From Yuukianura sp. NJ FZ-2021 (lineage: Eukaryota): a stretch of DNA of 64,000 nt. Under the pieces are notes generated by a model. It saw nothing but the letters and a program-made list of their open reading frames with translations, was not told where the DNA came from and searched no databases. The translations under genes were made by a program, and so were the position numbers. Each line of letters opens with the position of its first letter. Positions within the stretch are counted from its first letter, which is position 1. The stretch spans positions 3,782,001 to 3,846,000 of the forward strand of contig CM102283.1 of the NCBI GenBank assembly GCA_046563655.1. The letters run 5' to 3'. This document shows positions 1 to 64,000 of this stretch, in pieces.

Positions 1-1058
1 AAAAATCTAAAAGCTTTCTCTCGTTTTCTCTCGCTCCAAAAAGAGAGAAAACTTTTCTCTTTTTAACTTTGATCAATTTTGACCAATATTTTTTGAAATG
101 ACAGAAGGTTGATGACAATTGAACCAAAAATTAAACTTTTTTGTGATGATGATAATGAAACTTTGTTTTCAGCGCATGACTTGCTACGTAATTTGGGCAA
201 AGTGGAAATTCATGTCATCATCATCTTTCTTCAACGGTTGAGAAGTGGAAGTTGATTTTCATAATTTCAAGTCATCGGAGCCTCATGAAGGCTTTTAGTA
301 TCATTAGCTTATGCTTTTACTTGATCATTTTGTTCCAAATTTTGAAAAAAATTTAGTCAAAGAATGCCGAGAAACTAGAACTAACGACGTCATTCCTGAG
401 CAGGAGCAGGAGGATTTACTAAAAAAAATTTGTTGGTCAAGCAACTTTTTTTTTGCTGAGTCAAGGCCGATTGGAGCTTGTTTTGATTAAAACTCAAAAT
501 TTCGAATTTTAGATTTCAAAGAAGCGATGACGCATAAAAATTTTGGCGGCGAAAGATTATCTTCTAACAAGAAAAACAGCGTTTGCAATCAGGCTTGCTC
601 CATTTTTGCATGAACTTTGATCTAAAAAAAAACAAGTTTTCAAAAAAATATGTTTGCTCAAAGGATGAATTTCAATTTGGAAAAGAACCTACAGGCTTCC
701 CACGCTCCGTCTTCTATGACGTCCCAATTTCAAAAAAGTTTTCTAGTTTGAGTTTGTTAGAATTTGAAATTTGCATCGTAATATGAGATGAAATTCAATT
801 GAAAATGGATTTTCCTAACACTGTCTGTCTGTCCAGGAAGTTCCTGTGATCCTAATACCCGCCATCCAAACTTTCTCACAGGAAAACAAACAAGCCGCTT
901 TCACTTTCCTGTCCAAACCTAACTGGAAGTTTCGAGGGAAAAGGCTTAAAAACACTTCCAAATCAGTCGGCAGTAGACTGGCGGGAAATTTCAAATTTTA
1001 AGTCAACCAGAAACTCATTCGCATGCCCAGGTATTCAATCTTTATCTCTTTATGGCCC

Positions 1059-1350
1059 AATAGTTACTCCCTCCACTACTCCTAATTCAGTGTCACAATA
1101 GTTACTTCTTCCACTATCTTGGATTTCTTCGTTTCGAAAGATAGTTACTCCCTCCACTACCACATTTCCAAAATAGTTACTCCCGCCAATACCTTAGTTT
1201 TGAGAATAAGTTACTTCCTTCCTCTAATACTTCTCGTTTTGAAAATAGTTACTTCCGCCACTACTCCTAGATCTCTTCGATTTGAAAATATTTGTTCCCT
1301 TCACTGCTTGTCGATTTGAAAACAGAGATAGTTACTCCCTCCATTACTCC
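1059..1350 (+). repeat. Array of about 7 ATAGTTACTCCCTCC-like motifs, probably DNA-transposon/MITE subterminal repeats
   Basis: Motif recurs near 1060, 1098, 1141, 1173, 1207, 1245 and 1328. Inverted copies (GGAGGGAGTAACTA-like) occur near 1754, 2682, 3061, 3096, 11717 and 39842. Confidence 0.6.
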
Positions 1351-3682
1351 TGTCTTCATTTTGACATTAGGGAATCTTCTGGGCGTTCTTATTTTGATTT
1401 ATGGCTTTGACCTAACTTTGACCTCACAATTCGACAGGAGTCCATTACGATTGCATTGTCCTTCCACTTGAACAAATCCACCCTCCACCGCATCTCTACT
1501 CAACTGTAGTTCAAAAGTGGTCCACCACAAATGAAACGACGTCAGTCACTCTAGTCTTTGGAACAATGAAACTCTAAAACCAAAATACTCTTGGTTTTGT
1601 GTTAAAACGCAACAAAAACTAACTTTTTGTTAACCTAGCCTAACGTCTAATGGTTCAGGAAGAGCGGGAAGATGTGAACAGAACAAAGGAAATGATGAGA
1701 TGAAAGGTTTATATTCAGCTGGGAAAAGTCGATGTTTTTGTTTAAATTTTTATGGAGGGAGTAACTAACACTGAGATTTTTTTCCAAGTGGAGCTTTTGA
1801 ACAACCTCCATTGTCTGTTTGAACAAATTCTGTTTGAACAAAATCTCTTCCTATTGTAACTTTTTTGTAAAGCATGAGCGAAAAAGTAAACAGAATTTTA
1901 TGTCTCTATTCAGTACGTTTCAGATTTTTCAAAAAGATTTCTGGACAGAGGTTATCTCTCGTCGTCAGAATAAAGTAGTAAGCTGTTTTCAAAAAAGCGG
2001 GAGATTTTGAAAAAGGAGTAAACCTGTCATGGGTCCTCGCTTTGACATTTTGAAAAAAAAAGAAGAGAGAATGAGCTTTATGTGTATTTTTCTCATTCAT
2101 GTGAGTAGCATTTTGGGCGGACAGATTTTTTGACTTTGTCCGTGCCAAAGAGAAAGTTCACAAAAACTTTCTCTTTTTTCGTTCATATTTTATTGTAGGG
2201 CTGTATCACTTTCCCCCGTTCTGGTGTTGGGTCCAAGATCAACTATTTTCCTATCTCCCATTTCCACGCATTTCCTCATTTCTCCATTTCACAGCATTTC
2301 CGCATTTCCATTTCCCCTTTGGGGAAATGAACCACACCAGAAATCGATAAAATCTCTTACATTCTCCTCCAGACAAGAAAAAACGAAAGGAGAAAGAGAG
2401 AAAAAAGAGAAATTTTCTCTTCACTTTCCTTCAAAATGTTTTTGGAAGTGTGAAAATTCTCATTTTCCAATTTTTGAAATCCTACACTCCTCATGTCAAT
2501 TTTTAAACCTTTTTCAAATTATGGTTTTTCAACTTTTCAAAAACTTCAAAAAACTCTGAAAACTTCATTTTTGTACAAATTGAATTAAATTCATCTCAAA
2601 ATTCAAAAAAGAAATGAAGCATGAAAGTTACCACGATGGTGAAGGGAGAAATTAGGGAAACTTGAAGCTGAGAAAGTTTTGGCGGGAGTAACTAATTGGT
2701 TTCCGGAGCAGTTCCATATTTTCTTCATTTTCTTAAGAAACTATGGTGGTTTATAAAGTTATAATAAAAGTGGAGAACCCACTTTGTAGCATCTGCTTCT
2801 CATTTCTTCCACTTCCAAAAGTCATTTGTATTAACAACTTTCCAACTTTGTTTTAAATTTTCATTTTCAAAAGGACTTTGAGTGTAAAGATGTTAATTTA
2901 ATCAAGAGCGGAACAAAACTCTTCAAAAGTGGAGCAGAATGGAGCAAAAGAGCGTTGGATTTTATTAAATCCATTGTCCTTAATTTCAAGTTATGAAAAT
3001 GGCTGGCAGAAAGCTATAAATCAACCGAAGGAACTTAATAACAATAAGAATTTAGATTTTGGAGGGAGTAACTATCTGGATGGAATCTGGATTTTGGAGG
3101 GAGTAACTATGTGGATGGACGCAATTGAGAATTAAGGGTCCCCTTAAGGGGCCCTTCGTCGGTGTTCTCGCTTTAATGAAAATGTGCTTTGTTAGGAAGA
3201 TCAAAGAAATATGGAGTTGCTCAAGGGCTACGAGGGGAAGGTGAGCTAGGTTGAACATTAGGTTTTTGTTAGGTTATGGAGATGTTAGGTTTAGTGAGTT
3301 TCAGATTTAGGATTCAATATTCTAGCCTTTGAAAAGCCGGGTGACCTTTGACCCTCTGCAGAGTAGACTCCCTGCCAAGTATTTGTTTAATGACAAAGCC
3401 CATTCTTGTGGTTTTTGTTGACATGCGCAGGAGATTCTAATAAATTTAGAATGGAAGCAGATGTGGACAATTGGGGAAAGTGGCGTGTGTGGCCAATATT
3501 TTTGGACATGCTAAAAGTCATGCAAGCTGAGACTCCACTGCACCACATGAGCGGCATCGTGCCAGAAGTGGAGCTACTTAACCTTGGACAGGACATAAAC
3601 TACGTCCCGTGACAGAGAATCGATGAATTATTGGTGGACTTTGTCAAAATGCCCATTCAATTATTAAACAAGCCAAAAAAAA

Positions 3683-4016
3683 ATTTATGCGCCTTGGGGG
3701 CGAAATTCCGAGGAAAAAAAGAAAGAAAAACGTCAGAGTTTTGTAAATGAAAGCCATAAGCGACAGGAAAATTTCTACGCGCCTTGGGGGCGAATTTTCG
3801 GACAAAAAACTAAGAACTTCAGAGATTTGTACTGAATCAAGCCAAAGGGAAAAAAGGCGACAGGGAAATTTTTACGCGCCTTGGGGGCGAAATTCCGGAC
3901 AGAAAAGAAAAGAAGAACTTCAGTGTATTGTAATAAAGGCAAAGAGAGAAAAAACTAAAGATGAATTCTTTTGCGCCTTGAGGGAAAAAAAAATTCTTTC
4001 GCGCCTTAGGCGCGAG
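3683..4016. repeat. Degenerate tandem repeat (about 90-100 bp period) with a GCGCCTTGGGGGCGAA core
   Basis: Core seen near 3689, 3779 and 3876, with degenerate copies near 3973 and 4001, separated by A-rich spacers. Confidence 0.7.
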
Positions 4017-4040
4017 TAGCTTTAAAAACGATTTACTTAC

Positions 4041-6615
4041 GAGTTTTGGTGTAAGGGATGCCCCATTCGATAGATTTTTGATGCGGTGTCCATCCAGTAG
4101 GCAAAGTGATGAGAGTGGGGAGGCCCTTGGCCATTAAGGGCCCATATCCCCAGTTGTCCATTTCATTTATATCGTAACTCAGCACACTTTCAATCCGCCC
4201 TTTTTCCTGTAAGTGCTCCGGGACCTTGTCGTAAGGGTCCATGGGTACTTGGTTGTCATCATGGACCAGCCCTCCAGGCAAATGGTCATGTTCATCTTCC
4301 ATGTCATACTTTGACCTGGGGAGGTCAAAGGTCAAGTGCCCCTGTGTCAGTATGACCTCTTCTTCAATGAATCCTCTCTCCCGGGTGAATTCTATGTCGT
4401 AGAGTTCGTATCGCTCTGGTTCGATTTCCTTGAGGACTAAGGCCTCCATGAGGGACTGAGGGGTGGGGGCCCTTGGGAGGATGACTGCCCCTTGACCTTG
4501 ACCTAGCTTGGGATCCAAGTAGCCAATCATGGATCGGTTGGAGTCGGTTGCTAGGAAACGAGGTGGTTTGTCTGAGAAGGCGATGGCTCCTGTTGGTGGG
4601 AGATTGGGAGTGGTCCAAGGGACCCACAGGAGTCGAGCGGCACTGGAGGTCAGTGTTTGGTACTTGGCAGAAGAGGTCACAGGGGTCACGTCGTCAGGAG
4701 GATTCACTCTGCACAGATCTTTAGTAGGAGACAGCAGTCCCACTTCAGGCAATCCTGAAAAAATTAAATTTGAACTTTTGACAACCAAAGCATCACAATT
4801 TTTGAAAGATAGAAAGGAGAATTAAATTTTCGAAAACCAAAACATGACAATGAAATTTTTGAAAGCCAAAAATTTCAATTAAATTTTTCAAAAACAAAGA
4901 ACAGTGACATGGAAATTTTAAAGTTGGGTGCGTCAAGTCGACGGAATGAAAAAATAAGTGCCTGCGGTTAACTATTGTTTTTTTTTAATTTACGGTATTG
5001 TTACTGTCATCGGAGTAGGAGTAGCAAATAGCGCGTTTTTTTGTGAACGACGTGATTTTTATGATTCGTGACTTAAATTTCGTCACATTTTCAAATATAT
5101 GCTTTAGCGTGTTTACGATTGACATCAACGATGACTTTTTGTGGATTTGAGCTTTTTGTGAATTTTGAACTTTTGTGTGTCATCGTACTTGTAAAAAGTG
5201 GAGACTAAAAAATAAGACTGCAAAGTAGTGTTAATGGATATAAAATATGATTATGTCATCGCCTGACATTGACATTGGAGTGGAAGCTAAAGAGGTCACG
5301 ACCTCAATGCCACAACTCATAACTTATGCACTAACTTTTCTAAACTAAAATTTTCCATTTGTCTTTCAAACAGCCATTTATACATTTTTGAAAATTTAAA
5401 ACTGAGCTTTTTAGTGATTCACGGAAAATCGTAAAAATTAATGGTAAACACAACACTAAAAATTACAGACGCAATTACTTTAAATAGATCCATAAAAATG
5501 AATTTTAGTGCTTTTAAATGAAGACGCAACGAATCAGAACTTTCTTTGAAAATGGAAATTTTTTGAAAGAAAATGTTGATTTAGGTGTGATTTAGTAGTG
5601 ACATTAAATATTAGAGTTTGAGGAAAAACAGAAGTTTGAACTTTTTGAACTGAAACCAGTTTGGATTTCTTTCAAATTACGTCAAAAAAGTCAAAATATT
5701 TCTCATAATTGTTTCTTGGAAGGAAAATTTTTGAAACTGTCTTTTAGGTAGGAAAATGAAAAAAAAAATGACAGTTTTTAGAAACAACATTTTATAGTTG
5801 GGTGACATCCCACCTAAGAATTTACGACTGTGGCATGTCATGTCTTTCCGACATTTCAAAAAAAATTCTTGCAATTTAGTACTTCGTGCGAATTCAAAAA
5901 ATTTCAAAATGAATTTCTGCATAGTATACGAATGACAGAATGTCAAAATTTTCTTTCTACAAAAAAAATTGTAAAAAACAAATATTCTGACAGAAACACA
6001 ACAAAAAACACTTTTTCCTAGTTTTTCAAAAGACAAAAAAATGGTAAACAAGTTTAAAATGATGAACTTTACGGTTGAGAAGTTAGTAAAATTTCATGTG
6101 AAGGTCTGACATGCGTAATTGTTGTTGTAACATTTTGCAACAACGTTACGTAAGCACTTTAAACGCACTAAAAACAGAATAATTATTGCAATTTGTAAAA
6201 ACAACCAACACTCAAACACAATTTCACAAAAAAATTCAAAAAAGTGTATGAGTTACATAAACTGGAAAGTCTACTCAAAATTTTGGTAAAATTAAATTTC
6301 GAACTTACCCATATGAATGAACCTGCAAATTGTGGGACTTTGACCTTGACCTCCCAAGGTCACGGACTCTTTTCCAGAAGATTCTCGCATCCAGCGCATA
6401 GTGCTTGAGGTGACCAGTTGCCCAAATGAGTTGGAGTTGACCAAAACAGGGTCATTGGCCTCTGCTGACCTCAAGGTCAACAACACAAAGGTCACCAAGG
6501 TCACCAGTCCATGTTTCCTCCGTACTTTCAAGTATCTGTCACCACCTTCACACTTTCGCCCACTTTTGTCCAGTTTCTGCCTCGATTCCATTCGCACACT
6601 GTCCGTCGTTTCCAT
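4041..6615 (-). CDS. uzip: Unzipped-like cell-adhesion/secreted protein, 5' part only. Exons 6615-6309 and 4754-4041; further 3' exons not located, possibly outside the window.
   Basis: Hydrophobic signal-like stretch followed by FGQLVTSSTMRW. Second exon has LLWVPW..GAI, LVLKEIEPERYELYDIEF, IESVLSYD..WG..AKGLPT and IEWG, collinear with Drosophila Unzipped as I recall it. GT-AG junction 6308/4755 joins in phase 1; next donor at 4040. Confidence 0.75.
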
Positions 6616-8138
6616 TTTTCTGCCAAAAACGTTTTCAAACTAAACCTTTTCTTCAAACGTTTTTAAAACGTTTTATATTTCAAACGTTTCCAAACGTTTT
6701 TGTCAATTTCTCTAACACTTTCCAAACGTTTTCAAATCCTATGAACTTTGAACACCTTTCCCACACCTTTCACTTCCGGTTTTCACTGGATCAAAAATTG
6801 AAATCAAAATTTCAAAATTTGGAAACTTGTGCTACTGTTTTGAAAATTTAGCAGTTGCTCACTACTCGAGAGTGTTGTGTTGAATGAGTCAAAATGTGCG
6901 TGTGGCTGCAGGAGTAGAGAAGAGTGATGATGACGGAACAAAAGTTTTTTTTTGTCGAACGGCGTCGAATCCAAAAATATCGGAATGTCTTTCAAAAAAC
7001 GACAAAAAGAGTAAGAAAGTGATGGAGACAGAGACGATGATGATTCGATGATGATGATGATGATGATGAAGGTGTTACTCAGCCGATGACTTACTCACAA
7101 CTGAAGAGTGACCTCATCCAAACTTCTTTTTTTCTTCAAAGATCGTCACTTCGTCACGATTTTCCTTGGAAATTGAGAGATGATGAGAGTTAAGTTGTGA
7201 ATCTTTCAGGTTGTAAAGTTGTGAAAAGTTTTTTTTTTGTTGAAAGTGGAAAACTGGACAAGTCTGGAACAATTTAGAGAACAAATATATTAGTTAGTAT
7301 CAAGAGCTCTTTCAAAAACAGACACTAAACTGACCTTGCAATGAAATTGACTCTTTCTTCTTCACTTGACTTATGAAAAAGCAGATTAAGCTTGAGATAA
7401 ATTTCAAGTCTGAAAAAATTTTGAAAAAAAAAATTGAAAAAGGCACTTTCTTTTCCGTTTTCTGAAAAATTTCCGTGCGTGGGAGGTCACCAGGGGCATA
7501 GCTAAAAAAATCGTTTTTTTCCTCCGTTTTTTTTTCCTGTTTTCTATGTTTTTTCTACTTTGTGCTCTTTTTTTTAAGTTGGAAGTTGACTAAAAACAGA
7601 TTGGCGTGTAGAAAATTAAATTGAAACTTTATTTTTTGAAAAGAGGAAGCTTTGTGTGGAAAGTGGCCCAGAAGCACTTTGGTCCAATTGGACTTGATGG
7701 TCAAAGTAATTTGTACAGTGACAAGTTGACAACTTTTAAGTTCACACACGGGTCAAATCCGTGTCATGCGCATGCTCTCCTCAATTGGTTAGCAACATTC
7801 TCTTCCGTAACACTTAAATTTAGTTTTGTTTGAACAAATCGGAAGGTGGAAGGTGGGTTTGTTTGAACAAATAAGTGGCAGAAGGAGTGGTAGGTGTGAA
7901 CCACAAATTGAGTTCACACGACCCCAAAGTGGAATTGCTAAATAATTATAGTTGTACTTCTACGAATACTTTTTGCACCAATTTTCAATTCCAACTTGTG
8001 TATAAATTGGTTCGGAAGAGTTGCAATTTACAAATTCACAATTGGTGTCTAACAAGCGTTGCTTCCTGCATGACGCGCACTTTGCAAGGCCACTTTTTTT
8101 TTAATTCCAATATAAAAAAACAAGTTCTGCAGAGTAAC

Positions 8139-8272
8139 CGGACGCTCATGGACGGCAAATGATGGACGGAAACTCATGGACGGTCAGTCCTAATGGACGA
8201 CTGTTTGGAAGCATTTATGAACAGGTTTATGTCGTCCTTCCGTCCATAACTTCCCGTCCATGAGTGCCCAGG
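8139..8272. mobile_element. Small MITE-like foldback element with ATGGACG subterminal repeats
   Basis: Left arm CTCATGGACGG plus three more ATGGACG copies; right arm CCGTCCATAAC and CCGTCCATGAG in inverted orientation. No clear TSD. Confidence 0.55.
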
Positions 8273-11200
8273 AATGCTAGTAAGTTGGAGTGGACTTTTG
8301 GCTGAGTTGTGAGTTGGCAAGCGGCCCAAAGAGGTCAAGGGTCAAACCAATTTATTTAATAAGGATTTGGAGCTGTTTCTGTCCAGAGAGTGTGTCAATT
8401 GTTACAAATGAGGTCACCCAGTACATCGTCCATGCCAAAATCCTCCCTTAACAGGAGATTCCGATCTGGAGACTGGAATTGACAGTTTGGAGGGACCAAT
8501 TGAATTTAGGGCCAAAATTCATCCGCCTCCAGACTCCAGGAATGATGCAAAAGCGGGCATTTTGGAAAAAGCGGGCATTTGGGCTCCTCTTCTGAAAATC
8601 TAAGAAGTGGAGTAAAATGGAGGACACAAGTAAGAGGATGAGACACGCTCCTGGCAGGGAAGCAATGAGAAAGAACACTTCACGAAATTGCTTTCTTCAC
8701 TTTTTAACGTTAGACCAACATGACCTAACTTTAACTTTAGGCAGCAGCGGCTTCTTAACAAAGTGTAAGTTCGTGCCGAATTGAAACTTTTTCATCTCTC
8801 TCGTTGGAATCTACTCTTGAAACTCTCCGATTCCGACGAACAGTCAATCGCTTTTGAAGATCGGATCTCCAAAGGTTTCGTTTTTTCCTAAGGACAAGGA
8901 GATTTCTGATTTGATTTGAGCCCTCTCTGAGCAACTAACATTTCAAAGTACCTTCATTTCAAAACTTTGTTCGAAATGTTAGTTTGAAATGTCCCGCCAA
9001 AAGACTCCTGCAGTCTAATCCAGTTTGCTAATGAGATCAACTTGCTCTTCAAACTGTCTCCACTTCAACCGAACACGAAGAAAAAACAATTGTTTTACAT
9101 ACCGCTCTTATGTTGGGCTCTGCAGGGTTGAAAATTTTTCTTACTGAGGATATCCTCAAATCCTGAGGACTACTTCACTAAATCAATGTACGAAAACTAA
9201 GAATTAACAAAAACTAAATAAACTGAAAACGTTTTTTTTCCGATTTCAAAATGATTTTGAACTCAAAATGATTTTAAACTCAAAATGATGACAAGTATTA
9301 AAGTTGCAACTAGAATCTGAGGATCTCCTCAAAACGTAAGGGCTACTCAACTGTGAGAATATGTTAAAAATATCATTTTTGATTATGATTGAATGTTGTT
9401 ACATTGAAGAAATTTTTTTTTTCATAAAAAATTGAAAGTGTGTTTTTTTAAATAAATATGGAATTTGAGGATATCCTCATCTGCATTTTTCTAAACCTGT
9501 ATTGACTAATAAGCTGAAAAGTAGTCGAACAACTTTCGTGAGGATTTGCCCGTAATAAAATGACAATGGAGAACAACAATTTTCGCAGGAAAGGCATGGA
9601 GGGTGGGAATGCTTCAAAAAATTGCAACTATTTTTCATTGTTGCTTTTTTGCATTAACCTTCAGCCCACATAGTTATATCATGTCTACTCATTACACGAT
9701 TTAAGGAGGCGGTATGCACAAAACCAGTAATTTCCACAATATTATGTAATCCTCCACTTCAACTTAAGGTTTATCATCAGTTTCAAACTGAAGGAAAAAA
9801 AGTTGCAAAACTTAAACTAAAACTTTAGTTTTTGGTTGGACTATCCTTGGGTAAACAATTATTCCAATTCCCAGGCACCATGCAGAGACTAAAAAGCACA
9901 AATCTACATTTATTTGCACTTTTGCAAAAAATGTGCCTAGAGGCATTGCATGCTGTGCAGAAATGATTCTGAATTTGGAATTGTAGATAGCCTCTGGACA
10001 CGAGAGAAGAAGAGACCGTGACCGTGACATCGTGACATCGTGATACGCCACTCATCAAACCAAATTAAAAGTTCAAATAAGGAAAACTAACTTTTAGATT
10101 CTTAATTTAGAAAGCACACAGTTGCATTCAGAACAAAAAAAAACAGTAAAAAAAAAAGAAAACCAATGAAAAAATTGTAGAAAACCTTGCTGCTACTTCT
10201 TGCCAGTCTAATTTTGAATTTGAAAAATTTTTAACCAACATTTTTTTTAACATTTTCAAAAACACTTTTTAATGTTGACAATTTATGACGGTGTGTTCGT
10301 GATCTTGAAATTTTCCAAGGCAAAAGTCATCCCCGCCCACCAATTTCCGACAAAGCCGACGCCACACCAAGCGTAAATTGGTTAATGGCACGGAAGTCTC
10401 AAACCTACGCCACCTTCACGACTTCCACCATTTCAAAATTCAAACAACATTTCAAACAAAAAATTTCAAAAAAACTATTTTCGAGTTCTCTAACTCTCCA
10501 CGTTCAAAAAAGTGTTTTTCTATCCCCTAAAAAGCTCACATTGTCTAATTTTTCACTTGGACAAACGAGGTGAAAGAAAACGACTAATTTCTTTGAAAAA
10601 CTAATGAATTTTCTCCAAAAAATTGAAAAATTTCTGGGAAAAATTGGAGAATTTTTTGACAGAATTGTAAAATTTCTTAGAAAATTGTAAAATTTCTTAC
10701 TTTTACGTCGCCCTCCAAAACTTAGAAGTGAAACAACAAGATTTCCCTTCTCTCTTGAATTGAAGCACTTCAAAAGTGTTTCTTTTGTTCAAAGTGACAA
10801 TGACACTAGAAAAAGAAGCAATGTATCACTTGAAATGTTGAGAAGAAGATGCGTTTTCCTTCCTTTCACTTTGGTTTCCTATTGTTACAGTCCTTGTATT
10901 GTTCAAACCAAGAAAACACTTCCTGCTAACCCAACAATTTCACTCGGAATAAACCTCGTCCTCCCCCGTTTCTCTTAAAACTTCAAAACTCCAACTGAAA
11001 ACAGCACGACTATTTTTTTCCGAAATGCGAAGTGAAACGAACCGTAGCGTGACCAGTTTCCTAAAAAGTCGCAAAAAATGGCAACTTTTGGCAAGGAATT
11101 CTCAAGGTTGCACGAAAACTCAGAAGTTGAAACAAAAAAGAAAAACTTTGTTTGTTTCAGTTGCTTTCTCCTGGAGAACTTTCTACAACTGCTTTCTACT

Positions 11201-12060
11201 TTCTACTTTTTCCAAAATAATTTTTTCAAATGTAAAAAGAACTTTGTAAGCATGGGAATTTCCAGCCCATTTTTCTCTTTTCTCCTCTCACTAGCCTAAC
11301 TTTGATGCAATCCGAGCCTATAATGTTATATGTTAGTCTTTGTTAGATTTATAGTCCATGTTATGTTAGTCTTATAGTCTATAGGTTGTTAGTTGTTAGG
11401 CTAGTTAGGCGCTAGACTAATATAAATTTGGTAGTAGCTGCAGTGTTCTGCTATGTTCTAAACTTGAAAATGTTCTAAGAAATGCGCTTTTGTGTTACTC
11501 TGTTTGGAAAATACCGTAAAATTTCTAATAGAAGCCGTAGCTCCTAGGTATTTTCGGCGTTCCTAGTGTTAGACACCTCGGCGTTTATTGTAAACCGGCC
11601 TTTATTAGAAGTTTTACGGTAGGTTGAAAGTGAAAGAGGGAAGATGCAGTTGAGCAAGGGATTGTATTGATTTTTTCACCCCTCGCAATGGAAGGAATGA
11701 CGTGGAAATGGAAGTTGGAGGGAGTAACTATTTGATGGAGAAGCTGTCTTCCTCTTCCGTCTTCCCTCTGTTGTGGTTGACGCTCGTGGGGAAATTTTTA
11801 GACAAAAAGTAGAAAAAAAATGTGAAAGTGAAGTCTAGCCGGGTTTTGTTTCCCTGTTTGAATCTCCAGCACACAAACACCCGCTGTGACCAATTTAACG
11901 GCAGGTTACACTTCATCCGCACCCAAAAATACACACAGAAAAGACGCTTTTTCTAAATGTTTTTCCTTCATAGTCTAAAATGCTTTTAGTTCAACTGATA
12001 GCGATCCGTCCACAAGTACAACGCAAAAAGCTTCCTCCTCAAATGAGCAGGAAGCTTTGT

Positions 12061-12074
12061 GTTTCCATGGCAAC
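12061..12074. promoter_or_regulatory. RFX X-box consensus match with no obvious adjacent target gene
   Basis: GTTTCCATGGCAAC matches the canonical 14-bp X-box. Confidence 0.4.
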
Positions 12075-12758
12075 GAATCCACATCCGGATAACATCAACC
12101 TAATCCTAAACTTCCTGGAATGAAGCCTATCAAGGGAGCTTTTTACATAAACTGTCCTCTGGATTTCAAAACTTCAAAACTTTCACTTTTTAATTTTCCT
12201 CTTCCATGAATTTGAGCACGGATGGAAATTATGGTGGTTTTGAAAATTAAAATTTAGTTGATAGCTACTTTTCAAGAATTTGAAAATATTTTGGAACTGG
12301 CGGTTTTGGAGACATGGACGCTTCTCAAATTTCGTACCGGAAAATTTGTTTGTCCAGTTTTTAGTTTCTTTAAAAGTTGCCCAAAAATGAGCAAATAAAA
12401 ACAGCGCCACAAAAACTCTAAAAAAAACTAGAAAAATAAGTTTTCTAGAAAAAAAAATTTTTTTAGACCGGACGTTTTTTGTTTTCCAAAAACACATTTG
12501 GTGAGCCGCAAGTTGAGTCATTTGTCAGTTGAGCGTCGTGTGTCACTAGAAGTTCAGATTTCAATCAATGCAAACCTTGCAACTTCAAATATTCAAAAAA
12601 AAGTGCGGCAATCGACTAACGTTGAAACGAGCCTAATTCATCGCCATTTTACTTCAAACTAAAACTAAAACTAGTACTAGAAGACTAAAATTCTGTGACT
12701 AAAAGTAGTACTAGAATTGTAGTACCTGAGACTAAAAGTCTTTGACACTCTAAACCTT

Positions 12759-13232
12759 TGTCATGAAATGACCGTTTCAGCCAGCTACTCCAATTTCACA
12801 ACACAACATTTAAATATTCAAATCTTCTAATTAGCTTCCTTTTGTCTTTTGTAAAAATGTAAGCTTGGGCCCATAACGGACCCAAACCAGATCAAACTAG
12901 TTCGTCTCCTTTGTCTCCTTAAAATAGATTTTTATGTAAAACTGGAGTAAGACAAAGCTAGATCTTACTCCAGTGGTTTCCGGTCTGGGCCCTATAAAAG
13001 GACCCAGTGCCGTCTGTACAATCAATCATTCAACTTCTTGCCTCTGCTCCGCTTGGAACAGAGTGACCTTTACTACTCGCCAGTTTGACCTCTGCGAGGT
13101 CAAACTGCGCCTTTCACTTTCATTTTTGAAAATAAAAAGTTCATTGAACTTTAGACTCCGCAACAAGCGGACAACCAAAACTTGTAGTGTGTCTCTGTTT
13201 CTTTTAGGCCTAGAAGGCCTTATTTCACTACA
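12759..13232 (+). repeat. 5' LTR
   Basis: TGTCATG...CACTACA; contains TATAAAA near 12993 and AATAAA near 13131. Confidence 0.92.
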
Positions 13233-14967
13233 ATTGGTGGACGAGTTTTTCGAACCAATGACCTCTGGGTCAACACTTGTGTTGATCCAGAGAAGAAAAT
13301 CCTCGTGGCGGTGGTCCGGTCGGTGCCTCTTCGTGAGGCAAAAGCGAACGTTGACCTGTTGACCTGAGGTGGGATGCTATAGCATCCGGTGCATTGGACA
13401 GCAAATTGCTAGTCCAGGAAAAAGCACAAATTGGAGGCGTTGATTTGCACGCCAGAAACATAAGAAATTACGTTGACCCGTTAGAGGTCACGTAAGGTCA
13501 AATAAAGAAAAAATATTTTTTACCAAAATCATTTTGACCTTAAAAAGGTCAATTCAAAAAATCATTTATTTGACCCCAATGAGGTCAAATTTCGTCAAAA
13601 TTTTGAAAAATCATATTGACCTTGATGAAGGTCAAATCAAAATAATTCTTTTTGACCCCGATGAGGTCAAATTTTCAAAATTTATGTTAAACAAAGAGGG
13701 GAGGGTATGCAATGCATTTAGCATTGCAGTGACCCCAATTGACCCCGCACAAAAAAAAATTTTTTTTTTAACAATTTTCTTTGTAAGTTTTGTGACAAAA
13801 CAGAACAAAACTCAAATTTTGAAGACAATTATGTCAACATTCTCAGGTGAAACGCAAATCACCTGAAGTTAAGCAAATTACAAAGTCAAAACATTTTTGA
13901 CTACAAATTGACAAAAACATGCAAGGGCACAATGCCCTCTGTCTTGAACATACTGTAATTTTCAGATTTATAATGAAAACATAGTCAAATTAACAAAACT
14001 AACTCCAAGAAGTTAAAATGCTTTGAAAAATTCACATTTTACTTCAAAATTATGCCGATCTTTGTCAAAAACCAATTTTTCCAACTGATTAATACAAAAC
14101 TGGTAAATTTGCCCAGTCATGCTTCATAAAAATCAAGCGAATGGGTCAAAGCCCAAAATCCATCAATGGACTCAATATGTAGGGTTCTAAAAATGGAGGG
14201 ACATGAAGTCCAAACGCTGATTCGAACTGATTTGGGTAAACAAGCCGTAAAAATCAACTAAAATTTTACAATTATTGGTAATAAATTACCTCTGAAATTT
14301 GTTTAACTTTTTATGTCGACTCCAGTTTCGCAAATACAAGTTCAAGAAAGATTTTCAGTGAGAAAATTAACCTCTGAGATTTGCTGAAACATGAGGGAGA
14401 CTTCAAAAGTTGTTCGAATTCAAGTAATACTTGCCATCGAAATGCATCTGGTTGTTAAAAACAAAAACTAAAATCATGGTCTTCTTATGCGTCACCATTG
14501 AATTTGCTCAAAAACGCAGTCGGCGAAAGCGATCGAACTGCAGAGTTAAATGGTGTGCGACATGTTTTTCATGAAAAATAAATTTGTTTTACAAAAAGTT
14601 GCTAAAGATTTAAATTTGTGTCAAAAATTCAAAATTTCTAAAAGAAGAAAAAATTCTTCAGTAAACCACAAGGTCATCGAACCTTGGAACTCTTTTGGGA
14701 CAAAAGTTGACAATGGGTGAGTACACGAAGATGTATCCGGTAAGTTGTCTTTTGACCTTTTTGCAATTTGCAAAAGGCTGTCCCTTGACCTTTGACCCCA
14801 ATACAAAATTAATTTTCCTACATTTTTCTTTTACAAATTTTTCAATTTTACTTAAATTTATTTTTATTTTTCTAGGTGAATTTGGAGCCGGCTGATGACT
14901 GGGCGACCTCTGTGTGACCTCCGACCTCAACGAACTCAGGAGAGTTCTTGCGCTAAGGAGGGAGGAA

Positions 14968-15441
14968 TGTCATGAAATGACCGTTTCAGCCAGCTACTCC
15001 AATTTCACAACACAACATTTAAATATTCAAATCTTCTAATTAGCTTCCTTTTGTCTTTTGTAAAAATGTAAGTTTGGGCCCATAACGGACCCAAACCAGA
15101 TCAAACTAGTTCGTCTCCTTTGTCTCCTTAAAATAGATTTTTATGTAAAACTGGAGTAAGACAAAGCTAGATCTTACTCCAGTGGTTTCCGGTCTGGGCC
15201 CTATAAAAGGACCCAGTGCCGTCTGTACAATCAATCATTCAACTTCTTGCCTCTGCTCCGCTTGGAACAGAGTGACCTTTACTACTCGCCAGTTTGACCT
15301 CTGCGAGGTCAAACTGCGCCTTTCACTTTCATTTTTGAAAATAAAAAGTTCATTGAACTTTAGACTCCGCAACAAGCGGACAACCAAAACTTGTAGTGTT
15401 GTTTCTGTTTCTTTTAGGCCTGAAAGGCCTATTTCACTACA
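14968..15441 (+). repeat. 3' LTR
   Basis: Copy of the 5' LTR with only a few substitutions/indels, mostly in the last ~50 bp. Confidence 0.92.
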
Positions 15442-17020
15442 CCTTGTTCAAACAAAAACAGAATTCCCTGGAACTCGGATATTTTGACACTTTGAACTTC
15501 TCTCTGCAAGTTTTCTGACTAGGAGCAGATTGTGTCTGTTGAAAGTCAAAGAGAATTTAAGTTTTAGCTGTAGAATTGAGAAGAGCATTTCCCTTTTGTG
15601 GATTGAATGTTTGAATTTAAGTGAAAGTGAAAATGAAATTAGAAGTGACAGGAGAAATTAGATTTTAGGCAACATGTGCTTCTAGTCACTCCAAATTGGA
15701 AATAACAATGGAAATCCCACTCATTCATACCAACTTTGTTCACAATTTTTCAAAACAGAACAATACAAAAATTCTGCTGCTTCTGAAAGTTCATCCTCCA
15801 CTTTTCAAAATTTTCCAAAAATATAAAAGAGGTTGAGAAAGTAGTAGGGATTGTGGAAGATGAGAAAAGTCTTGAATAGAAGAGACTCAATTCCTTTCAA
15901 AATCACATTCAAAATTACTTTCTCCTCAAGAAGCTTTTTAAGTCCAAGGGTACCACATGGCATGCCCAGTGCAATGCCCGGGTATTTTAGGGTTATTTCT
16001 GGATACTACCCATCACTAAAATTCAAAAAGTCTAAATTTTTTTTAAAATAAAAAACATTTTGTAAGAACTTTTTCTTTTTTAAAATAAAGAAAAGTTTTG
16101 TAATAAAAAGTGAGTTATTTTAAAAAACCCCAACCGATTTTTTTTGAGTTTTTGAATTCGCCAAGTCCTCAACGGAGGGAGTGGTGAACCCTGAATAAAA
16201 ATGTAATTTTTTTCGTTTCTGCTTCTATTTTAAAAAGTAGTTTGATAAGGTGTATTGAATATGTTGAAAAAGAGAAAGTTGGTTTCTGTATGGATGGAAA
16301 TGGGAGAAAGTTGGAAAAAGTTTAAACCTCGTTAGATTACAAGAGGATCTGGATGTAGTCGATTGAATTTTTATAAAGGGATTTACCACTCATACTCTCT
16401 CTCTCAATTCAATCTAAGGAAAAAGAGACAAAAGAGACAAAAATTTCTGCAAAAGAAAAAGGAGAAGAGAAAAAAGAAAGACAAAAATCTCTCCCCAGGA
16501 TAAAAAGTGTTTTATAAAAATTAAAAAAAGCTACAGGGCCTCAAACTATTAAGAATTATATTACATTATAAATTATAAAAGTATAATTTTTATAATCGTT
16601 TGTATAATTTCAGTTATAGTTTTCTTATCATAGTAGAATCTGTCTAAATCACAGTGTGTGATCTCTCTTTGGAATTGAAATAAATCCTCATCTCAACCTT
16701 AAAAAAAGTTAATGAGATCCAGTTGGAAAAATTAATACAACTTTTTACTCACTCCACTCGTCAAAAAACCAGAAAAATTTAACAAATGAAAAAAAAGTAC
16801 AGAAAGGCTGTGCTTGAGCTGTCCAAATAATTTAGTTGTTCCGACACGCCTCAAAAAACTTCCTCTGCTTGAACATCTTCAAATTGAGTCTAATTAATAA
16901 TTATGATCTTCCTCAAAATAATACAACTTTGTTCCATCTTCGTTTGGTTTAAAAAGAACATAAAACAGAAAATAACATTGTTAAGTTTCGTGATATCAAA
17001 ATAATTTTGTAAAAATTAAA

Positions 17021-17139
17021 AAAAAAGTACGGTCTGTGCCACCAATCGTTCAGGCGGTGGGATTCGAACCCGAGTCCCGGTTGCCCTATACGACTGGCAT
17101 GCAAGCGATTTTTTGATTCGTCGAATGTGCTAACAGACC
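17021..17139 (-). ncRNA. Candidate RNA polymerase III small RNA (vault-RNA-like layout) or tRNA-derived SINE head
   Basis: Minus strand reads GGTCTGT-TAGCACATTCG (A-box-like) ... GGTTCGAATCCC (perfect B box) ... ACAGACC (closes a 7-bp terminal stem), then GTAC and a T9 run (terminator). No complete tRNA cloverleaf. Confidence 0.45.
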
Positions 17140-18860
17140 AATTCGCATCAAACTCACAACAAAAACAAATCCAAGTTTTGCAAAATTATGCAAAAAGATA
17201 AAAAAAATGCAAAAAAAAAAAAAAAATTTCCATTTAGTATTGCCAGAAAAAACTGACGGTTTAGCTTTCGTGATGCCACAAAACACAAAGTTTTTCAGTT
17301 TTTGGATTCGGTAATTTACATAATTTCGAAACCAAAATCTGCTTTAGTTTTGCCAGAATAAGAAAAAACATGATTCTACGCCAAAATTTTTAAAAAGCCA
17401 CAACAATTGTGGTTTTGATTTAAATCCGAAACTTTTTCCCCCAAAAAAATGAAAGTGTTGGTGGTGTGAATTTGTCAGAAATTGTTATTGTTTTTTTACA
17501 TCAATTGCATTCAATTGCTTGTAAAATTTTAGTCGCAAACCAAAAACCATAAAAAAGTAAGTTTTTGAACAAAAAACAAAGAAGACCACCCAAATCAACA
17601 GAAAATAAGAAGTGTCAAATTTCTTTTCATGTACCAATTGACAAAAAATGCACAAAACTTTCCAAAACTTAGATCTTTAGACAAAATCTTTACCAAAATC
17701 TTCTGAACAAAGACAAATTTTGAAAAAGTAGTGCACACCTTGGCGGGCGGTTTTAAGACATTTCCATTTTCCGTAATCGCTTCATCCCATCACACTTTCA
17801 AAATTTCGTGTTTTTCGTTGCGTGATGTTAATTGATCTGTAAATGGCAGTTGTTGTGGGCCACTCTCAATTTCACTCTTCTTAGAGATGTCTCATCGTAA
17901 GAAAACCTTTCAAAAGTGTTAAAAAAATGTTTAGTAAACATTTGAAAGCGACTGAAGAGAACAATTTCGTAAAAACGGAGCCAAGGGAGGAGAATTATTA
18001 TACTTATCTCTCTTCATTGTTATTTTCACGGTGCTTTTTACAGTTCAAATGAAAACCGCCATTTACTTTTTATGTCCCTCTAAATTTAAACGTAGACGCC
18101 GGAAAAGAAAATCATCAACACAACTTCCATTAATCACTCACCAGCGTCTTGCAGTTTGCAAGTAACCATGATCAACTAAAAAAAATGCAATTTTAAGATG
18201 CCATCATAAGAACTCAAAATTTGAAATTCAAAAAAACGCATTCAGCGGAACTGATGAAAATTTTCATGAGCAACCAACCCCCTACGTCGTAAAAAAATCA
18301 AAATTAAATTCACCGCTAAGAATTTTCACTTTAAAAAAATTAGACAAAATTCTCAAAGTCTTTCTTCACAAAATTCTTTTTTTGAGAAGTCTTAGGTCTG
18401 ATGCAGAGCGGTCAAAGGTCAAGTGTTTTTGTTTTTTGAGTGTTTTTTTTTCTCAGTGTTTTTTTTGGGTGTTTTTTCTAAGTGTTTCTTTGGGTGTTCT
18501 ATTTCTGGGTGTTGGTGATTAATCATAGGTTAAATTAAGTCAAGCAGAAGCAGAAGCAAGTCATTTCTCAAATTGAAGTGCGAGGTGTCTAAAAAAAATG
18601 AAGCTTAAGGAAGTTACCGCTAATGGATCCCAAATCACAACCAATTTTGGCAGTATCTGAAAAATGCGGCCAAGTATCTTATGCTTTTGAGTTGTACTTG
18701 ACATTGAAACTAATGAAAACAAAACATGAGTTATGATTTCAGTTTTTAATCTTCAAGCTTCCATTAAGTCAAGTACCTCACAGAAAAAAAGAAAAAAGCA
18801 AAGTTGCAAAAAAGCAGAAGATTTAAAATGTTTAAACTTACCTTGATTTTCTCGTTGATT

Positions 18861-21800
18861 TTAGTCGTCATCTAGCAATTCAAATGGAAATTGGTTCAAA
18901 ACTGCTTCTGCGCAGACTGGATTGAACGCTTTCTGGACATAGCGACGAGCACGTTCTGATCGCTTCAATTCAGCGTACGGTTTACGCAGCGATCGAGTTT
19001 GAAGCAGCGACAACACGCTTGGGCTGTACTTGATTTCAGAACGCTTCGGCAGTTTGGATTCCTCCAGACACTCCACTTCATTCGTACGCTCATTTGTAAT
19101 CAGGGATTCTAAAAAAAATAGCAAAATTTTGGTTTTACAGTTTTGGAAATCTAAATTTTCAAACATTTTCTTACCTTGCTCTTCGTCGTCATCTGCACAA
19201 GTTTGAGAGTCACGCAGATATTCTTGAATCAACTTGAGGTCCTTGGCCGGAATTGGCAGATTTTCTTCTTGACCTGCATGTTGACCTTGCCCTGCAGGTT
19301 GACCTTGACCTGCAGGTTGACCTTTGACCTCATTTTTGAAATCTTCCACCCAAATGTAGTTGTCATCATCATCATCTTCAAAATCATGCTCATCAGCGGG
19401 ATCTCCCAGAGGCTCATTTAGCTGGAAAACGCTTTCTGGAAAAGTTTTGTCAATCCAGCGCTGAGTCGCTTTCACTTCAGCCAATGGGAAGTCATAAACG
19501 AAATCCACTTTGGTCCGAAGTCCTTCGCTGTTGAACAGCGATTTCTTGGATCGCTGGAAACGATCCAGAAAATACTGGAACTCTTTTTCAGAAATCGCTG
19601 GAACGGTGATTGCAAAATCACGGTGCAGCTCCTCCTTCCTCTTCGTTTCTGAAAATGGCTCCAACTTTGTATAGCCTAAAATTTACAAAATAAAATGTCA
19701 AAATGATCAAAAAATTTCGAGTTTTTCAAATTTTTGTCGTAAGTTTACCAATATTTTTGCAATTTCCACGCCTTTTGAGGAAATTCTTGACACGGACTTT
19801 TCGGGACTTGAGCAGCGTTTGATTCAAGCGACCAATCAGCGCCATCAGCGTTTCGTCTCTTCGCAGAAGCATGGAACTTTGAAATCGCTTCTCCAGCTCT
19901 TTTTCATACGCTTCTGGACTATTTGAAACGTAGATTGACATTCCATGTGGTTTGATCACAGAATGGACAAAGTCCAAATGTTTCTTGTATTCTGCATACA
20001 AGTCACCAATGATCAAGTGCAGTTTCTTTCTTGAAAGGGGCTTCAAGCGATGACGCTGAATCGCTGAAATCGCTGAACTTTGTTGCTCCTGTTCCTTGAT
20101 TTTCTCTTCTGCCGAAGTGACAACAATTTCCGGTTGGTCCAGTGAAACCTCAACTTCCGTAGCGTCAAAAACTTCAACCGGTGCCGTAGAGCAGACCGGA
20201 CCGAAACCGGAACTGACCGAATCGTCAAAAGTTTCGGTAAGCATGCGTAGAAACTGCTCACTTGTCTTAGCCGTGTCTTCATCAGACGAAACGGTACTCT
20301 CTGAATCAGAAGGCGGTTGAAGGCAGTCGACACATGACGGATGAAGACGGTTTTTACGACGCACGCGTCGGTGTTTCCGAGTTTCTTTTCGAACGTCGTG
20401 CATAAAAGCGAGACCGTCCCGAATCAGACGTCGATGATTTTGTTCCGTCAAAATTTCTTTGACTTCTTCTTCCGACAATTTCCGAACTTCGGGTGTTCCC
20501 GATTCAACCAATCCGAGTGATTCTCTATCTGTGTCGAAAAAACTCTCAAAAACGATTTGAAAAACTTTTTTTTTTGAAAAATTGAAATACCTGGGAGATG
20601 GTCAGTAGTATTCTGTGGTCCAGCAATTGTAGACTTTCTCGATTGTGAAAGTCGACGCAAAAGGTCTTCCGAAGCTCCGCGAGCAAACAGTTCCAGCTCA
20701 TACTCTTTTTCCGAATGGCGTCGATTGAAGTCAAACAAAATCCCATTTGGATCCATTTTCTTGTGATCTGAAATCATCAACAAAACGTTTTCCATCGCAA
20801 GACGCTCATCTGAGTCTTCAATGCCCGCCACAAGTTTCGAAATTCGGCGGTGACTGGTTCTGATCTGGGCTCGTTTTTTGATTGGTGGAATTTCTAGAAG
20901 CGACGCCCCAGTCATGGTCTCTTCGTCTTTTGACCGAATCTGCTCACTTTCTTTCTGTTTCTGGTCACCCTTGGATTGACGCTTGCCTTTGGCCTTGGAA
21001 CCTTTTTGCTTCGTATCGTCACCTCCATCGCGTTTGGAACCTTTTCGTTTCGTATTGTCGCCTGCACCCTGCTTGGAACCTTTTTGCTTCGTAGCGTCTC
21101 CCTGCTTGGAACCTTTTTGTGTCGTATCGTCCCCGGCATCTTTTTTCTGTTTTCGTTTTCCCTTAACCCCTCGGGGTTTTTCATTCTCTGTGGATTCATT
21201 CGTTTCCGGCAGTTTGTCGTCAATTTTTCTAAAATACAAATAAAACGAAAAACGTAAACAATTTCGAAATATTGATTTTAATTTTTTTTTTTGAAAAACT
21301 TACTCGAGCTTTGTCGTGAGTGGAGTAATTTTTGGTGGTTTGGCAAAATGACCACCAAAAAACTTAGTATCACCGTACAATGGATAAAACTGAACAACGG
21401 CGTCTCCAGCCTCTCCAGCCTCCAGTTCTTCCCTGAATCGCACCTCGTCTTCGTCAAGTTTGAAAATTTTGAGCTTGGATCGTCGACTGTGACTTGCGTA
21501 CTCCACTCCAAGATCTTCCAGTTGCATGAAATCCAGGTTCTGGAGAGATCCAGATCCAGAATCACTTCCAGTCGCGGCAGAAACTCTGCCCAACTCCTTG
21601 GACATACTGTGCAGGTTCACATAAGATCCAATGTCGCCAAGGGAACCCACATCATCCGGTGGACTTGCTTGGCGCCAGAGGTCAGGGTACGCACGGTACA
21701 ACTGCTGCAACTAAACAAGTAAAAAAATAGAAAATTTTCAGAATTTCAGTGTTCGAATTTCAGAATTTAAAAATTTTTGAAAATTACTTCTGAATGCTTG

Positions 21801-22054
21801 TAGCACAACTCCGTCTGCAGGTACGAGATTTTGACAAGGTCCTGGGCCCCATTTTCCAAAAATTCTGCCAAGTATTCGTAAATGTTGTCCGGTTTGATTG
21901 GCAGTTCGTAGAGGAGCGTCAGTGCTGGCTGAAATACTTCCAGCACATTGTTGTCATTGATGTACTTCCAGAACTGCTTGGCAGCGGACTCTCTAAAGGA
22001 CTTCTTGGACTGCCAGTACTTTTCTTCCTCGGTAGGTACTTCCTCCATTTTCAT
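18861..22054 (-). CDS. Uncharacterised ~950-aa protein with an N-terminal MYCBP/AMY-1-like (docking/dimerisation-type) domain and low-complexity charged repeats
   Basis: Exons 22054-21788, 21710-21304, 21228-20591, 20528-19749, 19675-19175 and 19108-18861 join in consistent phase via GT-AG introns. N-terminus SFRESAAKQFWKYINDNNVLEVFQPALTLLYELPIKPDNIYEYLAEFL resembles c-Myc-binding protein. Confidence 0.7.
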
Positions 22055-22187
22055 AAAGTTGCACTGGAAAGAGCGCTGAATGCTGGAATGTCAGTTCTCC
22101 ACAGAAGTATTCAGTTCTGCAGTGAAGCGATAAGCAGGAGACCAGATTCAAACCGCAGCATAAACATTCACACCAAACAGCACATTC

Positions 22188-22201
22188 ATCACCATGACAA
22201 C
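22188..22201 (-). promoter_or_regulatory. RFX X-box upstream of the MYCBP-like gene
   Basis: GTTGTCATGGTGAT on the minus strand, about 135 bp upstream of the ATG at 22054. Confidence 0.55.
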
Positions 22202-22275
22202 ACTTTTTCAAAGAAAGGGGCTTGGCGTTACACAAATCAAAAATTTTGATTCAAAATTTCGTCAATGGATCCTCG

Positions 22276-23701
22276 TCATGATTTTATTTCGTCCGGATTC
22301 TCTTCATTTTTTAAGCTAAATGAGCCATGTCGACCCACTCCTTTGACGAAACTTGAGGCACCGGGTATAGATTCCTAAAAACCGAAAATATTTTTGAAAT
22401 TTTAAAATTTTGAGTTGGTTCATTTAAGATTTTAAAAGTTCTTACTGTTTGTATAACTTCCACTCCGCGTGTCATTTCAAATTGAACGGCATCTTGGAAA
22501 CTGCAGGCAGAGTAGACTGAGTTGTAGGCGCTGAGTCTATCACGATTCATGCACTCTTGTGGAAACTTGGCAATTGACTGAGCCAGTATCATCGCTTTAC
22601 CAACAGCAGTTCCAGTCGAAGTCACTCGATTGGCCAACCCAATTTCAAAAGCTTCTTTTCCACTTACTGGACGGCCAGTCAAAATCATGTCCTGAAACAA
22701 CACAAAGACAAACATTAGTTCCATTTTAAACAAGTTTTTGCGAATTTATATAAAAAAATGCAAATTGCAAAAACGTTTTTTTTTAAAATTTTTTTTTAAA
22801 GCAAAATAGCTTACCATAGCTCGGCTTAGTCCAATTAAATGTGGCAAACGAACGGATCCACCATCCAACAATGGAACACCTAAAAAAATGCAACATCAAC
22901 AATAAATTCCAGAAAAACAATAAACAAATCACTTTTGAACATTTCACAACTTTGTCACAGCTTTTCTTTGAGGAAATGATTGTTCTGAATTCTTACCAAA
23001 TCTACGACAGAATACGCCGAGCACACTTGTATCTTCTACGACTCTTAAATCACACATGAGAGCCAGCTCCAAACCACCAGCCACTGCATAGCCTTGCACA
23101 GCAGCGATTACTGGCTTCTTGAAAATTCGACGTGACGGACCCTGCAATTTACCACAACTAAATAATTAGTTAATTAGTTACGTTGTTTAGTTAGTGTGAT
23201 GTTACCATTGGTCCAACTCCATCCTTACTTTGAGGACTGAAAAAGAAAGGATCGAAGTCTGTCTTCCCTTCCTGCGATGCAAGAAACTCCAGATCATATC
23301 CAGCACTGGAATCAACATCAATCAACAAAATAGGAAATGCTGAAAAAAAAAATCACAAAACTTCTAAGTTTAATTGATTGAAAACTAACCAAAATGTGCC
23401 TCCTTTTCCATACAAAATGGCAACAGAAGAGTCTGGATCTTCTTCGAACGATTTGAAAGCGATTTGGAGTTCTCGAGCAGTGTCTGGATTGACGCAGTTT
23501 CTCTTCTCCGGTCGATTAATTGCAATCACTCTGATGTCCTTCAACTGCTCAACAAGAACGTTTGGAGCTGGAAACAAATCAATTAGTAGTAATCACTATC
23601 ATTCCGAAATGTTCCAATACTTTTAGTATTTTTGACTTACTTTTTGTACAGAATCGCCTGATTTGACTTTGTGAACAAAGGCTGAACAAAAGTCTCGTCA
23701 T
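22276..23701 (-). CDS. Enoyl-CoA hydratase/isomerase (crotonase) family protein, probably mitochondrial
   Basis: Motifs INRPEKRNCVN, KPVIAAVQGYAVAGGLELALMCDLR, GVPLLDGGSVRLPHLIGLSRA and MILTGRPVSGKEAFEIGLANRV; about 7 exons; Arg/Ser-rich N-terminal leader. Confidence 0.93.
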
Positions 23702-23831
23702 TGTCGCTGTTTTCCGAATGTGGTCCTTTGTAGAGAATCAAGATTAATCAATTATGTATTAATTAAACTAATTAATTAATTACTGAAAAAAAGTGAAGTT
23801 AAAAAATGGGAAATGAGAAAAAACAAAATAT

Positions 23832-24070
23832 TGGTTGGGGTAAGGCTTAACCACCCTCATTGTAGATTGACACGTGTAGCCACTTTGTTTACGGCCAAAA
23901 TATGTTGCTACATTATGCGACTACTTCTGTTGCCACTTCAGGGTGGGCTAAAGTGGCTAACGTTTTGCCTTAATCCGTAGCCACCACATAGTGCAGCCAC
24001 AAAGGAAAGACAGAAGTAGGTTCAATAAATAAGTGGCTACAACGAGGGTCGTCGATCCTCACTCCAACCA
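23832..24070. mobile_element. MITE with ~33-bp imperfect TIRs and TAGCCAC/GTGGCTA internal repeats
   Basis: Left end GGTTGGGGTAAGGCTTAACCACCCTCATTGTAG versus reverse complement of the right end GGTTGGAGTGAGGATCGACGACCCTCGTTGTAG. Confidence 0.7.
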
Positions 24071-24251
24071 CATGCCTTACTTTATTCGCGCCCAATTCAA
24101 ATCTCGTCTACGTGTCTCATTCCGGAACGTCCGCAGAAGCGAATTCTTGGAACAATAAGTCATCTAAAATTCGGAAATTACAAAAACGTAAAAAAACGTT
24201 TCTTTATTAACTCGTTTTCAATTGATTTAAATCAGAATTGGAAACGGTAAC

Positions 24252-25753
24252 TTACGTTTCCGTCACTTCCTTCTGGTTACTTAAAAACGTTTTGATTATT
24301 TCACATTTTACGGTTCCGCAGTTACAGGGAACAGGGTGCTGCTCGTCATCTGGCAACATTTCCAAATTGATTTTGTAAGCTCTTGGATTGCCAGTATCTT
24401 GATTGTCCCGTTCCATTCCAAATTCCCAACCAACGATGTCACCAGGCTCAACTGACATTGGATTGGGGAACAAAATGACAGTTTGCTTCCAGTGTGTTTC
24501 TTGGTCCCAGGGGGCAGTAGACAGCTCAAGTTCGTCTGGAAACGAAACAATTGATGATCCAAAAGTAATTAGTTTGACACATTTCAATTAGTTTTCTCAA
24601 TTAGTCTTACCTTCCTCCAATCTGGAACCGGGTAAAGCCTTGAATTTACAAACAAACCAAACGCAAACACCATGGACTTGAGTCTCTTCTTCTGCCTCGA
24701 TACTGAAAAATCTCCGATCAGAGAACTTGTCTAAGGCAGATGACGAAACCGTTTGGAGGTCAATGTTCCAAAGTAACTGCGGATCAGACACCAACCCATC
24801 CGGAGGCACCTTCAAATCAATTAGTAATCGAAAATTACTTTCCACTTGTGAGACAACTGTTGGTTAGAACTTACTGAATGAACTTCCGGTTTCGTCTGTT
24901 TCTGAGCAATTTCGGCAAATGGAGAAAAGTCAAAGTCGTACTGCTGGGTATGCCAAAAGCCGATTTGGTTGGTCCAAAGTTCTGGAAGGACACAAGGAGC
25001 AGCATAAATCTGCGCGGTGGTCGGAAACAGTACGCCGGATGGTTTCAAGAATTTGTCTCGAGCAAAGATGACAGAGTCAAGCATAGATTCATGTAGGAGA
25101 TGGAACCCCATCCACTCGGAAACTATGATGTCAACTTGTTCTTCTAATGTTACATCTTCCACTTTCGAATGTACCACCTTAGTAGTTAAAATAACAAGGT
25201 TAAACTAATTAGTAATTGAATAAATTACAAATGGTTACTTGGATAATGTCGGAGAACCCATTTTTGGCGACAACCGACGGCAGAATTAATGCGAGGTTTG
25301 AAGCTTCAACTGAAATGACCTTCCTTGCTCCAGCCTTGGCACAAATGAGACTCAGGATACCTAAATAGTACTCTTTAGTTAGTTAATTAATCAATTAATC
25401 TGGCTCTAAGGTAGTTTGGAATTAGGAATATGGAAAACCTGTTCCAGCACCGACATCCATGACCACTTTTCCTTGGAAGAACTCTTTAGCATCGTAGATG
25501 ACTTCTTTGTACCGAGACGTCCGGACAATATCTTGAAGCATCAATCGGTGAACCTACAAGGATTTAGAAAATGTTAACAATTGAAAATGTTTCAAGTTAA
25601 AATGGTGGACAAGTTTGAGCGTCCTCTGATAGATACGGATGATAAACGTACACCTAAATCCTCGTAGCTCTTGAAGTATTCATCGATTGGACCAGCGGGA
25701 AGTGGTGTAGAGTTGACACCACTGGAAGGGAGGCAACTTCCTGTCGTGTCCAT
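24252..25753 (-). CDS. Protein arginine N-methyltransferase, type I (PRMT1/6-like; C-terminal Cys motif reminiscent of Drosophila Art8)
   Basis: Motifs YFKSYEDL, HRLMLQD, VVMDVGAGTG, VDIIVSEWMGFHLLHESML (double-E loop) and THWKQT; ends HPVPCNCGTVKC. Confidence 0.92.
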
Positions 25754-26093
25754 AACTATTTCCTTGACCCCAAGGTCAACGTTAGCCCAACCAGCAATCA
25801 ATCAATAAAAATAAAACAATCCATTCCAACCGCATAAAAAAGGAAGGTAAACTTTCTTAAAAAAAAATAAGTGAGTCTGGCTAATCATCTGAATTTTCGG
25901 AATGCTCTGAAAATTTATTCTCACAAATTTCACAAAATTCTTCTTGTGGACAAAAGTAGTGAATGAAAATGAAATGAAATTAATTAATTGTGTTTTAGGT
26001 TTAAATTAGATTACAGAAACGGAAGAATTAGCCAGTGGTTACGGTTAGTGTGATCCTAATGTGACAGTTTACGGATTCTTCTTTCCAACTTCA

Positions 26094-26581
26094 TCATGAT
26101 CCACGACCTTCTCCAGTCGTTGGATTTCCATCCAACGCTTCCTTCATATTATCAGAGAGTGATTGGTTGGCTTCAGGGATTTTATTGTGTAAATCCAAGT
26201 CGCTCTCCATCTTTATTTCAGCAATTTTACGACGCAAATAGGTTTTGTTACGACGCTTCATCTCCGTAAATCGCCGAATTTCGGCCGCAATTCGCCGACG
26301 TAAAATGGATTGACTAAGACGCTTCATAACCCGAATGCGACGATCCAGTTTCTTTTGGTGACTTGCAACTATTTCTACGACACGAACTTCTATTTGACGT
26401 TCAATTTCCTTTTTGTCCTGCTCCAGTTGCTGTTTCCGTTGTAGCGCTGCTTGAAGTGCGGCTACATGATTCTAGGTACAACAAAAGTGGAATTGTTCAT
26501 TTGTTGATTGGTTCATGGTGAGATGATACAATTCGTGTTTCCAAGTACCTGATCTCTCAACCTGCTCTGGTGGTTGGCCAT
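26094..26581 (-). CDS. Hypothetical basic coiled-coil protein; at least 2 exons, start uncertain
   Basis: MANHQSRLRDQ splices in phase 0 to NHVAALQAALQRKQQLEQDKKEIERQIEVRVVEIVASHQKKLDRRIRVMKRLSQ... The frame stays open ~40 codons further upstream. Confidence 0.45.
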
Positions 26582-27269
26582 GGACGAAGATCCAGCTACA
26601 CTGGAACTGCTGGCTTCCGAATTCGATACTTTCCGGCTATCCGACACTTCAGTCGGAGTCTCAGCTACTTCAGTCGGCGTCTCCGACACTTCAAACGGCC
26701 TCCACGGAGCCCCATTGTTTAAAAATCAGGTTTATTCAATAATTATATCAATGTTTAAAAATTAAAGTTTAGCAATTCAGTCTCTGTAAACTACAAATCC
26801 TAACTGGAATTGAACAAGAACTAGGAGTGCAGTGGACTTTTCACATCAAAACGTATGTAAATTTAGTGCAATGCTATGTAAAACCATACCCACAAGCTCC
26901 CGAGTTCCAGAGTCCAATCAAGACGCTCAGTTCAAAAACCTAATTTGCAAAATTTTGTAGTAAATAGAGGAAGAGGTGACTTTGGTAGTTTGTTCCAATT
27001 GCAACTTCTTCTACATCCAACTTTTGCCTCGTGGTGGACTCTGTCGTCTCCTAACCCAACGTCCTTAAACCAAATCCTGACTTTCTAAAACGCCTCAGGC
27101 CTTGTTCAAATGTCTCGTTCTAACAATTTTTGGAACACTTCCTTTGGAACCCAAAATTGAGGCTAGGCCAAGGTGACAATTCATGCGCTCTTTTCGTCTA
27201 AACCAAGCTTGTTTAACTCGAAATTTTGTTTATTTCTTCTTATACCATTACGCCATTTTAGTACAAATG

Positions 27270-27374
27270 GTCGCTATAGCAATCTTGGTCTAAACATTTA
27301 CTTCAAGTAGACAGAATCACAGCAATAACGTCAATTTATTGGGCATTTTCAGGAACAAAGAGTACCATAGCAAC
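27270..27374. promoter_or_regulatory. Two RFX X-box-like motifs upstream of the dynein-tail gene
   Basis: GTCGCTATAGCAAT (27270-27283) and AGTACCATAGCAAC (27361-27374). Confidence 0.55.
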
Positions 27375-27506
27375 GGAACGCTCTTTTACACAATCATGTT
27401 TATTAAAATATTAATTTTGAAGAAGTTAATTATGAACTTCTTTTTTGTATCAGTTTGCCCCACTTCATTGCGAGCGAGCGAGCGGGAGCGTTGGAACAAA
27501 TTTGAA

Positions 27507-30500
27507 ATGTCGCTGCGATCCAATTTTGACGTCGCCGTTGGGCCTGGAGACGCCGTTAGCCTCCGAATTCCAGACCCATGGATGAGTCGCATTGAACCCA
27601 AAGTGTTCTCTACGCCACGATTCACTCAAATCCCTACGGCATTACAACAAGTACAGACTCAAAACCGCCAAATTTCAAAATTTCCAAAAAAAAAATCTTT
27701 CATATTTTGAAAATATTTGTTCATTTTGAGGCCAAAACGGAAGTGAATGAAGACTACCGTTTTACTCATCACCATTTCTTGGTCGATTCCGCCACTGAAT
27801 CCTTTCCGTCTACTCCATTGGATCAGACTGGACTCATTGCCGAACTTGGAGGTGACTGGAGTGAGTTTCAGGGCCGGATCGCTCAATGTTCAACTGCAGT
27901 CTTTCCGTTTAAAAAGTATCGACTGGAACGCAGTTCTGTCATCTACACTCCAGAACCGTTTAAAGCCTTTTCAGAAATTTTAGTGTCAGCAGTGGCGGCC
28001 CATTCCAAAAGATTCCTCTTCACAACTGATCTGCCCAAACTGGTTCCCGTTCCACTCCAAGTTTACGTTTCCAAACAAAAGGAACATATTAAACCGGTAA
28101 TTTTCAAAATTTCAAAAAAAAAAAAATTGAATTAAAAAAAACATTTTTAAATTTTAAACAGACGGAAGAGTTCGTGAGGGTGGAATGGCTGGATTTTGTT
28201 GTAACTACAATCAAAAACCACCTTAAAAACGAACCTCAACTGCGATACGACACTGACGAAAAGGACTGGAACGTTTTTGAAGTTTCAAAAATTTCTAAAT
28301 ACTTGACACTCATGAGATTTGTGATGGAGGTCAGTTTCTTGTTCCGAAATTCAAAATTTCTATTTCTTGAAAATTTGGAAAACTTGAATTTTGAAAATTT
28401 ACAGGACACTCTGCGTACGATGGTTCTGGAGTCGCTGGATTCGTTTTTGAACAAAATCAAGGCCCTGACAGAACCCTTTGAAAACGTTGACCAAACGTAC
28501 GAGTGGGGAAATGACCTTGTTCACACGGAATTCCCGCCACCGCAGGGTCACCATCCTCTATGGGCATTGGAGTTGACACTTTCCAGTGATGGACCAACCT
28601 ACGACCACTTCTTGTCTGACTTTTCCAAGGAATTGACAGGCCTCATGACGATCTGTGTCGACGCAACGGCAGGAATTCCTGACGTAAACACTTTCCTCAA
28701 TTCACATTTTCAAACTTCCTGCTTGTTTTTAACGTCGATTTTTAACAGATTCTGCCCCTGATTATGAAGAATTTGCTGTTTGGAGAAAAGAAAACACTGC
28801 ACTCAATTCCAAACGACGACCCGGCAGTGGTGGCTCGAATTTCGGAATTGCAGGGCCGTCTCGCTCAGGCTCTTGGGCCCGTCGAAGCTTACGCTAAAAA
28901 ATTTACGGCCTACCTGCCCATTTGGGATTTGGATTTGGAGCAGTTCATGAAGTGGGATTTATCAATTTATAACTTATAATATTATAATAATAAAAGTAAT
29001 TAAAATATATTATTATTATTATTTATTTGCAGTGAGTGGAACTCAGCTGATCATACTGCAGAAGAAGTTCGAGCTGCTGCTGACTTCCATTTGCACGAAC
29101 ACAATCAAATGGAAACTGAAATACCAAATTCAATTGACCTTGGTCCGTTTCGAATTCAAATTGAACCGCTCCGAACGGAACTCCTGCGAAGAAAAAAACT
29201 CGTCCACACTTCAATTCTCGAAAGTTTTGCCAACAAATTGCGATCCACAATTTCAGAGGTCAGTCACTTTTTTCAAAATTATCTTTCAAGTTTTTATTTA
29301 GAAATTTTTGAAAGTTACTCAAAGTTTTGTCTGAAATTGTTTAGATTTTGGAAGGATATGAGGAGATTAAAACAAAGTTGAGCACTCGTTCTGAAGATAT
29401 TGAGGAAGTGATGGAACTGAAACTTTTTTTGGCCGAAGTGCCGGCCCTGCTGACCAAAAATCAAGACACAATTCAAAATATTATGAGAGACTACGAAGTT
29501 TTCGAAGTTTTTAAATTCCCAATTTCGCGTGAGGACTTTGAAGCTCGTTGGACGGCCCTGATGGGTCTTCGGAAAATGTACAAGTTTGCAGATGAGGCTG
29601 TCCATTGGTTGGGTGGTGACTACCGGAAACTTCTGCGTATCCAAAAGTCGGATATGTCGGATCTCAATGTCGCCGTGGAGGTGGCGACATCTTCTGTTGC
29701 CACTTTGTCCACTTTTGTGGACATTTCAAACATTTCGGAAGCCAGGACACAAGTGGATGTCGCTGCAAAAGTAGTTCAGGAATTGCAACACAAAAGCGAC
29801 ATTTTCAACCGTCGCCAACTCGTTTTCGGTCTTCCGGCAGTTCAGAAGGAAACTGTGGCGGCTCTCGTTCAAACTACACACAAGTACGAGTCGTTATGGG
29901 CGACCATTGGCGGTAAAATTCAAAATTTCAAAAAAAATAAGTGAAAATGAAATAAAAAAAAAATTTTTTTTTTGTAGATTGGTTGAAGATTGAGGAGGAC
30001 GCTTTCAATTTGCCCATGGACCAACTGGACATGACTGGAGTAAATCAAATCATCACGGACGGTTTGAAAGTTGTGCGCAGAAGTAAAAAGTACTTTGGGC
30101 AACTGGGGGAACTCGGAGTGAAAGAATTGGCGCGCAAAGTGAAGCGACAAATCAAAGCCTTCCGAAAACTGGTTCCTTTGATACTCGTTTTCACACATGT
30201 CGGATTTCGAGCCCGCCATTTGGAATCCATTTCTCAAATTTGCGGTAATTTGAAACTTTTTTGAAAATTTTGAAAAAAAAAAGTGTTACTTACCTCCCAA
30301 TTTTTCTAAAATGCTTAGGTGTTGAAGTAGTGGCGACCTCAAGCAGTACTTTGAAGGCACTCGTTGATCAAGGGCTGAGCCCTTATGTCCTCGAAATTGA
30401 AAAAATTGGACAGGACTGTGAACATGAATTGGAAATTGAGTTGGAACTGAGCAAAATGGAGACAGATGCAACTGAAATCAAAGTCTCACTTCAAAAAGAT

Positions 30501-31064
30501 CCAAAAACAGGTTCCAAAAAGTTAAAAACTAAAATTTTGAATTGAATTTTGAAAAGTTGACTGTCTTTTTTTCTTTGTTGTTTAGGAATTGAAACTGTGA
30601 CGGTGCCTGAAGGAACGGATGAATTCCTGGAGTCCTGTGCCAAAAAAACTGGCGAATTCCAGGAGAGCCCTTACAAGGGTCCCTTTGCTGAGTACCTGAG
30701 AACTTGGGAGAACAAACTGCGCATGGCCACTTCAACGCTCCACAAAATCCGCACAATTGGACCGGACTGGATTCAGTTCCAGGAGGAATTGGAGGCTGGA
30801 GGTGATGGGAAAACGAGGGAAGAAATTTTTGAAAAAATGGGTCGTGTTTGGCGCCGAATCACCCGCATCATTCGAGGCACACCGCAGGTTTGAACAAAGT
30901 TTACAAAGTGCAGGGAATTGCATTTTTTTTTAAATTGATGCTTACAGGTAGTGGAGTTTGGTTCAAACAAAACGCTCGGCGCAAGCATCTCTCAATTTGA
31001 ACAACTACGAGCCTACATCCGTCCAGTTCCGGAGGGAAATAGGAAATCCGAAGACACGAATTAA
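27507..31064 (+). CDS. Axonemal dynein heavy-chain (DNAH1-like inner-arm) tail/DHC_N2 region only, with no AAA+ motor
   Basis: Motifs WNVFEVSKISKYLTLMRFVME-DTLRTMVLESL, IPNSIDLGPFRI, DIFNRRQLVFGLP, FRKLVPLILVFTHVGFRARHLESIS, EHELEIELELSKM and SPYKGPFAEYLRTWENKL. About 12 in-phase exons ending at TAA 31062-31064. Confidence 0.8.
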
Positions 31065-31261
31065 CAGAAAGTTGAACTTTTAATTTGAAATTTCCAAAAA
31101 TTTTGAAAAAAACGCTTCCATTTTGAAAGAAATTAAAATTAGAACAAAAGTTTCTTAGATGTTAGAAATGAAATTAGGGATTTGGTTGACTACGGACACC
31201 GGTAGATGGAACTACGTTGGCGGCGTCTGTCTGTTGTTTCAGTGGATTAGACTCACCCGTG

Positions 31262-31470
31262 AAATTAGGGATTTAGGGCAACAATGTAACCACAAAGTTT
31301 AGCCGCCCCCGATAGCTTTAGTTGGCTACACTTGAGTGGCAACGGATGTAGGTCCAGACTTTACTTAAACTGGCAACTTCAGTTACCACAAAATATAGCC
31401 ACTCAGTGCAGCCTCAAAGTGGTTACTTTGCGCGGTTACAATAATTCTACTTATACCTTACTCCAACTCA
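31262..31470. mobile_element. Degraded copy of the TAGCCAC/GTGGCTA MITE family, upstream of P2X
   Basis: Shares TAGCCAC...AGTGCAGCC and the CTTACTCCAAC terminus with the element at 23832-24070. Confidence 0.45.
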
Positions 31471-31607
31471 CGCCAACAGCTGGCCCCTGGCCACTATGAC
31501 ATTTTTGACCTCGACAGTTGACACTTTTGGACCTTCTGGACACTGGGCAGTGTCACCGGTGGAAGTAATTGGACTTCTCGATTAGTTAATTAATCGATTA
31601 ATTGAAG

Positions 31608-33570
31608 ATGCGGGCTGTCTACTTTCTGCGGAAGTCAGTTTCTGTCTTCTTCGAGTACGACACAGCGAGATATGTGAACATCAATAGCAAGAGGGTGGGA
31701 GTATTCAGTCGCTTCCTGCAATTGGTTGTTCTTGCCTACATCGTTGGGTAAGTAATTGATTAATTGAGGGTCATATGACGTTAATTGATCGATTAATTGA
31801 TGTAGGTATGTGTTGCTGCTGAGGAAGGGTTACCAGAATGTGGATTCAGTTGAGAGCGCAGTGGTGACGAAGGTCAAGGGAGTTGTGCTTACCAATTACA
31901 CTGCTGAAGAGCTTAACATCGTCAATGCAACGTTGTACAATCGTATCTGGGATCCAGCTGACTTTGTAGTGCCTTCAGAGGGACTGGAACGCGGTGGGTT
32001 CTTCGTCATGACCAACATTGTTATCACTCCTAATCAAAGTAGATCCATTTGTCCAGAGGTACTGTGTCATGTCACCATTAATCAAACTCTTAAAAGTTAT
32101 TCCTTGTTAGATAACAGTGTCTGATTACCCTTATTTACTTTTTGTAGGATGAGAACCTGCCCACTGCTGTTTGTTCCAGTGACAATGACTGTGAAGTTGG
32201 TCGGTCTTTCCAGGTTGGCAATGGAGTCCAGACGGGCAAGTGTGTCAATAGTTCCAGAGAAAATTCGACTCTAAAGACTTGTGAAATCCATGCCTGGTGT
32301 CCAGTGGAGCAAGACATTTTGCCATTGTAACTAAATTAATTGAATTAATTGCATAACTAATTGATTTCTGAGTAAAGTTAAAGTGTTTTTGTCTTTTTCT
32401 ATACTAGAAATGGAACCAAGGCGCTGCTACTCCCAGAGGCTGAGAATTTTACAGTATTGATTAAAAATGCAATTGCTTTTCCCTTCTTTGGAGAAGAATA
32501 CTCGCGCCGAAATGTGTTAGAAGATGCAAATGCTACGTACTTGCAGCAGTGTCGGTATGATCCTGTTGACGATCCGTTTTGTCCGGTATTTCGCTTGGCC
32601 GACATCGTTAAACAGTCGGGAGCCTCGTTTTCGTCAGTGGCGATTCGGGCAAGTTGAGATTTTAAGAATTTGTAAAAATCGGTGACATTTTTTGACAACT
32701 GCTGTTTTGAAATGCTACAGGGCGGAGTGTTTGTGATTACGATCAGATGGAGTTGTAACTTGGACTATGATTTCATGGTTCCATGTGATTTGGTCAGAAA
32801 GTGAAAAGATCAAAAGTGAAATGATCAGAAAAAAAGGTCAGAAAAGGAAGGAACGTAACCAAACCTAACCTGAGATCTTTTGAATTCTGACCTTTTCACT
32901 TCTGATCATTTCACTTCTGACCAAATATTTCTGACCATTTCACCTGCTACGGATTTCATGCAGTGGTGTAGACCGAGGTATTCGTTTACGAGAATGGATG
33001 CAACCGATGCCAAGATCGCTCCAGGCTGGAACTTTCGGTAAGTTTTTCAGCACATTTTCAAAATGTTTACCATTTTCAGAAAAAGTTTGTTTTTCAAATA
33101 ATATTGTTTTTGATTAGGCAAGCCAAGTACCACGAAGAGAATCGACGAACCTTGTCCAAGATGTTCGGCATAAAAGTTTTAATTGAAGTGGAAGGAGAAG
33201 CTGGAAAGTTCGGACTAGTTCCACTACTGCTGAATGTTGGTGCTGGATTGGGTTTGATGGGACTGGTAACTTTATAACTTATAATTTTATATTAATATAA
33301 TTTGTATAATTAAATATTTTATAACTTCAGACCACAGTCATATGTGACATAATAGTCCTGTACTGCTTGAAGTCTCGTGATATTTACAAAGAGAAGAAAT
33401 TCAAGACCGTCCAGGCTGGGGATGCGTTTTACGTGAATCCAGCGGCGGTTGAGCATGACGAGGACGACGCTGGAACAAATACTGCTGGTTACACAAATTT
33501 CGATCAACCCAGCACGCGACGCAGTCGACAACCTACGTTTCCGGTGGATGACAACACTCCAGTGACATAA
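31608..33570 (+). CDS. P2X purinoceptor (ATP-gated cation channel)
   Basis: Motifs FFEYDT, SAVVTKVKG, RIWDPADFV, FFVMTN...TPNQ..SICPE, GNGVQTGKC, TCEIHAWCPVE, AENFTVLIKN, PFCPVFRL, WSCNLD, PGWNFR and TM2 PLLLNVGAGLGLMGL...CD. Confidence 0.95.
32778..32951. mobile_element. 174-bp Mutator-like MITE inserted in a P2X coding exon
   Basis: 9-bp TSD GATTTCATG at 32769-32777 and 32952-32960. Imperfect TIRs (GTTCCATGTGATTTGGTCAGAAA versus reverse complement GTAGCAGGTGAAATGGTCAGAAA). Internal inverted TCAGAA/TTCTGA repeats. Confidence 0.88.
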
Positions 33571-34690
33571 GTTCAGCCAATCAGCGCCATGATACGAAGA
33601 TGTCGTTTCCTAATCGTTTGAGCTGCTCATACCGTCATATCCATGACGAGTTAAGTTAATCTAATTAATTTATGTAAGTAATTATTGACGTCATTCCTAT
33701 TCCCACGCACTGTGATATTTACAAGATCCGAACTATTTTTTACATGTTTCGGAAAAATGACTAATTCTGTTAGTATTTTTATAGGCGGAAAACGTTAGCA
33801 GAAGAGTGACAGACTTATAGGCTCTAAACAACGCAGTAGTGCGCAAATTAATTATTCACACAAAATCAATTAATAGACTTAGGAATTAATCTAATTAAAT
33901 TGATCTGTCCATGTTGATAAGGCATTGAACTCGATTAACCCTCTGACATGGCGCCACTAAGCAAGCCTCAAATCCGTGCAGTTTTTTTTCCATTGTTTAT
34001 ATAACATAATATTATTTATTTATTTATATTATGTTAATTCCGTAGTTCCTCCCAGCCCCCCACTCCCCTCCTGCTCTGCTCTTATCCTTGTATTAGTGGA
34101 CCCCCACTGAATGCACAATGCACTAAGTGCTGACAAGGAGACACAATTAAGTCATACACTCATCGTCTCTAAGTGTCGTCATCCTCAATTACTAATTGAC
34201 TACGCAGGAGGATCAATTTGCAGTGTATTTTGGGTATCCGTTGTACCGTTCGTACCAAGGTCATCGTCCCTCACTTCCCCATAAACTATAGTACAGTTAC
34301 TCCAATGTTGACTCCATTCAGCTCTGTGTATGTCCTCTCCAGCAGCTGATCTTGACTTGAGTGGTAGATAACAAAGCATTCAAAGTAATTAATTCACAGT
34401 TACGTCTTGATTAACCAACAATTAACTAAAGACAAGTATTACTAACTTCAACCTTAACATAAGGTAAGTCTATGATTAACAAAATAACATAAGGTAGTAC
34501 TATTATTTGTATTCCCAACTAATCATAGTATGATTAGTTGTTGATTGTTTGTATATGATTGTTTGTAGTTGTAGTTATGATTATCATACTAATCTGGATC
34601 TTATAGGCTTCGATTACTTTTACAAGGAACAGGTTTGAAGTGACTGGGAAGTTGGGCTGTCCATACGACCTTCACTAAACAATCAGGAAG

Positions 34691-38929
<4,239 letters not shown>

Positions 38930-39881
38930 GCAGAAGTACATTCATGGACAACGTTAATCAATTAATCAACTAATTAATCAGGACTCTGACAAATTTAGAG
39001 GTCAATGACCTTTGGAACTCACTTGACCTCCCCGTAACCCAATCACTCTTATTCTTACTATTAGTCAGGCTCTAAATCAATGCTAAGCCGTTCTTCTTCT
39101 AAAGTTTCAGTTTTTAAAAGTCTAGACTCATTTTCATAGTTTGGACAAAGTGGAATATTTTGAAAGGTTAAGTTTTTGAAAAGTTAATTTTTGACTTTTG
39201 CGTTGTTCCTTTTCTCCTGCGCATAAAGTACCTGAACCGGGACTTTTAGTGACTAATCCTGGGATACTGCTGAACTACTGAAGTGACTAATTCTAAGATA
39301 CTGCTGGATACTTGCGGAAGAGGAATGTGCTGCACTCAAGTGGAATTTATTGCCTCTGAACATTGCCTAAACTACAGAAATTGTGATGCAGTTAGCATCG
39401 TAAGATGAAGAGGAGTCTTTAAGTTTAAAAGTTAAAAAGGAATCGCAATCGCAACATAATTTCTTTTGTGTAAATGATTTTAAGTTTAAGTCGCTTAATA
39501 AGAGTTGTTGAAAAAAGCAGCAGGAGTTAATTTCCAAAAGTGAATTATTTTACTTAGAGTGTCCGTTTATTAAGTTGAAGTTTAGCTTGTGTAGGATTTA
39601 GGAAGCAATAATTTGAATAAGCATCAACATCCTCATCAGAGTGTCAATCTTTAGCAATGTTATAATTTTACAACATTTTGTTCAATCTTACGACACTGCA
39701 CAATAAATATTCACTTTCAACAAAATTATTACTTTTTCTTAACGAAAATTGACTTTTCACCTCACTTTCACTTTTGAAAAAGAAGTCGACACTTTTCCAA
39801 ATTGGAATTGATTCTATAGGGGAATCGCGAGCGAGTGTGTTGGAGGGAGTAACTAATTGGTACTTAAGATAGAATAGCTCA

Positions 39882-42078
39882 TTAATCTTTGACTATAAAT
39901 TGAAGTACAAAGTTGAGTATTCCTAGAGCGAGTAGAAGTAAGTGTAGGACTATGGATGTGTTGGTGAGTGTGCCCATGTTGGATTGCCACTTGAAGTAGA
40001 GAAGTATTGGGAGGAAGAACAAGTAGACGAGGCCACAGATAGCTCCAGTGTATCTAATGATACTCCCAATACGCGGCATCCAAATTGCAAAACAGACGCA
40101 GATTGAGATGAACACTGCGGAGAGGAACAGTATCTGGGGGAACGTGGGCTCTTTTTTGGTGATTGCGTAGCAAACTTGGACTCGCAGGATGAACAGAAGC
40201 AGAGGAAACACGGTCCCCATTTGGAGAAACAACACAATCCGAGCCACGAAGGTCCATCCGTCAGTCGGAGTGAAATTGTTCAAAAAGTTCTAAAAACAAA
40301 AACAATTTCAACTTTCAAACTTTCCAAAAAAAGTTCCTCTTTTCATTTTTCTAAACTTACGTCTTCAATGCAGGATTTGGACAGTGGGAAAATGACGTAA
40401 AAAGTTCCGCCAATGATGAAATAAGTTAGTGACACAAAAATGAAGGCAATCAGCAGATCTCTTTTCTAGAAATTGAAAAATGAAAAAATGAAACATCTAA
40501 AATCTTAATCTTTTTTTCTAAAATCTTACGTTTTTCTCTGGACGGCGATTGTTTTGCATGATGTTGAGTACGCAGTTGTGGATGAAGAAGCTCATGGACA
40601 GCATTCCAGCTAGCGCTGGAAAGTTTTCAGTGTAGAGAGCCATGTACGCTGGTGAGTCTGGATCGCTGAAATTCATGTTGATTCCAAACTCTCCTCCTTT
40701 GACAAACACGAAGAAAGTGAGGAAAATGACAGCCAGCGTGCCGACGGAGTTGAACTTCGTGAAAAAAGTTGGGGACCGAACGCAGCACAGTGGGCCCAGA
40801 ATTGCAATTAAAAAAAGAGGCACAGTGCGGTAGAGATCCCAGATTTCGTGAAATTCGTCAGTCTCCGGTAAGTCGTCGGCAGTATTGTTCCCTGGACAGT
40901 AAGCTACAAAATTTTTAAAAAGTTACAAAATTTTAGACAGTTTCTAGAAAATTTTTAAAACGTGGAAGTTAAGAAAGTACTTGCCTGAATTGGGTGAGGT
41001 GCTGTTAGTAAAGTTGCTTTCGAGTGAAGCCGAGTCTACAAAGTACTTGGAGTGAACGAAATCCACGGTGTGGTACAAAAAGTTGCTCATGAGCACCCAA
41101 TAGACCACGGTGGCTCCAAGGAGAATCAAGGCACTGAACACTACAGCGATTATCTGTGCCCATCGTCCTAAAAATACAAAAATTTCATTAAAATTTTTTT
41201 GATTTCGTTTCATTTTTTTTTTTTTTTTTACAAAAATCTGAATTTGAAGTTACCGAGAAGGCGCTTGCATAAAACAGCAAAATCGGAAACAGTCGGGCTT
41301 TCTGAAAAAAAGTATTTGACTGGAAAAAATTTTTTTTCAAAATGGAAAAATTTTTGTGGTTACTGACGATAAGCTTCGAAAACTTGGAGAATGCGGAAGG
41401 CAGTGTAGAATGAGACTGAGGACATGAGTATGAGCAGCAGTATTCCAGGAATCACTCCAGCGTGTTCCAGTGCCCAAGGCATGCTGAGTAACGACGTTCC
41501 CATCATGGTATTCCATAAAGCAAAACTGAAAAATAACATTCAATTAGTTCAAATTTTAGTAACTTTTCAAATTTTGACAATTCAATTTCAAGAAATTTAC
41601 ATCGTGATGACACTGCTCTGCTTCCCATCGGTTGACTGCGATGACTTGGGCAGTGGAATGAAAAAGTCTGGAGGGATGACATGTGACGGAATGAGGAGAA
41701 TGTCGTCGTTGACGGGCACTGCGACGCGGTTACGCAGTCGATTGTAATACAAGTATCTGGAGTAGTTGGCTCTCATGAGCCAGGGATCTTCGGCAGTATT
41801 TCTGCGTTGGCCACTCGCAGTGATTGCTCCATAACGACTGGCACTTTCAGATTCATTTGAGGCTTCAATGGAGTTGATAGCAGTCGAATCCCAGAAAGAA
41901 GGGGTGTAGTGGTATGGTCTCCTGCAATCAAAATGTCAAATGTTTAGTACAATGTAAGAACTTAAAAAAATTGAAATATTTTTGTTGTCGTTTACCGTGC
42001 GAAGCTAGTTCCGCCTGCGCTTGCTGTCAACAGACTCTCTGTCTCCTTTTGTTTGTCTTTTCGTGAGTCATTCTCCAT
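39882..42078 (-). CDS. SLC38A9: Lysosomal amino-acid transporter/arginine sensor SLC38A9
   Basis: Motifs RPYHY, NYSRYLYYNRL, LLIPSHVIPPDFF, QSSVITIFALWNTMMGTSLLSMPWA, ATVVYWVLMSNFLY, FTKFNSVGT, SFFIHNC and FLQMGTVFPLL. Confidence 0.95.
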
Positions 42079-43023
42079 TTTTTAAATCGTCGTCATAAAT
42101 TTAAAGCACAAAATGTGCCCAAGTCAGCAGAAATTGAGTTTGGTGGAGGAGAAATAAAGTGTTGAATGACGCGACTGTTGTGGTTTGGCCTGGAAGATAA
42201 ATCACAATAACATTCCAATGAATCATCAATAAGCAAACTAAAAAAATTCCACGTGTCAGACTACAAGTCGAAAAAAAAACGTTTCAACGGAGCTTACACT
42301 TTCAAGATGTCCGAAATCGTTGGAAATACGTCCGAAGTCGGGTGTCCCTTGACCTGCCTTTTGATGTCGTCCTTGTAACGTCTACTTTCCTTTTGAGATC
42401 AATTGCAGTGGTCCAATTGTGGATCCAACCTATTTATCAAATGAGAAAGGACAATGTCAAGTGACGATGAAAAGGAGAATGTCGTCACGGGTAAAATTAA
42501 GTCGTACCGTATACCTTCGTTACTAGAGTAATTGTGTAATCGTTGGCCTTTGGTAACTCTTAGATTTAACTTTGACTTACTTCGTCTCGTGGAGTCTGTG
42601 TGTCTGTCCTTGAATTTGCAAAAACAAGAAAGTGTTGAGTTCGTAGTGTCCAGAGGCAGGACTAAGATTTGATTAGTGGATGATTAATGGTAACAGACAC
42701 TATTCATTTCAGTTCTTAAGGTTGTCGTTATCTCTTGTCTCCTGGACACCCTGTCCAGTGGACATGGACATGACACACATAGAGATAACAACAACAGCTG
42801 ATTAGAACTGGGAGGAAAAAGTAACGGGATTAGCTGGGGTACACTTTTCCTAAGAAATAGAGGATTCTTCTGATTGCGTTCTTATGATATTACCGGGAAA
42901 TTCAAAATTGGAGTTCCGCTTCCCGTCACTTACGTTGACATTTCACAGATTTCATATACATTAGTAATTCTTTATTAATTGATGAATTGTTTTAAATAAT
43001 TCAAGATTAATCATTGTTGTATC

Positions 43024-44132
43024 TCATTGTTTGAGTTCTGGTTGGCAGTGATCGCTAAAGTACTTGGCCAAAACGGACTCTTTAGCCGTAAGTTTCTTGA
43101 TGTCTTTGACCCTTGCTTTGTTGACAACTAGCGGTAAATTTCTGTGTTCATGGACATAGGAACAATGGCGACATTTGTGGAACAACCAGAGGAGGTTCTG
43201 GGCGTTCCAGTGGGCATGGTGACCATTCCAAGCGAGGCAGTAACATTTGCGACACAGGACAACTATTTCAGGTCGTCCAGCAACCTTGGAATCCGGATGA
43301 TTCACTCTCGTCTTCGTCCGGTAGTAGTCGAACCGTTGTTCTTGGCCACACACCGAACACAACTCTCCGCTCGTCACAGTACAAATAGTCACAGTCGTGG
43401 GTTCGATACATCGCTTGGAGCCGAATGCTGACTGGAATTTCAATGACTTACAACCTCCAGTGTTCCCAATGATTTTGTAGCTCCCCGGACTAAAACAAGG
43501 TAACCATCCATTAATTAGTTTTTACAAGTTAATCAAATAATCAAAACTTGATTGTGATTACCCAGGAGGGTTGAGAAACGGTGGACGGCCGAATCGCGGA
43601 AGGACAACGCCCGATCCGAACGAAACAGTTAGCTGATCTCCGGTCCAGAGCGGCGGTTGCTGAACACGGAAGTACGTTCCGGGATCGGGTCGTGTTTCGT
43701 GTTTGCCGAGCTTTTTGAACCGAACTTCCAAGAGGCCTCCGATACCGTATCCCAGACGACTGATTGGTTTGTTGACTCCGAGAAGAGGCGGGGCATAATT
43801 GGGCCCTGGGCCATATCCCTTAAGGGAGTTAGCGACAAAAACTTGGGCTAACTTGGAGTGTCCAGGATTTTCTGGATAATACTTTCGTTCCTCTCCAGAC
43901 CAAAAAGCTATCTTCGGCTTGACGCTACTCTCCACTGCAAATAGTTTCAAAATAGTTCAACATTTTTGAAAATGGTAAGAAAAAGAGTGAAATTATTACA
44001 ATCAATTGATGTATGGTAGGGCCAGTCGGTTTTTTCAATTGGATTTCTAATTTTACGAATTTTTTCTTTCTTAGTGGCTGATGGAGCATCTTCGGTCGTT
44101 TCAAAGTTTGCCGGTGGTCGCGATTCGTCCAT
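43024..44132 (-). CDS. SHIPPO-1/PGPGxY-repeat (pitchfork/CIMAP-like) ciliary protein with a Cys/His-rich C-terminal domain
   Basis: Three exons (start MDESRPP; junction gives ...KEKI-LESSVK). Repeats YGPGPNY, PDPGTY and PPGPGSY; C-terminal CxxC...LCRKC...CRHCSYVHEH. Confidence 0.65.
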
Positions 44133-44245
44133 TTTGTTGAAAATACTGCCAGTATTTTATAAACTCCTGCTTCACTCCTGTCCAAAATGTTCGTCCGCAA
44201 AAGCGTGTGCCTTGCTGCAACTTTGGAAGGCGCGAAACAAAATAC

Positions 44246-44321
44246 GTTTTCATGGCAACGAATTGAAAATTTTCAAATTGAAATGGAAAATGAGAAATGA
44301 AACTACTGTTGTTATGGGAAC
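44246..44321. promoter_or_regulatory. RFX X-boxes in a bidirectional promoter (SHIPPO-repeat gene / CFAP61)
   Basis: GTTTTCATGGCAAC (44246-44259) and GTTGTTATGGGAAC (44308-44321), between divergent ATGs at 44132 and 44455. Confidence 0.65.
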
Positions 44322-44454
44322 GAGGTAAGTCTATTTTGTCCATTGCTGCTACTGTGAACTTTTTGTTGGAGAATTCCTGAGAATTCGTGATTTTTTTTTT
44401 TTGAAAAGTTGACTTTTCTGCTTTCTGTTTTGTTCTGAAAACGTGTAGGTCAAG

Positions 44455-47400
44455 ATGGACGAAATTTCAAAGGTGGATTTGGTTCCATCTGAAGTTGACA
44501 ACTCTGCGCCTGTGCAAGATGAAGTCAGAGGATCCGTTTTTGAAGTTTTGTACAAGATTTTGGACAACTCGCTTTTCAACCACAAGAAAGCAGAAGGAAA
44601 AGACGTTACTGCTTTGAACAAACTCGTTACTGCTGAGACGCGTGAAACTTTTGCATGTGTCGACATTGCCAAAAACATGTAACATTTCAAAATGAAAAAT
44701 TGAAATTTTGAAATTCCACAAAATTCTGAAATTTTCTGAACTTCTAGGGAGAAGTCCTGTTTTTCAATTGTGCTTACGGATGTTAACGACTTGAGTCGCC
44801 TGGTAGCTCATGCCTCCTTCACCGACACGCCGACTGATCCTGGGATCGTGATTGGTGGAAAACGGTGGCGCAAGACTCCTGAACTTTCACAAGCCACGCC
44901 CACAAATACTTTGTTTGTCAGCGTCTTTGTGTTTCGTGAAGACGAGGAAATGAAACCGTGCTTGGAAGAAGTACTTGCCAATACTTTTTGTGCTTGTGAG
45001 TCCGTCGAGTACATAATGCTGGAATGTCCTTCTGTCGACTGGGTTGGTGAAGGTAAGAAACCGCAGTAATCAAATTATGGATGATTGAAATTGGCACGGT
45101 GGCACCGTGAAACCGTGATTGACATTTCCACGGTGGTACGCTTTGGTACCGCCCACTTTTGGATGAATAATTGGTAAAACTTTTGGTTTTTGTTTATGTT
45201 TTTGGTTTTGTAAAGGCTATATTTTCTGTGGCGGTGTGACGGAGCTCCTGTTCAAAGGAAAGGCTGGCGTGATGAAGAAATTAATCATTTATGCCAAAGA
45301 TGTTTTTCTTCCCAAGCTCAGAGTCAGACCTGGAAAGTAATTCGATATCGATACAAAGTGATTGAAAATTTACCTTCTGCGCAGCCTAACTTTTTTTTAC
45401 TGCGCAGGAAACGTGACCTGGATGACCTCATGGCACTTGTTGACGTGGAGCTGAAAGATTTAGAAGAAATGTTTGCAGAAAAAAGAACTTTTCTAGTCAA
45501 CATCAAGTCTATGCCAGAACGGCCCAAGAGCACCTACGTCGCTGAAGCAAGTTTTCATGACACGACATTTAAAAAAAAATTCAATTTCAATATTTTTTAT
45601 TTTCAAAAAGTTTCAGCACCGTGGATTGGCCGTTGGAGTGATCACGGTGTCAACAGAGGTCAACTGCGAACTTTTAAATGAACAGTTTCATCTGGAACGG
45701 TTTCACGGTCTGTGCAAACCGCATGACCAAGATGAAGTCAACCTCCAATCAGTTGAAAGTCGGTGAGTTACTTCTTTTGAAAAAAGTTTTTTGAAAATTT
45801 TTTTTGAAAATATACTAGAATTCTGAAATGTTCTACTCTTTTGCAGGTTGTTGGGTCCACTCAAGCGATCCGACATTCGACTGAGGGAGACATACGACAA
45901 GAGTGAAGTCGGTACAACGGCGAGAGAGGAAAAACCAAGCGCTGGAGATTTGAACGCCGTGGATCCACGGTCCTTTGTTTCCGTGAGCACCGTTGGCGGC
46001 GGCGGTGGAGACGACGACGTGCTGGATTTTTACATGGACCTTCGTTCTGCCAGTGGTACAACTCTCCCCAGTCGAGCGGCAATGACCACTGGCTACTCCG
46101 GGTAAAAGTCATGTAACTCCTTTTCAAAAGCAAATTCTGAAAAATTTGAAAATTTTGAAAAATTATTGTTTTTTTTTTAGAGATTACTTGAACATTGCAA
46201 GTCAGACTAGCAGGCAGCAGTTTAGACGCGGCCCTTACCGGAGAGAGTCCACTCGAAACCGTGATTTTGATAACTTGGATGTGACTGGCCAAGAGGAACT
46301 TTTGGCCAAAGTGAAAGCGATTCTGGACGATTTGAATCAGCGCGGACTGACAATCAGCGATGCAATGCTGGATATTGCAGCGATTCGGGTTTTGACTGAA
46401 GCGCAAGCGTACATCAACTACTGCATCTATCGATACTTGCACAAAACGCTGATTGATGACAACCTCCTGCCAAATGTCAATTGGAATCAACCTCTGCCTT
46501 CTTCTTTTATGGGTCTTCCGAACGCCATCATTCTGGAACATGTTTCCATCGACAAAAAATTCAGTTCAAGGTAAGAAGCCAAACAATTCCAAAAAAGATA
46601 ATTTTTTTTTAAAGTCAAAATTTCGAAATTCTGTTCTAATCTTTGCATAATTTTAACTGTTTTTAAGGATTATTGATCTGTTCAATGGCGTTTTTGCTGC
46701 ACATCCATTACGCGACTATTTGATTGTTACAACTCCAATCAGTAAAACACAAAAAATCAAAATTTTAAAAAAATTAATGGCACATTAAAAAAAACTTGAC
46801 ATATAAACGTTTCAGGTGCTCCAGAACTTCCGTGGATGAAATTTTTCGTGGTAAGTTTTTTTTTAAGTTTTGTGAATTTTTAATTTTTCAGCTTTTTTTT
46901 TAAATTCTAAAATTTTCAGCGTGTGACTCCGAAACAAACGAACCTCCTTGATGCCAAATCGCTTTACATTATGCACCGTTCCTGTTTTTCAACTTCACTT
47001 CGATATCGAAGAGCCAATAAGAAAGGAGACTGTGAAAAAATCGAAAATTTACTTGAAATTTTATGCAACTGCGACGCTGAGAAAATACTGAACGACTTCA
47101 AACAATCGATGTGCTCCACTCATAATTTAAACGACCTCCAAGCATTTGTGGCCGAAGCGACCTCGTTGGACTGTTCTCCAGTTGTGGCTCTGGCTATCAT
47201 AGGGTATCAAATTTAAAAAAAAAAGTTCAAAATTTAAAATTTTGAAAGTTCTTATATTAAATTTTGAATTTTCAGCCCTGAGCCAAAGGCGGGTGGATAC
47301 CAAGTGAACTATGAGTTGGACCAGTACTTGTACTTTGACCTGCATGACCCCGATGACCACGCTTATGTCTATCACTTCATCATCAATCCACTGTTTCAAC

Positions 47401-50400
47401 CACACTCCAAAATCATGATGAAGGAAATCATGCGCATGATGAACGTGGATTCCTTTTTTCATAAAATTTTTCCACCGGCGGCTGACCCAAAAGTAAGAAA
47501 ACATCAAAATTTTGAAATTGAAAAATGAAAATTGACAAAATTGGCCCTGGAAGTGATTTTTAAATGAATTTTTTACATTTTTTCCCACCATTTTTAGTAT
47601 CTTCGAAACCAAAGTCAATTGAACAATATCGGGGATTTTGTGCCACTCGTTCCGCGTCGACGCGTGGAGTACTCACTGCTAAATTTGAGTGAAGATCAGG
47701 ACGACTTGCGACAACCACCAAAATCGTCGCAGCCTTCCACGGTTCCAGTGATGGCGTTTCATTACTCCAAAAAGTTCACTTATGAACCCAAAAATGTCGT
47801 TTCTCAACGCATCGTTTTCATTGGAGCTTCGGACACAACTTTGTCCTGTCTCGCGAGAATTCTGTCCAGCCCAAACTGCGATTTCAAGAATTTGACGCTG
47901 ATTAGCACGCATGGCCTGCCTGGAGGATTACCGACGGATGAAATTCGAAACTTATTTTTCCCGCGGAAGAATGGTCCGGCACTGTCCATGCGCAGTAACG
48001 AAGAATGGTATCAGTGTCTCCCAATTCGTCAACTTGTCACCACTGTCTACGGAACTGCAGTCAGAATCCTCAGGTATGAAGTGGTCGGTGGTCGTGAAAG
48101 TGAAAGATGGTCGTAAATTGATAGGTGGTCGGAAAGTGATAAGTGGTCGGAAAATGATATGTCGGAAAATGAGTGGTCGGAAAATGATAGGTGGTCGGAA
48201 AATGATAGGTGGTCGGAAAATGATACGTGGTCGGTGGTTGATGGACTCCAGTTGATTTTTCCGATTTCTGATTTGAGTTATTTCCAAAATTCAAAAAAGT
48301 TTTTTTTTTCACTTCTTTGAAACAGGAAAATCAAGGTTATTGTTGTGGACGAGAGTAAAATTGTTCCTTACGACTTGCTCGTGATTGCGACTGGACGACA
48401 ATTTATTCGCCCTGACTGTCCAGTGGCGGACATCGTAGACGAGAGACTGGAGAGATTCAAAAGAAGCTTGGCCAAATCAACGGACGTCCAACCTGAGCGC
48501 ATTCCAATGTAAAATTCATTAAAAAAAACTTTTCAAAAATTTAAAAAGAAAAAAGAAACGTTCAGCTCAATTCCTTTTAAAAATTTTAGTCCTCCCAAGC
48601 CGAAGAACGTTTTCCTGATCAACACGGACGTGGATGCTGCACAGGCTTTGAATCTACTGCGTTCCTTCATTCCATTCGTCTCTAACCGTAAGATTTTTCT
48701 CAAAAAAGCAAAAATTTTGATTTTTTTTAAATGAAAATTTCCAAATTTTGAAACTTTAGGTCAAGTGATTGTCCATGGAGCGTGTTTGGAAGCGTACTGC
48801 TGTTTGCGAGCGCTGATTGAACTTGGAATTTCACCAAACCGAATCACTTTTGTCACAGCGCTGGATGACGAAATGGCATGGGAGGAGTTTCACCCATATC
48901 GTGACACTGCACAGGTCAGAAATTTTGCAAATAAAAAACTTAAGAAAATTTTTTTGAAAAAGTGAAAAAGTTAAAACATTTTGAATTTTTTGTTTTTGTC
49001 CAAAGCTCCGGGAACTGATGATGGCCACAATGGTTGAGTTGGGAATTGAAGTCCTTCGGAACTACGACTTCCGTCGGTGGAATTTGGAAAGTGACACTGG
49101 CCTGTGCAATCGCGTGTACTTCACTACCATTCGTCGAGACATGCTTGACGATCGACCAATCAAAGTGTCCGTTCCATGTCTCGCCTACTTTGCATACTGC
49201 ACACGCCGAGTCGGAGATGACATTGTGACGGCCATCACGCCTGCGTGTCTTCCCTACAACAACGGAATCATCATCAACACGCGATTTGAAACGGACGACA
49301 CAAACATCATGGCTGCTGGACCCTGCGCAGTCTACAACAAAAGACTCTGCGCAGAAAAGTTCGACCACTTCCACTTCTCCTCATACGAAGTTGGTCAGAA
49401 GGTAAGACAGCTTTTCCAAAATTGGAAAATCCTAAAAAATTTCGAAAATATTGAAGTTTTCATTTTTTTTTCAGCTTGGAGAGTTCATTTTGAAACGGAT
49501 TTTGCCGGCAGAACGAACGTATCACATCAGTGTCTTAGCACCGGAGTCAGTTCCGTTTCCCCCGACCTTGACTCGACCACTGGTCCACTACGCTGATTTG
49601 CCAGGAAGTTGGCGATACTTGCACGTTAGCCGTCCCGGTTGGGTACCACATTGCTGTCGTCAAGCAGAATGCAAGTGCAAGGAATGCGAGTGCGGAACCG
49701 AAATCACAACCGGTTCGGTGAAACGGTTCGAAGATTCGGAACAAAAATTGTTCCGACTCCGACTCGACAAGTACCAAAAAGTGGATGGGCTGGAGTGCAT
49801 TTCGCGTCAGGTGACCTTCCACTTTTAAAATTTAGTCGAAGATTAAAAATTTTTCAAAATTTTGAATTTTAATTTCAGAGATTCCCGCCTTCGTGCCTGT
49901 CGTCACTCTACGGCCACCATACAGCATTTCTCAACGGGCTGCTTGACGGTTTAGAAAAAGCAGAAATCGATGACTTGTACAAGCATTTTTGCAAACCGTG
50001 GGTGGCTGCTTTAGGCATGGACCGTTGGCTTACTTTTCGAAACGAAATTCGAGAACTCATGAGCACCTATGTAAGTTGTTTCAAACAGTTTTTCAAAATT
50101 TTGAGTAATTTTAAAATTTCGAATTCCAGGAAATTGAAAAAGGATTGAAAATTGGGGACTTTGTGAAAGACTACATTGACAATTTAGAGAATCCAGAAGT
50201 GGTGAGTACCAAATTCAAAAATTTAACTTTCAAAATTTCAGTTTTGAATTTCCTTTCAGTTCAAAGTGGATCCAAACATACTCCGCCATGTTTTTGAAAA
50301 TACGAATTTGAAGGCGGCAATTGAAAGTAAGTTTTTGAATTTCCTCAAGTACAACAAAGCAGTTTTGCCAATGTATGCTCGACCGGACTTTGTGGAGGAA

Positions 50401-50463
50401 ACGTACAACGAAAGAATCGCCAGTCAAGCCTACATTCCACTCCACAAGAACTTCGAACTATAG
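44455..50463 (+). CDS. CFAP61: Cilia- and flagella-associated protein 61
   Basis: Motifs NTLFVSVFV, EVNCELLNEQFHLERFHGLCK, HFIINPLFQPHSKIMMKEIMR, FVPLVPRRRVEY, RIVFIGASDTTLSCL, NLTLISTHGLPG, IVPYDLLVIATGRQF, IIINTRFETDD..IMAAGP and FLKYNKAVLPMYARP. Confidence 0.9.
48081..48240. repeat. Intronic tandem repeat (GGTGGTCGGAAAATGATA, ~18-bp unit), possibly transposon-derived
   Basis: About 7 degenerate copies in the CFAP61 intron 48074-48325. The unit resembles the GGTCAGAAAGTGA repeats of the P2X MITE. Confidence 0.7.
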
Positions 50464-50607
50464 AACAATCAACACAAAAAACTAATTTCTAAACAAGTAC
50501 AAATCACTTTTTTAAAAAGTTGAAACAAAAGTTATTTTTCAGTTTTTGGATCGTTTATATTCAAACGGTTAGAGCACCAATATAAGCAGTCTAATTTTAA
50601 GAAAAAG

Positions 50608-52183
50608 TTATAGACGAGTTGCAAACTGAAGAATCGTAGAAACATCGTCACACGGAAAGTTCTGAAAGTAATTAATTAATTAGTTAATTAACTTTGTATT
50701 CTGATACTTTTGCAAGCTGTTCTTACTTGTAACAATTTCATGTTGTGAGAAAAGTCACCGGCAATGAGTTCTTCACGGAGATGGCTGTAATTCACAAATT
50801 CAAAATTCAAAAAAAGTTCAAAATTCAAAACAGTGATAATTTTTTTTTGTGAACTTACACAATCATGGCTGTACAAACAGTAATCAAAAAGTCAAATCGG
50901 TTTGGATCGGAGAGTAAACTGTCCCATATTCTCAGGACGTCGGGCAAATCAAATTCTTGTGACAACAGGAGAGTCAGCCACCTTCAAAAAATTAAGTTGA
51001 ACTTTCTAGTAGAAAAGTTTAGTAAAATTTTGAAAAGTTACCGGAAGCAGAAGTATTGGCCATAGATTTCCTGTCTAATCAAGACAGAGTGGACTTCGTT
51101 ATCAACTGTTTTGAGTTTGTCGTAGACTCTGTCCATCATGAGTTTGATTCCAGTGGATGAGTTGTCCAGAGATCGAATGAAGAAATCCCGTATCTCAGCC
51201 ATTAGATTTGTGAAGAGATAGAAAGTGTCTGGTTCAGCATGGGCGGAATATTCTGGATTGGGATCTGTCGCCAGAGTGTAGTAAATTGGTCCAATAATTT
51301 CATTCATCCCTTGCACATAACTAGAACAAAAATCAATTTTAAGCATTTTAGCAGTTGTGGATAAGTGTAAGTACTTGACTGACCTTTGCCCTTTGTTGAG
51401 TTTGGCATAAATGAATAGAATCCGTTCGACGACTTCCCAATGAGCCTCTGAGTTTGATTCTGGATCGGTTTTTGACGGCTTCACTTTCTTGATGCCCATT
51501 CCCTTGGACTCGACAGCACTCGAGGTCACACTGGAGTTCACTCTCGTGTGAAGTCTCGTGATTTTCTTGGAAATAATGCCCGGATGAGGGTAAGAAGTTG
51601 CGGATTGGAAGAAGTGGATGCTCGGATACAATCGTCTGTAACACAAAATCGGTGTAAATTGAAGTAATCGATTAGTTGCTCAAGTTTTGAGTCAAACCTC
51701 ACGTCCTTATCGATTTGGAGGAGGACTTCGTTGTCCTTGAAGTAGTTTTCCCATGGCGAAGATGGATCTGGATCCAAGGGGTCCAGAGGACACGAATGTG
51801 GAGGAAGAATTTCATCTAGGTTCCAGAAATTAACGTTAACTTTACCATGGACTTATTAACTCTTCGATTGATTGATTAACTAACCTCCGAACTTCCAGTA
51901 GTCTTTCCTCTTTTCTTCTAACACTTTGGCCCATTTAGTTGTATCTGTTGGAAGGTAGTTGAGCAGAAGTCTCCATACCAAAGGACGGTGATGAGTAGAG
52001 TCTGGAATCCCTGGAAATTAGAAACAAAAGTTTTAATTACCTTAATTACAATCAATTACAATTAGTTAGTTAATCAGTGCCTGTCTTACCATTGAAAGAC
52101 AATGCCTTTAACTCTGACAAATCAATAACTGCCGAAGACAAGATCTGATCCAGTCGATTCACTTTGGCAGTGTAATTTGTCAT
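50608..52183 (-). CDS. TBC1D13: TBC1 domain family member 13 (Rab-GAP)
   Basis: Motifs GIPDS..RPLVWRLLLNYLP, WENYFKDNEVLLQIDKDVRRLYP, EAHWEVVERILFIYAKLNKGQSYVQGMNEIIGPIYY and FRWLTLLLSQEFDLPDVLRIWDSL. Confidence 0.95.
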
Positions 52184-53018
52184 CTTCACGCAATGTACAC
52201 TAATTCATCTGCACAGTCCTTAGCACAAACGATTAATCAAGTGTCAATTAGTAATCAATTAGTTTTAATCTAATTAACAAAACAAAATCAAACACATGAT
52301 TAAAATATTGACATGAATAAAAAAACTTTGCGAAAAAAAAGGGGTGTTTACATTCCAAAAAAGGGCAAACTTTTTCATTTGAAAAGTCTGTTTTCCCGCA
52401 CTCCTTCAAACTCGTCTCACATGGTACAAGCGTCATAGATTCTTTTTAATATTTAAACAATAGCTTAAAACAATAGCATCGTACTGCTATTGTCTCAAAA
52501 AATCAAAAATTGTTAACTTTTTAAAACTACAAAACATTTTAGCTGTTGAATAAAAATTTCAAAGTCGTGAACATTGTGCTAGCGATTTCCTGGTTTCTCC
52601 AAATCTCTTCCTTCGTTTCCTATTTAGTTGTATTGCTTGAATTCAATTTTAGACATGTCGAATTGTTAACTTGGAATTAATTTTGAACTAAAACTTAGTT
52701 TTTTTCTAAACTTTTTTTTTTGGATGGTACGCTTGACTGGAGGGATTCGACAAGCATGTGTATGATGTGCCATTTTTTTAGACGATTGAGTAGGAAGCAG
52801 AAACGTCCTATTTAGCATCACCCAAAAAATCTATTTTTGAAACTGTGCAAAATAGTTCTAAATTATTTCTGGCAAGTGGAAGTGGTTAGAAGATCTCAAA
52901 GTTATACCTGTTTCCATACTTCCACTCTTACATCATTTCTAGTCTCCACAAATCCAACACTTTCAAAGAAAAAGTAGAATTTTCGAAATTTTGAATTTTT
53001 AAATTCCAAAAGTTCAAA

Positions 53019-54136
53019 ATGTCGGCAGATCTGATCCAAGCCTATGGCCAGGGCCTAATGTCCGGAATTGCAGGATATCCTAACAAATTTACAGTCAATC
53101 CAAACGGACAGGCAATGCAGGGCATCACGTTTGCAGTTGAAGGTACGAAATTAAATATATTGCAAGTATAATTAAATAAATTCAGTTTAAACTTAAACAA
53201 AATCATGTTTTAAAAGCGAAAGTGTTTGTTGTATGTGCAGGGCCGTCTCGACCTACGTTTGCCTTCAACCACCTTCCAGGTTCAAACTTTTTCTATTTAG
53301 TTTTTATTTTTAAAACATTTAAAAAAAGTTATCAAAGTTATGATGTTGTAACTCTTGTTTTAGGTGGACTCGTAGAAGGTACATCCACAATTCCATGAAA
53401 AAAAAAGTTTATGTTGCACTGAAAATTCTGATTCTCTATTTCTAAAAAGCATTTTTGAAAAATTGAAATATCTTTTGAAATGTGCAGTTTCATACACGCC
53501 GACTTTTCCTGGTCGTTACAACATTTACATAAAGTTTTTCGCCAGGGACATCCCAGGGTCGCCCTACTCCGTGGCCATTGCAGGCAAATATTTTTAAACC
53601 AAAAAGTTTATTAACCAAAACATTTAATTAAAGTAATAATAATTAAAGTTAAAAGGAAAAAACGGAAAGTCACTTGACAAGTTTGTGATTGCAGGAGACA
53701 CAGTGCAAATGTCGAGTGCCGTGGGGGGAGTGCGTTTGAGTGGGCCGGCCCTGACCCACGGTCGCTCTCTAGTCACAAATCAGTTTCTGATGGACGCCAG
53801 AAACACAGGTGTCACGGGCGGACTAAATGCTTTCATGGAAGGCCCAGGACAAGCGGAAGTGGGATTCAAGGAAAACTTGGACGGTAAGTGCAAGGTCAAA
53901 GGTCACAAATATCCCAAAGTTAGCAAAATATGTGAATTTTTGTGTCAAGGAACGGTGCATGTCCAGTACAAACCAATGGCTTCTGGAGTCTACCGATTAC
54001 ATCTCAAATTTGGCGACACTCACGTAATCCTTATCTGTTTTTGAAAAAAAAAATGTCAACAATTTTGAAAATTTAAAACTGGGTATCAAATTTTTACTAG
54101 GTAAATGGATCCCCTTTCACAATCAATGTCAACTAA
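53019..54136 (+). CDS. Small protein of two filamin/ABP-120 Ig-like repeats (~190 aa)
   Basis: AYGQGL...FTV...VEGPS...VSYTPTFPGRYNIYIKF..DIPGSPY, then SGPAL...FLMDAR..GGL...EGPG...DGTVHVQYKP..GVYRLHLKFGDTHVNGSPF. Seven exons including a 15-nt micro-exon. Confidence 0.85.
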
Positions 54137-54958
54137 AACACACTGCTGCTTAATCTGCTTAACTGTTGCAATTATCGAAATGATGTGCCGAAATTTACGC
54201 AAACTCAACGCTTAAAGAATGGTTAAATTGTTTTTCCAAAATCGCAACCTCAAGATTACAAAGAAAAAAAATCAAGATTTAAGTCAAAACTAAATTTTAA
54301 AGATTTGAAATTTGAAAAATAAAAATGAAATTTTTGTTGAGTGAGACGCCAGTTGAAGTTTTCGGGGCGAGATATAAGAGAATATTCATGTGGAGTGTGG
54401 GAGTTTTCTCCCATGTATTTTTCCTATCTCCTTCCCTATCTCGCGTAATGCATTTTTCTGGACCCTGGCCAGTACAAACCTTTAACAAAAATTAGTCTCC
54501 ATGAAATTCTCCTATCCCAAACTTTTAAGTTTTTATGTGGCGTCAGCATTATTTCTAATTCAATTCAACATTAGAAAATTGAAATTGAAAACTAAAAAAT
54601 TCTTTTGCATAGAGTGATAAAAACGTAAACTTAAAATTAAAAACTGAAACATGAATTTTTCCATAACTTGCTACGCTTGCTTTCCAAATTGAAGTTCAAG
54701 GTCAAAGTTCTTGAATCGCAACATTTCAGAGTGGGAAGGCGTGTCATGGCATGATCTTAAGCAAAACTAAAATTATGTGATAAAAAAAATTCTAAAGTTA
54801 AAGCTAAAGTTAGGTTATCGCTTAAGCGCTTATCTTAATCGAGGTTAACAGCCACTCACCAACTTTTCAGCAGCGTCTTGCAGCAGCGTCTCAGTTTCTT
54901 CTTAACTCTGGAACATCAGTGGACTTGCTTTTTTGAAGTTTTTCGAATTTTTCAAAAA

Positions 54959-57662
54959 ATGGCATCGAAAAATCCAGAATGTTCGTTTTTGGAAGTGCTA
55001 AGACACGGAATTCCACTGGATCCACTTCCGCCAAAGTCCAGTGGAAGGAGTTCCAGTGTTCCACATGCTCCAGTACGCAGAGTTCCACTTTCTGGAGAAG
55101 AAAGGATACTGGCAGTATCCAATGCTCTCAGATACTTCCCTACTCGTCTCCATGACAACCTCCGTCCAGAATTTGAAGAGGAGCTGGACAACTATGGGCA
55201 CATTTACATGTACCGATTCCTGCCGACGTTTGACATGAAGGCGTATCCCATCCACTTTTATCCGGCCAAAACAGACGAAGGACGGGCAATTATGCTCATG
55301 ATCTCCAATAATCTGGATCCAAAAGTGGCTCAGTTTCCACATGAACTGGTCACTTATGGCGGAAATGGCCAAGTTTTGTCCAACTGGGCACAGGTTTCTG
55401 AAAATTTTAAAAAAAAATTACTTTTCAAATTGTGTTTAAATTTTTTTTTTGAAATTTTGAAATTTACTTTTTAGTTTTGGTTGGTGATGAAGTACTTGAG
55501 TGAAATGACGGAGACGCAGACGCTGTCCATGTACTCTGGACATCCCCTCGGGCTGTTTCCGTCGAATCCAGGTATATCAATTTCATAAAAAGTTCATTTT
55601 TCGAAATTTTGAATTCGTTTTGAATTTCAAGTATTTTCCAATTCCACAATTTCAGAGAATCCGCGAGTTGTCATCACAAATGGAATGATGATTCCAAACT
55701 ACTCGTCGGTCAATGACTACGACAGGAACTTTGCCCTAGGCGTGTCAATGTATGTTACAAAAAATGTTCAAAATTTCGAAAAGTTAAGGATTTTGAAAAT
55801 TTGGAAATTTTGAATCCTAGGTACGGTCAGATGACTGCCGGTTCCTACTGCTACATCGGTCCACAAGGAATCATTCATGGAACAACTGTAACTAAAAACA
55901 CATAGAAATTCCTCGATCAAAATTTTGAAATTTTAAAATTCTTAAATTTTTTTTTCCCAGATTACTTTGCTCAATGGTGGACGAAAATTTTTGAAAACGG
56001 ATTCCCTGCGAGGGAAAGTTTTCGTTACGGCTGGTTTGGGTGGAATGTCAGGAGCACAGGCCAAGGCTGCCGTGATTGCCGGGTGCATCGGAGTCATCGC
56101 TGAGGTAACTTTTCTAAAAAATCAAAATTTTGAAAATGTTTCAAAATTTTAAAAAAGTTGAATTACTATAGGTAAGCTGGGACGCCTTGAAGAAGCGGTA
56201 TGACCAAGGTTGGTTGTTAGAAGTCTACAAAGACTTGGACCAAGTCGTTGAGCGAATCCGGGCAGCCCGAGAGGCTAAAGTGAGCACAAGCATCGGTTAC
56301 CATGGGAACGTCGTTAACTTGTGGGAGCGACTGGTCGCCGAGTACGAAGCGACTGGCGACATACTTGCTGACTTGGGATCTGACCAGACGTCGCTCCACA
56401 TTCCATATGACGGTGGTTACTATCCGGTTTCCATTGGATACGAAGAGGCCCAGGGCATGATAGCGGCAAATCCAGCACAGTTCAAAATTTTAGTTCAGAA
56501 AAGTTTGCGGCGACATGCTGCAGCAGTTAAGAAGTTGACGGATGCTGGCATGTTTTTCTGGGACTACGGAAACGCTTTTCTGCTGGAAGCGGGCAGAGCA
56601 GGCGCAGACATCTTCTGTCCACACAATCCTAAGCAGTTCATCTACCCTTCTTATGTCGAGGCCATCATGGGGTCAGTTCCAAAATTTTGAATTTCTAAAA
56701 AAAAAAAAGTTTCAAAATATCAAAATTTTTCAAAATTTCAAAATTTTATGAACTTTTTGTGAACTCACAGTGACATTTTCTCGCTGGGTTTCGGTCCGTT
56801 TCGTTGGGTTTGCTGCTCGGGTGACCCCGCTGACCTCCAGAAAACGGACGACGCTGCCGCTGCAGAATTTGAACACCAACTGAAAGGCAAGCAAAGTTTG
56901 AAAATTTGAAAATTTTCAAAATTTCAAAATTTGAAACTTTTCGAAATTTTAGACAAAACTTTGGACCCTGCTGTAAGAAGTTTGTATGAAGAGAACCTAC
57001 AGTGGATTCGGGAAGCTCAGCAGCACAAAATGGTGGTCGGATCGCAAGCTCGGATTTTGTACAGCGACGCCGTCGGCAGGATTCGGTTGGCCACGAGGTT
57101 CAACGAGCTCATCAAATCTGGAGAACTCAAGGTTCGAAAACCAGAAAACTCAATTTTTTTTAAATCCAAAATTTCAAAATTCAAAATTTCAGGGTCCAGT
57201 TGTGATTAGTCGAGATCACCACGATGTGTCAGGAGCCGACAGTCCATTTCGTGAAACGTCGAATGTTACTGACGGAAGTAAGTTTACTGCTGACATGGCT
57301 GTGCAGAACTTCATTGGAACTGGCTTACGTGGGGCCACTTGGGTGGCTCTGCACAACGGCGGTGGCGTCGGGTGGGGCGAGGTTATCAACGGTGGCTTCG
57401 GCTTGCTTCTCAATGGATCCAACTCCTCCGTGGCCCAAAACCTGTTGACTTTCGACGTCAACAACGGAATAGCAAGGAGGTAATTTTTCAAAAACTTCAA
57501 AATTAAAAAAAAAAAATCTGAATTAGAATTAAATTTTAATTTCATTTTCTGATTTTCAGAGCGTGGGCTGGAAACGAAAACGCTTTGAAGGCAATTACCA
57601 GAGCGATGGAGCTCAATCCTTCAATCCGTGTCACACTTCCAAATTCAAATTCTACAAACTAA
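54959..57662 (+). CDS. UROC1: Urocanate hydratase (histidine catabolism), eukaryotic type
   Basis: Motifs NALRYFP, YGHIYMYRF, NNLDPKVAQFPHELVTYGGNGQV, YGQMTAGSYCYIGPQGIIHGT, GLGGMSGAQ, SDQTSLH, FWDYGNAFL, RDHHDVSG and WVALHNGGGVGWG. Confidence 0.97.
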
Positions 57663-57857
57663 TTAACATTGTCAATTAATTAAAAAAAATCAGAGTCAAA
57701 ATTTTGAAACATCAACACTCGAAAGTACAACAAATTTTTAAAAAAAATGGATGGATTAAAACTGACACACACACGCAACCTGCATTCACAAAATTGGCAC
57801 TTTTCAGTTACTTAAAAACGCTGGAAGCTTCAAAATCGCTGATTGGACGCTGAACTT

Positions 57858-60800
57858 TTAGTTCTTTTCGATAAGTCCCCACTTTTCAGCGATTTTCAGC
57901 GCTTCCTGAGCTCGTTGTCTGATATTCTGACGCTGCTTGGCCACTTCTGGACTGTCAGTTTCTTTACTTGTGACTTCACTTTGTGTCAAAGCCATCAGGA
58001 CCTGGAAGTATTTCCCAAAAATAGTTTTTTTGAAATAAACTTTTTGAAAAAAATTCAAAATACTCAAAAATTTTGAAAAACTGACCTCGAATACTGGTGT
58101 TCCGACGATTTGTTCAGCCAATTCCCGATCAGCTTCTAAAATATTCCCCACAATACTGACACCGCGGAGCTGCAAGTCCACGATGGGATTGGCCACCAAC
58201 CAAATCAAAATCTCCAGCGAATTCTTCACACACGTCAAAATTTTAGCACAAATTTTGCGGTTTCCATTGGAAACGATTGCCAGCACAGCGGATGCTGCCT
58301 TCATCGTCTCGATTTCCTCTTTATCTTCTTCATCCAAGTCTTCTGGAGCAGACGACAGCAGCAGCATGTACTTTACCCGGTCATTCTCACCTTCAAACAA
58401 CTAAAAAACACAAAAAACATAAAACACAAAACTTTTCCAAAAAACAATTTTCAAAATTTTAATTTAGGTACCTCCACAATTTTTTCAGAAAGTGCCAAAT
58501 TCACCATCAGCTGCACCGCTGCTCGTCGTATCATTTGATGATCCTCATAAAGGTAATGCTCAATCTTACTCAGTCCACCGTCTTTGATCATGCGCTGTCG
58601 ATGTGCTTCTGATTCTCCAGCGATGTTACAAAGTGCCAGCAGCGATTCAAAATTTTGAAGCGCTGGACAATCGATTTCCAGCAGCGACAAAAGAGGCTTC
58701 ACGACTTCAAAACTTCTTTGGCCCGGAAAAGCTACTGAAGGCGGTTGGCTGATTCCGATACGCGCAATCGCTTGAGCAGCCAATCGCTTTCCTGGAACAA
58801 AAAAAAAAAAGTTGAAAAAAACGAAAATTGCAAATTTTTTCAATTTTTTTTTTGAAAAGTTGTGTTACCTTTTGGCGTGGCATTTTGCGAAATGCGAATC
58901 AACTCGCGTGCACCGCCACCAGCAACTACTTTGCCACGATGAACTTCTTTTTCACAAATGGCATTGAGTATCCTGGCAATAAGTTCCAAAGTATTTGCAG
59001 TTTCTGTGGCTTTGGACAGATTGACTAGACAAGAGGTCACGCCGAGGTCAACCAGCACTTCCACTCTCTTCTCAACAAAATCTGGATCATCAAATTCATG
59101 CTCTTCAGGGATGTGATGCTTGGCAAATTTGGCCAATTCAACCATTTCTGGAACGAGTTCTTGCTTGTCATAGGCGTTGACGAGGTTGACAAGACAAGTG
59201 ATGATTGGATACAAAATGTCGCCCATTTTACTCGCATGAGATGATAGATCAAGCAGAGCCTTCAGAGCCTTCTGGTCCTGAAATTATAAAAAATTTTGAA
59301 ATTTTGAGTTGAGAATTTTTGAAAGATTTTAGAGTTTTCAAAATTTTTAAAATGTTGGCACCTCGACAAGTTTTTCCTTGACTTCTGCGTCCAGGGTGAG
59401 ATATGACAGACCCTCGATGGCCCACTTCTGAATGCTGAGTTCCTTTTTTGAACTGAGGAGGAACCGTCGGCAAGCATCGGCCAGTTTCAAGTTGGCTCCA
59501 TCTTCAAATGGTTTCCAAGAAGCATCAGTACCACCAGTACTTCCAAGTTTGCAGAGTCCAACTAAAGCGCGAACTTTGATTTCGTCGCTGGGTGATTGGT
59601 AAAGACGCTTCAAAATGTTGATTCCCTCGGTGATGATTCCTTTTGCCTTGTCCTTCTTGGACGCTGCAGCAACTATTGCTTCAGAAGCAACTCTCTGGAA
59701 AACAACAACAAATTGAGGTTTAGAAAACTGAAATTGAATTTGAAAAGGTTGAATTTAAAAATATTCCATTGAGTTTGAAAATTCGAAAAGTACCTGCTGG
59801 ACAATATTTTCTGAGTTGGCCATGACTAGAATCATTTGCAGAATTCCTGCTCTTCCGAGAACAGTATTTCCAACATCGATTGGACCCAACAAGAGACATG
59901 TGAGCACCGAAATGGATTTGATCTTGGCTTCAAAGTCAGGCTCCAGCAAAAAGTTTCTGAAACACAAGTCAAATCGCTGAATCACTGGAAATACTGTTTC
60001 GAAAAGTATTTTGAACTTACTTGAGAACTTTGTCGACAATTTCAATGTATCTATTCCTGGCAGCATCGTAGCATAAGTTATCATAGACTCTGCTAAGGAG
60101 GACGGAGGTCAAGTTTCTAGTATTGGAGGTCAGGCCCATTGCAGACTCCGATTTCAGTTCAGGCACTTCCGCTGCAACGTCAATCAAGCGTTCCAGCGCT
60201 CCAGCGTCCATAAACTCTTCTCCCCAACATAACGAATTCACATCTGCAAAAGACAGATTTTCAGTTTCAAAATTTTGAAAAATTTTAAACTTTCATTAAA
60301 ATTTTGCAATCAAAATTGAAATCTCACCGATTGTTTTTATGAATAGTTGGAGTATTGCATCTCTTGCTTCCGGCAAAATACTGCGACTGTTGATCCCCAC
60401 TGCTAAAGTTTTGAGAAACGACTCAATCATGGTCATGTTGGCTTTAAGTAACTCTTGATTCGGCTTTTCGTTTTTCTTAATTCCAGACAAGGTGTCAAGG
60501 ACGGATTGCCAGAGATACTGGATCGGAGTCAGAACTTCCTCAACCAAGTCCTTATTAGCTCTCACAGGAAGTGGCAAGTCTTGTAGAGTCACGATGAACG
60601 GAATTCCTAAACTTCCAACTATCCTTTTGCACTGAAAAACAAAAACGAAGTTAAAACTTTTCAAAAAATTTGGATTCTTGTTTTTGTATTTTTGATTTCA
60701 TACCATTTCGACGCTGAATTTGATCGCTTCGGATATCGTCCTTATTCCGGTGACTTTACGTCGCATTTCCTCCACCGTCGAATCTTTGTGTTGAAGGAGC

Positions 60801-61531
60801 GATTTCAGCTTTTCTAACAGTCCCAAGTCTAACAAGGCTTCCAGCCCTGCTCGTTCTCGACACAAGACAAGCACATTGTTCAATCCACTCTCTCTGTCTT
60901 CTTCGTTTGAACTCGGGTCAAAGGCTAAGTTGAGCATGCGAGATGCTTTTTCCTTCACTTGTGAAAATGTGGTTCTTCTTTGCTCAACTGCTGCATGGAG
61001 TCGGGATAGAAGAGGTGTGAGTGTTTTGGCTTCTGCTGGTGACGATACGAGGGCTTTCTGGGCGTCACGGTAAGCTTCTTCGTATCGCTCTAGCCCTTCA
61101 AGGGCTGTGGCCCTTCGGTAAAGCGTTTTTGGATCCTGCGGAGAGATGTCTAAGGCTAAAACAAACAAAAAAGTAGCTGTAATGATCGTCAGCACAATCA
61201 AGATTCCAAGTACTTGTGATTTCTAAGGTTGAGCTAACCTTTGTCACAGTGCATCAGAGCTTCTTGGAACTTGTTTAGCTTCAAGTAGTAAGCTGAAGTG
61301 TTTTTATGCAAAACTGAAGTCAAGTCCTTGTCGCTCGAGTTAGCAAGAGAAATTGCCTAGAGACAAAAACAAAAGCATGATGAGATTTAGCACAAGATTT
61401 ACAAATTGCAAGTATAACTGTATCTGGGTAACCTTCAAGGAAATGTCAATGGCTTCTGGATAATTTCCACTCGTGAACAACTCGTTAGCTCTAAGTTTTA
61501 ACTGCATCGGTGATTCTTCTGGGTTTGCCAT
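57858..61531 (-). CDS. unc-45: UNC-45 myosin co-chaperone (TPR + central ARM + UCS domains)
   Basis: TPR motifs (LKLRANELFTSGNYPEAI, KTLYRRATALE), IKVRALVGLCKLGS, WAIEGLSYLTLDAEVKE, LAKFAKHHIPEEH, AAQAIARIGI, LQNFESLLALCN and EHYLYEDH. An alternative upstream ATG lies at 61546. Confidence 0.96.
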
Positions 61532-62882
61532 CCTTTCCAAACGCATTTGCCGAAGACTGTCGTCACTACCGGTAAGCAGTTTTGGTAGAATACTTCCACT
61601 TTCCGCGACTCCACCAGTTTCTAGGTGACTGATCCCAAGTCTCGGTACTAATCCACTTCCCGATTCCGTTTTTGGAACGGTTCCAAGAAACTACGAAAGT
61701 GGTAGAAAATTCTAGAGTGTTTAAAAAAAGAGTAAACATGTGTTTTTTTCTAAACAAAGTTTTAAAAACCCGAGTTCCTTGATATTATTTTCGCGGGGTT
61801 TGAACTTTTATCAAATCACAATAACGAGAAATAAGAAATCACATAATGCATCAAATCGGTTCGCTGCCTACACTCAACTTTATACTTTTACTTTTATTCA
61901 TTTTTTTACTTGATGATAATTACCTTGTTAGGTTGACCGAGAACGAATTTATCTAACTGCTAATATCTCTGTTGTATCATATAAAATGCGGGTAATATAC
62001 TATAATAAAATTGTTATGATAACCTAGATTATTTTTGCATATTAAGTTTTGATGGGGTCTATGCTTACATTTGTATTTACATTAACGGGTAAGAGGCAGC
62101 GTTTGTTTACGATTTGGTGTCAGCCATTGTCATTAGCAACAAAGCAAAATCACTGCTCAAACTTGCAAAAGTCGGCACTGTTTCCAATGATTGACAAACC
62201 AAAGTTTTTCGCAGGATAGGAATTCAAACAACCTTGTGCCCATGGAGACGGTTGATTTCGGTGCCGATATTTGCAAATTATTGAATAATGTCAGAATTAC
62301 ATCTGTTTTGTCTTATAACTTTTTTATTATAAGACCTAAAAATGCGTTTGAGGTGTCTAAAAATCCGGACCATGGCGCATAATAGTTAGGGGCCAATTTC
62401 CAAATTTTTTGTGTCATACAATACTTATACAAAATTGAACCTTTGTATCGGATTTTTAGTATCATTCAGCTGCTAAAAGTCAAATTCTGAGCCCTAATAA
62501 TTATTCTGCGAATATCAAGGAATTTTTAGAGCTATTGTACAAATTTCTAGGTCATTCCTGTGACGACTTATTAAGCCTGAAAGTTAATTAATTTGAGGCA
62601 AAACGAGACCCACCGTTGCCATGTCTTATTCCTTCTTAATGTAAATTTCGGCATTGTCGAACAACTACTTATTTACCGAAACTTGGTTTGCAACAAAATT
62701 CCGTACTTTCAGTCCATCACCTCAGAAATTTCGTCGCACTCATCTAACACAACATCTACCAGATCCGGTACATACGTCGCTAATAACAGGAAATACCACC
62801 ATAAATCGTTAGGTTAGGAAATACCTAACCTAAGCGTCTCATCAACTTATCACCCGAGGAATATCGTTCACTACTAACCAGT

Positions 62883-64000
62883 CATGAAATTGAGCCTTCC
62901 AAGGTCAATGCTCCAGCATTGCATCCCAACAACACACAGGAAACTCACTCAGTTTTAACTTTGGATTATGGCTATGGTTCTAACAGTCGAATGAACACCC
63001 TCCGAACATGGAAGTTATAGGTTGTGGTTGATTGAATTATGAATCGTAAGTCGTAAGTGAACAAATGCTTGAACTTAGGAACGGAGACGGAAATCCACTC
63101 TGTCCTCAAGGAAATGTTTTCAAAACAAACCTATGTATCAAAGGCAATTGACTGCGTCAAGCTGGAGTCGGCAACCATGATATATCTGGAATTTGAAAAC
63201 AAGAGCACAGTAGAAGCGGCTATTTCTATGGTCACCAATGGTCTGGAAAAGGAAGTGGAAAGAGATATCAAAGTTCTTTCAACAAATGTGTTGCTTGAAA
63301 GACTTGGTTAGTGTTGGCAGAAGATATCACTATTAACCATACAATGTAAAATTATGTAGATATTGAATGATTTTTTGCTGTTTTTTTGTATTGCGGCAGT
63401 TGGAGGATCAAAGAAGCAGTGCTAGGCCCGAATACCGGATTCAGTCAGCAATGTGAGAATCCCAGAAGGTGCTAGGGTTACTCGTCTGCTACTATTTTCG
63501 GCAGATGTGAACTTTCTAGTTTATGACGAATTGGAGTAAGTTTTATGTACATATTATGTATGTATTTGTCTACTATTTCCATTTTTCTAATAGTCAACCC
63601 TGCTAACCACCCTTACTATGTAAAACAATAATAAAATTATTATTGTATTTATTTTCAGAGAAATCGAAGGTCTCGTGGGCATTTTCTGTGACAGCAATCA
63701 CTTTAATAAAGTAGAGTCCGTAGTTACCTTGATTGGATCCGAAGACGCTATAGCAACCGCGTGTAAGGAGATATTAAATGTTCTGCAGCTCAACTATTTG
63801 CGCATCATCGTGAAGACTGAAAACATGAAGCAAATCATCGGACCGATCGGTTCAAAGGTAAAGAGCATTCAATGGCAGACGAAAACTGCAATAACATCCC
63901 AGCTTCATGAAATTGGCAGCGTAAACGCTGTATCAACAAACTCGCTGGTTACTATTAAATCAAGCAGTCAATCGATTGAGGAAGGTGCCAAAAATGTTGC
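62883..64000 (+). pseudogene. KH-domain RNA-binding-protein-like sequence with in-frame stops, running off the window
   Basis: Last exon LRIIVKTENMKQIIGPIGSKVKSIQ has a KH-type GxxG loop. Predicted splicing gives an in-frame TAG at 63423-63425, and three more stops lie in frame at about 63018-63056. Confidence 0.45.

Follow-up and report, generated by a model that had tools for sequence, protein, structure and literature searches.

Judged from its sequence, the gene at 27,507–31,064 on the plus strand of the window (the 64,000-nt stretch of the springtail Yuukianura sp. NJ FZ-2021 that was analysed) is DNAH1, inner-arm dynein d of Kollmar class 8, in a form that keeps the tail and ends before the motor. 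Since no other DNAH1 turned up in the genome, we regard it as the orthologue minus its motor and not as a spare, truncated paralogue, as an earlier sequence-only reading had supposed. We infer that it probably encodes part of a headless scaffold through which the tails of dyneins d and g dock at the foot of radial spoke 3 (RS3). The suggestion of an axonemal docking or spacer subunit made in that earlier reading is the best supported of its proposals, given a conserved stop and partner chains that are truncated as well.

In a manual splice model, 11 exons (Table 1) are joined across 10 GT–AG introns of 60–86 nt into a frame of 943 aa with no internal stop, and the same 11 exons were returned by an ab initio parser for which six further dynein genes from the same genome served as the training set and whose only input was the start and the stop. 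The open, in-phase frame described earlier stands, while its exon count (about 12) and protein length (about 900 aa) give way to 11 and 943. The gene shows none of the marks of a pseudogene, which would be a broken frame, broken splice sites or a dN/dS near 1.

Table 1. Features in the window around the DNAH1 tail gene (window coordinates).
Feature	Position	Strand	Remarks
Imperfect X-box (RFX-type site)	27270..27283	+	1 mismatch to consensus; promoter common with divergent minus-strand gene
Exon 1	27507..27650	+	first in-frame ATG
Exon 2	27731..28096	+	DNAH1 tail
Exon 3	28162..28329	+	DNAH1 tail
Exon 4	28405..28683	+	matches human DNAH1 609–698
Exon 5	28749..28951	+	DNAH1 tail
Exon 6	29033..29258	+	DNAH1 tail
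Exon 7	29345..29912	+	matches human DNAH1 844–1029; DHC_N2 start near exon end
Exon 8	29978..30244	+	DHC_N2 profile 28–102
Exon 9	30319..30510	+	DHC_N2 profile 112–166
Exon 10	30586..30887	+	DHC_N2 profile 184–267
Exon 11	30948..31064	+	last helix, short polar end, stop; homologous last exon with stop in L076 and L079
Possible poly(A) signal	31132..31137	+	sole AATAAA/ATTAAA-type hexamer between stop and P2X start; weak evidence
P2X receptor gene	31609..33567, end approximate	+	Pfam PF00864; downstream bound of dynein gene
CFAP61 (radial spoke 3 subunit)	44456..50463, ends by eye	+	13 kb downstream; apparently complete

Among all heavy-chain classes the tail is closest to DNAH1, which places the gene in DNAH1/DHC8 by descent. 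The best PDB matches of exon 7 are DNAH1 from three mammals (E 4.9e-16 to 3e-14, with the next class at 1e-3), DNAH1 is the only PDB class matched by exon 4 (E 1.3e-5), and the PDB alignments make the protein colinear with residues ~380–1323 of the 4265 in human DNAH1. The presence of DHC_N2 without DHC_N1 is that of the single-headed type (contig C1 has no DHC_N1 match). Pfam searches of the exons placed DHC_N2 in 3 of 11 (profile positions 28–267) and AAA families in none, as the sequence-only reading had expected of an HMM scan. About three-quarters of DHC_N2 is kept, the orthologues spanning 1–305/306 of its 403 positions. The DNAH1-like tail of that reading was correct, whereas its "first part of DHC_N2" understated what remains.

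In the alignment, the cut falls just before a conserved K-R-x-x-F-P-R-F motif, in what we take to be the hinge region of the linker. A hinge helix of the linker has been described in PMC4879348, where the accessible text does not give its residue numbers. Relative to human DNAH1, ~2,940 C-terminal residues are missing, comprising the rest of the linker, six AAA modules, the stalk, the microtubule-binding domain and the C-terminal domain. Because the gene does not encode the complete linker, AAA1–6 ring, stalk and microtubule-binding domain by which a dynein motor is defined, we do not class it as one, and with ring, stalk and microtubule-binding domain absent its product cannot hydrolyse ATP or pull. 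The 5′ end, on which the sequence-only reading did not remark, is also short: ~380 residues are missing when the gene is compared with human DNAH1 and ~700 when it is compared with Orchesella cincta, and the orthologues keep an N-terminal region that the window gene does not have. Some 14 codons just 5′ of the exon 1 ATG still resemble orthologue coding sequence, so the N-terminus was shortened in this lineage. The sole candidate for a separate gene carrying the missing N-terminal part (E 0.16) turned out to lie in an intron of a gene with no relation to it.

The TAA stop (31,062–31,064) is followed after 545 nt by the ATG of the P2X gene, close to the ~540 bp first estimated, and a Nedd4-like gene, read by eye, comes after P2X. 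That this leaves no room for a motor is borne out: a 4139-aa full-length dynein query found no motor exons elsewhere in the window (one chance match, E 0.79), and none were found in the flanking genome 10 kb upstream and 20 kb downstream of it. The last exon holds six GT dinucleotides from which a long intron with nested genes might begin, but no motor exon lies in the next 33 kb of the window or the 20 kb beyond. With CFAP61 present (Table 1), the genome retains the site at which the d and g tails would be expected to dock. CFAP61 itself has an X-box-like motif near 44,250 and a promoter common with a minus-strand gene. An apparent synteny between the L079 locus and 44,134–44,217 consists of a 28-residue chained match.

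Of the X-boxes first reported upstream, the imperfect site in Table 1 survives, and a second candidate near 27,362 fails a search with what we take to be the X-box consensus. Across the window this search gave 6 strand matches, or 4 sites, against 0.24 expected. The other matches lie at 12,061, 56,296 and 63,744, and the genes adjacent to them may be ciliary. The divergent gene at ~26,090–27,260 (minus strand) stands head to head with the dynein gene, has the X-box in common with it and contains a basic coiled-coil-like exon.

Heavy chains were inventoried over 98.7 Mb in 22 contigs by scoring the top candidates of each search, a scope that small or very divergent pieces could escape. Profile matches fell at 11 places for DHC_N2, 9 for AAA1 and 7 for DHC_N1. 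AAA5 matched the same 9 places and one 50-codon scrap, the C-terminal domain matched 7 of the 9 motors and three scraps, and the stalk profile likewise matched 7 of 9, thereby missing two known motors. All nine are continuous from the tail to AAA6 or to the end. Four of them have no DHC_N1 and are single-headed (DNAH3, DNAH12 and two DNAH7), and the five with DHC_N1 are DNAH5/8 (C2b), C6c, C6a and two chains that, by their motifs, are presumably cytoplasmic dyneins 1 and 2. The closest relative of C6c is DNAH5/8 (C2b; 49% over 3,300+ aligned residues), and C6a, at 66% to a bovine sperm chain versus 40–46% to I1 chains, would be outer-arm beta. The genome probably contains no motor-bearing DNAH2 or DNAH10, and among the top candidates of the searches there was neither a second DNAH1 nor a DNAH1 or DNAH6 with its motor. 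Searches of the genome with AAA1, AAA5, the stalk and the C-terminal domain found no orphan motor half among their top candidates, those at C3:5755138, C4:10206785, C4:10262076 and C8:6631317 being isolated scraps of 50 to ~160 residues. Atlas searches returned generic dynein clusters only.

The dynein scraps on C3, C4 and C8 (C-terminal or AAA5 sequence) contain introns and are possibly carried by mobile DNA. The two full DNAH7 copies (C6:3353000-3373000 and C14:182000-206000) are 82–94% identical in DNA and reflect either a duplication of recent date or a haplotype, on a small contig, that has diverged. Cytoplasmic dynein 1 (C2:462800-479000, plus strand) has no Dynein_C match, and when aligned to full-length dynein it can be followed only as far as the end of AAA6.

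Three other heavy chains in this genome are tail-only. DNAH6 (dynein g; C4:6416938-6421968, plus strand; L058–L059) has 19 exons encoding 1158 aa with DNAH6 as the best PDB match, and its cut falls at the helix where the window gene also ends; an acidic stretch comes next and, ~600 bp on, an unrelated ankyrin-repeat-like gene. DNAH10 (I1/f alpha; C5:10327849-10333135, plus strand; L105; ~1190 aa) and DNAH2 (I1/f beta; C5:5089297-5086053, minus strand; L104; 6 exons, 940 aa) both end before DHC_N2. Since the parser must by design return some open path, these three models rest on their ordinary intron sizes and PDB matches. A DNAH12 gene lies a few kb downstream of the DNAH10 tail.

Among potential partners, p28/DNALI1 is encoded at six loci (C4:4975078, C4:2485188, C5:3470966, C4:5293823, C1:2089537 and C3:8970220), an unusual expansion given the few single-headed motors. 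CASC1/IC97 gave one weak match, which fell below the cut-off in one search and scored 27.8 versus 26.2 bits in another. ZMYND12 (p38), which together with TTC29 (p44) docks dynein d, was not recognised by eye among 30 of 31 MYND matches; the usual docking route may therefore be incomplete in this genome.

The position of the stop is old. A metagenome scan yielded 5 loci from 555 candidates, and the two that reach the gene end (L076 and L079) both stop in the last exon, which is homologous to that of the window gene, and the next 8.3 and 8.7 kb, respectively, gave no match to a dynein motor. L076 (43% identity to the window gene) has all 11 exons and all 10 intron positions and phases, and L079 (33%) has one intron fewer. 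Over 930 codons, the comparison with L076 gives pN 0.36, pS 0.72, dN 0.50 and dS 2.5, hence a dN/dS of ~0.2 that is rough because dS is near saturation, far from the value of ~1 named beforehand as a sign of decay; position identities are 0.58/0.69/0.39. Against L079, dS is saturated.

An alignment query with 8000 scored candidates recovered three named springtail proteins (Allacma fusca, 1698 aa; Orchesella cincta, 1657 aa; O. dallaii, 625 aa), after an earlier single-exon word search for longer homologues had found none among 1270 candidates. In all three, DHC_N2 1–305/306 is the sole Pfam family and is followed by a short acidic end. The O. dallaii fragment, as modelled by AlphaFold (pLDDT 88), has a whole helix (590–614) at its end, and its best fold match is human DNAH1 (TM 0.68). 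In a quick tree of 37 rows, the window gene, L076, L079 and the three springtail proteins form a clade with support of 100, in which the window copy sits on a long branch; this grouping points to a springtail as the source of the window. Five orthologues with the same end contradict both recent decay and a misassembly near 31.1 kb, which the sequence-only reading had listed among its possible refutations. The best explanation of these sequences is that the motor was lost long ago in the springtail lineage and that the gene was kept for its tail.

According to the accessible text of Walton 2023 (PMC10266980), the tails of d and g and their light chains are merged into one complex at RS3 with ZMYND12/TTC29; f, g and d are docked together by CFAP57 and CFAP43/44, and the IDAg linker is in contact with DRC3. 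In the portion of Toba 2011 (PMC3031465) available, I1 heavy chains engineered to lack the motor are reported to be built into the axoneme nonetheless, together with all IC/LC subunits. The four headless chains described here are exactly the set tied together by shared docking factors, which argues for a headless d/g scaffold. Expressed and bound at that site, the DNAH1 tail would play a structural part, stabilising RS3 together with the interlocking docking factors of the 96-nm repeat. Force would come from the outer arms and DNAH3/7/12, and the axoneme would be without four of its eight inner-arm heads, with their bases kept. Counting against the scaffold reading, the window copy has no counterpart of the N-terminal region of its orthologues and lies on a long branch, ZMYND12 was not recognised among the MYND matches and CASC1/IC97 matched weakly at one place.

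Alternatively, the tail may function elsewhere, with the retained half-linker acting as a passive contact to the N-DRC or a neighbouring motor, or with the protein taking part in cytoplasmic assembly or transport of p28/actin dyneins. This could explain why d and g keep ~300 DHC_N2 residues, seemingly beyond docking need, when dipteran forms stop at ~145, and it is consistent with the unrecognised ZMYND12 and with the contact between DRC3 and the IDAg linker (Walton 2023, PMC10266980, as above). We nonetheless consider it unlikely, since in four different chains it is precisely the docking tail that survives and CFAP61 is retained; moreover, dipteran forms persist without the extra DHC_N2, which points to the tail proper as the common core. 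The family might also be functional in other springtails while the window copy is a relaxing relic, as its own N-terminal loss, its long branch and the unrecognised ZMYND12 could indicate, but 943 codons open across 10 canonical introns, a kept X-box and the dN/dS and position identities relative to L076 make this very unlikely.

The sequence-only reading also raised a competitor of inner-arm dynein, a weak proposal in that there is no full-length dynein d to compete with. A role as competitor or buffer, drawing p28/actin off the class-7 motors (DNAH3/7/12), would accord with the six p28 loci and with the binding of p28 and actin by DNAH1 as by class 7, stated in the consulted text of Kollmar 2016 (PMC5100056). 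Such a role is highly improbable, however, because the tail form replaced the sole DNAH1 and did not arise beside one, and because it leaves unexplained the same loss in DNAH6, DNAH2 and DNAH10, which have other partners. The last of the early proposals, half of a split gene, would place the motor half elsewhere or in unassembled DNA, to be joined in trans as in basidiomycete cytoplasmic dynein. The cut at a clean helix end would suit this, and the assembly may be incomplete and the searches score top candidates only. Yet each of the 9 places with AAA1 has a tail of its own, AAA5 adds to these the 50-codon scrap, the three extra C-terminal matches are isolated pieces of at most ~160 residues, and the idea requires that not one but four motor halves have escaped notice. 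With no orphan motor among the top candidates of the four domain searches, a split gene is highly improbable.

Database records of tail-only DNAH1 are also found beyond springtails. The exon 7 query matched 109 representatives, 20 of which end, by eye, ~160 residues past the match with a shared charged end; 17 of the 20 were looked up, and the four with names are all Diptera (Hermetia, Anopheles, Malaya and Eupeodes). When an Anopheles protein was used as query with a length range of 546–1738 aa, all 19 Anopheles matches (714–1032 aa) had DHC_N2 and no AAA family. The dipteran family (P0017, P0024, P0032, P0101, P0123–P0140) stops at DHC_N2 ~145 and has a conserved charged C-terminus. No Drosophila member was identified among the dipteran matches, and the name of a supposed Drosophila tail-only gene had no match in the literature searched. 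DNAH1-like records of the fishes Synchiropus splendidus and S. picturatus (P0023, P0116–P0122) end at DHC_N2 302. A Ranatra record (P0019) extends past the cut point, so not all hemipterans follow. The different cut points and a quick tree of 16 rows favour independent truncations, with p-AU 0.036 for a single clade that includes the fish and 0.105 for a springtail–dipteran clade, which is therefore not rejected.

It is as motors that axonemal dyneins are usually treated, and inventories have classified them mainly by the motor domain. In the main text of Kollmar 2016 (PMC5100056), Nematocera, Brachycera, Neoteleostei, Paraneoptera and Branchiopoda are reported to have lost DHC8, and neither Nematocera nor Branchiopoda to have DHC5/6; springtails were not found in that text. 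In the accessible text of zur Lage 2019 (PMC6367277), Drosophila is without DNAH1 and Apis has one, and another dynein is supposed to fill the d position in Drosophila. The existence of tail-only DNAH1 records from these "lost" groups and from springtails suggests that a headless chain may hold that position. We tentatively propose, at somewhat less than an even chance, that much of the inner-arm dynein "loss" in animals is motor loss with the tail kept: springtail d, g, f-alpha and f-beta would be headless scaffolds, flies, mosquitoes and neoteleosts would each have a headless d independently, and motor-based surveys would have scored these as losses.

If so, the axoneme would depend structurally on the d/g tail complex, a role that can be separated from the generation of force. 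DNAH1 is a human male-infertility gene, and the DNAH1 complex has been proposed to stabilise RS3 (PMC10629824, in the part consulted); a headless DNAH1 would separate the structural from the motor role of this gene. Furthermore, a motile 9+2 flagellum driven by nothing but outer arms and class-7 motors would amount to a minimal axoneme found in nature. Databases already list the springtail, dipteran and fish tail-only proteins, with the usual dynein names attached. The literature searched yielded no account of a tail-only DNAH1 that occurs naturally, although the supplements of Kollmar 2016 or subscription papers could mention one.

Among known systems, the best sequence match is the DNAH1/dynein d chain (human 8j07_g6, bovine 9fqr_X1 and 9d2f_U, Chlamydomonas DHC2 8glv_Lc; class DHC8), which carries a full motor, whereas the window protein is without the motor and ~380 N-terminal residues. 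Springtail records named DNAH1 belong to the same clade and have the same cut point and short polar or acidic end, although the two long ones (Allacma and O. cincta) carry an N-terminal region of ~700 aa that is absent from the window gene. Dipteran records of that name (Anopheles, Malaya, Hermetia and Eupeodes; ~950–1110 aa) are likewise motorless DNAH1 tails, but they stop at DHC_N2 ~145, share a charged end and group with motor-bearing insect-like rows. The records of the dragonet Synchiropus (1209–1231 aa), DNAH1 tails that end at DHC_N2 302, come almost to the springtail cut. The split cytoplasmic dynein-1 of basidiomycetes (Kollmar 2016, PMC5100056, main text) also has an N-terminal-only gene, but there a second gene supplies the motor, and none was found in this genome. 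In Chlamydomonas I1, PF9-deltaN and IDA2-deltaN are motorless tails that assemble with their partners, as the available part of Toba 2011 (PMC3031465) describes. Those constructs were made in the laboratory and affect one I1 chain each, whereas the springtail case is natural, conserved and extends to d, g and both f chains.

Follow-up and report, generated by a model that had tools for sequence, protein, structure and literature searches.

When a short transposon lands in a coding exon, with a GT at its own first bases and a usable host AG just past its far end, has the gene been broken or has it acquired an intron? The question is raised by a P2X receptor gene in the window (the whole 64-kb stretch of DNA that we analysed), which comprises 8 exons and carries its insertion inside the fifth coding exon. 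The parts of the gene are:

31608 to 33570, + strand: P2X receptor gene (Pfam PF00864), in eight open reading frame (ORF) pieces.
31608-31747, 31806-32058, 32148-32326 and 32408-32648, + strand: first P2X exons, their borders taken from the sequence.
32721-32777, then the insertion, then 32961-33037; 33118-33265; 33331-33570, + strand: the rest of the P2X exons.

The P2X_receptor profile (PF00864) is covered colinearly, from position 1 to position 360 of its 361, by the eight + strand ORF pieces, and at profile position 254 the piece left of the element (234-254) gives way to the one on its right (254-282). P2X chains in the PDB match exon 4 at E 4e-18, and the best P2X relatives among the proteins that we fetched are P0159 and P0021, at about 50% identity over about 400 residues, P0021 being a protein named from the springtail Orchesella dallaii. 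No protein of the same species matched exon 4 (among longer proteins) or the right-junction ORF in the libraries searched. The earlier note on this DNA had proposed that taking out the element and one copy of its flanking repeat would restore the exon, and this proved to be so: the coding sequence that results is 1335 nt long and encodes 444 amino acids in an open frame that reads DFMQWC across the site, its sole stop being the terminal one. Besides the insertion the gene shows no defect. Its ordinary introns (n=6) are 58-89 nt long, with the donors, from 5' to 3', GTAAGT, GTACTG, GTAACT, GCAAGT, GTAAGT and GTAACT; GCAAGT belongs to a GC-AG intron (cgg/GCAAGT, 32649-32720; here and below a slash marks a splice border). 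Strings rich in TAATTGA and TTAATTAA, for example TTAATTGATCGATTAATTGA, recur around the gene at 31580-31606 (5' of the start codon), 31750-31805 and 32330-32370 (introns 1 and 3) and 33650-33690 (3' of the stop codon).

What interrupts the fifth coding exon, in a conserved segment of the receptor, is a transposon insertion, with the following features:

32769 to 32777, no strand assigned: left target-site duplication GATTTCATG (repeat family D7, 100% identity), encoding D-F-M.
32952 to 32960, no strand assigned: right target-site duplication GATTTCATG (repeat family D7).
32778 to 32951, + strand: 174-bp foldback MITE with no coding capacity, recognised by its inverted and tandem repeats, hairpin fold and contig depth.
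32802 to 32804, + strand: in-frame TGA that is met if the element stays in the mRNA (ORF 32676 to 32804).

The two copies of GATTTCATG form a perfect 9-nt direct repeat, 183 nt apart from start to start, and by chance a perfect 9-mer would flank a hairpin this exactly with a probability of about 4^-9 per placement. The element between them has long, imperfect inverted arms (I1, 32 nt at 88%; I3, 21 nt at 95%; I9, 12 nt at 100%), which are made of 15-nt tandem units (32798-32827 and 32877-32922; right-arm unit TTCTGAYCWTTTCAC). As RNA, 32778-32963 is predicted to form a single long hairpin of -70 kcal/mol, as against -35.5 +/- 3.8 for shuffled sequences (z -9.2). Taken together, the perfect 9-bp repeat, the hairpin arms, the tandem units and the stable fold identify a transposon, and the claim that a 174-bp element flanked by this repeat, at 32769-32777 and 32952-32960, interrupts the P2X exon is confirmed. 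Its description as a terminal-inverted-repeat element holds only in part: the inverted arms are present but a clean terminal inverted repeat is not, as the termini are asymmetric. One end, GTTCCATGTGA, and the reverse complement of the other, CGTAGCAGGTGA, align only with a 1-nt offset, and on direct reading only 18/23 letters of the outermost ~11 nt of the two ends match with that offset. It was also correctly noted that the first two bases of the element are GT and fall on a codon boundary, that a host CAG (32961-32963) directly follows the second repeat, and that reading through meets a stop; the unspliced peptide, LDYDFMVPCDLVRK, ends in VPCDLVRK before the TGA at 32802-32804. Three CTGAC motifs lie within the element, at 32887, 32917 and 32931.

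Is this a lone insertion or one of a family? Five public runs are listed as matching the locus, all of them DNA and none RNA, and we compared the contigs of four of them over 31000-34500: X1-X3, which are one sample, and X5, which comes from another study and bears another organism label. In all four of the four runs contig depth over the element was two to three orders of magnitude above that of the flanks. Summed depths in the two element bins (32755-32988) were 9872 and 12337 in X1, against 24.8 in the left flank bin; 38275 and 67266 against 279 in X2; 28654 and 35534 against 386.5 in X3; and 1893 and 1323 against 2.5 in X5, contig depth being no copy number and taken by us only to mean 'hundreds-fold'. 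The positions at which loose contig ends accumulate are 32777 (for some, 32776) and 32951/32952, and the consensus of the flanks beyond them is heterogeneous and A/T-rich, with an agreement of just 0.47-0.63, as with an ordinary MITE, which points to many copies of the element at different places. One 257-nt contig of X2 contains a complete copy, from 32777 to 32951 with 10 differences, whose flanks to left and right are unmatched, and deletion derivatives, with a 111-nt skip, are also present among the contigs. The depth excess, the shared borders and the unrelated flanks thus indicate a young, abundant MITE family. The copy in the P2X gene equals the commonest sequence of that family, since a 141-nt contig of X5, at a depth of 518.6, is identical to 32795-32934, with 0 other letters and 1 gap (an extra A in an A-run). 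This near-identity, along with the perfect duplication, bears out the proposal that the insertion is recent. Head-to-tail copies lying nearly back to back were also seen, 9 letters apart in X2 and 3 letters apart in X5.

Within the 64-kb window itself there is no second copy of the element beyond self and intra-element matches, and a window-wide inverted-repeat scan returned 9 pairs, all unrelated to it. A 27-nt core of the element and a degenerate two-unit motif gave 0 matches in metagenome contigs, and the two-unit motif gave 0 matches in genome contigs. Among the contigs listed we found no joint that skips the 183 bases, as an empty site would. The sample of X1-X3 has at least 2 haplotypes at the P2X locus, and two contigs belonging to a divergent haplotype break off where the element begins or ends: one in X1 (record 7) has 5 unaligned letters past 32777, and one in X3 (record 21) has 16 unaligned letters before 32952. 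Contigs ending in this way would fit an empty-site allele, and we take them as only a hint of one.

As to its class, the element is small and non-coding, with inverted repeats, a flanking duplication and many near-identical copies, as MITEs are, and it combines a 9-bp duplication with composite inverted repeats of short tandem units, as Mutator/Foldback elements do. It is a young, high-copy foldback MITE of Mutator/Foldback-like build, in which the superfamily is judged from architecture, no transposase partner having been seen. Other copies span from 32777 (some from 32776) to 32951/32952, so that the border of the element is known to within 1 nt; the G at 32777 is possibly the element's own, making the target duplication 8 or 9 bp, and because of this an 8-bp duplication (hAT- or P-like) may also be compatible with the element. 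The Tm1 elements of root-knot nematodes are a Mutator/Foldback family with composite inverted repeats and MITE-like members, and their description (PMC3169594) offers several likenesses: target duplications of 8-10 bp (9 bp here), inverted arms of tandem units of 13-15 bp (15 nt here), short asymmetric terminal motifs outside the inverted repeat, and small non-coding derivatives with hairpin folding. The likeness to Tm1 is one of architecture only, and we claim no similarity of sequence (PMC3169594).

Before the effect of the insertion can be weighed, it has to be asked what the exon encoded without it. The site lies between two cysteines of the motif W.C..D...C.P.Y, which has 90 matches among the 150 relatives listed. 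The spacing between these cysteines is 8 residues in 76/90 matches, with 9 residues in 9, 10 in 4 and 7 in 1, and it is also 8 in the tick P2X structure 5f1c. The nearest relatives, by contrast with this norm, have a 9-residue spacing, with DFLTHC, DFTKHC, DFMKHC or NFMKSC aligned to the restored DFMQWC. Their spacing indicates that the uninterrupted exon, with its Gln, is the ancestral state, and the conclusion that this exon read DFMQWC is supported by the sequence comparison. We had also considered the idea that a product lacking the Gln would restore a canonical loop length, and rejected it: the nearest relatives have nine residues, like the uninterrupted exon. A putative Gln-less product would therefore lose a residue that the closest relatives keep, its loop length of 8 nevertheless being the norm of the family.

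What, then, happens to the transcript? The most likely reading of the sequence, which we hold with moderate confidence, is that the insertion is a recent disruptive or leaky allele, possibly a polymorphic one. The young, high-copy, non-autonomous foldback MITE has only just entered an otherwise intact P2X gene, in its fifth coding exon, duplicating 9 bp (possibly 8) of its target; retained in the mRNA, it would bring in a stop eight codons into the element, leaving a disrupted or leaky P2X allele. To judge from the signals at the locus, such an allele is more likely than an established, efficiently spliced intron. Those signals are:

32778 to 32963, + strand: hypothetical intron, atg/GTTCCA ... 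TTCATGCAG/tgg, 186 nt, with a product minus one Gln; putative.
32931 to 32935, + strand: CTGAC branch-like motif, 29 nt 5' of the candidate acceptor, with five of its five bases paired in the minimum-energy fold.
32793 to 32798, + strand: competing cryptic donor ttg/GTCAGA inside the element, in frame with the acceptor at 32963; score +0.5.
32755 to 32760, + strand: competing cryptic donor gtt/GTAACT in the exon, upstream of the element; score +2.3; used with the acceptor at 32963 it would remove 209 nt and shift the frame.

The candidate donor was scored with a small weight matrix built from 16 donors that homology supports in the P2X and NEDD4 genes (the latter gene is described below). At position +3, 15 of these have A and the remaining one has C, none having T, and the donor atg/GTTCCA shares with this local consensus only the G/GT. 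It scores -2.2 bits, a value equalled or exceeded by 26% of the 3577 GT sites on the + strand of the window. Both of the competing donors are stronger, the one at 32755 causing a frameshift and the one at 32793 adding five residues that include a Cys. Each of the three CTGAC motifs lies base-paired within the stem of the minimum-energy hairpin (-70 kcal/mol), so that the branch motifs would be sequestered. The proposed in-frame GT...CAG pair with CTGAC motifs may work on paper, with a weak donor and with its motifs tied up in the stem.

Against the disruptive reading it must be said that real donors here can be weak too. Under the same small model, left out one at a time, the 16 real donors score between -3.7 and 6.6, with 3/16 at or below -1.2, which indicates that weak donors are used in this genome; a neighbouring dynein-like ORF chain also seems to need a GTTCCA donor, although with the better exon side cag/. 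The acceptor TTCATGCAG/t, the CTGAC 29 nt upstream of it and the 186-nt length would all be plausible for splicing. The possibility thus arises that the insertion is a nascent intron, in which the element supplies GT and CTGAC and the host supplies CAG, and in which the splicing of 32778-32963 would give a working receptor minus one Gln. On the sequence as it stands we consider this possible but unlikely. The predicted mRNA would join GATTTCATG to TGGTGTAGA, and of the 22 in-frame, stop-free GT/GC-AG pairs listed, none would disturb the product less than the GT at 32778 with the CAG at 32961-32963. The acceptor lies 12 nt past the end of the element, the stretch from the CTGAC at 32931 to the AG is 64% pyrimidine, and both acceptor and branch distance are ordinary. 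The product would have the family-typical 8-residue spacing and, as this is the spacing of 76/90 motif matches, it could work. Real donors in the window include GTCGGT, GCACGT and apparently GTTCCA. That the P2X gene is otherwise intact also agrees with splicing; the insertion is so young, however, that this says little either way.

How much weight should be given to so good a fit? When we simulated sense insertions of the element at the 1296 positions of the restored coding sequence, 29% gave an in-frame, stop-free GT...AG with the AG no more than 15 nt past the element, and 19% allowed removal within one codon of exact (n=1296), so that a fit of this kind is expected by chance in a good part of such insertions. 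The closest relatives, moreover, keep the residue that would go. Exact restoration by a GT-AG intron is impossible at this site, because the 9-bp duplication supplies no splice site.

Comparison with introners, MITE-like transposons that create spliceosomal introns, bears on the same possibility. Two accounts (PMC9860276, PMC11282704) describe some introners that bring a single splice site of their own, the second being borrowed from the duplication or the host, as well as families that alter the mRNA by one codon or more; the addition or deletion of neighbouring codons (PMC9860276) would accord with the loss of a single Gln. The P2X insertion resembles these introners in being a short element with inverted repeats and a target duplication in a coding exon, with GT at its first bases and a usable host AG just downstream (PMC9860276, PMC11282704), and it differs from them in that one genic copy is known here, its splicing is putative and its donor is far from the local consensus. 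A 2022 survey places introners in only two animal groups, with copepods named (PMC9860276). Our full-text literature search returned no relevant report of introners in springtails (Collembola) among the matches listed; the only paper there with both 'introner' and 'Collembola' concerns Copia retrotransposons. The broader proposition, that an intron has been caught at birth in the gene of a neurotransmitter-gated channel, with the element spliced (as GTTCCA...CAG or via its hairpin) and its several-hundred-copy family acting as an introner in a terrestrial hexapod, where no introners are known to have been reported, would on this sequence evidence be rather improbable.

The disruptive or leaky allele that we favour has parallels in plants. 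Maize Ds and dSpm exon alleles are cases in which non-autonomous DNA transposons are partly removed from transcripts via cryptic splice sites. As here, the insertion is in an exon, and splicing at cryptic GT and AG sites, within the element or close to it, can result in leaky alleles with in-frame products that differ only slightly; the maize cases are backed by transcripts, the P2X case by DNA.

Removal by some other route is less probable again, and we regard it as doubtful. Splicing from the donor at 32793 to the acceptor at 32963 would add VPCDL and drop Q, giving ...DFMVPCDLWC..., and a hairpin-guided, non-canonical excision could restore DFMQWC exactly. The donor ttg/GTCAGA outscores atg/GTTCCA and is in frame, and the fold places the ends of the element within a few nucleotides of each other. 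Hairpin-forming, MITE-derived introns with non-canonical ends are known from Fritillaria borealis and from euglenids, where inverted repeats likewise join the ends and duplication-like repeats are found at the junctions (PMC11282704). Those lineages have altered or additional splicing machinery (PMC11282704), in contrast to the 16 introns that we checked here, all with GT or GC donors and AG acceptors. The product of the 32793 donor would, in addition, place an extra Cys in a disulphide-bonded loop. We know of no non-canonical, hairpin-guided splicing of MITEs in arthropods.

It is highly improbable that an assembler simply misplaced a repeat copy in the exon. In favour of this, among the contigs listed from the four runs none bridges either junction with at least 31 letters on each side; but a repeat of high copy number is just where contigs from a short-read graph should end, and a misjoin would not yield a perfect 9-bp in-frame exon duplication at the borders of the element.

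If the element is spliced, the locus would present a dated, single-event gain of an intron that stems from a DNA transposon, and in an animal that belongs to neither of the two introner groups of the 2022 survey (PMC9860276), with the ancestral exon and the donor family both in hand. As it stands, the insertion is an ordinary, though neat, case in which a coding exon has been struck by a MITE family that is active. It can serve to mark recent activity of transposons, and it is a candidate natural loss-of-function or hypomorphic allele of P2X in a lineage that still keeps P2X receptors.

Two neighbouring loci supplied the splice sites with which the candidate donor has been compared:

30511 to 30585, + strand: putative intron of the dynein-like chain, 75 nt, donor cag/GTTCCA; the only in-frame pair with a pyrimidine-rich acceptor.
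34831 to 38926, + strand: NEDD4-type E3 ligase gene with C2, WW and HECT parts, the next gene after P2X.

The earlier note had held that a dynein gene needs the same GTTCCA donor at 30511. By frame this is so, with an acceptor at 30585, but the host chain is a DHC_N2 fragment: the dynein-like ORF chain (about 27300-30890, + strand) matches, in its last three pieces, only positions 20-273 of the 403 of DHC_N2, and it stops at about 30890, some 700 bp before the start of the P2X gene; no motor domain follows it. The chain is perhaps a pseudogene, or else a dynein gene that has been truncated, and its GTTCCA donor, coming from such a fragment, consequently lends only weak support to the donor in P2X.

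Over 86 residues one HECT exon of the NEDD4 gene has 91% identity to a protein of the springtail Allacma fusca, against 75-86% for the other named arthropod rows listed, mostly insects, and 87-92% for some metagenome rows. This one exon, taken with the P2X relatives, suggests that the host is a hexapod, probably a springtail. Ten junctions of the gene were placed by alignment to the Allacma fusca protein, and their donors include aag/GTCGGT at 34914, and aca/GCACGT in a GC-AG intron (36901-36976). GC-AG introns thus occur twice among the 16 introns checked, once in P2X and once in NEDD4.

Elsewhere in the window, 12940-13359 and 15149-15484 contain a repeat of a few hundred bases in two copies about 2.2 kb apart, in which two + strand ORFs share their first 40 residues and two - strand ORFs share their last 25; this is probably another mobile element.
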